Below, piece after piece: positions 1-64,000 of a stretch of 64,000 nt of DNA. The notes under the pieces are model-generated. The model was not told the origin of the DNA. It searched no databases and saw nothing but the letters and a program-made list of their open reading frames with translations. A program made the position numbers and the translations under genes. How positions within the stretch are numbered: position 1 is the first letter of the stretch; each line of letters opens with the position of its first letter. This stretch comes from Dimorphilus gyrociliatus (taxonomy: Eukaryota > Animalia > Annelida): assembly GCA_904063045.1 (NCBI GenBank), contig CAJFCJ010000046.1:79369-143368 (forward strand). Reading direction: 5' to 3'.

Positions 1-1
1 A

Positions 2-635
2 GTTCAATTCCTTGGTCATAGAATTACACAGAAGGGTATTGAAACTGATCCTGAAAAGATTCAGAAAATAAAATATGCCAAATTACCTATGTTTGCAGAT
101 ACTTTATTAAGTTTTGTAGCATTTTGTGGTTATTACAGAAGATTTATCAAGGACTTTGCAAAAATTACAAAACCTTTGAGAGAGTAATTAAAATTAGATC
201 AAAAAACTGAAAAATTGAAATGGACTAAAGAAGCAGAGGAGGCTTATCAGATACTAAAGAAATCCATGACAGAGCCACCTATACTTCAAATACTTGATTT
301 TACCACACCATTTTATTTAACAACAGATTCTTCCAATTATGCAGTTGGTGCTGTTCTGGAACAAGAATGGGAAGAAGATGGAAAGAAAATAAGAAAACCA
401 ATCTCTTTTGCTTCCAACCTTCTAATCAATACACAACTAAGATATGCAGCTTATCAAAAAGAATCTTTTGCTGTGTATAGGGCTGTAAAAAAATTCTCCC
501 ATTATTTGCAGTATAAGAAATTTTTTTTTATAGTGACCACCAAAGTTTAGTACAAACATTTGTACAAAACAAACTAAATTCAAGTACTGTTAAATGGGTT
601 ATGGCACTTTTGGATATGGATTTTGAAATAATATA
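2..635 (+). mobile_element. Degraded Ty3/Gypsy pol fragment (RT C-terminus and RNase H), sister family of the element at 42177-51322
   Basis: Reads VQFLGHRITQKGIETDPEK...[20 protein letters not shown], then LTTDSSNYAVGAVLEQ...YAAYQKESFAV. This parallels 45050-45700 ([16 protein letters not shown]...[20 protein letters not shown]; [16 protein letters not shown]; [11 protein letters not shown]). There is an in-frame TAA near 185 and a frameshift near 530. Confidence 0.9.
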
Positions 636-2052
636 CAGTACAGGTAACCTATTTTTGAATGCCCAGCTATTTTCTATATTAGTTAAATTATTTTTTATTT
701 AACATTAACTTTACAATCCAATAATTAGAAATGGCAATTGCCACTTTGTAATCAACATATGCAATTAATTAAATCTTCAAATTTCACTGTTTGAGTAACA
801 AAAAAAATTTTATTCTGAAAAAATCACGAAAATTTATTTCAAGAATTGAAGTAGGATAAGAATTTTAAAAAAAGTTAAAAAGTGCCCAGAATTAGTTTGG
901 ATATGAGAAAATTGGTTGTGGTAAAGAGGAAGGAGAAGATGTCAATGAAGGAAATTGCAAAACAATTAAAAATTTCCAAGGGATCTGTGCATTATATTAT
1001 AAAAAAGTTCCAGAAACATGGAACCATAAATAATTTATCCAAATTATGTACCCCAAGGCTTTTAAGAGAAAGTGAAGAGAGAAAAATTAATCAAATTTGT
1101 AAGAAAAATCCATTTTTAACTGCCAGGAATGTGCTTGAACATTCGGGACTAAACACAAAAATTTCACTGTCAACCTGCAAAAAGATTTTGCAGAAAAATG
1201 ACCTTAAAGGCTATGTTGCAACCAGTAAGCCGGCACTAAGACCTTACCATGGAAGAAACAGAAAAGCATTTTGTAATTCGATGCTAGACAAGAGTCAAGA
1301 AGATATAAGTGAAATTATATTTTCGGATGAAAGTCGGATAGAGCTATATCCAAAAAGGAGAATATGGGTCCATAGGGGCATTGACAAACGGTATGATCCA
1401 AAATACACCAAAAAAGCTATTCAAACAGCTAATGCTTCAATATCAATATGGGGGTGTATAAAAGCTGATGGGACAAGAGCTATAAAGCTTTATAATGGGT
1501 ATATGTACAGCATTCTATATCAAGAAATTATTGAGGAGAAGCTCTTTCCAATTTTTGAGGTAGGCAACCTGCTTATGCAGGATGGTGCCAAATGCCACAC
1601 ATCCGCCTCTACAAGGAGGTTTCTGGAAAGAATCAATATTGAAATTTTGGAAGACTGGCCTTCCAGAAGCCCAGAATTGAATATTATTGAAAATTTATGG
1701 GCTTACTTAAAAAATAAACTGCAGACCCATGTTTTACAGACCATTTGTGGAGGGCAGTAGAAGAGGAGTTTAATAACATACCAAACTCTTATATTACAAA
1801 TTTATACAAAAGCTTCCATAAAAGAGCCAGATTATGTCAGAAAAAAAAGGATATAATATAAGATATTAAAGAAAAAGAAAAAGTGATTATTTGAAGTAGA
1901 ATAATGTATATGTTAATAAAATGTAAAAATAAACATATTTCTTGCCTTTTCCAACAACAATTTTATCAGAATTTGTAAAGTTCAAAAATAGGATATCAGG
2001 CACTTTTTGTGATTTTTTCAGATTACAAAGTGGCAATTGCCATGTCTAATTA
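636..2052 (+). mobile_element. Tc1-like DNA transposon with partial terminal inverted repeats
   Basis: Starts TA|CAGT at 634-639. Segment 721-753 is inverted at 2021-2052 and 814-830 is inverted at ~2004-2021. It contains a transposase ORF. The right end appears truncated. Confidence 0.8.
882..1760 (+). CDS. Tc1/mariner-superfamily transposase, DD35E spacing, frameshifted near the C-terminus
   Basis: N-terminal paired-like HTH; catalytic motifs IFSDES, MQDGAKCH and WPSRSPELNIIENLW. The frame is lost at ~1740-1760. Confidence 0.9.
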   Translation: MPRISLDMRKLVVVKRKEKMSMKEIAKQLKISKGSVHYIIKKFQKHGTINNLSKLCTPRLLRESEERKINQICKKNPFLTARNVLEHSGLNTKISLSTCKKILQKNDLKGYVATSKPALRPYHGRNRKAFCNSMLDKSQEDISEIIFSDESRIELYPKRRIWVHRGIDKRYDPKYTKKAIQTANASISIWGCIKADGTRAIKLYNGYMYSILYQEIIEEKLFPIFEVGNLLMQDGAKCHTSASTRRFLERINIEILEDWPSRSPELNIIENLWAYLKNKLQTHVLQTICGGQ

Positions 2053-2059
2053 ACCATTT

Positions 2060-4164
2060 CCAGATGTTTCATGAAGACAACTTGGACCAAATTATCTGGC
2101 TTTGCTAAATAATTTCACTAATATGGTTCCCAGTAATGGGATGTATTATACTGAAGACGATTACACTGAAATTCAATTTAATGGTAATGATGAAGAATAC
2201 GCCTTCTATGTTGTCGTTACAAACTGTAAATTTGATTCAAACTTTCTAAAACAATTTTGCTTGTCAACATTTGAAAATGGTATTGGCCTTATCAAATTCT
2301 TTTTTCCAGCCAAAGGGGAATATAGTATCAATATCTTTTCAGATAAAAGAAAAATACAATTTCCATGCAATTGTACATGTGTTGCCAAAGAAAAAAACCA
2401 AAGAAAATTAGCTATCCTTCTGTATGTTCATATATTGTTGTTAGTACTCAACAACCAAAACAAACACCAACAATATTTCCTGAAAATGATGTATATACAA
2501 TTGGTAAACAAAATCATTTTTTAAAAATGGGATTAAGAGTTGAAGATAATTTTCATTCATTTCAAAAATGTAGAAAATCAATTCAATTTCAATTTTTCAA
2601 AACTAAACCATGCCAATTCAATATTGAATTATTTTCATTTAATGATCACGAAATGAAAATTGATAGAAGCCTTTATTCATTTATTCAAAATTCTATTTCA
2701 TCTGTTCAGTTTTTTTTGAATTTTCCATCTAGAGAAATGTACAAATGTCTCATTTATGGAAAAGAATTAAATTCTAAAAAGAATAGCAAACTGCTCTATA
2801 TTTGCTATTTTGATGTTATTGAAGAGTTTTCAGATGCTTTTCAATTTCCACAAACAACTGATCAATGGAGAAATAGTGAAATAAATTGCATCATTCAACC
2901 AAAATGGACAATTCATTGTACAACAACTGCAAAATTCCAAATTCAAGGAGTTCAATGCTGGGAAATGATTGCTTATCTTTCCACCAACAAAAACCATGTA
3001 TTAACATTTAGCTGTGACAATGATATTTGGTCATGTGATGTGGATATTGGTGAAAAATTGGGATATTTAATAATAGGGATAATATTAAAAAAAAATCAAA
3101 GACCTTTATTGAAATTTTAAGATATAATATCTATGAGATGATTGCAGCAGAGTCTGAAATCAAAAGTGAAGAAGAGGAAGAAGAGGAAGAGGAGGAAGAG
3201 AAGGAAGAAGAAAATGAAGAGGTTGTTGAGACTGAGAAAATTTCAAATGACATTGTACCAATGGAAGAAATTGATTTTCTAAACTAAATGGAAAAAATTG
3301 TCTATATAAGTCCATTCATTGATGAGGAAGGTAAAGAAGAGGAAGATGAAGAGGACACTAAAAATGAAATAGTTGTAAGTGCAATTATTCAATTCACCCA
3401 AAAATTTCTCTTAATTTCTGTCAATATTAGGAAACAAGTACTCATTCTTTACAAGAACAAACAGCTGATGATGTTACTGATGATGAACCAATTGAAGTAG
3501 AAGACCCTGATAAGTTGAATGAAATAAAGAAAAGTTTGTTTTTGTCAGTTTTTTGACTAATATTTGTTTTTAATTTGTGTGCCATTTTTTAGAATTGGCA
3601 GAAGCAGTTGACGATATAGATTATGACGCATTGAAATCAATTTTAAAGATAGCATCAATTAAACCAATTTGCTATTCATTAAAGAATGAACTAGCAGAGG
3701 CAAACAAATTGATGGACAACTTAAAATCAATCAAAAGTTTACAGTATAGAATTCTTAAACTGGATCAGAGATGTATTGCTGAACTACACAATTACAGTAC
3801 TCCACCGACAATTGTGCATACTGTTATGAAATCAGTACTACTCATCTTATCAGTTCCAGAATCGGAATCTGAACATTGGAATGAATGTCAAAAATATATT
3901 AAATTTGTTTCATCAAAATCTATATTAAAGAAGATAGATAAGTTGGAAATATTAAAATTGCACCCTAGTATTGTACTCAGGGCTAATAACATAATATCTT
4001 CTATAAATTTACAACAAGTAAAAGAAGCTAGTGCAGGTGCAGCTGCATTCTTTCTTTGGATTAGTCACAGTATATCAGTCTATACAAATGTTCATAAAGC
4101 AAGGATGTCAAAATTTCAACCAGCTGGCATTGCATTGCAAAAGCAGATATTTGGGATAAAATAG
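2060..4164 (+). pseudogene. 5'-truncated KY/hillarin (transglutaminase-family)-like gene: Ig-like KY C-terminal repeats, acidic linker, C-terminal helical domain
   Basis: ORFs 2102-2524, 2365-3120 and 3577-4164 show the recurring FxxPxxGEYxxxIF / FLNFPSxxMYKCLIYGK / FPQT pattern. Poly-Glu stretch at 3165-3225. C-terminal LDQRCIAELHNYSTPP...ASAGAAAFFLW. No transglutaminase core is seen; the 5' end abuts the Tc1. Confidence 0.6.
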
Positions 4165-5067
4165 GCCTACAAATACACTGTGATGTTTTGATTTTGATCA
4201 ATTGATGAATAAGTTGATGATGAGAAGGATAGGGAATTTTTAAGAAATATAGAAAATATTGAAATGATAATAAATTATAGGCCTAATCTAATCTTTTTCA
4301 CCTTAGTAAAACATATCAACATGTTTTAAATATTATTTTTCTTCATTAAATCATAACAACTAAAACAATAAAATTTATATAAATTATACTTTGTTGTATT
4401 ATAAATGAAGGAATTTCTGCCATATCACAACTGCATTCGTCTTTTCAATCCCCTTCAGTCAATTGGTAATCCAATTTATGGAAAAAATTTCAAAACTAAT
4501 AATATAAATAATTTATATCTAACTGAGTAGTAGAAAATATATAGATAGTCTGTTCAGGTTTTCCAGTTAGATCATAACAAATATATATAAACAAAAGCTA
4601 CATGTAATCAAGAGTGCTATAATACAATTGTTTGATCTTGTCTTTCACTTGTGGATAAAGGGGCATATGAACCAGATGCAGAAAGTTCTTGTTCACGTTG
4701 TCGAGTTGCTGAGGAAACTCTACAAAAAAAATATCAAATTGAGTTAAGAGAAAAGAAAGAAAAGAATTTTAATTAAACAATGAAAGTGTATGAAGTTTTA
4801 AAAGAAAAATAAACTTTATTTTACATTCACCAATTAATATTGTTGTTCATCTCCAGCATAGATGTTTGGCTTTTACTTGAAAATGTATTTGAAAGGCATT
4901 ATTTGATTTTTTGATCATAATAAATAAATATACGCTATTCCTGTTCAAATTGTGATGACTATTGAACTGTGCATTACTCACACATGGCGTTTTCAACAAC
5001 CCACTTGGCTGATAAATGTTGATGATATTTTAAAACCATTTAAAATATCCAAATATCTAGGTGTAAA

Positions 5068-5260
5068 ATAGCTTTTGATTTATAGTTAGCTGGGTTCCAT
5101 CTAAGGGTTAGGGCTAGTCAACAAAGTTAAGGAGTGACAAGGGCTAGTTTAGGGTTATTTATAAATTTAATAGTTATATTCAAAACTTACTTTACTCCTC
5201 CTAACCATTTTTCAACCCGAAAAGTTGCTTTCAAAAATCTCATTTTGGGACATCCATTCT
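5068..5260. mobile_element. Rearranged copy of the TTAGGG-rich MITE family
   Basis: 5068-5156 matches 7134-7225 in the same orientation; 5187-5255 matches 7072-7136 inverted. Confidence 0.75.
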
Positions 5261-5489
5261 AGACTAGTTAACATCTCAGGCTGACAGTAAACATTCTTTT
5301 GTTACATGTTTTGCAATTTAATTGTTTAAAAATGGTATACCCCTGCACTTTCTATTGAAAAGGTTGTTACAAAAACAGCATTTATGTATTGAGTGTGCTG
5401 AGCTTCTATCTTTAAGAAAGTAATTAGAAAACTAAGCTATCAACCATTGATTAGGAGAAATTGGAACTGGTCCAAAAGTCAACAATAGC

Positions 5490-5660
5490 CAAGTTTGACC
5501 TTTTAATAACCTTAAGCTGGCTAGTAAATTAATGTTGGTAGGTAGTTGAAGTAAAACTAGTGTATTGGTGTGCTATTGTTAAGTATTCATAGGAAACAGT
5601 AATGAGTTTTATCTACAGTTTTCTTAAAGGCATCTTTATCAAACTGAAGTGCACATTTAT
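5490..5660 (+). repeat. Dispersed repeat, inverted homolog at 59225-59480
   Basis: Shared blocks caacaatag..gtttgaccttt, agctggc..taaattaatgtt, tgctattgttaag.attcat and aactgaagtgcacat. Confidence 0.7.
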
Positions 5661-5959
5661 TAAAAGATTTTTGATAAATATAGATTTAAACAATAAAACA
5701 AAACTGAAATTGCAGATATTGGAGTTTCTACTTTCATTATTTCATCACATATTTTATTATTCTGTACAATTTTATTAATCAAAAGCAATTGTGACTGTTA
5801 TCAAATGGTTTATGGGCGTTTTAAAAAATCATAGGCCTAATCAAGTTTCTATATAAAATATCAGAAAATTTGTAGACTGTACAGTCAATCATGAGTAGAC
5901 TAGTTCAATTTATGGAGAGAACATCAATGGACTGGTATGAATATGTTAATTCCTTAGAA

Positions 5960-6694
5960 TATCGATTTCAATATTTGAATAAGAATTTTTTTTTAATTTG
6001 ATAAAACGTCCTCAAAAATGTTATGAAATACAATAGGAGTTGACTTTTTCACCATAATCCATGAAGTCAATGTGAATTTATCCTGAATGGTCCCAAAAAA
6101 CTGTGCACATCAGTTTTTCAGCTGATTTAGTCATTTTTAGCTTTTTTCCAGGTGGCAATGATGTGTGTTTGTAGGTTAGGGAAGCCCTCTTTGACTCAGG
6201 CTCAGAGAGATGAACCCAATATTCATCCCCAGTTACTATTCAAAAAATGCTTCTTTTTCTGCCATGTACCAATTAAGTAGTTCAATACAATGGCTCACCC
6301 TTACCTCTTTTTGATCCTGATTAAGATCATAGGGGATCCATTTAGCACAAATTTTTCTGTACCCTAGCTCCTTAATCATCTTCCCAACAGCCTCTTGACC
6401 AATATCTAATTTTTTGGCAATTGCTCTCTGAGATGTGTTTCAATCTTTCCTGATAAGCCTATCAACTGATTCTTTATTTTGATCTGTTAGAGCTGTCTTT
6501 GGACGACCAGATCTTGGCAAGTCGTCAAGATTTTTTCTTCCTTTTTTTATTTTAATAGCCCACCTTCTTACTGAAGATTCACTCAGAGTTTCATCCCCAA
6601 AATAGCTTTTTAACCTTGTGTAAATATTCTTTGAAGAGGCCTTCTCATGAACTAAAAATGCAATAGTTTTTTGCTGATCTGAACATGTAGACAT
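5960..6694 (-). pseudogene. Mariner-type transposase relic
   Basis: HTH LSESSVRRW..LDDLPRSGRP, then KICAKWIPYDL, IVTGDEYWVH and MCTVFWD across stops and frameshifts. Confidence 0.85.
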
Positions 6695-7054
6695 AACCTG
6701 CTGTTGTTTGCACTGAAATAATTTTGTAAAAGTAAAGAAGTTGTAAAGAAGTTAAAGAAAGTAACCTTGCCTATTGCAAAGGAATCAACAAAAGATGAGT
6801 AAAAGTTACCCACAAATTTGTTGAAGAAAAATTGTTGCCAAGAACAGATATTTGGTTCCAAGGACCTGAAGGAAAGCAGTTCAAGTTGACTAAAAGAAAA
6901 TAGGATATATCCTACTAGAAAGAGTTATAAATACAAAAGAAGAAAGAGAGATAAAAATAAAAATCACCAAAGTGGAACAAGGGCACATGGAAGAACCTAT
7001 AAATATTAAAATTGGTTGACAGAAATTTCATCAACTTGCAAGAAACTTTTAACC

Positions 7055-7261
7055 TGGGCCAACAGAAAACATCCCCAAATGAGATTTTTGAAAGCAACAT
7101 TTCGGATTCAAAAATGGTTAGGAGGAGTAAAGTAGCTTTTGATTTATAGTTAGGGGGATTCCATCTAAGGGTTAGGAGCAATCAAAAAGGTTAAGGAGAG
7201 ACAAGGGCTAGGTTAGGGTTAGGGTTAAACTGTGCTTTTGGGGACGTTTTCTGTCATATCC
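7055..7261 (-). mobile_element. MULE-type MITE (207 bp) with TTAGGG-like interior
   Basis: 9-bp TSD CTTTTAACC at 7046-7054 and 7262-7270; imperfect ~25-bp TIRs (..ACAGAAAACATCCCCAAA / TTTTGGGGACGTTTTCTGTCATATCC). Confidence 0.9.
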
Positions 7262-7299
7262 CTTTTAACCAGCTCTCAAGAATGTTATGTAGAGCATTT

Positions 7300-7862
7300 G
7301 TGCAGAGGAATAGGATGATAACTTTATTAAGTCCTATCTTACCTCAGTTGTCTACAGTTTTATCTGAAGAAAAAGGAATACATAGCACTTGACTGGGAGA
7401 CCTCACAACAATTAATTATTGTATACAACACAAATCTATTAAGATCATATGTGACACAAACATTATTGTTAAATATCGTAAATGTTCAAAAACAGCTATT
7501 GGCCAAGTATATGGAGTTAATGCTCTCAGTGGAGCTCATAACCCATCAGATGCATGAAATCAGCCAAAAAGATATAATCTATGGCAAATGTAACACTGAA
7601 CAAAATCTTTTCAAGGTAAAAGATAATCCCTATGATAGTCAGAGTAACAACAAACAGCAAATATTTCTTCATTATTCTGCAAATGGATGTAAATTCAGGA
7701 AAGTGGCTGCTCAATCAATAAGATTAAAGATTTCAAATAAGCTGGAAGAACACCAATTAGATATTGAAAGACTCTCAGAACTTTTGAAATTAGGCATTAA
7801 AGAAGCTGTTGGAAAAAAGGGTGTACAGCTACAGCAAGTATTTGATTATGTGACAAGTAAGA
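7300..7862 (+). other. Unassigned coding-like segment (ORF 7451-7894)
   Basis: 147-codon open frame with a protein-like composition in AT-rich DNA; no family recognised. Confidence 0.25.
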
Positions 7863-9026
7863 TTGATCAATATTGGTTCAACTTTCTCCACTAATACACA
7901 TCAAACTGTGAATATTGCTCTAAATCAAGTTTGTTATTCGTCTAGCAAAGAGAGCAACCAAAAAGGAAAACAACTGGCATTGGACGGATCTTTTGATCAA
8001 TATTCATACTTTAGCTCTACTACTAATCCTTTGGAAAATGAATGGTGGATGGTTGTATTTTCAAACAGTTATTTTGTGAGGACAATCAGAATTTTAAATC
8101 CTAAACATCATTCAATGTCAAATGTTGCATTTTTGACTAGTATTGAAGATACTAACCCTAATAATATCAATTCTTTTACACTGTGCAATCAAGGTTCAGT
8201 TGGATCAATGCAATCTCTAACTGTTGATTGTTTGAATGGACCGCAATATTCCAAATTGACTGTTGTTAAACTTGAATCTGTCAATAAGAAATTAACTATA
8301 TCTGAAATTGAAATTTGGACAATGAGAGATATTGATAGGAATAAACTCAATGTCTTACCACTAATTGTCAATGAACAAACCGGGAATGATGGTCAAAGTT
8401 TCTCCTCTTGGGAGGATCCATTCTGTTCATGGACAGGTTCAATTGTTCCAAGTTGGTGGGTAATAGACTTGGAAATAGAGAGTGAAATATATGCTGTGTC
8501 ATTGGTAAATAGAAATTACGCTCTTGAACGTCTAAGTCAATCAAAAATAATAATATCAAATAATGTTTTAACGAATCCTCCTTGGCAACCCGAAATATTA
8601 TGTAACACAATAGATGACGCTACTTTATACATGACCAGACGTTGTCCTAAATATACAATTGGTAGATATCTTGCTCTGTTCAAGCCATCTTATGTTTCAT
8701 CTTCTGGTAATGGATTGACTATATGTGAAATTGAAATATTTGGGTCAACTTTGAATGATACAGCTCAATTTACTTGGATAATAAATTCTTCATCTTCTAC
8801 AATTCAAATAAATTCTAGAATGTTGTGTAACAATCAGAATGTCCAATCAATTGAAATTACTCAATATAAGAGTAAAATTGTATTGGTAGAAGTAAAAGGT
8901 ATTCTTCTTTCGAAATCTTGCAAAAATGATGCTGTAAAATTGATTGCATCTCGGGGAAACAATATGGAGGAATGCCAATTGGAAGGTACTTTAGATGGAT
9001 ACTACTCTCAGTATGATATTTTGTGA
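7863..9026 (+). CDS. Tandem F-type lectin (FTP/fucolectin, F5/8-fold) domain protein exon
   Basis: Two domains: NIALNQ..ALDG..WWMVVF..LTISEIEIW and GNDG..CSWT..WWVIDL..VSLVNR..ERL..GRYL..LTICEIEIFG. No ATG or signal exon was identified. Confidence 0.8.
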   Translation: MINIGSTFSTNTHQTVNIALNQVCYSSSKESNQKGKQLALDGSFDQYSYFSSTTNPLENEWWMVVFSNSYFVRTIRILNPKHHSMSNVAFLTSIEDTNPNNINSFTLCNQGSVGSMQSLTVDCLNGPQYSKLTVVKLESVNKKLTISEIEIWTMRDIDRNKLNVLPLIVNEQTGNDGQSFSSWEDPFCSWTGSIVPSWWVIDLEIESEIYAVSLVNRNYALERLSQSKIIISNNVLTNPPWQPEILCNTIDDATLYMTRRCPKYTIGRYLALFKPSYVSSSGNGLTICEIEIFGSTLNDTAQFTWIINSSSSTIQINSRMLCNNQNVQSIEITQYKSKIVLVEVKGILLSKSCKNDAVKLIASRGNNMEECQLEGTLDGYYSQYDIL

Positions 9027-9429
9027 AAATTCAAATTTTAAAAATATCCACTCTGAAATATATATCATAGGACTATGGAGAAGAAAAGTATGTAAAATTT
9101 TGACCACTTTTTAAGAAAAATCACTTCAATAATTGTTTTGGCGTAGGATTGTTCTATAAATTCAGTTTTGCAAAAAATAAAAAAAATATCAACTTAAACA
9201 CTAAAATAACTAAGCATTAAGTATGGCATACCTCTTTCATATAACACAGTTTAGAATTCAAAATCTATTCAATTGTAAATAAACTACTCTTAAGTTAACT
9301 CTTCTCTATTTGAGAATACCAGTTTTCTTTAATGGACATAATGACGTTTGTTAATAACTTAATAAAATATGTAACTGAAAATTATATACATATGGCCCAA
9401 AACAAAAGTAGCTATTAACACACTGATAA

Positions 9430-10562
9430 ATATGGGGTGGGGAAAAAATGTCCCAGGGTGGGAAAAAACGTTCTAATTGTTGGGAAAAAACATCCTAATT
9501 GTTGGGAAAAAACGTCCTAAAGCTTGGGAAAAAACTTCCTATGCCTGGCTAAAGATATACTTGGCATAATTATTGATACTTTTAATCAGAAATGTTTTTC
9601 TCTTTTGCTGTTTACTTCATTTATAGAATAAAATATTAATATTTTTGAAGAAAGGGATATGTATTGTGATGTTTTTACCAGTTTTCTCTGAATTATGTAA
9701 TGCTATTAAAAGAGAAATGAATTATTTCCTTGTATTGTCTGTAAGTGAAAGATAAATTTTGCAGTTCTTGGCATATTTTCAGGCTAATTTGTTTTTTAAG
9801 CATTGAAACTCTTGTATTGATTTGGTTTTTTTGAATATTACAAGATAATATATTTTTTTAAGAACCCTTCTCTCCTGTCAGTTATTATTTATAATTTTTG
9901 TATTGGCAGCCATGTTTGATATTTGAAAGTTAATTTATTTTTACAGAAACATTGAAAGTACTTGGATTAAGCATTCAATTTGGACACCAAATTGTTGGTC
10001 TGTATTTGGTCTTGCCATCAGCACCAACAATGATGCTGAAGGATGGCACAGAAGAATAAATGAAAAGACTCCTGCAAAAGGCTCATTTTATATGCTCATA
10101 GATATTTTAAAACAGGAATCAAGTCTTATTCCAGTTGTAGAGAAACTTCTATCAGAAAAAAGGCTAAAGAAGTATCAGAAGAAAAGTGCCATCCAGAAGC
10201 AGAACCAAGTATTTGCTGTTTGGGATAAATACAGATTGGGAATGGTTACATCTGCTGTCTTCTTGCAGAAGATTGCATTAATCTATTCAAACTAATTCTC
10301 AGTGTCTTAGCATAATTTTTACTTTATTCTGGTAACTTTTAAACTTTGTATAACATTCTTAGCTTTTTTCATTTTTAAGACATTTTAATAAACATATATT
10401 CATTATTAATTATTATATTCTCAGTATATTGTCTTTGGTTCCCAAAATAGAGCAATCACTTTAAAATTCAAATATCTTTTCCCACTATTTGTTTTTCCCA
10501 ACCTTAGGATGTTTTTTCCCAGGGATGTTTTTTCCCAAGGACATTTTTTCCCATACTCATTC
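9430..10562 (+). mobile_element. Internally deleted MULE with tandem-repeat TIRs and a transposase C-terminal remnant
   Basis: ~21-bp tandem units GGGAAAAAAC(A/G)TCC at 9434-9545, inverted at 10490-10562. Contains WSVFGLAISTNNDAEGWHRRIN and ORF 10092-10295. No TSD found. Confidence 0.8.
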
Positions 10563-11225
10563 AAGATGGCTACATGTAACAATTGTTGTTTTGAATAGTT
10601 GTATTTATTGTCTGTCATCGAATTATTGTGTAGAAAACAGAATTGGAATTTACAATGAAACCAAGTTTCCAGATTCACAATTTTCTGATCATTTGCCTTA
10701 TAGAGATAGAGAACCATATCATGCAAGAATTACAGATGGTAGATTGACATCATGGATGACTCTTCATTATGGAAATGGATGGCTTCAAATATATCTAGGT
10801 CAATATGAAATAGAAAATATTTCACAATAGAACATATAATTGCTTTTCAGGTGAGATCTATGATATTCACAGAATTGAAATTAGAGGCGATTGTTGGTGC
10901 AGTGATGGAAACCATGAGCCATATTATACATTAACTTTCAAATTATCATATTCATTGAATGGAGGTCAAATATTTAATTATGCAGATGAAAATGGAGGAG
11001 ATAGAGTTGTTTTAAAAATTTAAATTTCAAAAGTAATTTTAAGGATTAATAATTGGGTTATTATTATTTTTTTTTGAAACAGATCTTTCATGGAAATACA
11101 ATAGCAACATAAAATATAATCAATAAAATTAATTTCAACAAGAAAATTCAAGCTGATACAATAAGATTAACCCTAATGTCTGGTTTCTATGCAGCAACAG
11201 CTTTTGAATTATATTGATGTGGTAA
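10563..11225 (+). pseudogene. Discoidin (F5/8 type C) domain gene fragment
   Basis: CVENRIGIYNETKFPDSQFS..ARI..SW..GWLQIYLG; spliced continuation IHRIEIRG..FKLSYSLNG..IFHGN..IRL; contains in-frame stops. Confidence 0.75.
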
Positions 11226-12049
11226 TTTTTTTGTTACTATTGGAAAAAAAAATTAGTTTATTTTAAACATTACACATTTGAAATAAGATGGCCTCTTACC
11301 ATATTATTGATGGTTAATTAATTAAAATATTTAACAGCATCAAATGTAGAAGTTCTTTGCTTGCAAAGTCACAAAGCCAATGATACTCAACATATTGTAT
11401 TAAACTTTTGCAAATGTCACTTAAAATCCATATAAAAAAAACACAAAAACATTCAGTCAAATATTAATTCAATTAGACTTCCTAAAAGTTGGACTCTGTA
11501 ATGTTCATTTCTGGTTGATCTGAGAACAGATGCAGATGTGATAAAACCCCAAGTATTCAATGAGAAATATTCAGTTTATTTCATTAATATATTAAAAAAT
11601 CAATAAAATGTCAATGTCCCAAGTGTTTGACAAATGCCAAGAATACTTTCCTAAAGTTTTATCTTGACTGTCATGCAAAAGAAAAATATATAATATACAC
11701 ATAGAATGTTCTTTGGTGAGAGATACAGATATACATCTGTTTGCCTTAAGTATTTTTTTGACCATAACAGATGGGGCTACTATTGATTAACACAGGAACA
11801 AAGAACATAGAAAAGGCTCCTTTGTTTTTTTTTCAAATTTCCAACTTTGATGCTATAGTGATTGGGGTTGATAATTAATCATAACTTGGCCAAACCTGAA
11901 CTGACACTTAAAACAATTGTATTGTTGAAATTGAAAAGTTAGCCTATATAGCAAATGCTCATTTAATGTTTAACTATAAATGAATCTCTATAACCATATA
12001 TAAGAGGAAAATAATAAAAACATGACCCAGTGAAATCTTAAATTCAAAG

Positions 12050-13720
12050 ATGGCTTCACTTTGTCCAAATTGTGACATTCGATTTTATGGCAGACAAAAG
12101 AAGATAAAATGTGTTGAATGTCAAAAATTTTGTAATAATTTTATAGAGGACTCATTTGAAATGAATGAGGAAGAAAAAGCAGATCCAAATGAAAAATTCA
12201 CACTTCTCTTTGAAGGAAGCCAGAGAGGGAAGGATATTCTATCACGTGATGGATTTGCTTTCAATATAAAGAAATGAAGTGAGTATATGATAATTTGGAG
12301 AAATAAAAAAAATTTGTCTTGCAACAATCAAAGAAAGAGGAAATATATTTGCCTCAAGTCATATACATCATAACCATGAAAAAAAGGAAGAATTTAATAT
12401 CAAGTATAAAGGCAAGGAGAGAACTAAGAAGTATTTGTACTAATGGGATATGACAGAAAATGTCCACAAATCAATGCTTTTGCCCTAATCCTAACCCAGC
12501 CCTTAGCTGTACCTAACCTTTTCCATTACCCCTAACCCTCAGAGGAGACCCTCCTAACTACAAATCAGTTGCTGTTTTCTTTCACCTAACCATTTCTCAA
12601 TCCAAATTTTTGTCTTGAAATTTCTCATTTTTTTGTGGACATTTTCTGTCAACCCCGTACTAATGATGTCAGGTCATCAGGCAGAAAAATTGCTGAAGAT
12701 ATTTTATAAAAATGTTCAGCTTAGGAGAATAGTTTGCCAAATATGGAAAATTTGAGAAAATTAGCTAATATCACCAGACAGAAGAAAAGACCTATAACAT
12801 CAAATGATCCTTTTTTTGAAATAAATATTGATTTTCTTCATGACAATTTACTGCAAAACGATGTTTCATTTGGAAATCAGAGAATAATCATATTTGCTTT
12901 CAAGCAACAGTGAAACCTTTTATCCAAAAGCAAAGTTTGGTATCTGGATGGTACATTTAAGGTTGTCAAAGAACCATTTGTTCAACTTTTCTCCATCCAT
13001 TCTTTTATTAAAAAAGATGAAGAAACAAAGCAGATTCCTTTTGGCATTTATTTTCATGACATCAAAGAAGAAGAAAGCATATAAACAAACATTAAGGGTA
13101 AGTTAATAAACATTTCATCTAACCTCTAAATTTCATGATATTCTTTAGGAAATTCAAACAATTACAAATTATTCCAAACCAAAAAAGCTCTTTTGCTGAT
13201 TATGAGTTAGGATTATGGACCACTTTATTTTGTGTTTATCCGAATGTACCAATTCAAGAATGTGTTTTCCATTGGACACAAGCAGTTTTCAGAAAAATCC
13301 AAGTAATATATTATATTACATAGTTTTATTATATAATCATTTCATGTTTTTAGAATTTGGGATATGCAACTGACTATAAAACTAAGCTGGCCTCTAAAAA
13401 TATGATGTGAAATTTATTGGCACTTCCTTTTCTTCCTTCTCAAGTAATACCCCATATTTTTTCATCTTTACCACTTCTACCATCAAAAATCATTAAAGTT
13501 CATTCAAGAACTTGGAACAGACAACTTCAACACGATTAGGACCATTTATTGATTACAAGAACCAGTGGTTATATTGATATTATCCACCGCATGCCTGGTC
13601 AATATATGGTAAAGCAATCAGAACCAACAATGATCTGGAAGGATGGCGTAATAGGTTAAACAGGAATAATCATGCAAATTCTTCATTGTATGTGATCTTT
13701 GATGAATAAAAGAGAGAAGC
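12050..13720 (+). pseudogene. MULE (Mutator) transposase pseudogene with N-terminal Cys-rich and FLYWCH-like region
   Basis: EGSQRGKDILSRDGFAF..HNH; LDGTFKVVKEPFVQLFSIHSF; FADYELGLW; CVFHWTQAVFRKIQ; RTNNDLEGW. Many stops and frameshifts. Confidence 0.85.
12446..12656 (+). mobile_element. MULE-type MITE (211 bp) with CCCTAA-like interior
   Basis: 9-bp TSD GTACTAATG at 12437-12445 and 12657-12665; TIR GGATATGACAGAAAATGTCCACAAA / TTTGTGGACATTTTCTGTCAACCCC. Confidence 0.92.
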
Positions 13721-13777
13721 AGAGTTCAAGAAAGAAATTATCAAGTAAGAAAAAAGATATGTAGACAGCTAAGGAAA

Positions 13778-14767
13778 GGGACCCAGACAGAAAGTCCCCT
13801 GACAAAAATCTCCTGGACAGATTGTCTCTTGAGCTAGAAAAGTGAAATAATTTCTTTATTGTACTAAATAATGTTTTATTGAATTGCTAATTAAATATTA
13901 ATATAAAAAGTGTTTCAAACTATTTTAAATATACCTAAAATTAGAATTATTTGATTTAAAGAAAAAAGTACTAGTTTACAGGAAGTCTTGTCCACTTCCT
14001 GTTTTTAATTCCTGGTAGCCATCTTTTTTTACTACAATTATTATTCTTGGTGCTGTAACCATTGTTTCTGCTTTAAAACAGGGTGATTTTGGTATAGATA
14101 TTTCATCAAAGACTTTCATACTCCCAAGGTATTTATTTAAAAAAAGTAAGTTATTTTCTTAATGTTTTTTTGGCCATTGTGTTATGTCAACTTTCTAATT
14201 TTTCATCAGGTGATGGCTCCCTACTGTCAAATGTGTACATATAGAATATTTGGAAGAAAATTCACAAGGAAATGCTCACTCTGCTCTCATCAGTTTAACT
14301 TTCATAAAAAATGCATTTCAAGTCATATTCAAATTTATTATTTTATCATTTTTATTTATTTCTATGTATTTGCAGTGTCTGATGTATATTTATGTTCCAC
14401 CTGCACTGATATCTCCAAAAAGAAATGCTTTGTCTCATTAAATAGCAGTACCTGTTCCAGACCTACATTTGTTCAAGATAACTCTTTTACTGGAGATAAA
14501 AATGGAAATTGTAGGGAATGAACAAGAATTATCTGATCAGAGGAATAATGGAAACCATTCAACACATGTCTCTCAAGATGATTTAATAGAAAACTCTTTT
14601 GATAACTCAAATATTCAAGAAATAGATGAAATAGACCCTGCATTCACAATATTGGAAGGAATGAGTCAAAAAGGAAAATTTCTCCTTTTGCATGAAGGAT
14701 ACAGTTATACTGTAAAGGAAAACGTTTTGGGGGACGTTTTGTCCAGGGGACGCTTTGTCCAGCATTC
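13778..14767 (+). mobile_element. Internally deleted MULE with PHD-like and FLYWCH-like remnants
   Basis: Inverted ends with subrepeats (GACAGAAAGTCCCCTGACAAAA / TTTTGTCCAGGGGACGCTTTGTCC). Coding remnants CQMC..CSLC..H..C..CSTC and EGMSQKGKFLLLHEGYSY. No TSD found. Confidence 0.7.
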
Positions 14768-15843
14768 ATTGGAACTTGTTTCATTTCCACTTTTATTGTG
14801 ATAAATCCAAAAAAGGAGAAAAGTTAGTAAAGGGGTCTTTTATACATTTTAAATGTGCCATTCATAAGCCATATTTTACCTTCAGATAATAAGTCAATTT
14901 TTCTGTCAATTGTTTTTCTTTGCCCAAATCAACTTTGAGAAAAATCTTTTTTTTAAACCCAAACAATAATTTTTTAAAGTTTCCTTTCAGCTTGAAAATA
15001 GTCTTTGTCAAGGAATAGAAGACCTAAGAAGACTGTAGAATTTGTCATCTCAATTATAGTATTGTTATAACTTTTTGCAATGTATTATTAAAGTTTACAC
15101 ACTCAACCTAACCAAAAAGGGTTGGAAAGGGTCAAGTATCAATTTTGTTGATAAGGATCTATGTGAAATAAGGAAGCAACTGCTGTAATTAATTTTGGTT
15201 TTATCTATTTGTTAGAAACATAGGCTTTGATATGTAAAATGAAAGGATTAATTTCTAGAAATAAAAGTGTTTTTGTGTGATGTTCAAGTTAATAAATCAC
15301 TTGTGGATAGATAAAAATTACTTAATGTATTAACATAAACAGTATACTGGTTCCACTTGAATTAGTAAACAAATAAATTGAGAATTCTTTTTAATATAAA
15401 CATGATTTCTTTATTAATTGAGTAATTGATTTTGTCAGACAGCTATAGTATTAATTTTTTGAACAAAGAGAGCTATGATAAATTAATTGTTGTTTAAAGA
15501 AAATTTTTAATTTTGTACAACTATAGGCCAAATAGGCCTAATTTATAAATGTCAAATCAGAATTATGCATCAAATAGTCTTTTTTTTATTGTCCTCTCTA
15601 ATTCAAAATTAAAGAAACAATAAATAAGAATAGAATTTCAAATACAAAAAAATAATGTAAATTTAAATGTGTAGATAAACACATCAGCAAATATTCAAAT
15701 ATTGAAGATAATGATTTGGTGTTATTTAATATTATATTTAAAATTTTGCATAATTACACTTATAAATGGATCAAAATTAACTGGTATCAATTGAAATCTT
15801 TTATCTCTTTTAAAAGTAAATTCTTTTTTCATTTTAAACAGAT

Positions 15844-17860
15844 GGAAAACTTATAAACATAGCAAACGAAATGGATTACTCCGCTAAATGCACTACATCG
15901 AATGAGTACAGCGCGTTCTTTAATTGTGAAAATGTATTTTATCCTGTTTGGGAAAATATCAATCAATGGGCCACATCTTGCAGCTATCCAAATTGCATTA
16001 ATCATTGGATTGAAATTACCTTTAGCAGACCATATGATATTGTTGATATATGCGTATATCAAAGACCTTTTTCGAAATTGATAACACTTTCCTCAATAGA
16101 CATAACACTTGGAAGTTCAGATCAAATGAATATTCGTTTGAATTTGTATGAAACTTGTTTTCTCTTACTGTTTACAGTTGGATTTGGTGCTTCTAAAGCT
16201 AAATTTGTAACTTCTGGTCCTACTGCACAATCAATAAATGTTGGATTTCAATCAGTACTTATATACAGTTATGATGGTAAAGAATTAGTATTGAATTTTA
16301 TCATGTTAATCGACTTTTTTCACTTATACAGATGAAGCAACCATTGAAAGTATACATTATATAAATATAGCTAATATGGAACATGGAGCCATTTGCTCTT
16401 CATCAAGTGGCACTGATTGTTTAGAGACAATTCATAATGAGTATCATACCCAATGGAATATGGAATGTCCCCTAATAAGTTCAACAGAGAAGTGTCAAGG
16501 ACAATTTATAAATGTAACATTTTCTTTTCCTGCTAAGCCAAATCTACTTTGCCTAGCCAATGGGTACTTTGCAATAATTTTTTATTTTATGACAATAAAC
16601 TTAGCATTTCGTTTGTCATTTCGATAGTCATGCAGTACTGACTCATATAAAAACATTAAGAGCTGTTTGGAGTTCTGGTTATAATCAAGTACTTCAACTT
16701 TTATCCTCTGCTGAGAGAAAATGTTATGACTATGATGGAGATTTTGATATTGAATATTGGATTCAATTGGTAATTATAGATGGCTATTCCACTGCAAATA
16801 ATGCTCTGAGAACAATAGAAGTTTTTGCAAAAGGTAGTTTATTCAATATTCTGTTCTTCTCTCCCTCCTCTTTCTTAACCATCTTTCTTTCCCCAACTAG
16901 AGGATAATCAGAAAATTTATAGTATTCAACATCGTTCGTTTGTTGTTTATCACTTGCCAAGATATTTATGGAAGAATTTCACAACACTTAGCTTCCAGGT
17001 CAAAGGTCAAATTGTTAATCAAGATACTGATTGTTCCTCCCTAATTTTGCGTTTTCGAAATGTTAATAAAACTTATTTTTTAGTGAGGTTAGATTTTAAT
17101 GAAAATTCTGTAGAAAAATCATTTTTAAAGATATTCAGAACAACAATATATTTCCACTGGTTTAATAATTCACAGTCATTAATTGATTGTCATAAATGGA
17201 ATTATTATTGGTTAGAATTCTCTCTTGGCCAAATAAAATTTGGTTATGGAAAACCAAGTGCAATGTCACTATCCTATTTTTCAGTTCAACAGGATTTGTT
17301 TGTGGATGTAGAAGAAATTATTATAAGAAATTTACATGATGGTTTAATAAATAATTTAAAAATAAATCATCAAGGTTTGTTGATCAATTGCTCGATTGGT
17401 TTCCTTTTTCTAATTCTATTCATATTTTAGATGGTAGAAGAATTATATTTTTTAATTCTACTCATCATCAATTTTGTGCTGTCTACAATTTTTTTAATGA
17501 ATTTATCTATGCTTGCATTCCTTTACAATCAAAATTATCATATTTTCAATTCAAATTAGAGATTGATGATCAATTAAAGATAACTCTTATCAATCCTGTT
17601 GTCATTATTGATAAACAATTGTCAATAAATGAAGATGTAGTTGGAAGATGGCAATATTCCTTAGAAAATAGACAATTTAATCAGTTTTATAAGCTTTGTT
17701 CTCTAGATTTGCACATTCAGATCTCCAAGAATATCACTTTCATTTGTAAGGGAATTAACATTGAAATAAAGTATATTATTTCAGATATAATAACTAAAAG
17801 AAAATGGAATTTCACCGACAAATTGTCATGTACGTTATACTCTTCAGAATTGTAAAGAAG
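15844..17860 (+). CDS. Multi-exon gene with galactose-binding-like (F5/8-fold) domains and a farnesoic-acid-O-methyltransferase-like (Methyltransf_FA) domain; possibly degenerate
   Basis: INIANE..AKCTTSNEY..W..HWIEITFSRPY..ICVYQR; a second similar domain at 16335-16835; LIDCHKWNYYWLEFSLGQIKFGYG. Short GT-AG introns. Exon boundaries are approximate. Confidence 0.55.
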
Positions 17861-18799
17861 AGAGAGGACAGTCAAAAATGAAAAATTGAATCTTGAACTT
17901 TTAAAATATTCAATTTTCAATTATAATTTTTAATACATATATTTTTACAAGAGATAGGAAATTCTTGATAAATAGTTGTGTTCTATCATTAATACGTACA
18001 AGCTGTGTTCAAAGTTCTTGATTTAACAAAATTTGCCAAAGTTTAACAGTTGAAGATTTTGGTTTTGAATGTAAATCTTGAAACTAAATACAGTCTTATT
18101 AAATGTCTCTGGCAGGGATGTTAAAGAGGGAAAAAAAGGAATTATTTAAAATGATATCAAAGAGAAATCTGCTGATGATATTAAATCATCTGGAAAAAGA
18201 ATAGCTGTGTAAATTCTTTTGAAACAATCTCATGGAAAATGTCATTGGCACAATTGCAAAGAAGTAGTGATAAAGAATTTACTGATCAATAGATTTAAAA
18301 TCTCTCTGTAGAAAAACAGAAATGAAAATTTTACGTTAAGAAAAGCATAAGATTGATCAAAGAAAACCATAAAAAGGTTGAGGATATCATCTGGACCTAA
18401 TGTTCAAGTAAATTTAGTATAAAGCTTTGAATGCACTTTGTCAATTTAGCAAAATTTCATTGTTTTTATTATTGCAGCCAAAAACACCAGATGTCACTAG
18501 TAGTTAGATATTTCTAAATAATAAATATTTTGTTTTTCTTTTGATATTACTCAAAAGCTTTTACTTTACTATTTAATTATTAATTGTAAATTTAATCTAA
18601 ACAGATGAATTTGTATTTTTCTATCATAAAATATAAATGAATATTTGACCCATAAAACTGTATAGAAAAATTATATAAATATAGACAAACTCTTTCATGG
18701 ACTTGTTTGGGTTTTTGTTGTTGTTGGAAAGATATTTTATCAGTAAAATATGAGTATAGTTCAGAGAATTGTACTAGTTTTTTCATGATTAATTAAGAT

Positions 18800-19210
18800 A
18801 TATTCAAATTACAAAAGTTTGGTGTGACAGCTTTAACTTGTATAGATATTGTATATTCAATAAATTTTGCTTGCTTCTTTCTTCATCATAAACAAGAGAC
18901 AAAATTAGTGTTATATATTCCCATATTAAGAGCAATCAGGAAACATAGAAGAGCAATTTCTCATGTATTGCCAGCTTTTTATTCTGGAACAGAAGGAAGG
19001 AGATTCGAACTTTAACCTTATTGTTAATGTTCAACTGTTTTCTATGAGTTTGTGCCAGCTACAATCACAATTATAACTTATCATAGATGGGAAAATATAT
19101 ATTCCTTATCAGAGTAAGAATTTGAATTAATTGTTGATTTTCAAATTCAACAATAAATCCTCTTGTTCATGGGTTATACAAAATCATCTATAAGACTTCA
19201 AACCAAGTCT
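18800..19210 (+). pseudogene. Deleted duplicate of the adjacent GPCR
   Basis: FGVTALTCIDIVYS, LYIPILRAIRKHRRAIS and INPLVHG-YTKSSIRL match TM2, TM5/IC3 and TM7 of the GPCR at 19465-20388. Confidence 0.8.
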
Positions 19211-19464
19211 TGATCCCAACTCTGAAAACCTTATTTTCCAACTCAATATTTGCCTATCTACAATTTTTTGGTCTGTATTTTAGCAATACCTTTTTACTCC
19301 ATCTCCATAAAACATAATATTCCATAATGCTGTAGTTAATTATAATACAGTCATTTGTTAACTCAATAATTCATAGTCTTCTAATGCATCATTCAACATT
19401 TGATACGTTTAATTTTCATCTAGAGTTGCATTAGAAGAAGGAAATATATTTGCAGTGTAGAAAT

Positions 19465-20388
19465 ATGGTCTATTCAAACATTTACATCTTCAGTTTTGCA
19501 GTTTTTAATCAAGTTATTGGATTTCTTTTGAATAGTAATTTAATCCTTATCTCTTTTCTTAATAAAAATCTTTGGAAATTACATAATTTTGGTGTGACAG
19601 TATTGACATTCACAGATGTTTTCTACTCATTAAGTGTATTGCTCTTGATTTTGCTTTATAAGGAACAATTAAAATATTACCATTGTCTTATTGCAGTTCA
19701 ATTTATATTTATGATAATTACAGTATCATCTTTAACCTTGACCTTAATTACATTTGAAAAGTTTGTGGCAGTTGTAAAACCATTAACATTCTATAAAAAT
19801 TGGACAATGAAGAGAGCTTTTTTCTCACTTTTCTGTATATGGTCAATTAGCTTTGTCATTTGCTCATTACCTTTTATGGGTTGGAACAAATACAAGGCCA
19901 TTTTGAAGGTCAATAATACTTTTCAATGTAACGCTTTCAGTGTTGTCTCTTCTTCTTATCTTTATTTATGGCTATTTACTACTGTTTTACCAAATTCAAT
20001 TACCAGTTTACTATTATACATTCCCATTCTAAGAGCTGTACAGAGGCACAGACAAGTAATTTCTGATCAATCAAATAATGTTAATAATATAAATTCTGAA
20101 GGGAGTAGTATTGGAACTTTAACCTGTCTCTTGGCAATTAACTGTTTCTCTTGTATTCTACCAGCAGTCTTTGTTGTTGCTAACAATAAGAGACTGACAG
20201 AAAATTATGGTTTATCAGAGGCTAATTATGATTTAATGGTTGATATTGCAACAGCAATTGGTGCTTTAAATCCAACAATACATCCACTTGTTCATGGTTA
20301 TACTAAATCATCAGTAAGACTTGACACAAAGAAATTTTACCTAAAAATACTTAGAAAGATTACTTGTAAACAAACATTCAGAAAATAA
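19465..20388 (+). CDS. Intronless rhodopsin-like (class A) orphan GPCR
   Basis: Seven hydrophobic segments; TM2 LTFTD; TM3 LITFEKFVAVVKPL; TM4 IWSISF..LPFMGWN; ECL2 Cys; TM7 LNPTIHPLVHG. ATG at 19465. Confidence 0.88.
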   Translation: MVYSNIYIFSFAVFNQVIGFLLNSNLILISFLNKNLWKLHNFGVTVLTFTDVFYSLSVLLLILLYKEQLKYYHCLIAVQFIFMIITVSSLTLTLITFEKFVAVVKPLTFYKNWTMKRAFFSLFCIWSISFVICSLPFMGWNKYKAILKVNNTFQCNAFSVVSSSYLYLWLFTTVLPNSITSLLLYIPILRAVQRHRQVISDQSNNVNNINSEGSSIGTLTCLLAINCFSCILPAVFVVANNKRLTENYGLSEANYDLMVDIATAIGALNPTIHPLVHGYTKSSVRLDTKKFYLKILRKITCKQTFRK

Positions 20389-20759
20389 ACAAACACAATT
20401 TATTATTTATGCTCAGCTATCATTCTTTTAAGAAATTCAAATAAATTTTCACAATAGTTAGCTGTTTTTTTTGTGAGAGAAAATGAAAATGCAATTATTA
20501 GAAATATGTCACAGGTTATAATTATATAATTAATATAATAACAGGAATTAAATATTCCAGAACTTGTTGTTCTGTTGCCAAACTTTGATGGAACTATCAT
20601 TTATAGCTTCTACAAAATCAGATTGTGAGAGAGAAAGTTATTCATTCAAAATCTTAAAGGGAATGAACTAGAAAGGAAAAGATTTGCTACTTATTTAATT
20701 TAGCATTTGAGCTCCAGATCTAACTGACATGTTTATTTTCAGAAATTATGATTTTGTAA

Positions 20760-20905
20760 GATTTACAAAGCAGAAAAAAGTTGAATATAAAATCATGAAG
20801 AAATTAATGACATTACCATTCGTGCCCTCTGATCTGATAGAACCAACATTTAAGACTCTTAAAGAAATATATCCAATTGAAATGAAGTCTCTATTTAAAG
20901 AAGTG
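20760..20905 (+). mobile_element. MULE transposase fragment
   Basis: IMKKLMTLPFVPSDLIEPTFKTL resembles the LMALPFLP..I..AF motif of MULE transposases. Confidence 0.5.
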
Positions 20906-20914
20906 GGTTTAATA

Positions 20915-22230
20915 TGATTTGTGGAGAACTTGAAGCCTCATGCAATACTTTGAAATCAATTACTGTTGTTTAGGATAATTTGAATGATAGAGAAGAGCAA
21001 TGATGCTTGAATATACATTTCAAATCTGTTCATCATTAAATTTTATTAAATTATCTTGGAATAAGAATATGAGAGATGGCTTTAAAAATATTTGTGATGG
21101 ACTCAAAAACCTTCTCTTATACTTTAAAATCAATCAATGTAGCTTCATGTGAGTTAAATGCTGATCAAGCTAAGATGTGAGGTGAATTATGAAAAAAGCT
21201 GTTCATCATTAAAAGATATTGGGTTATCTGGTAATGAGAAAATGGGATATGTATTTAGAAATATTTGTGAAGGACTGAAAGCCTGCTCCAACACTTTGAA
21301 ATCAATAAATGTAGATTAGTGTAAGTTGAATATTAAGCCAGCCATGATGTTAGGGAAAATCAATTCAGAAATGTTAATGGAAAACATTTGTTTAACTGGT
21401 AATGAGAATGTTGGTGAAATATTTTAATTTATTTGTGAGGATTGCAATGTCTCCTCCAGGATTATTAAAACAATTGCAAATTGGTGTAATTTAAGTGCTG
21501 AACAGGCAATGATGTTGGAGAAAACATTTAAAAACTGTTCAGCATTAGAAAACATTTGGTTATATAATAATGAGAATATGGAAGATGGATTCAAGTTTGT
21601 TTGTAAGGGACTCAATACATCTTCCAATACCTTAAAATCAATTGATATAAGTTGCTGTAACTTGAATGCTGAACAAGCAGAGATGCTTTGTCAAACATTA
21701 CATAAGTCATCATTTTTAGAAGATATTAATTTATCTTACAATGATAGCATGGGAAATGGATTGAAAGTGATTTGTGATAGACTCCAGTTCTCATTCAATA
21801 CATTGAAATTAATTTATGTATCTTGCTGTAATTTGAATGTTCAACATGCAATGATACTGGGGCAAACATTTAAAAACTCTTTTTCAAACATTGAACACAT
21901 TAAGCTAAATGACAATATAGATATTGGAGATAAATTTAAAATGGATGTGGTAGAAAATGGCCATAAATGTATGGTTTTACCCTAACCCTAACCCAGCCCT
22001 TGTTTTTGCCTAACCTTTTTGAATACCCCTAACCCTTAGATGGGACCCTCCTAAGAACATATCAACAGTTATCTTATTCCTCCTAACCATTTCCCAGGCT
22101 GAAATCTAACTTTCAAATATTTCATTTATGGTTGTTTTCGACTGGTCCCATTTAAAATGATTCGTGAAGGACTCCACATCTCCTTCGATACTTTACAATT
22201 AATTCATATAGCTAGGTGCATGTTAAGCAC
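20915..22230 (+). pseudogene. RI-like/NLR-type leucine-rich repeat pseudogene
   Basis: Alternating ~28/29-aa repeats (LENIWLYNNENMEDGFKFVCKGL..LKSIDISCCNLNAEQA) with many stops; interrupted by a MITE at 21943. Confidence 0.85.
21943..22149 (+). mobile_element. MULE-type MITE (207 bp)
   Basis: 9-bp TSD ATTTAAAAT at 21934-21942 and 22150-22158; CCCTAA repeats; homologous to 12446-12656. Confidence 0.9.
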
Positions 22231-23849
22231 TAAAACAAGCAATAATTTTAGAACAAATATGTAGGGGTTGTAAACAGACAATAATTTGTGACTTTTCATT
22301 TCTTCAATATAATGAAAACATTTTTATACTAAGCAACTAAAGATGATTATGTATTTAGTTAATTATAATATTGTATATACAGATGAAAAATTGTTATTGA
22401 TATTACCTAAGATATTTTTGTCTCATCAAAATGCAAATGGAAATCTTATTTCTCCAAGTTACAAAGTTTCTAAGAAAAGCAATAAATGTAAAGCATTTTT
22501 TTGAATGTGTCTAGTGAGAAATCTGTTTAATTTGAATAATTTTCTAAAAAATCAGGACAAAAAGAATTTTTTAGGTATAATTTGAAATTAATTAACTAGA
22601 ATATTTTTTATTAAAAAGGTGTTTGTACTTTCCTGCTGGTGGTTGTAGGTAAGTACTGGTCCAAATAGAATTGAATTAAGAGTAAGGCACTTAGAAGAAA
22701 GATGTAGACTCGAGGGAGGATCAATATAGAACCAAATTGTAAGAATAATATAACTGTATATTCTTAAGTAATATTAGACCTGTTCACTAAGAGGGTTCAT
22801 TCAGCACTGAATGCCTGTTACTACTTATGCCCTGCTTTTATACAATTCCTTATCAGTTGTTTATGCCTTAGCTTTTGCTAACAACAAGGGTCTAACCCCA
22901 GATAAGGATTGTTCACAACAAACAGGGTCAGGGGTTATCATGTTATGCAGTAGTGATGTAAACAACAAAAACTTTGTGTAGTTGAACCATCAAGGGTCAT
23001 TTGTTACATCATATTTATGAAACTAAACACTTGTTGTTGTTGTCAACATTTTTGGTTATGCAACATCCTACCCTTTGCCTATAAAAGGGGTTGATTATGT
23101 CAGTTCTGTACCATTTACCCTAGAGACAACTATTTATTGAATTTTCTTTGACAACTGACAGGTAAATGCATTGACACAGAAAAAAAAATATTATGCAAAT
23201 ACCTTTGATGAGTCATTTCTTTTGGCTTTTTCCATCATTAACCAATCAATTTTACCAAATGATCTTAAAAAAGAAGAGAATCAAGGTAGAATAAAAAATA
23301 GAAATTATAGTTAAAATCCTTTTTTATAATTCATTGTAATTGAAAAAAAAAATTTCATGGTAATGTAGGCCTAATTCTATTACAAATTCTATAAGGAAAG
23401 TAGGAAAAAATGAATCATTCACTATTATTTTTAACAATAACTCTGGATCAACACCGTTAAAAAAAGAAATTATTGATTCAGTATAAATCTATATACTAGA
23501 AAAGTTTATATGAATTTCTCTCTTAAAAACACAATATTTTAACATTTAAAACACGTCTTTTTTTAATGAAACTCTAAAAATTTTCAACAAACACTAGTTT
23601 ATTTGGAAAAAGTTTTAGATAAGGTTACAATATTGTTTAGAAATAATGTTGCACTGTGTTTATTACTGTTGACTTATTCATTGGATGCATACAGAGAAAA
23701 AAAAAGTTAATGTAAGGGTTAGAAATTATATCCGGTCTTTATGTTCATATTTTTCAATTGAGAATATTTATTGCTGTCTTAATAAAGTCCAAATGCTCTG
23801 TTATCTGTTTTTTGAGAAGAAAAATTACTAATTGGTGAATGAAAAATAG

Positions 23850-26800
23850 AACAAACTATACCCTAAAAAAAAATGATGGAATTGCCAACATTTTTCCTAT
23901 ACCAGAATGTATGAAGCCATATATATGCCATTTTTCATCATGGAAACATGATAAAGATCCATCATGTCGTTTCTAAAATAAAAATGACTGAACTTCTGTT
24001 AATTGTGTAAAAAATGTTCTTACAATATCAATAATTCTGCTTGATCCTTCAGGATTACTTGCACATAAAATATTTGAATACTTATTTTCAATTGAAATTG
24101 TATCTTCATCTGTAAGTTTGCATTCTTCTTTTGTTAATAGTTTCACTTCTTTTTGATACATACTCCTCTTTAAAGGATCTATTTAAATGTTATGTTACAT
24201 TACATTCTAAAATAAACAAAAATACTACCAGTTATTTCTTCATATTGAAAGTATGAAAATTTGCAAAAAACATTTTTGTTATTTTCAATATTTTTCAAAT
24301 TGGGTAAACAAATTGGTTGAACACTTTTATTAAATTCTAATGGAGATTTCAATTTAATAACTGAAATATCATATAGTTTATGATAGCTATAAAGTGATGG
24401 ATATATAACATCTTCTATTGAATAAAATTCTGAATATTTAAAATTCTGATTTACTTGTCCAACAACAACTTTTACTGATAAATAATTCTTCCTGAGTAAA
24501 ATCAAATCAATTTTCTATTAAATCAAAATTTGTAAATTAAAAAGTATACTTCTGAAAGCATAGGCGACTTGTCAGTAAATATTTCTTATCAATTATAACT
24601 GCATTACATAGAAAAATAGAAGAGACTGTCAGCATTGCCTTTTCAACAAGAAGAGAGATAATTATTATTTAATCAAAGAAATTTCACTTACTTTCCAAGG
24701 CATTTCTCCTAATTTTACTTGATTTGTATCATAAAACAGACTAGAATAATTAGTATTTTTACCACATGAGTCACGTGACAAAATATCATCCAAATCTTTT
24801 ATATGGTTAACAAAACCAATTCAATAATATTACTTTTTTTTTATGCAATAAAATGAAAAATTTACCTGAATTTTTACATGCTTGTATTGATATTTTATGA
24901 ATTTTAATTTCAAAGTGCTCTTTTGAATTGGCAGTTATAAAAATCTATAATTATGAATTGAATGATATATATAGTATTTTACACAAACAAAACTATTTCC
25001 ACTTCTTTTATATTTTCATATTTAAATTCAACTTCAAGTTGTGGCATGTCTCTTTCCCTTTCAGAAATTATTACAATCTTTAGACATTGTTCTCCATTAC
25101 TTGTTAATTTCAATTTTGGTGAAATAAGTTGAGATTTGTATAAATCTTCTGAACTGATACTACAAATTCCAAGTTTGTCATCTAAAAGATTAATGAAAGC
25201 AAAAAAGATAAATAACTAAAAATCTTTTGTAATTTTCAATTTTTTGTACAAACAGTGTGCTTCATATTTATATTTGTCAAATATATTTTTAGACCAACCA
25301 TATCCTTGATTTAATGGATGATTGATGGTATAACCACACATATGTTTCATGAAATCGCAATCTAACCAAAATTCAATAAATTTTACTTCAGTATAAATTA
25401 ATAGAAAAATAGAAAAAAATCTCACCAAATGATTGCTTTATTGGATCTTTTAATAAATTACATTTAGTCTTTGACATCCAATACACACTATTTATAGCAA
25501 CAGTATTATCGAAAGAAGTTCTTCTAACAGTTTTAAAAACAATCTGTTTTTTTTTTTTTTTTGAAATGATAAAAAAAAATTTGAAAATGATAAAACCTTG
25601 AATTTATTTTTGGGTAAATCACAAATGCATTCAGATTGCCAATATTTACTTTTAAAGTAAGAAAACTGTTTAAATATATTTTCTCCTTCATTTATGTAAA
25701 CCTGTAATTAAAATTTTTGAATTTTTATTTAATAATATTTTTATTACTAATTTTTTTTTTACTTCAAGATTTGAATGTAAATCAGCAAAATATTCAAATG
25801 CAATACAATTTCCATTTGATTCAATTGAAGGTGAAAAAAGTTTTGTATAAGTATTCAGTGGAACGTTACCATTACCTGTTGTCAAGGTAACAGCTAACTT
25901 TTCATCTGAAAGATTTTCAAATGTAGATTTTATAATTTATAGTAATAATTAGATTCCCACATTTTCCTTTCAAGTTGCCAAATGTTAGATAATCTATATT
26001 CCAAAACCATTTTGATGAGGGAAGGCTTGATTCAATTTCAAAGTCACAAGTATCTTTTTCAAATGTACACAAAGAATTTTTCCATTCTTAAAAGTAAAGA
26101 ATAAAATAACATAAAAAAAAAACAAAATAATAAATGATTCAATACCAGATTGACAGGGAAAATCTCTTAGATTGACATTATTAATTCTTAAAAAATGACT
26201 TTCACGGTTTTGTTTTAGAAATTTTACTTTGAACTTTAAAGAATTTTTGAAAAAAAAAAAAGGTAAATTCTATTCATTAATTCAATTGTAATCAGTCAAA
26301 AAAATACCTGAATAGCATTTTTTGGAATTGGAAATTGTGAAAAATTTTCAAAAAAAATAGACCTGTTGAAAAGAGATTTTATACTGTTCAAATATTTTTA
26401 AACTTTTGCCATATATTACTTAGATTGCCAACCACTTTCATCTTTGACATATACTTCCATTGGAAATAAAATTGTCTTTTTGATTTTGTCATCATAAATT
26501 TCAAGCATTAAGCATCTATCAATAGTGGAATTAGATAACAATGGAGACACAAGATAAATTTGTTCAAAAGCATAAGAACTTTGTTCAAAAACTGCATTGA
26601 TTTAAAATATTTTTTGTTTTGATTATATTTTGTAAAAAGTATAAAAATACAAACATTTCAAGCCATTCCAATTAATTTTGTCTTGATAAAGTAACCATGT
26701 GAACTAGTGTCCTGTCTAATCTCAAAACCACACATTCCATTTCTAAAGTTGCAATTACTAGTGATATCTATAAAATTCAAATGATTATAATTGTTTTATA

Positions 26801-29800
26801 TAAATATTTTTTTTTTTAAAAGCAACCATTTTCAACATTTAATGTTGGATTTTGGCATTGACCTTCACTTATAAGAATGTAATTAATTGCAATTTCATCT
26901 CCCAACAAAGCTTTTGATAAGCCAGCACGGAATGATATCTGAAAAATATGATTTTAGTGCAGAATGTTACTTGTTAAAAAGTTGATTTGTCTATAGCTTT
27001 TTTTTTTTACTTACTCTTCCATAACCTGTTCCATCGTAGTGATAATTGAATTGCTGTCTATTCCATTGATTATTAGGCCTTTGTATCACATCAACGACAC
27101 TTGAAGAGTTATCAGAATGATCATTAGGAAGTGTTTTGAAAATCTGATAAAAAGAAAAAAAAATTGAATGCAATTATTTGAAAGTAAAATGTGGAAAATT
27201 TCCAAAAATTATATCAAAAATCTTACTAGTAAGTATACATCTGTTTCTTGTGAATTTTTTATTGTAATTCTATATTCAAAATGGACGCAAACAGGATCAT
27301 TTGTAGTTATATATGGTGATGTTATCAATGGATATAAAGTATAATAATTATTCAAATTTGCCAATAGATAATTGCCTATATGAGTGAATAAAAATAATTT
27401 GAGTACTGAATTATTAGTCATTCTAAACCAACAATACAGACATTTGGTTGATTGTTTTTTATGAGAAATTTGGAATTCCTCATATCTATCAGATGTATAT
27501 GAACAGAAATTATTGGAAAAGTAACAAGAATACTCTGATATCACATCTGATATATCAAAAAAAAAAAAAGGAAATTTAAATGCTCTAATTGAATTTGTTG
27601 ATTGTTTGTCATACTAGTTATATTAGCTGGTTTTGAGTCACTAATTTCAAAATTATCCAAATAAATTGTACCTTTTGTTGAAATAGCATTATGAACTTTA
27701 AAATGTATCTGTATTTATGTAATAATTTTATAAACACCAAAAAACAACTTTATTACCACTTACCTTATTCAAACCTGGAGTTAATCTTACATAATTTTTT
27801 TGTTTACAATTTGAAAATATTGTCAAGAATGAACTGGGAAAAGAAAATCATAGCAATAAGATATTTTTACAGGAAAAATATATCAATAACTCACTTTGTT
27901 TCATAATTTTCATACTTGCTGATAGCAATTATATCCACAGATATGGATTTGTCAGTTGAATACAAGTTGAATGTTAAATATCCATAGTGTTGATCAAGTG
28001 TTGGAGTTGAAAATATTGCAGCTTTATTATTGGTATCCATTATTTGTAATTTAACTAATCCCTCTAAATGGTTAGATTTATGAAATCAGTTTAAAGTAAT
28101 AATTTTTCAAAAATAGTTCACCTTCTTTTGAGTACTGCCATTCAAGAGGACTAGACAGATCATTTACAATCTTATACCCACATAATCCATTTGAAAAATC
28201 ACAAAATGTGTAATTTGCTATAAAATTTAGAAAAATCTAAAATTTAAAAAATGATGACTAATTTAAAAAAAATTACTTTTAGGAATTCTCCTTTCAGGGT
28301 AATCAATAAGATCTATTTGAGTTATGTATGCAAAACCATGCTCAGTGGATTCATCAGAAGATGCTTTAACAGCAATTTTGAAAGGTTTTGATGGAACATC
28401 ACAGATTATTTCTTTTTTAGTCATATTACTTTCTTTCAAGTAAAAAGATGTGGAAGGGGATTGTAATGAATCTCCAAGCAAAAAATTCAACTATCAAATA
28501 GTAGAAAAATTATCTCAAATTTTTAAATTGTAGAATATACAGACTGTTAAAGCACTTTTAAAGCCAGATGATTTGGAAAAATATTCAATAATTAAGCATT
28601 TATCCTGAACACCTTCTAAAAGTTCAGATATTGCTAGAGCAGGGTTTTCTTTAGTGTTTTTAATTTTTGCAACTAAAGCATATTGGCTTGATTTGCCTGT
28701 TAAAAAAGAATGATAACTTTTTATAATAAATGTATTCAAAAACATCAAAATATTAAAATTTTACAATTGCTACTATAAATTTCTCTCTGCCAATAAGAAT
28801 TTGAAGGTTTTGTAAAATTTTTTTCATTTTGAAAATTACAACTGTAGCCATCTAAAATTTAAAAAAATTTTTTTAAAAAGTTAAATAAATCAAGGGAAAG
28901 AAAGAGAATTTTTATCATTTTTTATACTATTTTTCCAGCAAGGTTCTTTTGAAATTAATAGTTTATCCATTATTATTTCCTCCCCACTTGAAGCTTTTGT
29001 CAGAAATCTCAATTTTAACTTGAAAAATAAAAAAGAAATATAGATTAAAAGTCTCTGAAAATAAATCTATTAAAACGAATTACCTGATACACATTTGGAG
29101 GAATAGTTAATTTGAGATTATGTTGACAAACAAACCAATCTTTAAAGCTGAATAGAAACAAAATCAAAAATAAAAATTTTATAAAGAAAATTTCATAATT
29201 TTGCAAATAAATCAAATACTTACAATTTAAAATTTTCTTTTTCTGTAATTCTTATGAATACTTGAATATGCATTTCAAAATCATCACTTTGAATTCTTAC
29301 AAACTGTACACATAATTCTGGTGAATTATTGAATTCCAGAACTGGTGACACTAAGTCGGCAAAATCTGACATTTCATCAGAATATCTTGGTAAATTTAAT
29401 TCAGAAAGTTCAACTAAAAAATAATTTTAAAAAATATATTAAAAAATTTGTTTTAAAAAAAATTTTACAATTTTACAATTTTCAGTAGAAGATTTTTGAC
29501 TTTCAGCAAAAATATGAAAGCCACTTTTCAATTGATTTTCAAAAGTAAAATCAGAAGAAAATCCATCTTGATATTTCAAAATATTATCTGTTATTTTTTT
29601 TGATATTGATTATTTGCAAAATAATATAGAAAATATGGAGTTGCCAGAAAACATTCACAATTGAGTAATGGTTAGACAGCAACTGATTTGTATTTAGGAG
29701 GGTCTCCTCTAAGGGTTAGGGTACAGCTAAAGGGTGGGTTAGGGTTAGGGTAAAAGCACCAATTTGTGGATGTTTTCTATGGCATCTAGAAAATATAGTT

Positions 29801-31238
29801 TTACAAGGTTTTGGATCAATACAATTTCCATCGTGTATGCCAATATCATCTATTCTAATATTAATCTTTTGAGAATATTGGAGAGTTGCTTTGAAGATAA
29901 TCTATTTTTTTTGTATAAAAAGACTCATTTTTTGAATTTTTAGTTTTAAATTTAAATGCCTTAAATGATAATTGTTTCATTGGATTTGTTATATTTAAAA
30001 GATATGGTTTCCATTCTGGAATATCCAATTTACTGTTATCATTTATTTGAAATAATTGCTTTGGTTCTTTTCCTTCATTTTGAAAATATATCTGAAATAA
30101 TTTAATGAAATAAATGTAACAGATTTAATATGAAAAGATAAATACAAACAGCAATAAATTGTTTTGAATGGAGAAGCATTCGAAAACTTAAACAAAAATT
30201 TGTCAACTGTTCAATTGAAGAAATATATTTTGTTTCCAGTAAAGCAAAAGGTGGAATATTAAATATTGAAGCAAATGGTTGTTTAAAAGCATACACAAAG
30301 TAGTTTATACCTTTTTTAAATTTAAAAATATTATTAGATTTAGTAAATTTATCCACTACTTACAATTGTCGTCATTTTTGTAGAAATTCCTTTTCCATAA
30401 GAAATTATCAGAATTCTTCAGTTTAGAATTTAATATCATATTGCAGTTGTCATTATCAAAATTGCAGTAGAATATATAATCAGAAGGTATGGTTACAAAG
30501 GGAAAGTGCTGCTGATAAAATGAAGTAGAAGTCATATTGCAATTTGTATTTTTCCTTGGTAACTTTAAAACATTCACTGAACTATCCAGACTTTCAACTT
30601 GTTGAATATTTTTTATATTAATTGCAATTATTCTCAATTTCATAAATTTAGATTTAAGATTTTCACTTTTGAAAGAATCGTTGAAAAACTGTTGAAAATC
30701 AGATATATGTAGTGATTGACTACCAGTTGTTATCTTTTCAAAATTGGCTTCAAAATTGACTTTGACACTTCCACTACTAAATTTGAAATTATCATAGGAA
30801 TTTATTGAATATTGCATTTTATATTTCCAAAATTTTAATAAATCAGACATAAATTTTGCAATAATTGTCTGATAATTCTTGAAAATTTTAGATTTAGAAT
30901 TGGTGAGTTCTGATTGAAATGATTGATTTAAAGTTAAATCAATGGAAACAATAGCTATTTTGATTTAAAAAAAAAAAAAACAAAAAAATAAATAACATTT
31001 AAAAAAATGGAGAATACTAACTGAATTTGTTAGGTGTTTGTTCACTTTGACCTGTTTTATAAATATTTGAGTTATTTTTTAAAAGATATTACTCAACAAC
31101 AATAATTTGATTGTATTTACCTGACTTCTTTAAGCCAAATATTATACCAAGACTAATTCCAACTGCAAGAGCAGCTGTAATTACTACTGCCAAAATTCCA
31201 TAACAGACATTACGAAACTTCATTTTCAGTGTTGTCAT
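23850..31238 (-). CDS. Type II transmembrane serine-protease homolog: TM-SEA-multiple MAM domains-catalytically inactive trypsin domain (multi-exon)
   Basis: Exon 1 MTTLKMKFRNVCYGILAVVITAALAVGISLGIIFGLKK (31238). SEA domain FQSELTNSKS..FSSGSVKVNF. Repeated MAM motifs (FYCNFDNDNC, LVSP..CVQF, CDFMKHMCGY). Trypsin domain YDISVIKL..VQPICLP. Integrity of every exon was not verified. Confidence 0.75.
29637..29787 (-). mobile_element. MULE-type MITE (151 bp) in an intron
   Basis: 9-bp TSD AGAAAATAT at 29628-29636 and 29788-29796; six GGG tracts with TTAGGG units; lies inside a GT..AG intron of the TTSP-like gene. Confidence 0.9.
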
Positions 31239-31599
31239 TAATCAATTATAGAAGATTAAATTTTTCTTCTAAAAATATTAATAGCCTTTTCCACTTTTAC
31301 TGGATTATTAAATCTTTAACCAACCAGATAGACTGATACATATAGAGTAAATGAAGAGTGGAAAGTTTTTGATATATGGCCTTTTATATATTGGCCAATA
31401 AAAAATATCACCTAATTCTATTTTACTGTTCAATTTTACCTGGTGACTAAAGAAATGTGGGGAAATAGTGAATCATTCATTTCAGGAATTTTTTTTCTAG
31501 AGTATTTAATAACTGATTTGTTTCAAAGAGAAAATATTGAATTTATATAAATTCTCATGATGAAAATGCATTGTTTAGAAACTTAAAATGGCTAAGTCA

Positions 31600-31970
31600 T
31601 TTAAAAAAATGTTTTGTACAGTTTTTTATGACTGTTCAGAACAACTGCTGTGGAGAAAATAATAAGAACTGAAAGAAGGATTAAGAAGAAAATTTAGGCT
31701 TTGAATTCATTTTTAGAAGGATTTAGTACATTGTATATAACTGAATTTATTTATTATAAAATATAATCTTGATAGGTGAATAATTTGATTTTTCACCATT
31801 TCTATGTTTTGAGTAAACTCAAACTTGACTAATTCAGTTGACAATGATATTTTTTGTAACATTTTTCTTAGTGTTTCTCCAAATGACAAAATATCTACAT
31901 TATCAAGATTTCCTTCAAGACAACACAGTTTCTTTATCAATAATACACACTTTTCTGTATCTTTACTCAA
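31600..31970 (-). pseudogene. NLR-type LRR fragment
   Basis: LCCLEGNLDNVDILSFGETL..LVKFEFTQN..; isolated fragment. Confidence 0.45.
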
Positions 31971-32541
31971 ATGCTATTTTGAAGAGAAAGCCTTTTGAAA
32001 TAATTATTGGACAGGCCATAAAAGTCATTTTCCAACAGAATAGAACAGAGAATAGCTTTTTGACTAAAACCTTATCCAAAGACATTTTTTCCCACACCCA
32101 TTCAAAGATAAAAGGTCTTGTAAATGTTTTGTCATAGGCTTAGGTTAGGTTAATTATTTTCTTTTGTAAAGTATTAAATAATGATTTTTCAATTAAATTC
32201 TTTGCTTCTAATGTTCTTTCCCATATTTTAAAATAAAAAAACAAACAAATAACAATTTTCATTGATTTCCAATGAACAGAAAGATTTGTCAATTCATTAA
32301 ATTTTGGAATGTCAGCGAGTCATAAGATGGCTGATACCAAATATTTTTGTAAAATTATAATTTATATAAAAAGCTAACCTCTAACAGTCTCGTCATGGAC
32401 TAACATTGGTTATATTTATTAAAAGTAATGTCCATTGTATTAATGATGCACCAACAATGACAATGACAACAACAACGACAATGACAACAACAAGAAGGCA
32501 TTTGGTTAGATTTTTAAGAAATAAACAACAACGATTTTCCA

Positions 32542-34393
32542 TTAACAAACTGGATTTAAATGATGGATGGTTATGATATAACCAACAGTAGAATTTGGTG
32601 AATTTTCAAATTCATCATTTGTAACATTTAGAGATGATACAAGACATTGTTTTTTAAAAAAATTATATGAAAAAAATAAACATTTGCTTGTATTACAATG
32701 ATTTAAACAAGATGAAAAAGTTGTAGCTATTGTTGTATTAAATTCATTATTAATATTCATATTCATTAATTTCTTATCTTTCTTAAGAATTATTCTAAAA
32801 TTCATCTGTCCAAAATTCTCTTAAAATAAAAATAAATCAATTTTTTAAAGACATTTTTGTGTGTGTCTATTTTTATGTTTGTTACCTTGTTTCTTTCCAA
32901 ATACCTTAACTTCACAAAGCTTTAATTCATTTGTGGTTGATGTAGGATCCATACTCTTTATAACAAGTAATTCATTTCCCAAAAATTGCTGAGTACATTT
33001 CACCTCTATAAGAGATGCAAATGTTGTTTTAGCTGTTGTGAAATTGCTACATAGATATTTAAAGTAATATCCATTTGTAATTACAGTAAATACAGAAATA
33101 TTCATTGGATCTGTGAAAATGTATAGTTTGTATTGAAAAATATTTTATTAACAGATAATACTCACCAATTTCTACATCAAAAAATGGTTGAAAGATTACA
33201 TGATCAACAAGATAAATTTGATCAAATTTAAATGTAAGAATTATATCTCCAGTTGATGATATCTTTGAACAAGACGAATATTTTGGTACACTTTCAATAT
33301 TATAAAAATTCCCATCTATAACTTTTAAAGGAGAATTTGTAGGGTCCCATACAGATAATTCATTTGAAATTGCTTCTATTAATGGAATCTCTTCTATATT
33401 CTTGAATAAATATCTCTTTCCATATGCTAATATTTCAAAAATCTCCAACTGACTTGTAACAGAATCTTGAATGAATAGAAATCGACTGTAGTTTAGACTA
33501 TTTGTACATAGCCATCGAACTGTACCACCACGTTCACCATCCCCATTTACATTGGAACAATCAGAAGTTGCTAGTTTTTCATATGGGTTAAAGTTCATAT
33601 GATTCAGCATGAATTTAAACTGGAGTTGTTGATATTTGTGTGAACTGTGAAAAGTTCTATGGATACAAATATAATCTATTGTAAAAGTATCAAGAAGATC
33701 AATAAACATCCATTTCATTGGTAAGTTTAATCCACTACCAGCCATATAGTATGCGTTAAAACCATCGGTAGCGAATGTTGCATAAAATGGCCATTCATTG
33801 TCATTCTGATTGGAATGAGTTGAGGATAACCAACAAGGTTTTCCTCTAGCAATGTTTACCAAATCTTTTTTTTTTTTTTTAAAAATATTATTATTATTTA
33901 TGACTATTAAGTTTTACTTACCTGGCTCAGATATGAACATTCCAATGATATTTATACTTTTTAATGCAATTTTAGATTGATATCCACTTGATCCAATAAG
34001 TGAAATGAATTCACCTACTAAAGTATCTTTACATTTTATATACACATATTCATTATTGTATGAGTTTTGTGAATCTAAACATTTTTTATCCTCATCCGAT
34101 AATGTAGAATCAGCAAAAATATCTCGATTTATGATAAAAATTTGTAGAAAACTTTCAATAGAGAATTCAAACAATTCAATATCGTAGATTACAAATTTTC
34201 CTTTTAAATGAATAGAAAAAAAATGCTTGTATTCTGGACAGGATGAATATCTAATTGACGCGGGTTGTCCTTGCAGAGCATATCCTGGATAATGTTGACT
34301 ACATACACTTGAAACAAATGTCTCTGCATTTAGAGCTAAATTATCTTTTGTTTTTTTAGTGTATGTGTGTACATTGTGTAAATTTGATCAATC

Positions 34394-34435
<42 letters not shown>

Positions 34436-35914
34436 GGAAGGGAGAAAAAAAAAGAGAATATTTTAATGAATTAGATCAAAAAATGAATTTTAAGGATAAT
34501 CACTTGTATAAACTTCAATTTCGCAAATTGTAACATTTGATGAATCAAAAATGGAAATATTTACAAATTGACCAGGAGAAATGGGATTTTTGCAGTTGTA
34601 TATGTTTATGTTACTTGTTAAAATTAGAAAATTGTTGTCTTGATCATTGTCATCATCTTCAAGACATAAATTAGGAGAAGAAAGTGGATGAGAAGAGTTT
34701 GTAGCTGATATTTCAATTTTTCTGTCATATCCTGGAAAAGAGAAATATGGAAAAGGAGATAAAAGACTGCCTAAGAAGACATATACTATAACCTGGAATA
34801 TCTGAAGGATATATAACCAATTGTCTTGTTGTATATATTTTAACCAAATCAATAGTAATCCAAATTTGAGTAGAATCAACATGAGTAATTATTTGTGTAC
34901 AACCACCTAAATTTTGATTAGAGTGTACTACACCATCTGTTAAATGATTTGTATCATATAGATTTTCAGGAGATGCAATAAAATGACTATGTTCTATTGC
35001 TTTATTAAGAGCAATGTTATATTTTCCAGATGATTGAATACCATTACATAAATCTGTTTGAATAGAATACGAAAGATTTAAATTTTTCATCGTTTGCGAA
35101 AATTGTTCAATATATTCTTTAGTCTTTTCATATGAATCAATATGAAATATCTTTTCCATTTTCTGATAATTTCTATCTAACCAGAAGTTATTAGAAGAAG
35201 AAGACGAACAATTTAAATATCTTCTCCATAGTCCAATGATACATATTTCAGAGTGGATATTTTTAAAATTTGAATTTCCACAAAAATCTCTTTCAAAATC
35301 ATCTAGAAATAAAAATTCAGTTTAATATATAAATATATATATATATATATGTTATATTTACCAATTGTAACCATTGAATAAACTTTTGAATATTTATTAT
35401 TTGAAAGTGTTTTAGGTGAGCAACTACTTTTCAAAAAACAATCGTAGTCTCCCGAAATTTTTAAAATTGCCAATGAAATAGCTTTACAATTTTGTATTGT
35501 CTTACATAGATCAAGACATTTAAACAGAGCAATCGAAATACTATGATTCATTATTCTCATATTAGACACATCATTCCCCGGACAATCCAACTCTGAAGGT
35601 ACGTAGTCTTGAACTAAATAAAAGTTGTTGTCTTTTTAGTATGTTTTCTATTATCCAGATAAAAAATCATTAAGAGGATGATAAATACCTTCGTTACATA
35701 GCGAACCCTGGTAGGGTTTATCACATTCACAAGTTCCTTTAACGCATCTTCCATAAAAAAACAAGCAATCATTATGAGAATTGCAGTATTCTGCAATTAT
35801 TTAAGAAAAAAAGTCAGTTGAAAATGAAAGACTAGAAATGAAAATATTTTTACTTGTAGAACAGAATTCAAAACAGGAAGATACGAAGATAAGATAAATG
35901 AAATATTTAGCCAT
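32542..35914 (-). CDS. Secreted multidomain protein: signal peptide-EGF-PAN-several F-type lectin (FTP) domains-PAN
   Basis: Signal exon MAKYFIYLIFVSSCFEFCST (35914). EGF CNSHNDC..GRCVKGTCECDKPYQGSLC. PAN DCPGNDV..CLDLCKTIQNCKAI..CFLK. FTP NIALNK../NIARGKPCWLSSTH..ATDG../LKLCEVKVFG. Terminal PAN CLNHCNTSKC..C. Confidence 0.75.
34398..34432 (+). repeat. (GA)n microsatellite
   Basis: Perfect GA repeat of ~17 units. Confidence 0.95.
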
Positions 35915-36383
35915 TAGGAGTTGAATGAAGGAAGGAGGAAAGAATGAATAAATATTTTAACTATCCTTTTTTTTGTTTTTGGTATAGAATATAGAAAAAA
36001 TCATCGATATATTGCATATAAATAATTAATAATTCCAAGTAGGATAACTCTATATAGATGGTATATTATTGTCTATTTAACAAAACGTTATTGTCATTTT
36101 CTAAGAGGTAAATAACTATTAATTACTTTTTTTTCTTTTTATTGCTTAGTTGTATTGTTCTTATTAAAACACTAATTCAATATTTACACTCTTTCTCTCT
36201 TAATATTTGCTAAATATTGTTTTAGGTGATATCCAATTTTTTGTCAAAAAAACAGTCATTCACTTTTTATCTATTTGAAATAATAGATCAATGTAATAGG
36301 CTAAAAAAAGTTGGTAAAACGGTTATTTTTAATTTTCCTCTCTAAGCATACACTTGAGAAAATGTTGATCAAATTCTTATTAA

Positions 36384-36560
36384 AGCGACATCTGGTGGCA
36401 AATGATATAGGAGACATTGCATTTAGATATAGTGATATATGAATACTTAGACTTTAGATATAAGACTACTTTAGAAAGACTTTTATTTTATAGGAATTAA
36501 CAAAGAATTAACAAAGGAACAAAGAACATGAAAAAGATGCTGGTCAAACACCAGATGATT
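36384..36560 (+). repeat. Dispersed repeat family with ~40-bp internal subrepeats (copy 1)
   Basis: ACTTTAGAAAGACTTTTATTTTATAGGAATTA and AAAGGAACAAAGAACATG..GGTCAAACACCAGATG are shared with 58540-58900 (+) and 62470-62760 (-). Confidence 0.8.
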
Positions 36561-36826
36561 TTCTGATGAAAAATCTATCAATTTTTGGGTTGTTCATTGA
36601 AATCTTTAAACTTAGTTTAGTTGTTCATCCTACTACACACACCCAGACTCTCACTCATTTCTGATGTATTAAAGTTGCATGTATCAAATTGGTGTTACTT
36701 GTAACATTTCTGTAACAATTGCAGTCAAACAAAATGCTTTTTACTAAAAGTGAATAATAATAATAATAGTGAAAGAAAGGTATTTTAAGTAAACTATAAA
36801 ACATATCTGGACTTTATGTTATTGCT

Positions 36827-36902
36827 TAAGGTTAGGTACTGCTAAGGGTTGGGTTAGGCTTAGGGTAAAAGCACTCATTTGTGGACATTGTCTATTGCAA
36901 CC
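36827..36902 (-). mobile_element. Truncated copy of the TTAGGG-rich MITE
   Basis: GCTAAGGGTTGGGTTAGG..AGGGTAAAAGCAC..TTTGTGGACATT matches 29725-29787; only one end is present. Confidence 0.8.
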
Positions 36903-37959
36903 AAAATTATCATGTATAACCCTAAAATCTAAATTGAGATGACGCATTTCAAATGATTGAAGGGTTGTGTGAATCTTGTTAAATTATTACTAAGAAAAAA
37001 TTCTTAACTAAAATAAAGATATTAAAGCCTTGAACAATACTGTTATGATGCCAGAAAATGGGAGTTGCAATCTTTGAAATATTTTTTACAATTTTAATAA
37101 AAGACAAAAATATATATTCAGTACTGTCATTATAACCAAAAGGTAACCCAATTTCTTCAAGTTATTAATTATCATAGAATTGATTGATATTTAATAATTA
37201 AATGTCAATACTTTTTTTTTTTTGAATATCCTTGCCTTTACATCTATCAGGGTTACTATTTAATTTAAATACCTTACAAATATAAAAGCAGTAGTGAAAT
37301 TTTTGAAATCCTTTGAAAATTGGCCAAAAATTGCCATACATTTTTGATTCTACATAATAGTTTAAATTTTTCTTTGTAATCTCCCTACTCACAAGATGAA
37401 GTTTTTTTTAAAACATTTCAATAGTAATTCAGCTGATAAAGATGATTCTTTTGTAAAATTGCTGATTGGAGTACATTTTGTTTTTTTTTTCAAATACAAA
37501 TTACTAATTTCTATTCACATTCTGAACAAATTTTGCACTTGAAAGGATTTTTTTTATAATATCACTTGGCCTATGTAGATGGTAATAACATTTTTGCCAG
37601 AGCACTCTTAACTTGGCTTGTTTGAACATTCAATTCCGAACAAAACAGAAATGTGACACTTATCACTGGGGATAAAAAAAATAGTGGCTAATATATTTTT
37701 GTTGATGAATTAGGGAAATTTCAATACAAACAGGGCTATAAATGTCCAAAAGTAGGCCAAACTGTCGAGAGCCTTGTCCATTACTACCTTATGAAATATT
37801 GCTGAATCTGAGTTGAGGGCCATTTTAGTTTGTTTTTACCACTTCCACTTTTGAAATGGCTGCCACTTCATTTTTCAACAAATTAAAAAGAAAATTTCTA
37901 GAAATAAATTTGAATTTAAGTTTAAATGAAAATAGAACAAAAAACTGTTATAACTTATG

Positions 37960-39330
37960 GTTTGCAATGATTTTACTATATAGAAATTCACTGATTATCT
38001 CTTCATGTTCTTTACCTAGAAAACAAAGGTGATGTCGAGGAGGAAAAGCATTATACAAATATTGCTGTTACTTCTACTTGCTCCGCCCAACATTCAAATG
38101 AATGGACATGCAAAATGGCTCTTAACTACGATTCGAGTCAAGGCCTATTAGCCGATTGGATATACATGTGCACTGAATGTTTAAATGTTGTATATCATTT
38201 GAATTTTTCTCGTGAAATTAAACCAAAACTCATTTGTGCCGCTGGAAGGTAAGATAGAAATTTGAATTGAGTTCAATTCGTATCCCATAAACTCTATTTT
38301 CGTTATTTGCATTCTTTTCAGAGAGTTCGGATCAAATACAATAATTTCGGAAATGAAAGTTGAATGCAGTTCAAGCTTTCTAGAAACTCTTGAATTTCCC
38401 AATTCAAGACTTAGAAAGTGTTTTAATTATTCAGAAGATTCATTGGAAACGGGCCTTAAAATGTGGATTTCAAAATTGTATGATCCTGATGGACAAAATC
38501 TCAGACTTGCTTACCTGCAAGTCTATATTCTGGGTAAAAAGAAAATAGAAAGAAAGATATTGATATTTTAATACCCTTTGTCCTTTTTATAGATAATCCT
38601 CAGAAATATTTTGATATAGAAACAACTGAACAACTTGTCTATCATCTTCCTTCTTCCCTTCAAAATACCATCACCCTATCCCTCAGTTTTGGCGTTAAAA
38701 TCCTTAGCAATGGAGGTAGCAATTGCCATTCTTTAATTATTGGCTTACTAAATGAAACATCAAGATAATTATGAACAATAGAAATATCTTTTTCAAAGAA
38801 AGTGGCGTATTGAATGAGATAAAAAGTGTGAACAATGGGGGAGATTATCTCTTGGTTTGCAATAGTTGGAAAGATTATTGGATTACAATCAATGGTGGAT
38901 ATATTGAATTTGGACAAGGAAGATAGGAATAATCTAAGAATAAATGCTTTGTACATTGCAAACTGCACAGCGCCGTTATTAAAAAACCTACTGGATTTAG
39001 ATGTATCAATGTGTTCAGTTGTCGATAAAAATCCATATACAATCAGTGTAACTAATGGAACTTCCTTCGGAATCGTAAAACATACAATCAGAATAATTTT
39101 GAAACATTCAATCATTGATAAACAATTGATAAATGTCTATTTATTACTAACAAAGGCTGGTAGCAAACAATCAAAACCTTGTTGACCTTCCAGTATTGAT
39201 GAATTGAATAATGATAATTTATGGAGTTATATATTCGATTGCAGTCAAAATGCAGTTTTAATAGAAAGGATAGTAATTACTATTATGACGTCATCAGCCC
39301 CAAATTTACCAGTGCAAGTGTGTGAGGTGT
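37960..39330 (+). CDS. Galactose-binding-like (F5/8-fold) domain gene, related to 15844-17860; 3' end disrupted
   Basis: TNIAVTSTCSAQHSNEWTCKMAL..W; LNFSREIKPKLICAAG (compare VTFSFPAKPNLLCLANG); GT-AG introns. Confidence 0.45.
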
Positions 39331-39332
39331 TC

Positions 39333-39870
39333 TTATAGTTTATGGATTAAAAGAAATGTGAATTTACCATGTATAGAGTATAATATCTTGTTCTCCTTCT
39401 CCTCCCCGTCTTTCTGCTGCTTCGAACTCTTTGCCATTTTGCTGCTTGAAAAATTGCACAAATTGAATTTTAAAGATTGCAGTGTTGGACTTGCTATTTT
39501 CAATTTTGATATAAGCTGGATATCATTCAGTTGATTTTCATCATTTGAAATTTCCAGCAGATTCTCATTTAAACTCATATCCAAATAAGGTAAAGATCTA
39601 CAATACATGAAAATTTTACTTAAATTCTGTCTATGTTCCTTGTAAGACAATTTGCAGAATCTCATAATCAAAAAATGTAGAAAAGGGGCGCAAGACTTAA
39701 ATTCAGGTATTTCAATCTTCTGAAAGCCATAAAGAAATTATGTAAATTTTCCAAAGCCCTATTTTTCAAAACCTGAAAAAGAAGATTTCTAAATTCCTTA
39801 ACATCTTCATTTTTGAATAATGACGATTTCAGTAGGCATAAAATCTGACCAAAACTAGTTTTTAACAATA
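39333..39870 (-). pseudogene. NLR-type LRR fragment
   Basis: LKYLNLSL..; LPYLDMSLNENL..LQSLKFNLCNFS; frameshifted. Confidence 0.7.
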
Positions 39871-41224
39871 TTATTTGATCTATATTTTGTTAGGTCTAGC
39901 AGAAAGGAATTCTACTTGATACAAGTCATAATATTCTCTCTGGCTGAGCTTCAAAGATTGTAAATTTTCAGATTTCTGACTTTCCAATGTTGGGGCAAGC
40001 TTTGATTCAAGTCCAGCCTGGCACAGTGTTAGATTTTGGAGTTGGAAAAATTTCAGTAAGTAAATTACACCTATAGGCCTATTAAATTAAAATTTTGGCT
40101 TTTAATACTTTAAAAATAACTTTTTTTTGTAGCATTTCCCAGAGTCACCCTTTTAAATTAGTGTAGAAAATACCAACCAATATGACATTCAAGGTGTTAC
40201 AACCTCTTGTGAACCATATTTTTTTTCTAACCCTTTCTCCAATATTCACATCATTTTGAAGTGCTACTCTAAAAGATTGATTCGAAAAAATCTGCAATGG
40301 TTTAGTAGCATGTTCTGATAGTCTGGAACATATTACATTCAAACACATTTACCTAACTGCCAAACAGATTAAACTTACCAGTTGAATTGTTGAGTAGTGC
40401 TTGTAAAAATTGTTAATTAACCCTAATTATTATATAATTATACCTCATTTGCATATTTAGTATGGAAAAGTTCTTCATTATCTAAGAACTAGCACTTTGA
40501 AATAATAATTTAATAATATTCAGACTTTAGATTCTATAAAAGTTTTTTTCTTTGTGATTATAAATTTTTTAATGTTTGGATGAATTTTGTTTTTATATTA
40601 AAACAGAATAAATGTCACTGACAAATGAAATTGGATTTTCTTGGAATGTCACCCACTAAAAAAACATTTACTGTTGGATGTTGTCTCTTTCCAGGGTTTT
40701 CTTTAGCTATTTCACAATATTATATTTCTAATTATTGAAATAAAATGTTTCAACAAAGCATGACATTTACTTGAAATATATTCAAAAAACTATACTAATT
40801 AAACATTTAACCACAATATCTCAATTATTCATTGAGGGTTAACCCATTCTATTAAAGAATTATTCAAAGTATTGCTTAGTGTTAATGTGACATTTACATC
40901 ATAGTGCTCTAATTATTTTTAATAACATTAGGTGTGTAAATTTATGTTATATCTTGGTAACAATTTCACACAACTTAAATGGCTTCAGTGATTCTTTTAA
41001 AAAAATTTTCAAATTAATAAATTTTGTTGATGGACAAAAAAACTTGTAATTTTCTTTTTCTTTGCACAATACAGAAATTTTATCATAGGCAAAAAATTCA
41101 GAATTATGTTCTTCAATATTCTCTCCATAAATTTTTAAAATTCTACAAATTTGGTCAAAGTTTCAATTGTCAGATGGAGAATCTTACCAATGAAAGTTAC
41201 ACAAGTAGTAATTTTAGAATCAAC

Positions 41225-41800
41225 TAGTTCCAATTTAATTTTTTTCCACTTTTCCTGATTACACTAAGCAAAATTCTCTTTGAAGGTAGACTGTGAGATT
41301 TTACAGAGAAAGTTCCACTATAATCTACCCAAATGTACTGCTTTATTGCATAACATTCTTCATTTGTATTTGACTCATGTTTACATTTAATGTCAGTAAA
41401 ACATTTGCAAATTCCATCAGAAAACTTGCAGGTCTCAAAATGTTATACCAAAAAACATAGGCATGTGCTGAAGGCATTGAGTAAAGTGACAAGAAAGTTA
41501 TATCTTGTGTGCATGATGAAACAGTTTTTAAAAACTGACTAACCCCTTTTTCAGAAAGATTTTCATGCACAATATCTTTTACATAGGATTGAGAAAAAGC
41601 ATATTGATTCCCATGTATCAAAGTCAGCTCTTCAGCATTGTTGTCAAGATAAGCTCTTCCCAATATACTATTGTAGTTTTCACATGAAATATTGGCAATT
41701 TCTCCTTTAAAAGATGCTTGTATTTTAAAAATTGCAGAATTTCGTTTTGTTTTTATTAAAGCTTCCAAACAAGATGTGTAAATAACATCTGTAGACAAAG
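41225..41800 (-). pseudogene. Fibrinogen/COLFI-like domain exon as in neurexin-IV/Caspr-type proteins
   Basis: YTSCLEA..SAIFKI..ISCE..AYLDNNAEELTLIHG..SQFLKTVSSCTQDI..FWYN..C..YIWVDYSG..HSLP; frameshift near 41395. Confidence 0.6.
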
Positions 41801-41956
41801 GAGAGTGTGAAATGTAGGTAGAAAAGTAAATGTGGCATTCTGAGAGCAGATGAGTGTTGCAGCAGAGACCATGAAATACAGAATGAATACATTCATAATG
41901 ATAATTAATTCTACTAAGCAACCATATACACATTTGGGGAACTATAAAAATGACTT

Positions 41957-42050
41957 TGTAGCATTTTCTTGCATAGGTTTTAAGAAGTACAAGTATAAGT
42001 GGTATGAAATAATAGAGTTCAAGCATGTAAAATATATTCAAAGTTGTACA
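41957..42050 (-). repeat. Inverted, diverged fragment of the Gypsy LTR 5' end
   Basis: Reverse complement reads TGTACAACTTTGAATATATTTTACATGCTTGAACTCTATTATTT..CTTAAAACCTATGCAAGAAAATGCTA, matching 42177-42270. Confidence 0.85.
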
Positions 42051-42176
42051 ACATCTATTGTGGAAATATAATTATTCAATTTAGGGTTAGGGAAAATACA
42101 TAAACTCTTAAGGCCAACTTCAAAAAGACAGTTTAGACCTATAGAGGCTCAACCTATTATACTGAAAATATAATAT

Positions 42177-42775
42177 TGTACAACTTTGGTTATATTTTAC
42201 ATGCTTGAACTCTATTATTTTATGCAACATATACATGTACATCTTAAAACCTACACAAGAAAATGCTATAACATTGGCCAAACATAAGTCTGATTAGTCA
42301 GCTTGAAGGCTCATCTTTAATTACCAATAAAGGTTTGGCCAAGTTATAATTCAATTAACCTTCCTAAATGTTCAACCTTGTAACATCCTCTTACTAAACA
42401 TAAATATGAACTACACATTTCGGCAACTGTAAAGTGATGATTGGATGTCAGAGGCAAACCTCAAAGTATATAAATCCTCACTATTCTCATTTGGCATGCA
42501 GCTTCCATCTGGACCCAAGGACCTGGGAGAATCATCTGGAAACAACCTCCACTGGAACCATCCATCTACTCCTCAACATTGGAAGACAGTTTGGTAATTT
42601 GGCAACCTGCTTTTACAAACTATCTACTCTGCTATTGAACTCTCATATTGTTACTTGCTTAAGTATTATTATTGCGAATAAACTGTTTTAATTTAAACAT
42701 TTGTTTAAAGGTTCGAGTAGAACCAGTATTGTTATAACTTGCAAACCCATAGATTTTGCCAGCATGAGCAGTACA
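42177..42775 (+). repeat. 5' LTR (599 bp)
   Basis: TGTACA...AGTACA; TATA-like GTATATAAAT near 42467; AATAAA near 42676; direct repeat of 50688-51322. Confidence 0.95.
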
Positions 42776-42779
42776 AATT

Positions 42780-42796
42780 TGGTGCAGTCGACAGGA
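42780..42796 (+). promoter_or_regulatory. Primer-binding site, tRNA-Ser-like
   Basis: TGGTGCAGTCGACAGGA, 4 nt after the LTR; resembles the complement of tRNA-Ser 3' ends (TGGCGCAGTCGGTAGGA type). Confidence 0.8.
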
Positions 42797-42835
42797 TATT
42801 CTTTTGGTTTATTCAAGAGTTTTGAGAAAGTAAAT

Positions 42836-43900
42836 ATGGCAGAAGGAGGAAATGGAAATGCCACTGGGGCAGTTACAGACTCTAACCCTTCAACCCCAGC
42901 AACTCCAACAATTACAATTCAGCCAGCAGGAATGTCAGAAAGGCAACAAAGACTAATTGAAGACTATGATAGATTGGTGAGTGAAATGAAAAGAAATCAA
43001 ATCACAATTCCAACAGATCATGGAGATGGAACACATCACCCAGCACAGAACCCAAATGTTGATATCACAACAGTAATTCAAGCATTAAGGGCTGCTTGGG
43101 ACCGCCCTCAAAGAACTATTCTCAAGTTGTATGATGGAAGCAAGGAGTGTTCAAAATTCAAGGAAGACTTTAATCAGGCATGTTATGCTTATGGTTGGAT
43201 AGGTGAAGATGTTGTGAAAGCAAATCTTTTGGATTATTTAACTGGTCCTGCAAAGGATTTGGTGTTGGCTCTGGGTGGAGAGCCTACTGTGGAGGAAATA
43301 TGGAAAGCCCTCCATGACAAATTTGATCTGGATCCTTTGGAGTATCAAGAGAAATTGCTTAATTTAAAGCAAATGAATGGCGAAAGTGTGGTTCAGTTTG
43401 TTAATAGAGCAAAGAAATTGATAAAGAGGTTTTCTCCACCTAGACCAATGGAACCACAATTGCTTGCAACTATGAAAGAAATAAAACTGATGGAAGTTTT
43501 ACAAAGAGGATTACAACAGGATATTCTACATTTAGTGTACACCTTACATCCTAAATGTCAAACATTGGCAGAACTATATGAGGCTGCTAAGCAAGCAGAA
43601 ACTTCATTAAAACTAACTCAAANNNNNNNNNNNNNNNNNNNNNNNNNNNNNNNNNNNGTCCAAAAGTATGCACCAACTACAACAAATAGGTATTATAAGA
43701 AAAATCAACCAGCAAAGACGATACTGAAAGAGGAACCTAAGCTACAAAAATTAGAAACATTAGACAATGAAAGCATGTCAGAAAACGACGAAGTTCAAGA
43801 TATTCTCTGTTTTTCAGATAGTGACGAATCCACTTGTCAGCTGTTACAAAGCAAACAATCTGAGCGAAATGCTTCAACATTTATTGGACAATTTGAAACT
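42836..43900 (+). CDS. gag: Gag (retrotransposon capsid-type), in frame with the protease
   Basis: LKLYDGSKECSKFKEDF..W..LLDYLTGPAK..LKQMNGESVVQFVNR..L..GL; spans the N gap; no zinc knuckle visible. Confidence 0.9.
43623..43657. other. Assembly gap (35 N)
   Basis: Run of N. Confidence 1.
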
Positions 43901-46900
43901 AATACTGGTTTTAAGTTTGATGCCTTGATAGACTCTGGTAGTGGACAGATCTTTCATTTCAAAAAAGGTATTAAGACAAGTTCAAGGAAAAGCATCCTTC
44001 CCAGAACAAACTGTGAAAAATGCTAGAGATGCTTCAGGAAATAGCATCGAGATATGTGGAGAAATCATTCTCAGACTTTATTTTAATGAAAAGATTATTA
44101 AACAACGCTTTCTGATCAACAAATCATTACACAACAATGTATTATTGGGTGTGACTTTCTACAACAAAATGGAGCTACCCTTGACTTTGGCAAGAGACAG
44201 ATTATACTCCAGCCAGGTACAGAAAAGAATTACCCTGTTGGAACACAACACTTATCTTTCAAAGGTTTTTACCCAGTTCCTCTTATTATGAAAAAGAATG
44301 AGAGTCAAATACATACCCTTCAGACAACAATTGAACAAGAAAATCCCGAGATGAAGAACAAAGTTACCCAAATTCTGGCAAGATATAAAGAAACTATTGC
44401 AGAAGACAGATTTGATATTGGCAATCCAGAGGTACCACCTTGGAAATAACTCTTGAACCAGGTTCAACACCATATAGACAAAGGCCATATAGAATGCCTC
44501 CTCAAAAACAAGAAGAATGTAAGCAACAGATAGCTGAATTGGTAAAAAGCAAAGTTATTCAACCAAGCAAGAGCAATTGGGCTTCACCAATTGTTTTCGT
44601 AAGAAAGAAGGAAGGTAGTCTACGAATGTGTGTAGATTATAGAAAACTAAACAAAATGACAGTTAAAAACAAGTATCCACTGCCAAATCAAGATGATCTT
44701 TTTGACCATTTGGGAGGAGGAAATAAATTCTTTCTACAATGGATTTGACAAGTGCATACCACCACATTAACATCAAGAAAGAAGATAGGTCTAAAACAGC
44801 ATTTATTACACCTTTTGGCTTGTTTGAATTTATTAAGATGCCTTTTGGATTAACCAATGCCCCTCCTCATTTTAGTTATGTAATGAATTCATTTGTGCTA
44901 AAGGATGTAAAGCATTTGTGCCTAAACTACCTTGATGACATAATAATATTTACCAAGTCGCTGGACCAACATTGGGAAGCATTGGAGACCATTCTTCAAC
45001 AGATTCAAAAGTACAATTTTAAGATTAAACTAAGTAAATGTGTGTTTTGAAAGAACAAGTTCAATTCTTGGGACACATTGTATCAGAAAAGGGGATTGAA
45101 ACAGATAAGTCCAAGACAGATAAATTATATAATTTACAGCCACCAGTGTTTGCAAATTCACTACTAAGCTTTGTTGCATTTTGTGGCTATTACAGAAAAT
45201 TTATACAAGATTTTGCAAGAGTAGCTAAACCTCTGTATATGTTAATGAAACTACATGGGAAAAAGGATAAATTGCAATGGACTGAGGAAGCCAAGCAATC
45301 ATTTTTCAAGTTGAGAGATGCAGTAGTTAACCCTCCTGTATTACAACTACCTGATTTTGCTAAAGATTTTCACTTAACAACAGATGCATCGAATGTAGCT
45401 GTAGGAGGAGTTCTTGAACAAGTTTATGTAGATGAGAATGGAAGAAAACAATGAAACCCATTGCCTACGCTTCAAAACAATTCAACAATAATCAAATGAA
45501 ATATGCAGCCTATCAAAAGGAAGCATTTGGTGTTTACTGGGTTGTAAAGAAATTTTTACATTACCTTCAAGACAAGCCATTCTTTTTATATACTGACCAT
45601 CAGAGTCTAGTACAAACATTTAAGCAAAACAAATTGAATGTCAGCACAGCAAAATGGGTCATGGCTTTAATGGATTTAAAATTTACAATTAACTATGTGA
45701 CAGGACAAAAAATAGAGCAGATGCATTAACAAGATTAGAAGAATATACACCCCCAAGGAAAGTAACATTTGAAGAGCTAATTCATGGAAAGATCAAAAAG
45801 GAGAATTCTCCCTCTATTTCAGTTAAAATGGAACAGTATGAACATACACCAGAGTTAACTTTTGTAGCTACCAGTGATAACAGTGAAGAGAAAATTGATT
45901 TGTCTTCTGTTGACTTACAGTCAGAGCAAGAAAAAGATGTGAATTTAAAATCAATTAAAGAATATTTAACATTGGATGGTCAGCTACCTATTCCTTATTT
46001 TGGAACTTTTACACCTTTCATAATGGAGATGTTTGTTCACAAGGAAATGATCTGGATTATCCTTGAAGAAAGAAACATTCTGGTTTTACCTGACCATTTG
46101 ATGCTAACTCTGCTCCCTAAATTCCATAAAAATAAAATTCACAATCACCATGGACCCAGAATGACATTACAAATAATTACAAAGACCTTTTGGCACCCAA
46201 AATTAAAGATTATGATTGAGAATTCAATAAAGGATTGCACTTTGTGTGAACAAATGAATGGTAGGAGTAGAGTATACCCTTTGGTAGAAACCTTTCACCC
46301 TGCATCACCAATGGAGTTGGTAGCCATGGATATAATGGGACCCTTACCCATGGTTAAGTCATACAGATTCATACTTGTGATAGTGGATCATTTCAGTAGA
46401 TACACAGTTTTATATGCACTCAAACAGCAAACCAGTAAAGAAATTGCAAACCTTCTTTTCAACAGATTTTTTCCCATTTTTGGAATTCCAAAACAAATGT
46501 TGACAGATCAAGGAAGAAACTTTGTTGGTAAAGCTTTTAAAGAGTTTATGAAGGTATTAGGTATTGAGAAAATCCAAACAACAGCTTATAGAAGCCAGAG
46601 CAATGGACTAGTTGAACGAAGAAATAGAGAAGTGAGGAAGGAAATCAATAAATTAGTGGTGGAAGAAAATCAGCATAACTGGGTTGCAAACCTACCCTTG
46701 ATTCAAGCATTTTTGAATCAATCACCTGTAGGAAGTACAAGACTACCACCCCAGGAACTTCTTTTTGGCACCAGCACAAGAACACTGATTGATGTAACAA
46801 TGCATACTACCTCTCCTGAAACAAATGTACTATTTGTATTCAATCACCAGCAGCAATTAGTACAGTTAAGAGCTACAGCCTTCTGTAAATCCATCATGGC

Positions 46901-47315
46901 AAAAGAACAATATAGGGAAAGAAAGAATAGAAATCTCAATCTTCCAAAATATTTTGAGGTTGATGATGAAGTATTCTTAAGAAATGATGCTGCAAGAATT
47001 GCAATAACAAAAATCCCTTCTTTAAAATGGTTAGGCCCATACCGAATAACAAAAGTCAATCATCAAAAGTGGATATATGAAATACAAATGGATGATAATA
47101 CATGCAAGTTGGTACATGGTAGCAGATTAAGACTAGCCAATGAATCTAATAAGTTGGAAACAGGGAAAGAAGCAACAACAATCTTTCACCTTGTGGAGAA
47201 GGAAATAACACACCTCCAATATCTTTCTCAGGTAGAAGGAAGAAATGACTTCCAATTCCGTTTGAAGAATCAAAAGGCCAAGAAGTCATTGCCTTGTGTG
47301 ACACAGGAGCATTGA
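43900..47315 (+). CDS. pol: Pol: aspartic protease, RT, RNase H, integrase; interrupted by seven single-base indels
   Basis: ALIDSGS (43931); [15 protein letters not shown]; MPFGLTNAP; YLDD (44928-44939); TDASNVAVG; HH-CC zinc finger; [19 protein letters not shown]; C-terminal WLGPY..VHGSRL. Confidence 0.95.
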
Positions 47316-50300
47316 GATCCTTTATTACTGAAAAAGAAATCAAGTTAATGGATGTTACAATTATGGATAAAGAAACAATTGGCTTACCAATTATAACTTC
47401 AGCTGATGGGAAAGCTTTAAAGCAAAAAGGAAGCGTAAAGCTGAATATCCAATTTGCTGGAGAAAGTATGGAACAAGAATTTATAGTTATGGAAAATCTA
47501 GACATAGCAATAATACTTGGTTGTGATTTCCTACAAACTGTGGGAGCAAACCTCAATTTTGAAGCTAAACAGTGTTCTCTCAAATTTGATAGAAGGAAAG
47601 GGAACCTGGCTGAAAGAATAAGGCAACCTCAACTAAACAAAGTCACTATAGCCATGATGGGACAGCATGACTCTTCATCAGAAAGCTCAGATAGTGATGA
47701 CTCAGAGATGGAAGTTACTAATTCTGATACTGGTTATGACACAAGCAATACTTTCAAAACAGACAGTAATTACAGTCTCAATGAACCTTCAAGCTCATCT
47801 GAAAGTGATGACACAGAAACAAATAATGAACTGGATCAAAATACAGATTCAGAGGCAAACATTATCTCTGATAGAGAAGATGAAATACCTAGTTCAGACA
47901 ATGAGTCAATAATTATTGAAAGCGAAATTATTGATATAACCCATTCTGATAATGAGTCAATAATTATTGAAGGTGAAATTATTGACATAACCCATTCAGA
48001 TAATGAGTCCCTCATAGTGGTAGATTCATCCCAAGATGAGAAAGAAAATACAAGTGATACAGACAATGAGTCAGTCATATTTTTAGATGAGACTAAAATC
48101 ATCTCTGAACAATTAGATTCCCAACAAGAAGTGGAACCACAATATATAGAGTTAGAAGATGGAATAACTATCAGAGTGGAACAACAACACAAAATTTTCA
48201 ACCATTCAACTATAGCCAACACAGGAAGAGCTAACATGAAACAGATGTTGTGGCTTCCACTAGTGATGACTGTAATGGTGATCTGTGGCTGCATCCACTC
48301 AATAACAGTCCCAAAACCATCCTACCAAGGTGCACATGTTACAAGTGCAAACATTACCTTAACATTTAAACCACCATTATACTTTTGTTCTAACCAACTA
48401 CCAAGCCAGGCATTTGATCTAGCAGATGAGCCAACTTGTAATATAGAATCACAAGAAACCAAGACAATTACAGCTGATATCTATGAATTGAACTTGGAAG
48501 AAATTGAAACAAGAGCAGTAAAATGTCAAGTGTATCTAAGAACTAATTTTTACACTTACTATTTCTTTGGAGCAAAGAAGAGGAGAATTGTTAACTCAGT
48601 TATCAAAGTAACTCATGATCAATGCAGACAGATGGTAAAAGACAAACGATCTTTTCAAGGAAAACCTTTAATGGTGAAAAGAAACACTTGGATCCACCAA
48701 GATCAGTTTCCTGCTGCCTACACATGGCCAACAACTACCAAGGTGCTGGAATACACCACAATTATCCAGTTTGGCAAAGCATATTGGCAACCTCCTAATA
48801 TGAAAATTACAACTAATCTGGACTACCTGGAAGATTGTTTACCAGGGCAGTCCTATTGTGAGACAGAAGAGGCAATTATTGTCTTTAGAAACCTCAAGAA
48901 TAATTACACACTTGGGCAACAATCACCATGGATAAAAATTAGCAACAGAATTAGTTGTATCAAATTTGCTGGTCACTATTCTTGTCCAGGGTATTCTATT
49001 CTGGACATCCCTTATCAAGATAAGTTCATTGATGGAATTGGTGGTCCTGGAACAAAAGTACTAGTACCACTGGAGGAACAGAGTTTAATACAGGAAACAA
49101 GCAAGGAACACCTATACAATTTGCTACAATATCAGAAGATTGGCAAAAATGAAGAAAAACGACTATTAAACTATCCCAATAAAGTTAAAGAACAAATTAT
49201 ACTATACAAGCGAAACAACCCCTTACCAAGTCTTAACCAATGGTACAGAGAAACAAACACAAAGTATAAACTAATGAGAAATAAAGGCACACTCAAGGAA
49301 GTTGTGATATATCATCTACAACAACCCATTAGTCCATCTTACTGGGAGCTGGATAACTATTATATCCAAGAAATGCTGCAAGCAGTCAATTGGACAAGGG
49401 CAACAAGACAATCTGTTACGATTTCAAAATATGTATACAGTGAGAAAAGAATCAAAAAGAAGGTATTACCAACATTGGGCATATGGTATAAAGGACCACC
49501 AGCCAGAGAATTTAAGATTACCTATGAAGGAATTTATTTTACTCTACACATGAGAATGGCTAAAAAGCAGATGAAGAAGGAAGCAAAACTGAAACATAAG
49601 ATAAGTAAAAACCCATACCACAAATTCCCATTGGAAATGAGAGAAGCTGCCCAAACATCTACCTTACTACATGGTATTGATTCAAATTTTAAGAATTTAA
49701 AAAAGTTTACCCAACAGCTGTCAAGTCTTCTCTGCAATCAATTTGTTCAAAGAAGCAGAATGATGGCATTACTAGCAAATTTGGATCCTCAATTGACCAC
49801 AGTGTTAACAAATGAGTTGGGAATGCACAGTAGTCAGATGGGAGAATTAGCTATAATTAAACAATGTTCACCAATAGCCTCAACAGAAGTAGTTTGTGAC
49901 TTAAGCATGATAAAAAAGAATAACAAATGTTCTCAATTTTTACTTGTCACCATGAACAACCTGCTTTTCCAAGTAGAACCAGTTACTCATGTTTTACAGC
50001 AAGTCAATCCTGAAGAGATTACCTATAATGAGTGTAAGTTTAACAAGTTATTCTACAAAACAACTCACAACCCATTAAATCCTATAAGAAACCAACCAAT
50101 GAAAGACAAAACATATGTGTATTATTCAGAAAGAGGATGCAGATTTCACACTGTGTCTGCAAAATCCATGCAGTTACATATCCACAATCACCTTTCTGAA
50201 CCAAAAATTGAAATTGCCAGATTAGCTGATCTACTCCACCATGGGGTAAAGAAGGATATTGCATACCAGCACTCAAAAATTAAGCAAGTTATCAGTTCAC

Positions 50301-50656
50301 TGGAACAGAAGCAGGCAAGGTATGATAACATGGTCACTGTTGCAGAGAAAAATGGCATTGTACCCAATTTATCTGGAATTAAACAGTTTTTCCATAGTTG
50401 GTACTATAAACCTGGGAAAACACTTTATGTTATCATACGAAATATTTGTTTGAGTATTGTAGTGTCAATGGTATGTATCATCATTTTCAACTATATTATT
50501 GGAAGAAGAAAACAAAGAGAAGAAATTGCTACCCCAAGTGAGAGCACAGATAACTCTCCTGAAAACCCAAAACTAATGAAACAAAGTTGTAGCTTTAGTC
50601 AACATCAAACTAATGAAGAAGAACAACCACCTGTAATTCTCATTAAATCAAGATGA
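47249..50656 (+). CDS. env: Second aspartic protease + acidic repeat linker + signal sequence + class III fusion-type envelope glycoprotein with C-terminal TM
   Basis: ALCDTGA (47300)..ILGCDFL; hydrophobic MKQMLWLPLVMTVMVICGCIHS (48236); Cys-rich ectodomain; TM ICLSIVVSMVCIIIFNYII; stop just before the PPT. Confidence 0.88.
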   Translation, partial: LPIPFEESKGQEVIALCDTGALRSFITEKEIKLMDVTIMDKETIGLPIITSADGKALKQKGSVKLNIQFAGESMEQEFIVMENLDIAIILGCDFLQTVGANLNFEAKQCSLKFDRRKGNLAERIRQPQLNKVTIAMMGQHDSSSESSDSDDSEMEVTNSDTGYDTSNTFKTDSNYSLNEPSSSSESDDTETNNELDQNTDSEANIISDREDEIPSSDNESIIIESEIIDITHSDNESIIIEGEIIDITHSDNESLIVVDSSQDEKENTSDTDNESVIFLDETKIISEQLDSQQEVEPQYIELEDGITIRVEQQHKIFNHSTIANTGRANMKQMLWLPLVMTVMVICGCIHSITVPKPSYQGAHVTSANITLTFKPPLYFCSNQLPSQAFDLADEPTCNIESQETKTITADIYELNLEEIETRAVKCQVYLRTNFYTYYFFGAKKRRIVNSVIKVTHDQCRQMVKDKRSFQGKPLMVKRNTWIHQDQFPAAYTWPTTTKVLEYTTIIQFGKAYWQPPNMKITTNLDYLEDCLPGQSYCETEEAIIVFRNLKNNYTLGQQSPWIKISNRISCIKFAGHYSCPGYSILDIPYQDKFIDGIGGPGTKVLVPLEEQSLIQETSKEHLYNLLQYQKIGKNEEKRLLNYPNKVKEQIILYKRNNPLPSLNQWYRETNTKYKLMRNKGTLKEVVIYHLQQPISPSYWELDNYYIQEMLQAVNWTRATRQSVTISKYVYSEKRIKKKVLPTLGIWYKGPPAREFKITYEGIYFTLHMRMAKKQMKKEAKLKHKISKNPYHKFPLEMREAAQTSTLLHGIDSNFKNLKKFTQQLSSLLCNQFVQRSRMMALLANLDPQLTTVLTNELGMHSSQMGELAIIKQCSPIASTEVVCDLSMIKKNNKCSQFLLVTMNNLLFQVEPVTHVLQQVNPEEITYNECKFNKLFYKTTHNPLNPIRNQPMKDKTYVYYSERGCRFHTVSAKSMQLHIHNHLSEPKIEIARLADLLHHGVKKDIAYQHSKIKQVISSLEQKQARYDNMVTVAEKNGIVPNLSGIKQFFHSWYYKPGKTLYVIIRNICLSIVVSMVCIIIFNYIIGRRKQREEIATPSESTDNSPENPKLMKQSCSFSQHQTNEEEQPPVILIKSR
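47894..48020 (+). repeat. 51-bp (17-aa) coding tandem repeat, ~2.5 units
   Basis: SDNESIIIESEIIDITH / SDNESIIIEGEIIDITH / SDNESLIV at 47894, 47945 and 47996. Confidence 0.95.
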
Positions 50657-50672
50657 AGGGACTCATCTTCAC

Positions 50673-50686
50673 AAAGAAGGGGGAAG
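50673..50686 (+). promoter_or_regulatory. Polypurine tract
   Basis: AAAGAAGGGGGAAG immediately upstream of the 3' LTR. Confidence 0.9.
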
Positions 50687-50687
50687 T

Positions 50688-51322
50688 TGTACAACTTTGG
50701 TTATATTTTACATGCTTGAACTCTATTATTTTATGCAACATATACATGTACATCTTAAAACCTACGCAAGAAAATGCTATAACATTGGCCAAACATAAGT
50801 CTGATTAGTCAGCTTGAAGGCTCATCTTTAATTACCAATAAAGGTTTGGCCAAGTTATAATTTAATTAACTTGCCTAGGGTGTGGCCAAGTTATAATTCA
50901 ATTAACCTTCCTAAATGTTGAACCTTGTAACATCCTGTTACTAAAGATAAATATGAACTACACATTTTGGCAACTGTAAAGTGATGATTGGATGTCAGAG
51001 ACAAACCTCAAAGTATATAAATCCTCATTATTCTCATTTGGCATGCAGCTTCCATCTGGACCCAAGGACCTGGGAAAATCATCTGGAAACAACCTCCACT
51101 GGAACCATCCATCTACTCCTCAACATTGGAAGACAGTTTGGTAATTTGGCAACCTGCTATTACAAACTATCTACTCTGCTATTGAACTCTCATATTGTTA
51201 CTTGCTTAAGTATTATTATTGCGAATAAACCATTTTAATTTAAACATTTGTTTAAAGGTTCGAGTAGAACCAGTATTGTTATAACTTGCAAGCGCATAGA
51301 TTTTGCCAGCAAGAACAGTACA
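50688..51322 (+). repeat. 3' LTR (635 bp)
   Basis: Matches the 5' LTR with ~15 substitutions (hand count) plus a 36-bp tandem duplication (units at 50847 and 50883). Confidence 0.95.
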
Positions 51323-52996
51323 CTACTCCAGAGCTGCAGACAAACCCAGATGGGTACAAGTCACAAAGAGCCAGACTGCACCTGATACCAATGGGTTTAA
51401 AGGTTCTCTAAGCGACAAAGAAAAAGCCCTGACTAGAGCTATGAGTAAAACTTACAGTTCTATTCACCAGATTGAGAGACTTAAGGAATATAACCCTTGG
51501 ACCAAAAAGGCCATGGACATGATGGACTCCATTAGAATCACAGGAGGTCCCATCACTGGGGAAAGACTCAACCAACTACATGAAATAGCCAATACTTGTG
51601 CTGGAGAAACAAATAGAGTTGTTCTGGAGGAGCTCAATGAGAGGCTCTCTAAAATGAGGGACAAGATAAAAAATGATCAGCAAAATTACAATCAATCAGA
51701 GGTCAAGAAAGCTATTGAAGTAGCTAAAACCAGATCGATACAGAAATATGGCAAAAAGATTAACTGGGGCCAACTCAAAGAAAGTGTATACTTGGTCACC
51801 AAAAATCTAAAGGCTCCCTTAGATGACTCTTTCACCAGAGAGCTCCATGAAAATTTCAAAGAGCTCCCTACTATACAGAGATCCAAGAAACCAGCAGATA
51901 AAACCAGACACAAAGAACCTTACAAGAACTCTAAGGATGAAATCTCAGAACTAAGAAAGGAATTGGCAATCATGACTGTCTTATTTAAAGGAATTACAGA
52001 GAAAATGAGTGCTGATGAGGAGACTATGGACCAGGGAAACTCCTAACTCTTCAAGCATAACAGCATAACAATTATAATGTTTTTAAACATGTTTTTATCA
52101 ATAAAACAGAACCAAGTATGGTTTTTAACCTATGTAGGAACTCTAACATCAAGAGTTCTTGCCTGAACACTATGGTACAAGGTCTAGGCTTTGTCTGGAC
52201 TTGGGCCCCAAATAAATTTATAAACTTGCACTTCACAGGGATCTTGGATTATACATTAAAATGGCTAAAGATCATTGAGAAAAATGGTACACCAAGATTT
52301 CGAAATAATCCACTAAAGAAAAAACTTCTTGACATACAAGCACCATCTCTACCTGAACTAATGAGGGAATTAAATTACATGCCCTCTTGTCATATTCCAG
52401 AAATTAACCATATCACAGACAGGATATATGACATTATAAAGGGCTCTGAAAAAATTAATAGAGCCCAAAAGGGTCTTGAAAATCAAGGCCTAATGAAAAA
52501 CTTCCTCAACAATCACTCTAACATTATCATTAAACCAGCTGATAAAGGCAGAAGGATTGTCTTAATGGACAAAGAGGACTATGTCTTTGAAGCTATGACA
52601 CAGCTCTGTGACAGAACAACCTACAAACAAGTCAGCAATAAAATAAGCTCTACCCAATGGACCCGGTTAAATGAAATCCTTAATGAATTGGTTACAATGA
52701 AAATCATTACCAAATCTACAGCAACTCTGATGGCTCCACAAAATAGCCCAGGAGATAGAAAGTTTTACCTCCTACCTAAAATTCATAAACACAGCTCCCA
52801 ATGGAGAGTACCAAATAGGATCCCCAAGGGGAGACCAGTGGTGAGCTATGTAGGCTCTGATCTATATAAAATATCTAAATTTGTTGATCACTATCTGGTC
52901 AAAATGGCAAAAAGTACCACTAGCTATGCTAAAAACACCCAACATTGCATTGGCAAACTATCTAAGATACATTCACTAAAATTTAAGTTCCACTAA
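51323..52996 (+). mobile_element. Truncated Penelope-like retroelement: upstream ORF plus N-terminal part of the RT
   Basis: VFNL..GLGF; IIIKPADKG..IVLMDKEDY..QLCDRTTY; FYLLPKIHK..GRPVVS..SKFVDHYL. Ends before the catalytic motifs; no endonuclease seen. Confidence 0.85.
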
Positions 52997-53098
52997 AATC
53001 TATCCAAGTGCCACAAGGTGTTCTAGAAAATTCTGTAGGCATATTTGACTCTTTCTTACATCTAATGTGCACTTAGATATAATAATATATCCTAACCC

Positions 53099-53197
53099 TT
53101 ATTGATAAATGATTGGAAAGGACGAATACTGTTCTGAAGAAGCAGAAATTCCTACAATTACAACACAACAAAGTACAAATATGGTGCAGTCAACAGG
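53099..53197 (+). mobile_element. Sister-family Gypsy 5' LTR end plus PBS
   Basis: ..CAAAGTACA AATA TGGTGCAGTCAACAGG mirrors 42771-42795; the LTR part is nearly identical to 62028-62105 (inverted). Confidence 0.8.
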
Positions 53198-53219
53198 GTT
53201 ATATTTTTTTTCTATTTTA

Positions 53220-53762
53220 GCTAACCAATCAAAAACTGTTTTTGGTGAGGAATTGGTAAATTTTATAATACATTCATTCAATTGTCTAAAATCTAATGAG
53301 TTAATATTGAATGAAAGACCTAAAGAAGAATTAATGGAATTAATGTTTAGTGAACAAAATTCACAAGAATTATATAAATTATTAGAAAAAGAATTTGCAA
53401 ATTTAAAAGTACCTTTAAGCAGAACTGAACTACAAGATTTAAAAGAAAAAATGGCTAAATTACAGGAAAACTATATTGCCAAATTTCATCAAAATTTACA
53501 AGTAAAATTCAATAAAAACTTTATTTTAGAACAATATTTTAATCATTACAAAAGGAAATTTTCAACTATGGATTCTCAATTCTCTGACAAGAAATATCAA
53601 GATTTTCAAAAGAGAGAAATTGAATCAGCTAAGAATAAAATGAGAAATGAAAAGAATGAGTTTGATTCAAAATTGTGCCAAATTCAAAGGAAAGTGAATG
53701 AAAGAGAGGAAGAGAGAAAGAAGGAAAAGCAGAGAGAAATGTCACATTTCATTTGGGTTTAA
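53220..53762 (+). other. Helical/coiled-coil coding exon, possibly a GBP/atlastin-like stalk
   Basis: Preceded by a polypyrimidine-AG acceptor; GEELVNFI..LKVPLSRTEL..; C-terminal charged coiled coil. Confidence 0.3.
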
Positions 53763-53946
53763 TGATGAACCTTGTATTGAATTTCCTGCAAGTCACTCTA
53801 GAGGGTGTCCCAGAGGGCATCCCAGAGGAAGTCCAAGAAAACATTAATGAAAATTATATAGAAGCTGAATCAAGTAGTTTCTTTCTTCATAGAAAAGCAT
53901 AATAATAGACACTAGATGGCATTACTAAAATTTGCAGAAAAATTAC

Positions 53947-56900
53947 TCATTGTTTATCATTTAGCAATTGAAGAAAGATTCCTTTCACGTTTTCTTCTAG
54001 TTGATTAGCATTTCCTTGTTCAACTATTCTTCCCTTATCCATCACAATAATCTTGTCACTATCCATTATAGTATTTAATCTATGAGCAATTGTTATTATT
54101 GTAGAATTCTTTAATTCTGTTTTTAGTACATGTTGAATAGTCTTATCAGTTTCAATGTCTACATTGGCTGTTGCTTCATCAATAACAATTAGATAAGAAT
54201 ACTTTAATAATGCTCTTGCTAAACATACCAATTGCCTTTCTCCTATACTTAAATTTTTACCCCCTTCAATTATAGTTGAGTATAATTGGTCAGGTAAATT
54301 GTTTACCTTTTCAGCTAATTGAACTTTATGTAAACTAATCCAAATTTCATCATCTGAATATAAATTGCAAGGATCTAAGTTTGATCTAAAACTTCCAGAG
54401 AATAGTATAGGATCTTGAGGAATGACAGATATCAATGATCTTGCTCTCTTTAGGCTAACATTTCCTACAATATTGACATTATCCAATAGAATTTTTCCTT
54501 CCACATTAGCCATTCTTAAGAGAGCTGCTATAAGAGAACTTTTACCAGCTCCAGTTCTACCTACAACACCAATCTGGACCCCAAAAAAAAAAAGTTATAT
54601 ATCTTTTTTTTTATATAGAAACAAAAACAAAAAACCTTTTCTCCAGATTTGAAATTGAAATTTAAAGAAGTTAGAGCATTTGGTAAATTTTTATCATATT
54701 TCAATGAAACATTTATAAATTGTAAATTTCCATTTGTGGGCCAATTTTCTGGTATTTCTATTTCCTTTCTTTCTATGAAATCTTCCTCAGGTTCAAGTTG
54801 ACAAAATTCTTTAATTCTATCAACTGATGTCATCTGTAGAAAAAAAAAAATTTTTTCAATGTGTTAAATTTAGAAATTGAAAAAAAAATCATACAATTCC
54901 ATCAATAACCATAATTGTGCTTTGCGTAAATGAAAATCCAAGCATTAAATTACTTATGTAAAGCATTGCTAAAGTATTTAGGAATGCAATTTTTGGTGTT
55001 GAAAAATATACACAAGTAACATTTAGCAATAATTGTGTTAGAAAAACCCAAGTAAAACATATTCTACATGAATATAGAATAAAAGCCTGTGAAAAGTAGA
55101 AATATTGAAGATTTGTGTTGAATATATTATAGAATTTTTCAATTAGTTGATTTTCTCTTCTAAAACAACGAATAGTGATTAATCCTTGGAGAGTTTTATC
55201 TAATAATTCATAAGCCGGACTTGCACTGACACTATCTAATCTTTTTAATTTACTGGAATAAGGTACCAGTTTAATTACTGTAAAATAGCTTGCTATTATA
55301 AGCAATACTAATGGAATAGCTAAAATATAAACATTTGCTATTGCTAATATGATTGAAAAAATCATTCCACCTATAAAGGTTATTACCCAAGCAAAATATC
55401 TATGTAATAACATATCAACTAAGCCCATATCTCTTGAAAATCTATTCAATATTCTCCCTTTTGGATAAATGTTGAAAAATCTCATACCAACTGAAATTAC
55501 ATTTGAGAATAATTCATTATGAAGATTTATAGAGCTCAGAGTGATATTTATGTAGAAAAGTAATTGTCTTCCACCATCTAGTATCAATATGAAGAAAAAG
55601 ATTATAATGATTTGATAAATTGTATCAGATGACCATGAAGTATTTGCAAAATCATTAATTTTTGAATCTAAGTAAAATTTCATATTAAACATAAAACAAA
55701 ACAGTAATAAAGAGAGGCCTAGTGCAGTTAGACTACCAGTTTTAAAATAACTTAGATATGTTCTCCAAGTTGACATTCCCTCTGTATTTTCTTCTTCTTT
55801 TACCCCTCCTTCTCTTTCATTAAAACTATAATTCTCTTCCTTAACATGGAAATAATCCTTTTTCCCAACATTTTCTACATTTAGTTGATTAATATCTAAT
55901 TTTTTTATTTCTTTCAATTCTCCATCATTACCATTCAGTGAAAATATTTGATCAGCCTTTTGTAAAAAGTGAACTTGATGGGATACAAGTATAACAATCT
56001 TTCCTTTAAGGTAACCAAGGATACAATTATCCATTACTTCCTTAGCAACACTCCAATCTAAAGCACTAAGAGGATCATCTAAGATATACATATCTGCATT
56101 TCTATAGACACATCTTGCAAGTGCTATCCTTGATTTTTGACCACCACTAAGGCTAAATCCTTTCTCTCCAACAAAAGTTTTATCTCCATTGGGAAGCATG
56201 TCTAAATCCTTAAAAACAAAAAACAAAAATTGATATTTTTGAATTGATTTTAAAAACATAAGCTTAAAGCATTATTTTCCAAACCTTTTGAAGTGAACAG
56301 ATTTGTATAACCTTTATATATTTTTTTAAATGGAAATCATCTCCAAAAATGATATTATCAAAAATAGTTCCATTAAAAATCCAACAATCTTGTGATAAAT
56401 ATGATTTTTTATATGGAATTTTCATTGAACAATTAATATTCAATTCTTCCAGTAGAGATAAAAGTAGGGTAGATTTTCCAGAACCAATTTTACCATAAAT
56501 TCCAATTAAAGATGGTTTTTGTACAGTTAAATTAATATTATTTAAAATCAGTTTAGATTGTGGTGTATCCTAGAAAAAAATATATATATATATATATTTA
56601 TATAAATTGAATACTGAGTACCTACTTTCCATTTAAAATAGACATGATTCAATTGACAAACTGTTGTATTTGTCTCTTCTTCATATGTAGGTTTTTTCTT
56701 ATTTCTTGCTAATAGGATAGTCTTATAAAAAAAAAACAACAATTTTTGTTTTTTCACTAATTTTTTTAAACAAACCTGAATTCTCTCTAAAGATATACGA
56801 AATTCATTCATTAAGAAAATAAGTTCTGGTAAAAGGTAAAAAACTTGCATATCAGTTAGAAGAACTAGGCCTATATATCTCATCACTGATGGTGTATTTA

Positions 56901-58157
56901 ATGATTCTGGTATTGTTAATTTAGTAACAAATATAGATGAAATAAGTACAATTTTAACACCAACTGTACTCAATACTCTAAAACATACTGTATATAAAAA
57001 TGTTTTTAAAAGTTTTAATATTTCATTTTTTCTTAAAACAGCAATTTTTTTTGAAAAATATTCTTCCCAAACTTGAATTCTTATAGTTTCAATTCCATTT
57101 AAAACCTCATTCATAAAATGAATTCTTTTATCAGTTTTAGATGCAATTTCACCAGTAATTAAACCTTGCCTATATCCTATAAAAATTTGTAGTGATGCAA
57201 TTAAGAAAACTGTTAGAAAACATGTCAATCCTGATGGATAACCATGTAAAATACCAATTAAAATTGGTGTTGCAAATATGGAGATAACTGATCCACAAGC
57301 TATATCGAAATAAGCAAATGTATATGGAATTTTTTCAAGATCTGTTGAGAAAATAGACAAAATTTTCCCAGAAGAAATTTCATGTAAATTTTCATAATCA
57401 ATAAGCAAAATCTTTTCAAAAATACAACATCCAAGTGATGCTTTTAATCCAATACCATATTTTAAAGCAAAAAGAACTGCTACATTTACAAGAATATTAT
57501 CAGCCAATGAAAAAATAGCTGTAAATTAAAAAAAATAATCTTTTAGAATTATGATTATAATTAGGATTAGGATTTTTAAATTGATAACTCTGATACTAAC
57601 AAAGTAATATAGCAATGATATAAGTTCTTAGAGTTACTTCTGTTAATAAATCTTCTAGTAGAATGTGTATTAAAAATGGAGCTGAATATCTCATTGCAGT
57701 CTGTTGAGTTTTTGTATAAAAAAATGAAATTTTTTTTTTGTTATTCTATTTTATTAATACAAACAAAAATTGATACTAAAAGTAAAAGTAAAATGAATGA
57801 TAATTTTGCTTTTTGAAATATTATTTTAAATAATGAGATATCTTTCTTCATCTTTTCTTCTTGTTCCCTTTTAATATGTCTATTAAAAAAACAAACAATA
57901 AATAGATAAAAATAATTTTTCCTTCTTAGCTTAACTCTTTAAAATCTTGATACAATTTTCTAGAATCAAGTCCATTGGATTGTTCATAATGTTCCAATCT
58001 TTCAGACCAGTCTTCACCTTTTGTTATAAAATATGGCCATCTAATTGAAAAATTCTTATTATTTCTAATCAAATGAAAAATAAAAAACAAGAAAAATTTA
58101 CAAGATAAATATTCTTGAAAATAATGAACTAGTAGATTCCGGATTTTTCAATTTCAT
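53947..58157 (-). CDS. ABCC (MRP4/ABCC4-like) ABC transporter, short form without TMD0, multi-exon
   Basis: N-terminal NP..SLFSRIF. NBD1 GKIGSGKST, LSGGQKSRIALAR, LDDPLSALD. TMD2 FFNIYPKGRILNRFSRD, LKRLDSVSASP. NBD2 VGRTGAGKSS, LSIGERQLVCLARALL, DEATANVD. Confidence 0.9.
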
Positions 58158-58539
58158 TCTAAATTGAAAAAAATATCTTTATAGAAGATAATTTTTTGGT
58201 AAAAATGGAGAAAAAAGTCATAAACAATAGTATTATTTGTCAAATATTTGTCTATCTAAAATGTAGTGAGTATTAAAATTTATACTTACATAAATTTCTT
58301 ATCCAAAGTGTTTTTAAGTTTAATATTTTGGTTTAATGGAAAAAATCTAGCTTCTCTCTCACTCTTTTCTTCACTCACTAACCCTCTTAGCAATATATCT
58401 GATAGTGTTCCATTTGAGATAAAAACCTGTTAGCAACTGAAAAGAATATAAAACCCTTAGAAATATATATATATATATATATATTGAATATTTGTTTGGC
58501 CATAGTCATGGTTCAACAGATTTTTATAGAATGCTGTAT

Positions 58540-58900
58540 GGCAATATCTCCTCCATTTCATGTGCACTTAGAAAAATAGCAATGTTATAATACTTAGACT
58601 TTAGATATTGTAGAACTTTAGAAAGGCTTTAATTTCATAGCAATTATAATGGTGCAACTATAGAATGATTTTTATGTCAAAGGAATTATAATGATGGAAG
58701 TTTAGAAAAAGTGTTATTTCATAAGAATTATAATTGTGGAGCTTTAGAAAGACTTTTATTCAGTAGAATTTGATTTTAGAACTTTAAAAAGAGCTTTATT
58801 TTGTAGGAAATAGATTCTTTGATCATAACAGGTGGAGCCACTATGGAATTAATGCAGGAACAAACAATATAGAAAAAATGCATATCAAACTTGTTACATC
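58540..58900 (+). repeat. Dispersed repeat family with ~40-bp subrepeats (copy 2, ~6 units)
   Basis: Recurring (G)GAACTTTAGAAAGACTTTTATT..TAGGAATTATAA. Confidence 0.8.
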
Positions 58901-58959
58901 TTATTCAAAAACAGACAAAGAAGAAGCAGGCTTGTTTTGGCAGTGACATATGTTAGCCA

Positions 58960-59035
58960 TAAGTGATGTAATACTTTTTCATGTCTTTGTTATATGTGCA
59001 TTATGAGACTGTTACATTTCAACTTTGTTAGGTTA
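58960..59035 (+). repeat. Remnant of the sister LTR family
   Basis: GTGATGTAATACTTTTCATGTCTTTGTTATATGTGCATTATGAGACTGTTACATTTCAACTTTGT aligns with the reverse complement of 62348-62415. Confidence 0.6.
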
Positions 59036-59224
59036 GATTTTGGTGTTAGGGTTTTCACACCCTAGAGTAGGACTCCCTCTTTGCCCCTGAGTGATACCCT
59101 TGGAAAGTTGAGGAATTAACTGTTCTGAACAATGGCATGGTTAGGTTTTAGTTAGGATTTTGTTTAGGGCCACACACAAAACTGTATCTTATGGAAGTGT
59201 TAGCACATACAATTATGTTGTAGT

Positions 59225-59480
59225 TGTATGTGCACTTCAGTTCAATATAGATGCTGTTTTAGAAAACTGTAAACTGAACTCAATACTATTTAATATGAAT
59301 GCTTAACAATAGCATTGTGTGCTAGGTACATGCAATTCTATTATACACATATGCCATGATGCATGTATGCACATGAGCTTATAAAATTAATACATTAGTC
59401 TTACTTCAATTACTTAAGAACATTAATTTAGCGGCCAGCTAAAGAGTATCAAAAGGTCAAACTCAACTATTGTTGAGTTG
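59225..59480 (-). repeat. Dispersed repeat, inverted homolog of 5490-5660
   Basis: Shared blocks listed under 5490-5660. Confidence 0.7.
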
Positions 59481-60099
59481 TATTGTTACTTTTTGTAGCA
59501 CACTTAGTTGTGTTAGAGTCAGGGAACTGTTCTGAGCCGGAATTCACTATCAGTGTTGAAGTCCAGTATGTTTTCAGTAGTTTTTCATAAAATGTTGGAT
59601 TGTTTGCAAATTGCATTCAATTTAAATCCTGCAATATAGATATTAATGAGTCTTATGAATAATCCTTCTTTTTAAATTTGTGAGCCTCTGACTTGGTAAA
59701 TCATTGAAAAATATTTGACAGGCATTTCTAATAAATGGCCAATATAATATATCATCTTGAATATTTTTTTATTCTTATGATCCAATGAGTTTAAGAGTTT
59801 TTAAGTTGTAACAGATGGAGCCACAATTGATTTGGAGAAGGAAAATTACAGCACAGTGTTTGAAAATATTTGACTGTACCTATTATAAGGACTAAGATTT
59901 TTTGAGAAAGATTTAGACATTGATCAAATTGGATAATGGCTTAAAATACAACATAGGCCTAAATACAACTTTAGTCCAAATAGATCAAATTCTATGATTG
60001 ATACATTTGAATAAATTGTCAAAAATTATCCTAAATGAAATGCTTCTGGAGCAACAAGATCAATTTCCTTAAAGTAAAGTTCTAATCTTTGATTTGACG

Positions 60100-60650
60100 A
60101 TTTTAATCCTTGAAGAATTATTTGAAAAGATTGATGAATGGTGCCATAAATCTTCAAAGATTTACAATTTTCAAGTACATATCCTAAAGCTTTTTGCTAT
60201 ATTTAAACTCTTTATATTCTGACAAACTGCAATTAATTTAGCCAAACATTGCTATTGATTAGAATCTAAAGAGCAATTGTAAAATTCAATATTTTCCCCC
60301 AAACTTTCAGCCTGTTTCTCATTCATATTCAAATTGCTTAAATTTAGCTCTACAAGTCTATGACTAATACATGTTAAACTATTGAATATACTTCCTGAAA
60401 CATTTTTCAGCTTATGAAATCCAAGACATATTACATTAACATTTAGACATTTTTCCATTAAATTTTCCAAAATATTTTCATACTCATATGTCATTAGAAA
60501 TTCCTTGAATTTTGATTTCCTTTAAAGAACATTTACTATTACCAGTTAATCTCTGTGAACTGTTTCCATTTTATAAGTAGCTAACTTGAGCAATTTAGGC
60601 AAATTAAGAATTTTTACATTTTCTCTTATAACATTTGCCAAATTGCTAAA
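60100..60650 (-). pseudogene. NLR-type LRR fragment
   Basis: LTCISHRLVELNLSNLNMNEKQAESLGE; flanking degraded repeats. Confidence 0.65.
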
Positions 60651-61019
60651 TTACTAAATTGGCCTTTCCTCATATTGTACTACTATTATTGTTATCAAAC
60701 AAAATCATAAACATATTTTGACTTTTCTTCATTCACACATAGACTGATAAGATAAGGAGAAATCAATGATATAATTATCACGTGACACCTTATATGTAAC
60801 TTTTAAATTAAAATATGAAGAGCCAACTGTTCACAACAGTATGAAAAAAATCAATCCATTTTACTGTACAAGTAGAAAATGTTTTATAGAGGTCAAATTA
60901 AAGTTGTGCTATAAATAAATTTTGATGGAAATCACATTTTATCTCTCTTTTCCTCTCTTTTTGGCCTAAATTGGAAAATGATAATATTCACCCAGTACTC
61001 AACCACTTCAGATATGATC

Positions 61020-62027
61020 TAAAGAATCTTCTAAAGGAAGAAGAGTTCATCATTTGTTTGAGAGGGTTGGGCATTTTATCAAAGAATTGCAATGACTCTT
61101 TAGATGAAATTCTTGAAAAAAACTGGTAGAGATATTAGATGTATTGGCAAGTTTTGGCGATGTATCACCTTACAGGAATCTATGCAAGAAGATACAGGGT
61201 TTCTGGGATACTGTATTAAAAGAGATGAAAAAATCCACTCTAAGGAGGATAGGTACTCTGCCAAAATTTCCATATTTCGATACTAAACCCAGATTAGATA
61301 GTATAGATAACATTATCGCACCAATAAAAATCCTCAAACAAAATGAACGAGTCTATTACAAACAAGGACATTTAGTGGAAGAAGGTGACTTTATTACGAT
61401 TTTGAAGACAGCTTCCAGGGTACTTATAACAGGTGAAGCCGGTATTGGAATATTACAATATTATATATCGGAAGAATGCGAAGATTGAAAGAGAAAGATT
61501 CTCTTCTTATTAGACAGAGCCAACGAATTAAAATTCAATGAAATGGAAGTCTACAATTTCATCCATAAAAAACAAATTACAAAACATTCTCTTATTGTTT
61601 GGACAAGAAATATTAAATTGAAGGAAATTGAATTGATTAACAACGTTGTTCTAGAAATTATAGGCTTTAGCAATGAACCAAAACTGGTATTGTTTCAAAA
61701 ATATTTTAACAAAACTAATCAAACAAATTGAGGTAGAAAACAATTTTTCAATTCTGATTCAAATATTGTAGAACTGCAAAGTACAAAACTGTATAATTTT
61801 CTAAAAGTGGAAAGGGAAGAATTATTGGAATGTTGTAAAAGTCCTTTAATTGCAATTCTTGCAGCTGAAATCTGGGAAAGGAAGGGAGCAAGTCTGGAAT
61901 ACTGCAATATTTTCAACGATACCATTCAAATTCTCTTCAACAAATCAAAAAATAGAAATTTAAATTATAAAGCTGAAGAACTCATTGACGAATTAAATCT
62001 ATTAAATATCGATTTTGTCATGGAATC
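61020..62027 (+). pseudogene. NACHT-type NLR fragment
   Basis: RVLITGEAGIG (Walker A, truncated), LIVWTR (sensor-1-like), EIIGFS..KYF and CKSPLIAILAAEIW; frameshifts and internal deletion; cut by an LTR at 62028. Confidence 0.7.
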
Positions 62028-62448
62028 TGTACTTTGTTGTATTGTAATTGTAGGAATTTCTGCTTCTTCAGAACAGTATTCTTCCTTTCCAATCATTTAT
62101 CAATTTATGAAAGTACTGGTCCAATTAGAACCTTTCAAGTTCGTCCACAAATAGTAATTTTGGTAGAAATAATTCCACAAAATACCAGTATTTCGTCCAA
62201 AGAATATGTATTGAGTAAATGAGTTTCTAGTTCTAAACAAGTAAGTTTAAACAACCAGTTAACGGTTAAAGAACTGAACTGACAAGCTGAGGAAATGCAT
62301 TTCCTTTTATACATTTTCCAAAGCTTGGGTTCAATTGGTCAAAGGATTACAAAGTTGAAATCTGACGGTCTCATAATTCTCATGTAACAAAAATATGAAA
62401 GACTGTTATATCACACATATAAAATATAATCCTAAGATTAGGGCCACA
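62028..62448 (-). mobile_element. Solo LTR-like element of the sister Gypsy family
   Basis: Minus-strand 3' end ..CAAAGTACA without a PBS matches 53099-53177; putative TGTGG start at 62448; TSD not found. Confidence 0.65.
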
Positions 62449-62469
62449 TGCCAAACATGTGCCACAGCA

Positions 62470-62760
62470 AATAGGCCTGTCTCATCAGCATCTGGTGTTT
62501 GACCTGCATCTTTTCCATGTTCTTTGTTCCTTTGTTAATTCCCCAAGTAGCCACCATCTGTTACAGTCAAAGAGTCTATTTCTTACGAAATAGAGTTCTT
62601 TCTAAAGTACTAAAAGCTAACTCTACGAAATAAAAGTCTTTCTAAAGTTCCACCACTATAATTCCTACAAAATATAAGTATTTCTATAGTTGCACCAGTC
62701 TAATTCCTATAAAATAGAAGTCTTTCTAATGTACCCTTATATCTAAGTGCACACAGGAAA
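62470..62760 (-). repeat. Dispersed repeat family with ~40-bp subrepeats (copy 3)
   Basis: Reverse complement matches 36384-36560 and 58540-58900. Confidence 0.8.
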
Positions 62761-63123
62761 ACCTCAGGATTAAAACTTTAATGAAGGAAAGTAGGGGAAT
62801 TGCTTGTTGAAGAGACTGAAGATATAATTTCCACCAAGGTAATGAACTCTGCCAAAAGGCAAAGACAGTAAAAAAGTTTGAAGTCAGAGAAAAGGATTTA
62901 CAAACAACAAAAGAAAAAGTATATTGACATTGTGCGATGATTTCAAGTTAGACAAATTGACATCTATTGATTTATTATGACTGACATTTCATGTCTACTC
63001 TCCACCATAAAATATCATTAATCTAACTCTTGTTCTTTAACAAAATATTTAGTCTTTGTTTTTCCAGATTTACAGTATTGTAACTGACTGGGATGATATG
63101 GAAGAGATTTGGCATCATACCTT

Positions 63124-63790
63124 CTACTTCAATTTTCTTTCAATTCCTATATTTTCATCCAACATAACATATTCTAATGAAGACAAATTTTGAAATAGTT
63201 GTTGGAGGAATTCAACTTGTTCATCATTTTTAATACACTTCTCCATATATAAATTCTTTAAACATTTGGCAGAGGATTGAAGACCTTTGCATACCATTTT
63301 TAATCCATCTTCCATATTTGGATTAAATGATAATTCAATAGTTTCTATTGAAATACAATGTTGAAGCATTTCAACAGATAAAACTACATGTTTTAATGAT
63401 GAACAATAATGAAATAGTTCTCCTATAAGTTCAGCTTCAATGCACTCTTTTAATAGTTTTCCTAGAATTTTGGCTTGTTCTTCATTCAACTTGCACGAAT
63501 TTAGTGTAATCTCCTTTAACTTGTTTGAAGAATATTGAAGTCCATGCAAAAAAAACTTCAATCCATCCTTCACATAATAATTATCAGTGAAATTTACATT
63601 TTCTAATGAAGAGAGACTCTTAAGTTTTTCTTCTAACCAATCCATGCCATCTCCTTTAAAGCCACATTCAATGATGTGGAGTTGTTTCAAAGTGTTTGGA
63701 CAGGATTGAACTGCCTTAGAAACCAATTTAGACACACTTTTCACAATTTCTAAATCAGTTGAATAAATCCATAATAGGAGACTAAATAAT
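63124..63790 (-). pseudogene. RI-like/NLR-type LRR exon
   Basis: LENVNFTDNYYVKDGLKFFLHGL..LKEITLNSCKLNEEQA; same family as 20915-22230; appears internally deleted. Confidence 0.8.
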
Positions 63791-64000
63791 AGTTTGAAAA
63801 AATGGGTATGCCTAAACTATACATATAGATATCCCAAGCAAATCTGATCAATAAATAGTTTCTGCTGTCGAATTTTAGTTTAATATTTATTTAATTATAA
63901 TATAAATTTCTAGATTATTAAAAAACTTGTTTATAAAAGATTTTGTCTATATTCAGAAAAGACAATTAGATAAATACAGAATAAAGTCTATAACCTTTGA

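Follow-up and report, generated by a model that had tools for sequence, protein, structure and literature searches.

A probably captured protease-spacer module with an amplified SIM-like motif between integrase and envelope of an annelid errantivirus

Errantiviruses with a gB-type envelope are already known, one of them from Dimorphilus gyrociliatus, and 1512 such elements have been surveyed (PMC13524379, available in part). The element analysed here, contained in a window of 64,000 nucleotides (the whole stretch of DNA studied), resembles those described in the available part of that survey in its gag-pol-env order and its class III fusogen. The surveyed Annelida_Polychaeta_Dgyr_errantivirus_1 comes from the same annelid species as four of the five named proteins among 20 relatives of our element; the four are Dimorphilus gyrociliatus gene models, and one named relative matches pieces of the element at 83-89%. 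The LTRs are ~630 bases long in both elements and the primer-binding sites agree at 11 of 12 bases, whereas pol of the described element ends in a chromodomain and none was found by Pfam in ours (PMC13524379). The likeness rests on the published description, and two motifs of our element were not found in the supplement text as far as it is available. The main text, within the same limits, names a protease once and SUMO never, and does not describe a second protease ahead of env.

DDI1-type retropepsins have a fold in common with the second protease of our element (PR2), whose nearest relatives, unlike DDI1 and Wss1, are gag-adjacent retrotransposon proteases. Wss1 belongs to a protease class different from that of the retropepsins. 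It likewise places a protease beside modifier-binding motifs, and RNF4 and other multi-SIM SUMO-targeted ubiquitin ligases carry the same close, acid-flanked cores in a disordered segment (PMC12751080, available in part) that are found here in an acidic linker between PR2 and Env. Virus-coded SUMO-interacting motifs (SIMs) that use host SUMO have been described in ICP0, K-bZIP, BGLF4 and HIV-1 integrase (PMC12751080 and PMC10144533, both in part); these are experimentally supported, whereas the SIMs of our element are a sequence pattern accompanied by a small selection signal. A sequence-only reading of this DNA had likened the linker to the SIM cluster of RNF4. The RNF4 string was not found in the available text of PMC5445624, and, unlike RNF4, the linker frame has no RING domain and no sequence match, its array stems from recent local duplication and its SIMs are putative. 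Capture of the linker from a host RNF4 was rejected on the grounds that no match was present among 46 protein hits.

The host element is ~9.1 kb long and, judged by its LTRs, primer-binding site, polypurine tract and domain order, is a Ty3/gypsy errantivirus with a class III (gB/rhabdovirus-like) envelope. All of its parts lie on the plus strand. LTR comparison placed the 5' LTR (TG...CA) at 42177..42775 and the 3' LTR, with a 36-bp internal duplication, at 50688..51322, the two differing by 15 mismatches over 599 aligned bases; the primer-binding site (42780..42795) starts with TGG four bases past the 5' LTR, and the polypurine tract (50669..50687) lies ahead of the 3' LTR. A matching target duplication is absent from the element's own flanks. 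An inverted copy of the LTR start was observed at 41956-42371, just upstream of the 5' LTR, and a second LTR-end-like sequence with a PBS-like sequence at 53160-53200; two frames at 51300-52996 that abut the 3' LTR have no Pfam match above the cut-off and, by their motifs, presumably belong to a Penelope-type RT element.

Between the LTRs, the order is gag, then PR-RT-RNase H-IN, then Env, with pol broken in the window copy. The frame of gag and the start of the first protease, PR1 (42692..44026, with an N gap inside), matched Pfam PNMA below the cut-off and the gag of protein P0023 (27%, E 4e-11). PR1, RT and RNase H are split over several frames at 43870..45700, recognizable by pieces of Pfam RVT_1 and RT_RNaseH_2, and are followed by an open integrase frame (45693..47315) with rve and Integrase_H2C2 above the cut-off and by an open frame of 1135 aa (47249-50656) that comprises PR2, the linker and Env. 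Frame breaks are concentrated in PR1-RT-RNase H (43930-45700), with the integrase and the 3.4-kb PR2-Env frame (47290-50656) open, a clustering that may reflect either how well the assembly resolves the surroundings of the N gap or selection acting on Env.

The Env part (48311..50656), with a C-terminal membrane anchor at aa 1066-1084 predicted from hydropathy, is class III fusogen-like and lies downstream of pol. Its best matches in ESM Atlas were to Monjiviricetes_fusion (score 0.95; the family is found on 57% of that cluster), and its relatives P0007 and P0026 match Rhabdo_glycop_FD; Pfam gave no direct match on the element's own Env (in P0001), and the single-sequence fold of Env (mean pLDDT 35) is uninformative. 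Directly ahead of Env, a Met (aa 331) with a hydrophobic leader (48239..48310; hydropathy peak at aa 336-354) is likely the Env signal peptide. All six Env relatives that have their N-terminus begin at a Met and leader of their own, without a protease or an acidic linker, their starts being gene calls made mostly on short contigs. Elsewhere, at 6808-7873, the window contains pieces of another env related to this one, 30-47% identical to P0001 and, in part of P0013, 86%; they directly precede a frame resembling a host lectin-type domain.

PR2 (47276..47584) has intact DTG and ILGxDF motifs and matches Pfam RVP_2 and RVP above the cut-off. Its model (pLDDT ~90) was matched by Foldseek to DDI1 and retroviral proteases, so that motifs and modelled fold together identify it as a retropepsin (clan AA) with predicted activity. 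PR2 is 67% identical to P0009 and, at 45%, also resembles the protease of the gag-PR protein P0023, which has a real gag, as opposed to only ~24% to the element's own PR1; an intra-element duplication of PR1 as the source of PR2 was rejected. The similarity to P0023 extends upstream of the protease: the end of the integrase frame is 33% identical to the 43 aa ahead of the protease in P0023, the match beginning 43 residues inside the integrase frame. This lead-in of PR2 (47157..47285) shares the reading frame of integrase. In this area the frame of the window copy is broken, and at the integrase/PR2 junction the deepest contigs of three of the four sequencing runs have a version that differs from the window copy.

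Several observations on possible transcripts come from the same area. A pyrimidine tract followed by AG on the plus strand (47222-47235), just ahead of PR2, might serve as the splice acceptor of a subgenomic message, and three weaker acceptor-like sites lie inside the linker. The deepest contig of run X5 skips 60 bases (47328-47387) with CT..AC ends, where the minus strand reads GTAAGC...TTTTTCAG; this has the look of a textbook short minus-strand intron and hints that a spliced antisense transcript covers pol and PR2. The skip is absent in the other three runs.

The other end of the linker also resembles a gypsy element of a different family. Residues 266-315 are 59% identical over 54 aa (E 2e-12) to the spacer directly ahead of RT in P0037, a spliced gene model of which the view starts at this spacer, and the shared segment (48044..48193) ends in a predicted hairpin (YIEL...ITIR). 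The RT and integrase of P0037 are only 60% and 42% identical to those of our element. Contigs of X1 and X5 (two of the four runs) match 48128-48189, differ in their flanks and continue into letters fitting the downstream spacer of P0037, and the P0037 junction is therefore not an artefact of the gene model. The window opens (1-605) with the RNase H region of a different gypsy family, which over 33 aa is 82% identical to P0037.

Because PR2 and the linker's end resemble other gypsy families and not the element's own protease, the module looks captured: recombination likely brought PR2 and the spacer from another gypsy family into the Pol frame, where they lie between integrase and Env. The direction, from the other family into our element, is the one we infer, with P0023 and P0037 treated separately and not as one family. 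A word-index protein search at near lengths returned nothing for the whole 1135-aa frame or the N-terminus of Env and, among shorter proteins, a single match, P0009; relatives of the frame were found neither in metagenome contigs nor among PDB sequences, and ESM Atlas gave only retropepsin leads for aa 1-360, with scores <0.8.

The linker (47660..48160; aa 138-304) is 167 aa long, consists of 19% S, 16% E, 15% D and 12% I, and has a net charge of -47. It is predicted to be disordered from the structure model, in which aa 155-294 have a pLDDT <50 and no structure; such values are expected anyway, since the underlying alignment had no true homologue there. Among the 46 protein matches (1.84 billion representatives searched), none had its best stretch over aa 216-265. 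The sequence-only reading had described an array of SIMs amplified by tandem duplication, and its inventory holds up: the named motifs are all present within 47906-48160 (SIIIE from 47906 and 47957, EIIDITHSD from 47924 and 47975, LIVVDS from 48011, VIFLDE from 48074 and YIELED from 48143), the acidic flanks come with CK2-type sites (21 [ST]xx[DE] sites were counted in the linker), and the 51-bp tandem repeat is real (47893..48009, period 51, 2.3 copies, 90% matches), containing both SIIIE and both IIDI cores. LIVVDS (48011..48028) is the best SIM-type core, and VIFLDE (48074..48091) belongs to the fourth of four units in which DNES is followed by a hydrophobic core (aa 217, 234, 251 and 272), an older repeat beneath the recent one. 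The cores are accordingly not independent of each other, as four of them descend from a single DNES-hydrophobic unit. The gag/PR1 junction (43760-43850) likewise contains a DNES, as well as an acidic patch accompanied by a hydrophobic run, but no strict core.

The assignment of these cores to the SIM consensus stands for part of them. Four of the seven are strict V/I/L cores (IIDI twice, LIVV and VIFL), each with at least 3 D/E among its 10 flanking residues, whereas both SIIIE cores and YIEL, which a low-confidence model places in one strand of the hairpin, satisfy only the looser rule that three of four residues be hydrophobic (PMC12751080, available in part). By ELM-type patterns, applied as regular expressions, 3 of the 7 cores fit, 1 fits type a and 0 fit the strict type b 'DLT'. 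The enrichment of SIM motifs over shuffled sequences (20,000 shuffles) is modest: 4 strict cores were seen against 1.44 in shuffles (P 0.025) and 3 ELM-type cores against 1.27 (P 0.11). Discounting one repeat unit changes the P-values to 0.04 (strict) and 0.20 (ELM-type); they are, for the C-terminal half of the linker alone 0.12 and 0.23. The density of strict cores is 2.4 per 100 aa in the linker versus 2.0 in the other frames of the window; acid-flanked cores are rare in the rest of the window (10 in 7180 aa). The linker is also no ordinary spacer, because among 10 other retropepsin matches with a readable downstream segment none of these segments was acidic, one had a single acid-flanked core and none had two.

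Whether the cores are conserved, the point on which the earlier reading would stand or fall, received a divided answer from a comparison that covered very few relatives: one core is kept in P0037 and the twin repeat units show a synonymous bias, but the array is absent or replaced in relatives. The P0037 unit has VILV as the counterpart of LIVV, with 10 of 17 residues identical and the strict core kept, and shows this one SIM-type core as compared with four related DNES-hydrophobic units in the family of our element. Relative to P0037, hydrophobic positions are identical in 12 of 14 cases and other positions in 20 of 36 (P 0.044), with 6 of the 12 falling in the hairpin. Between the twin 51-bp units, four of the five differences are synonymous and one is non-synonymous (P 0.005-0.015 in a single post-hoc test), and both constraint tests involve few changes and were chosen after the data had been seen. 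All four units retain DNES, and their core positions swap among I, L, V and F, except for one position that changes from E to a hydrophobic residue.

In contrast to the core, the number of units varies. In one X5 contig, whose flanks show 87% and 90% identity, 119 bases replace 221 over 47921-48141, a span that covers IIDI, IIDI, LIVV and VIFL; the 102 fewer bases correspond to two units, and the 119 replacing bases, known by length alone, may contain cores. In the deepest X5 contig, the first SIIIE core includes a polar residue. Another joint in X5 (47917 to 48101), with 20 letters on one side, was set aside as too weak. Among the linker sites listed in X1, X3 and X5 (at least 11), 4 differences are synonymous and 7 are not, but the decay that the window copy has undergone after its insertion makes these sites uninformative about selection. 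Over 46900-48700, X6 departs from the window almost exclusively by G>A (32) and C>T (10), a pattern like that of a base-converted library, and X6 was left out of the site analysis. Taken at the sequence level, the comparison suggests that one motif is old and constrained, whereas its copy number is recent and variable. A poly-SUMO reader would keep several close SIMs as an array, and an array was found in this family only. The SIM resemblance is partly supported: it exceeds chance for at least one core, LIVV, a candidate SUMO-binding site.

As to function, the chances appear even that the linker, captured with PR2 from another gypsy family, works as a constrained, disordered processing spacer. 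In other copies of the element, the spacer would be part of a continuous Pol-PR2-spacer-Env product, and proteases would cut in or beside it, freeing the cytosolic Pol enzymes from the membrane-bound, leader-anchored Env. Retropepsins cleave polyproteins, and it is from what is established for these polyproteins that cleavage in the spacer is proposed. Constraint on the motif would then reflect protease recognition or an acidic, aggregation-free composition and not SUMO binding, although we count against the processing spacer that the same constraint would suit a SIM as well. That the linker is a neutral low-complexity remnant of recombination, with repeats made by slippage and a chance likeness to SIMs, is quite unlikely. 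The lack of significance for ELM-type cores, the strict-core density in the other frames of the window and the replacement of the segment in the close X5 relative would all fit such a remnant, but the synonymous bias between the twin units, the hydrophobic positions kept relative to P0037 and the rarity of acid-flanked cores elsewhere in the window argue against it, as does a 1135-codon frame that is open although pol has many breaks.

True SIMs, amplified from one to four, could act as a tether on a C-terminal extension of integrase (or of PR2), and would, by analogy with a chromodomain, bring the pre-integration complex to chromatin or nuclear bodies rich in SUMO; chromodomains serve as such tethers in other gypsy elements. 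This main rival to the processing spacer is possible but doubtful. The synonymous bias together with the hydrophobic exchange among units, the ancestral core kept in P0037, the predicted disorder of the linker on the cytosolic side of the leader and the start of the module in the integrase frame are consistent with a tether, and so are the chromodomain that ends pol in the related annelid errantivirus (PMC13524379), the SIMs reported in HIV-1 integrase (PMC10144533) and the readiness with which SIMs arise in disordered regions (PMC12751080), as far as these sources are available. However, the number of array units is not conserved, the enrichment is weak once the repeat is discounted, PR2 sits between integrase and the array and is expected to be cut out, and aa 1-335 contain only one short basic patch. 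SUMO participates in piRNA silencing, which favours the proposal of the sequence-only reading that a released PR2-polySIM fragment could be a SUMO-chain-targeted protease or an anti-silencing factor. The intact catalytic motifs and retropepsin fold of PR2, the precedent of a SIM-bearing protease in yeast Wss1 and the existence of viral SIM proteins such as ICP0 (PMC12751080, available in part) would agree with it, but PR2 resembles the ordinary gag-adjacent protease of another family and the same spacer end precedes RT in the other family's context; we regard this proposal as highly improbable. A captured protease-spacer module in which one SIM was amplified to a poly-SUMO-reading array where the integrase polyprotein ends, such that the host's SUMO mark would steer integration or aim PR2 at SUMOylated silencing proteins, is unlikely.

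Neither the literature searched, with subscription papers mostly outside it, nor the main text of PMC13524379, as far as available, revealed another case in which a second protease and spacer from a different gypsy family lie between integrase and Env, and the same literature yielded no SIM array encoded by a transposon. Capture of the PR2-spacer module would point to swapping of modules between co-resident families, and the arrangement suggests a way in which Env may be made from the Pol frame. Should SUMO chains be bound by the amplified motif, the element would encode a retrotransposon's own reader of the modification that animals use for transposon silencing.
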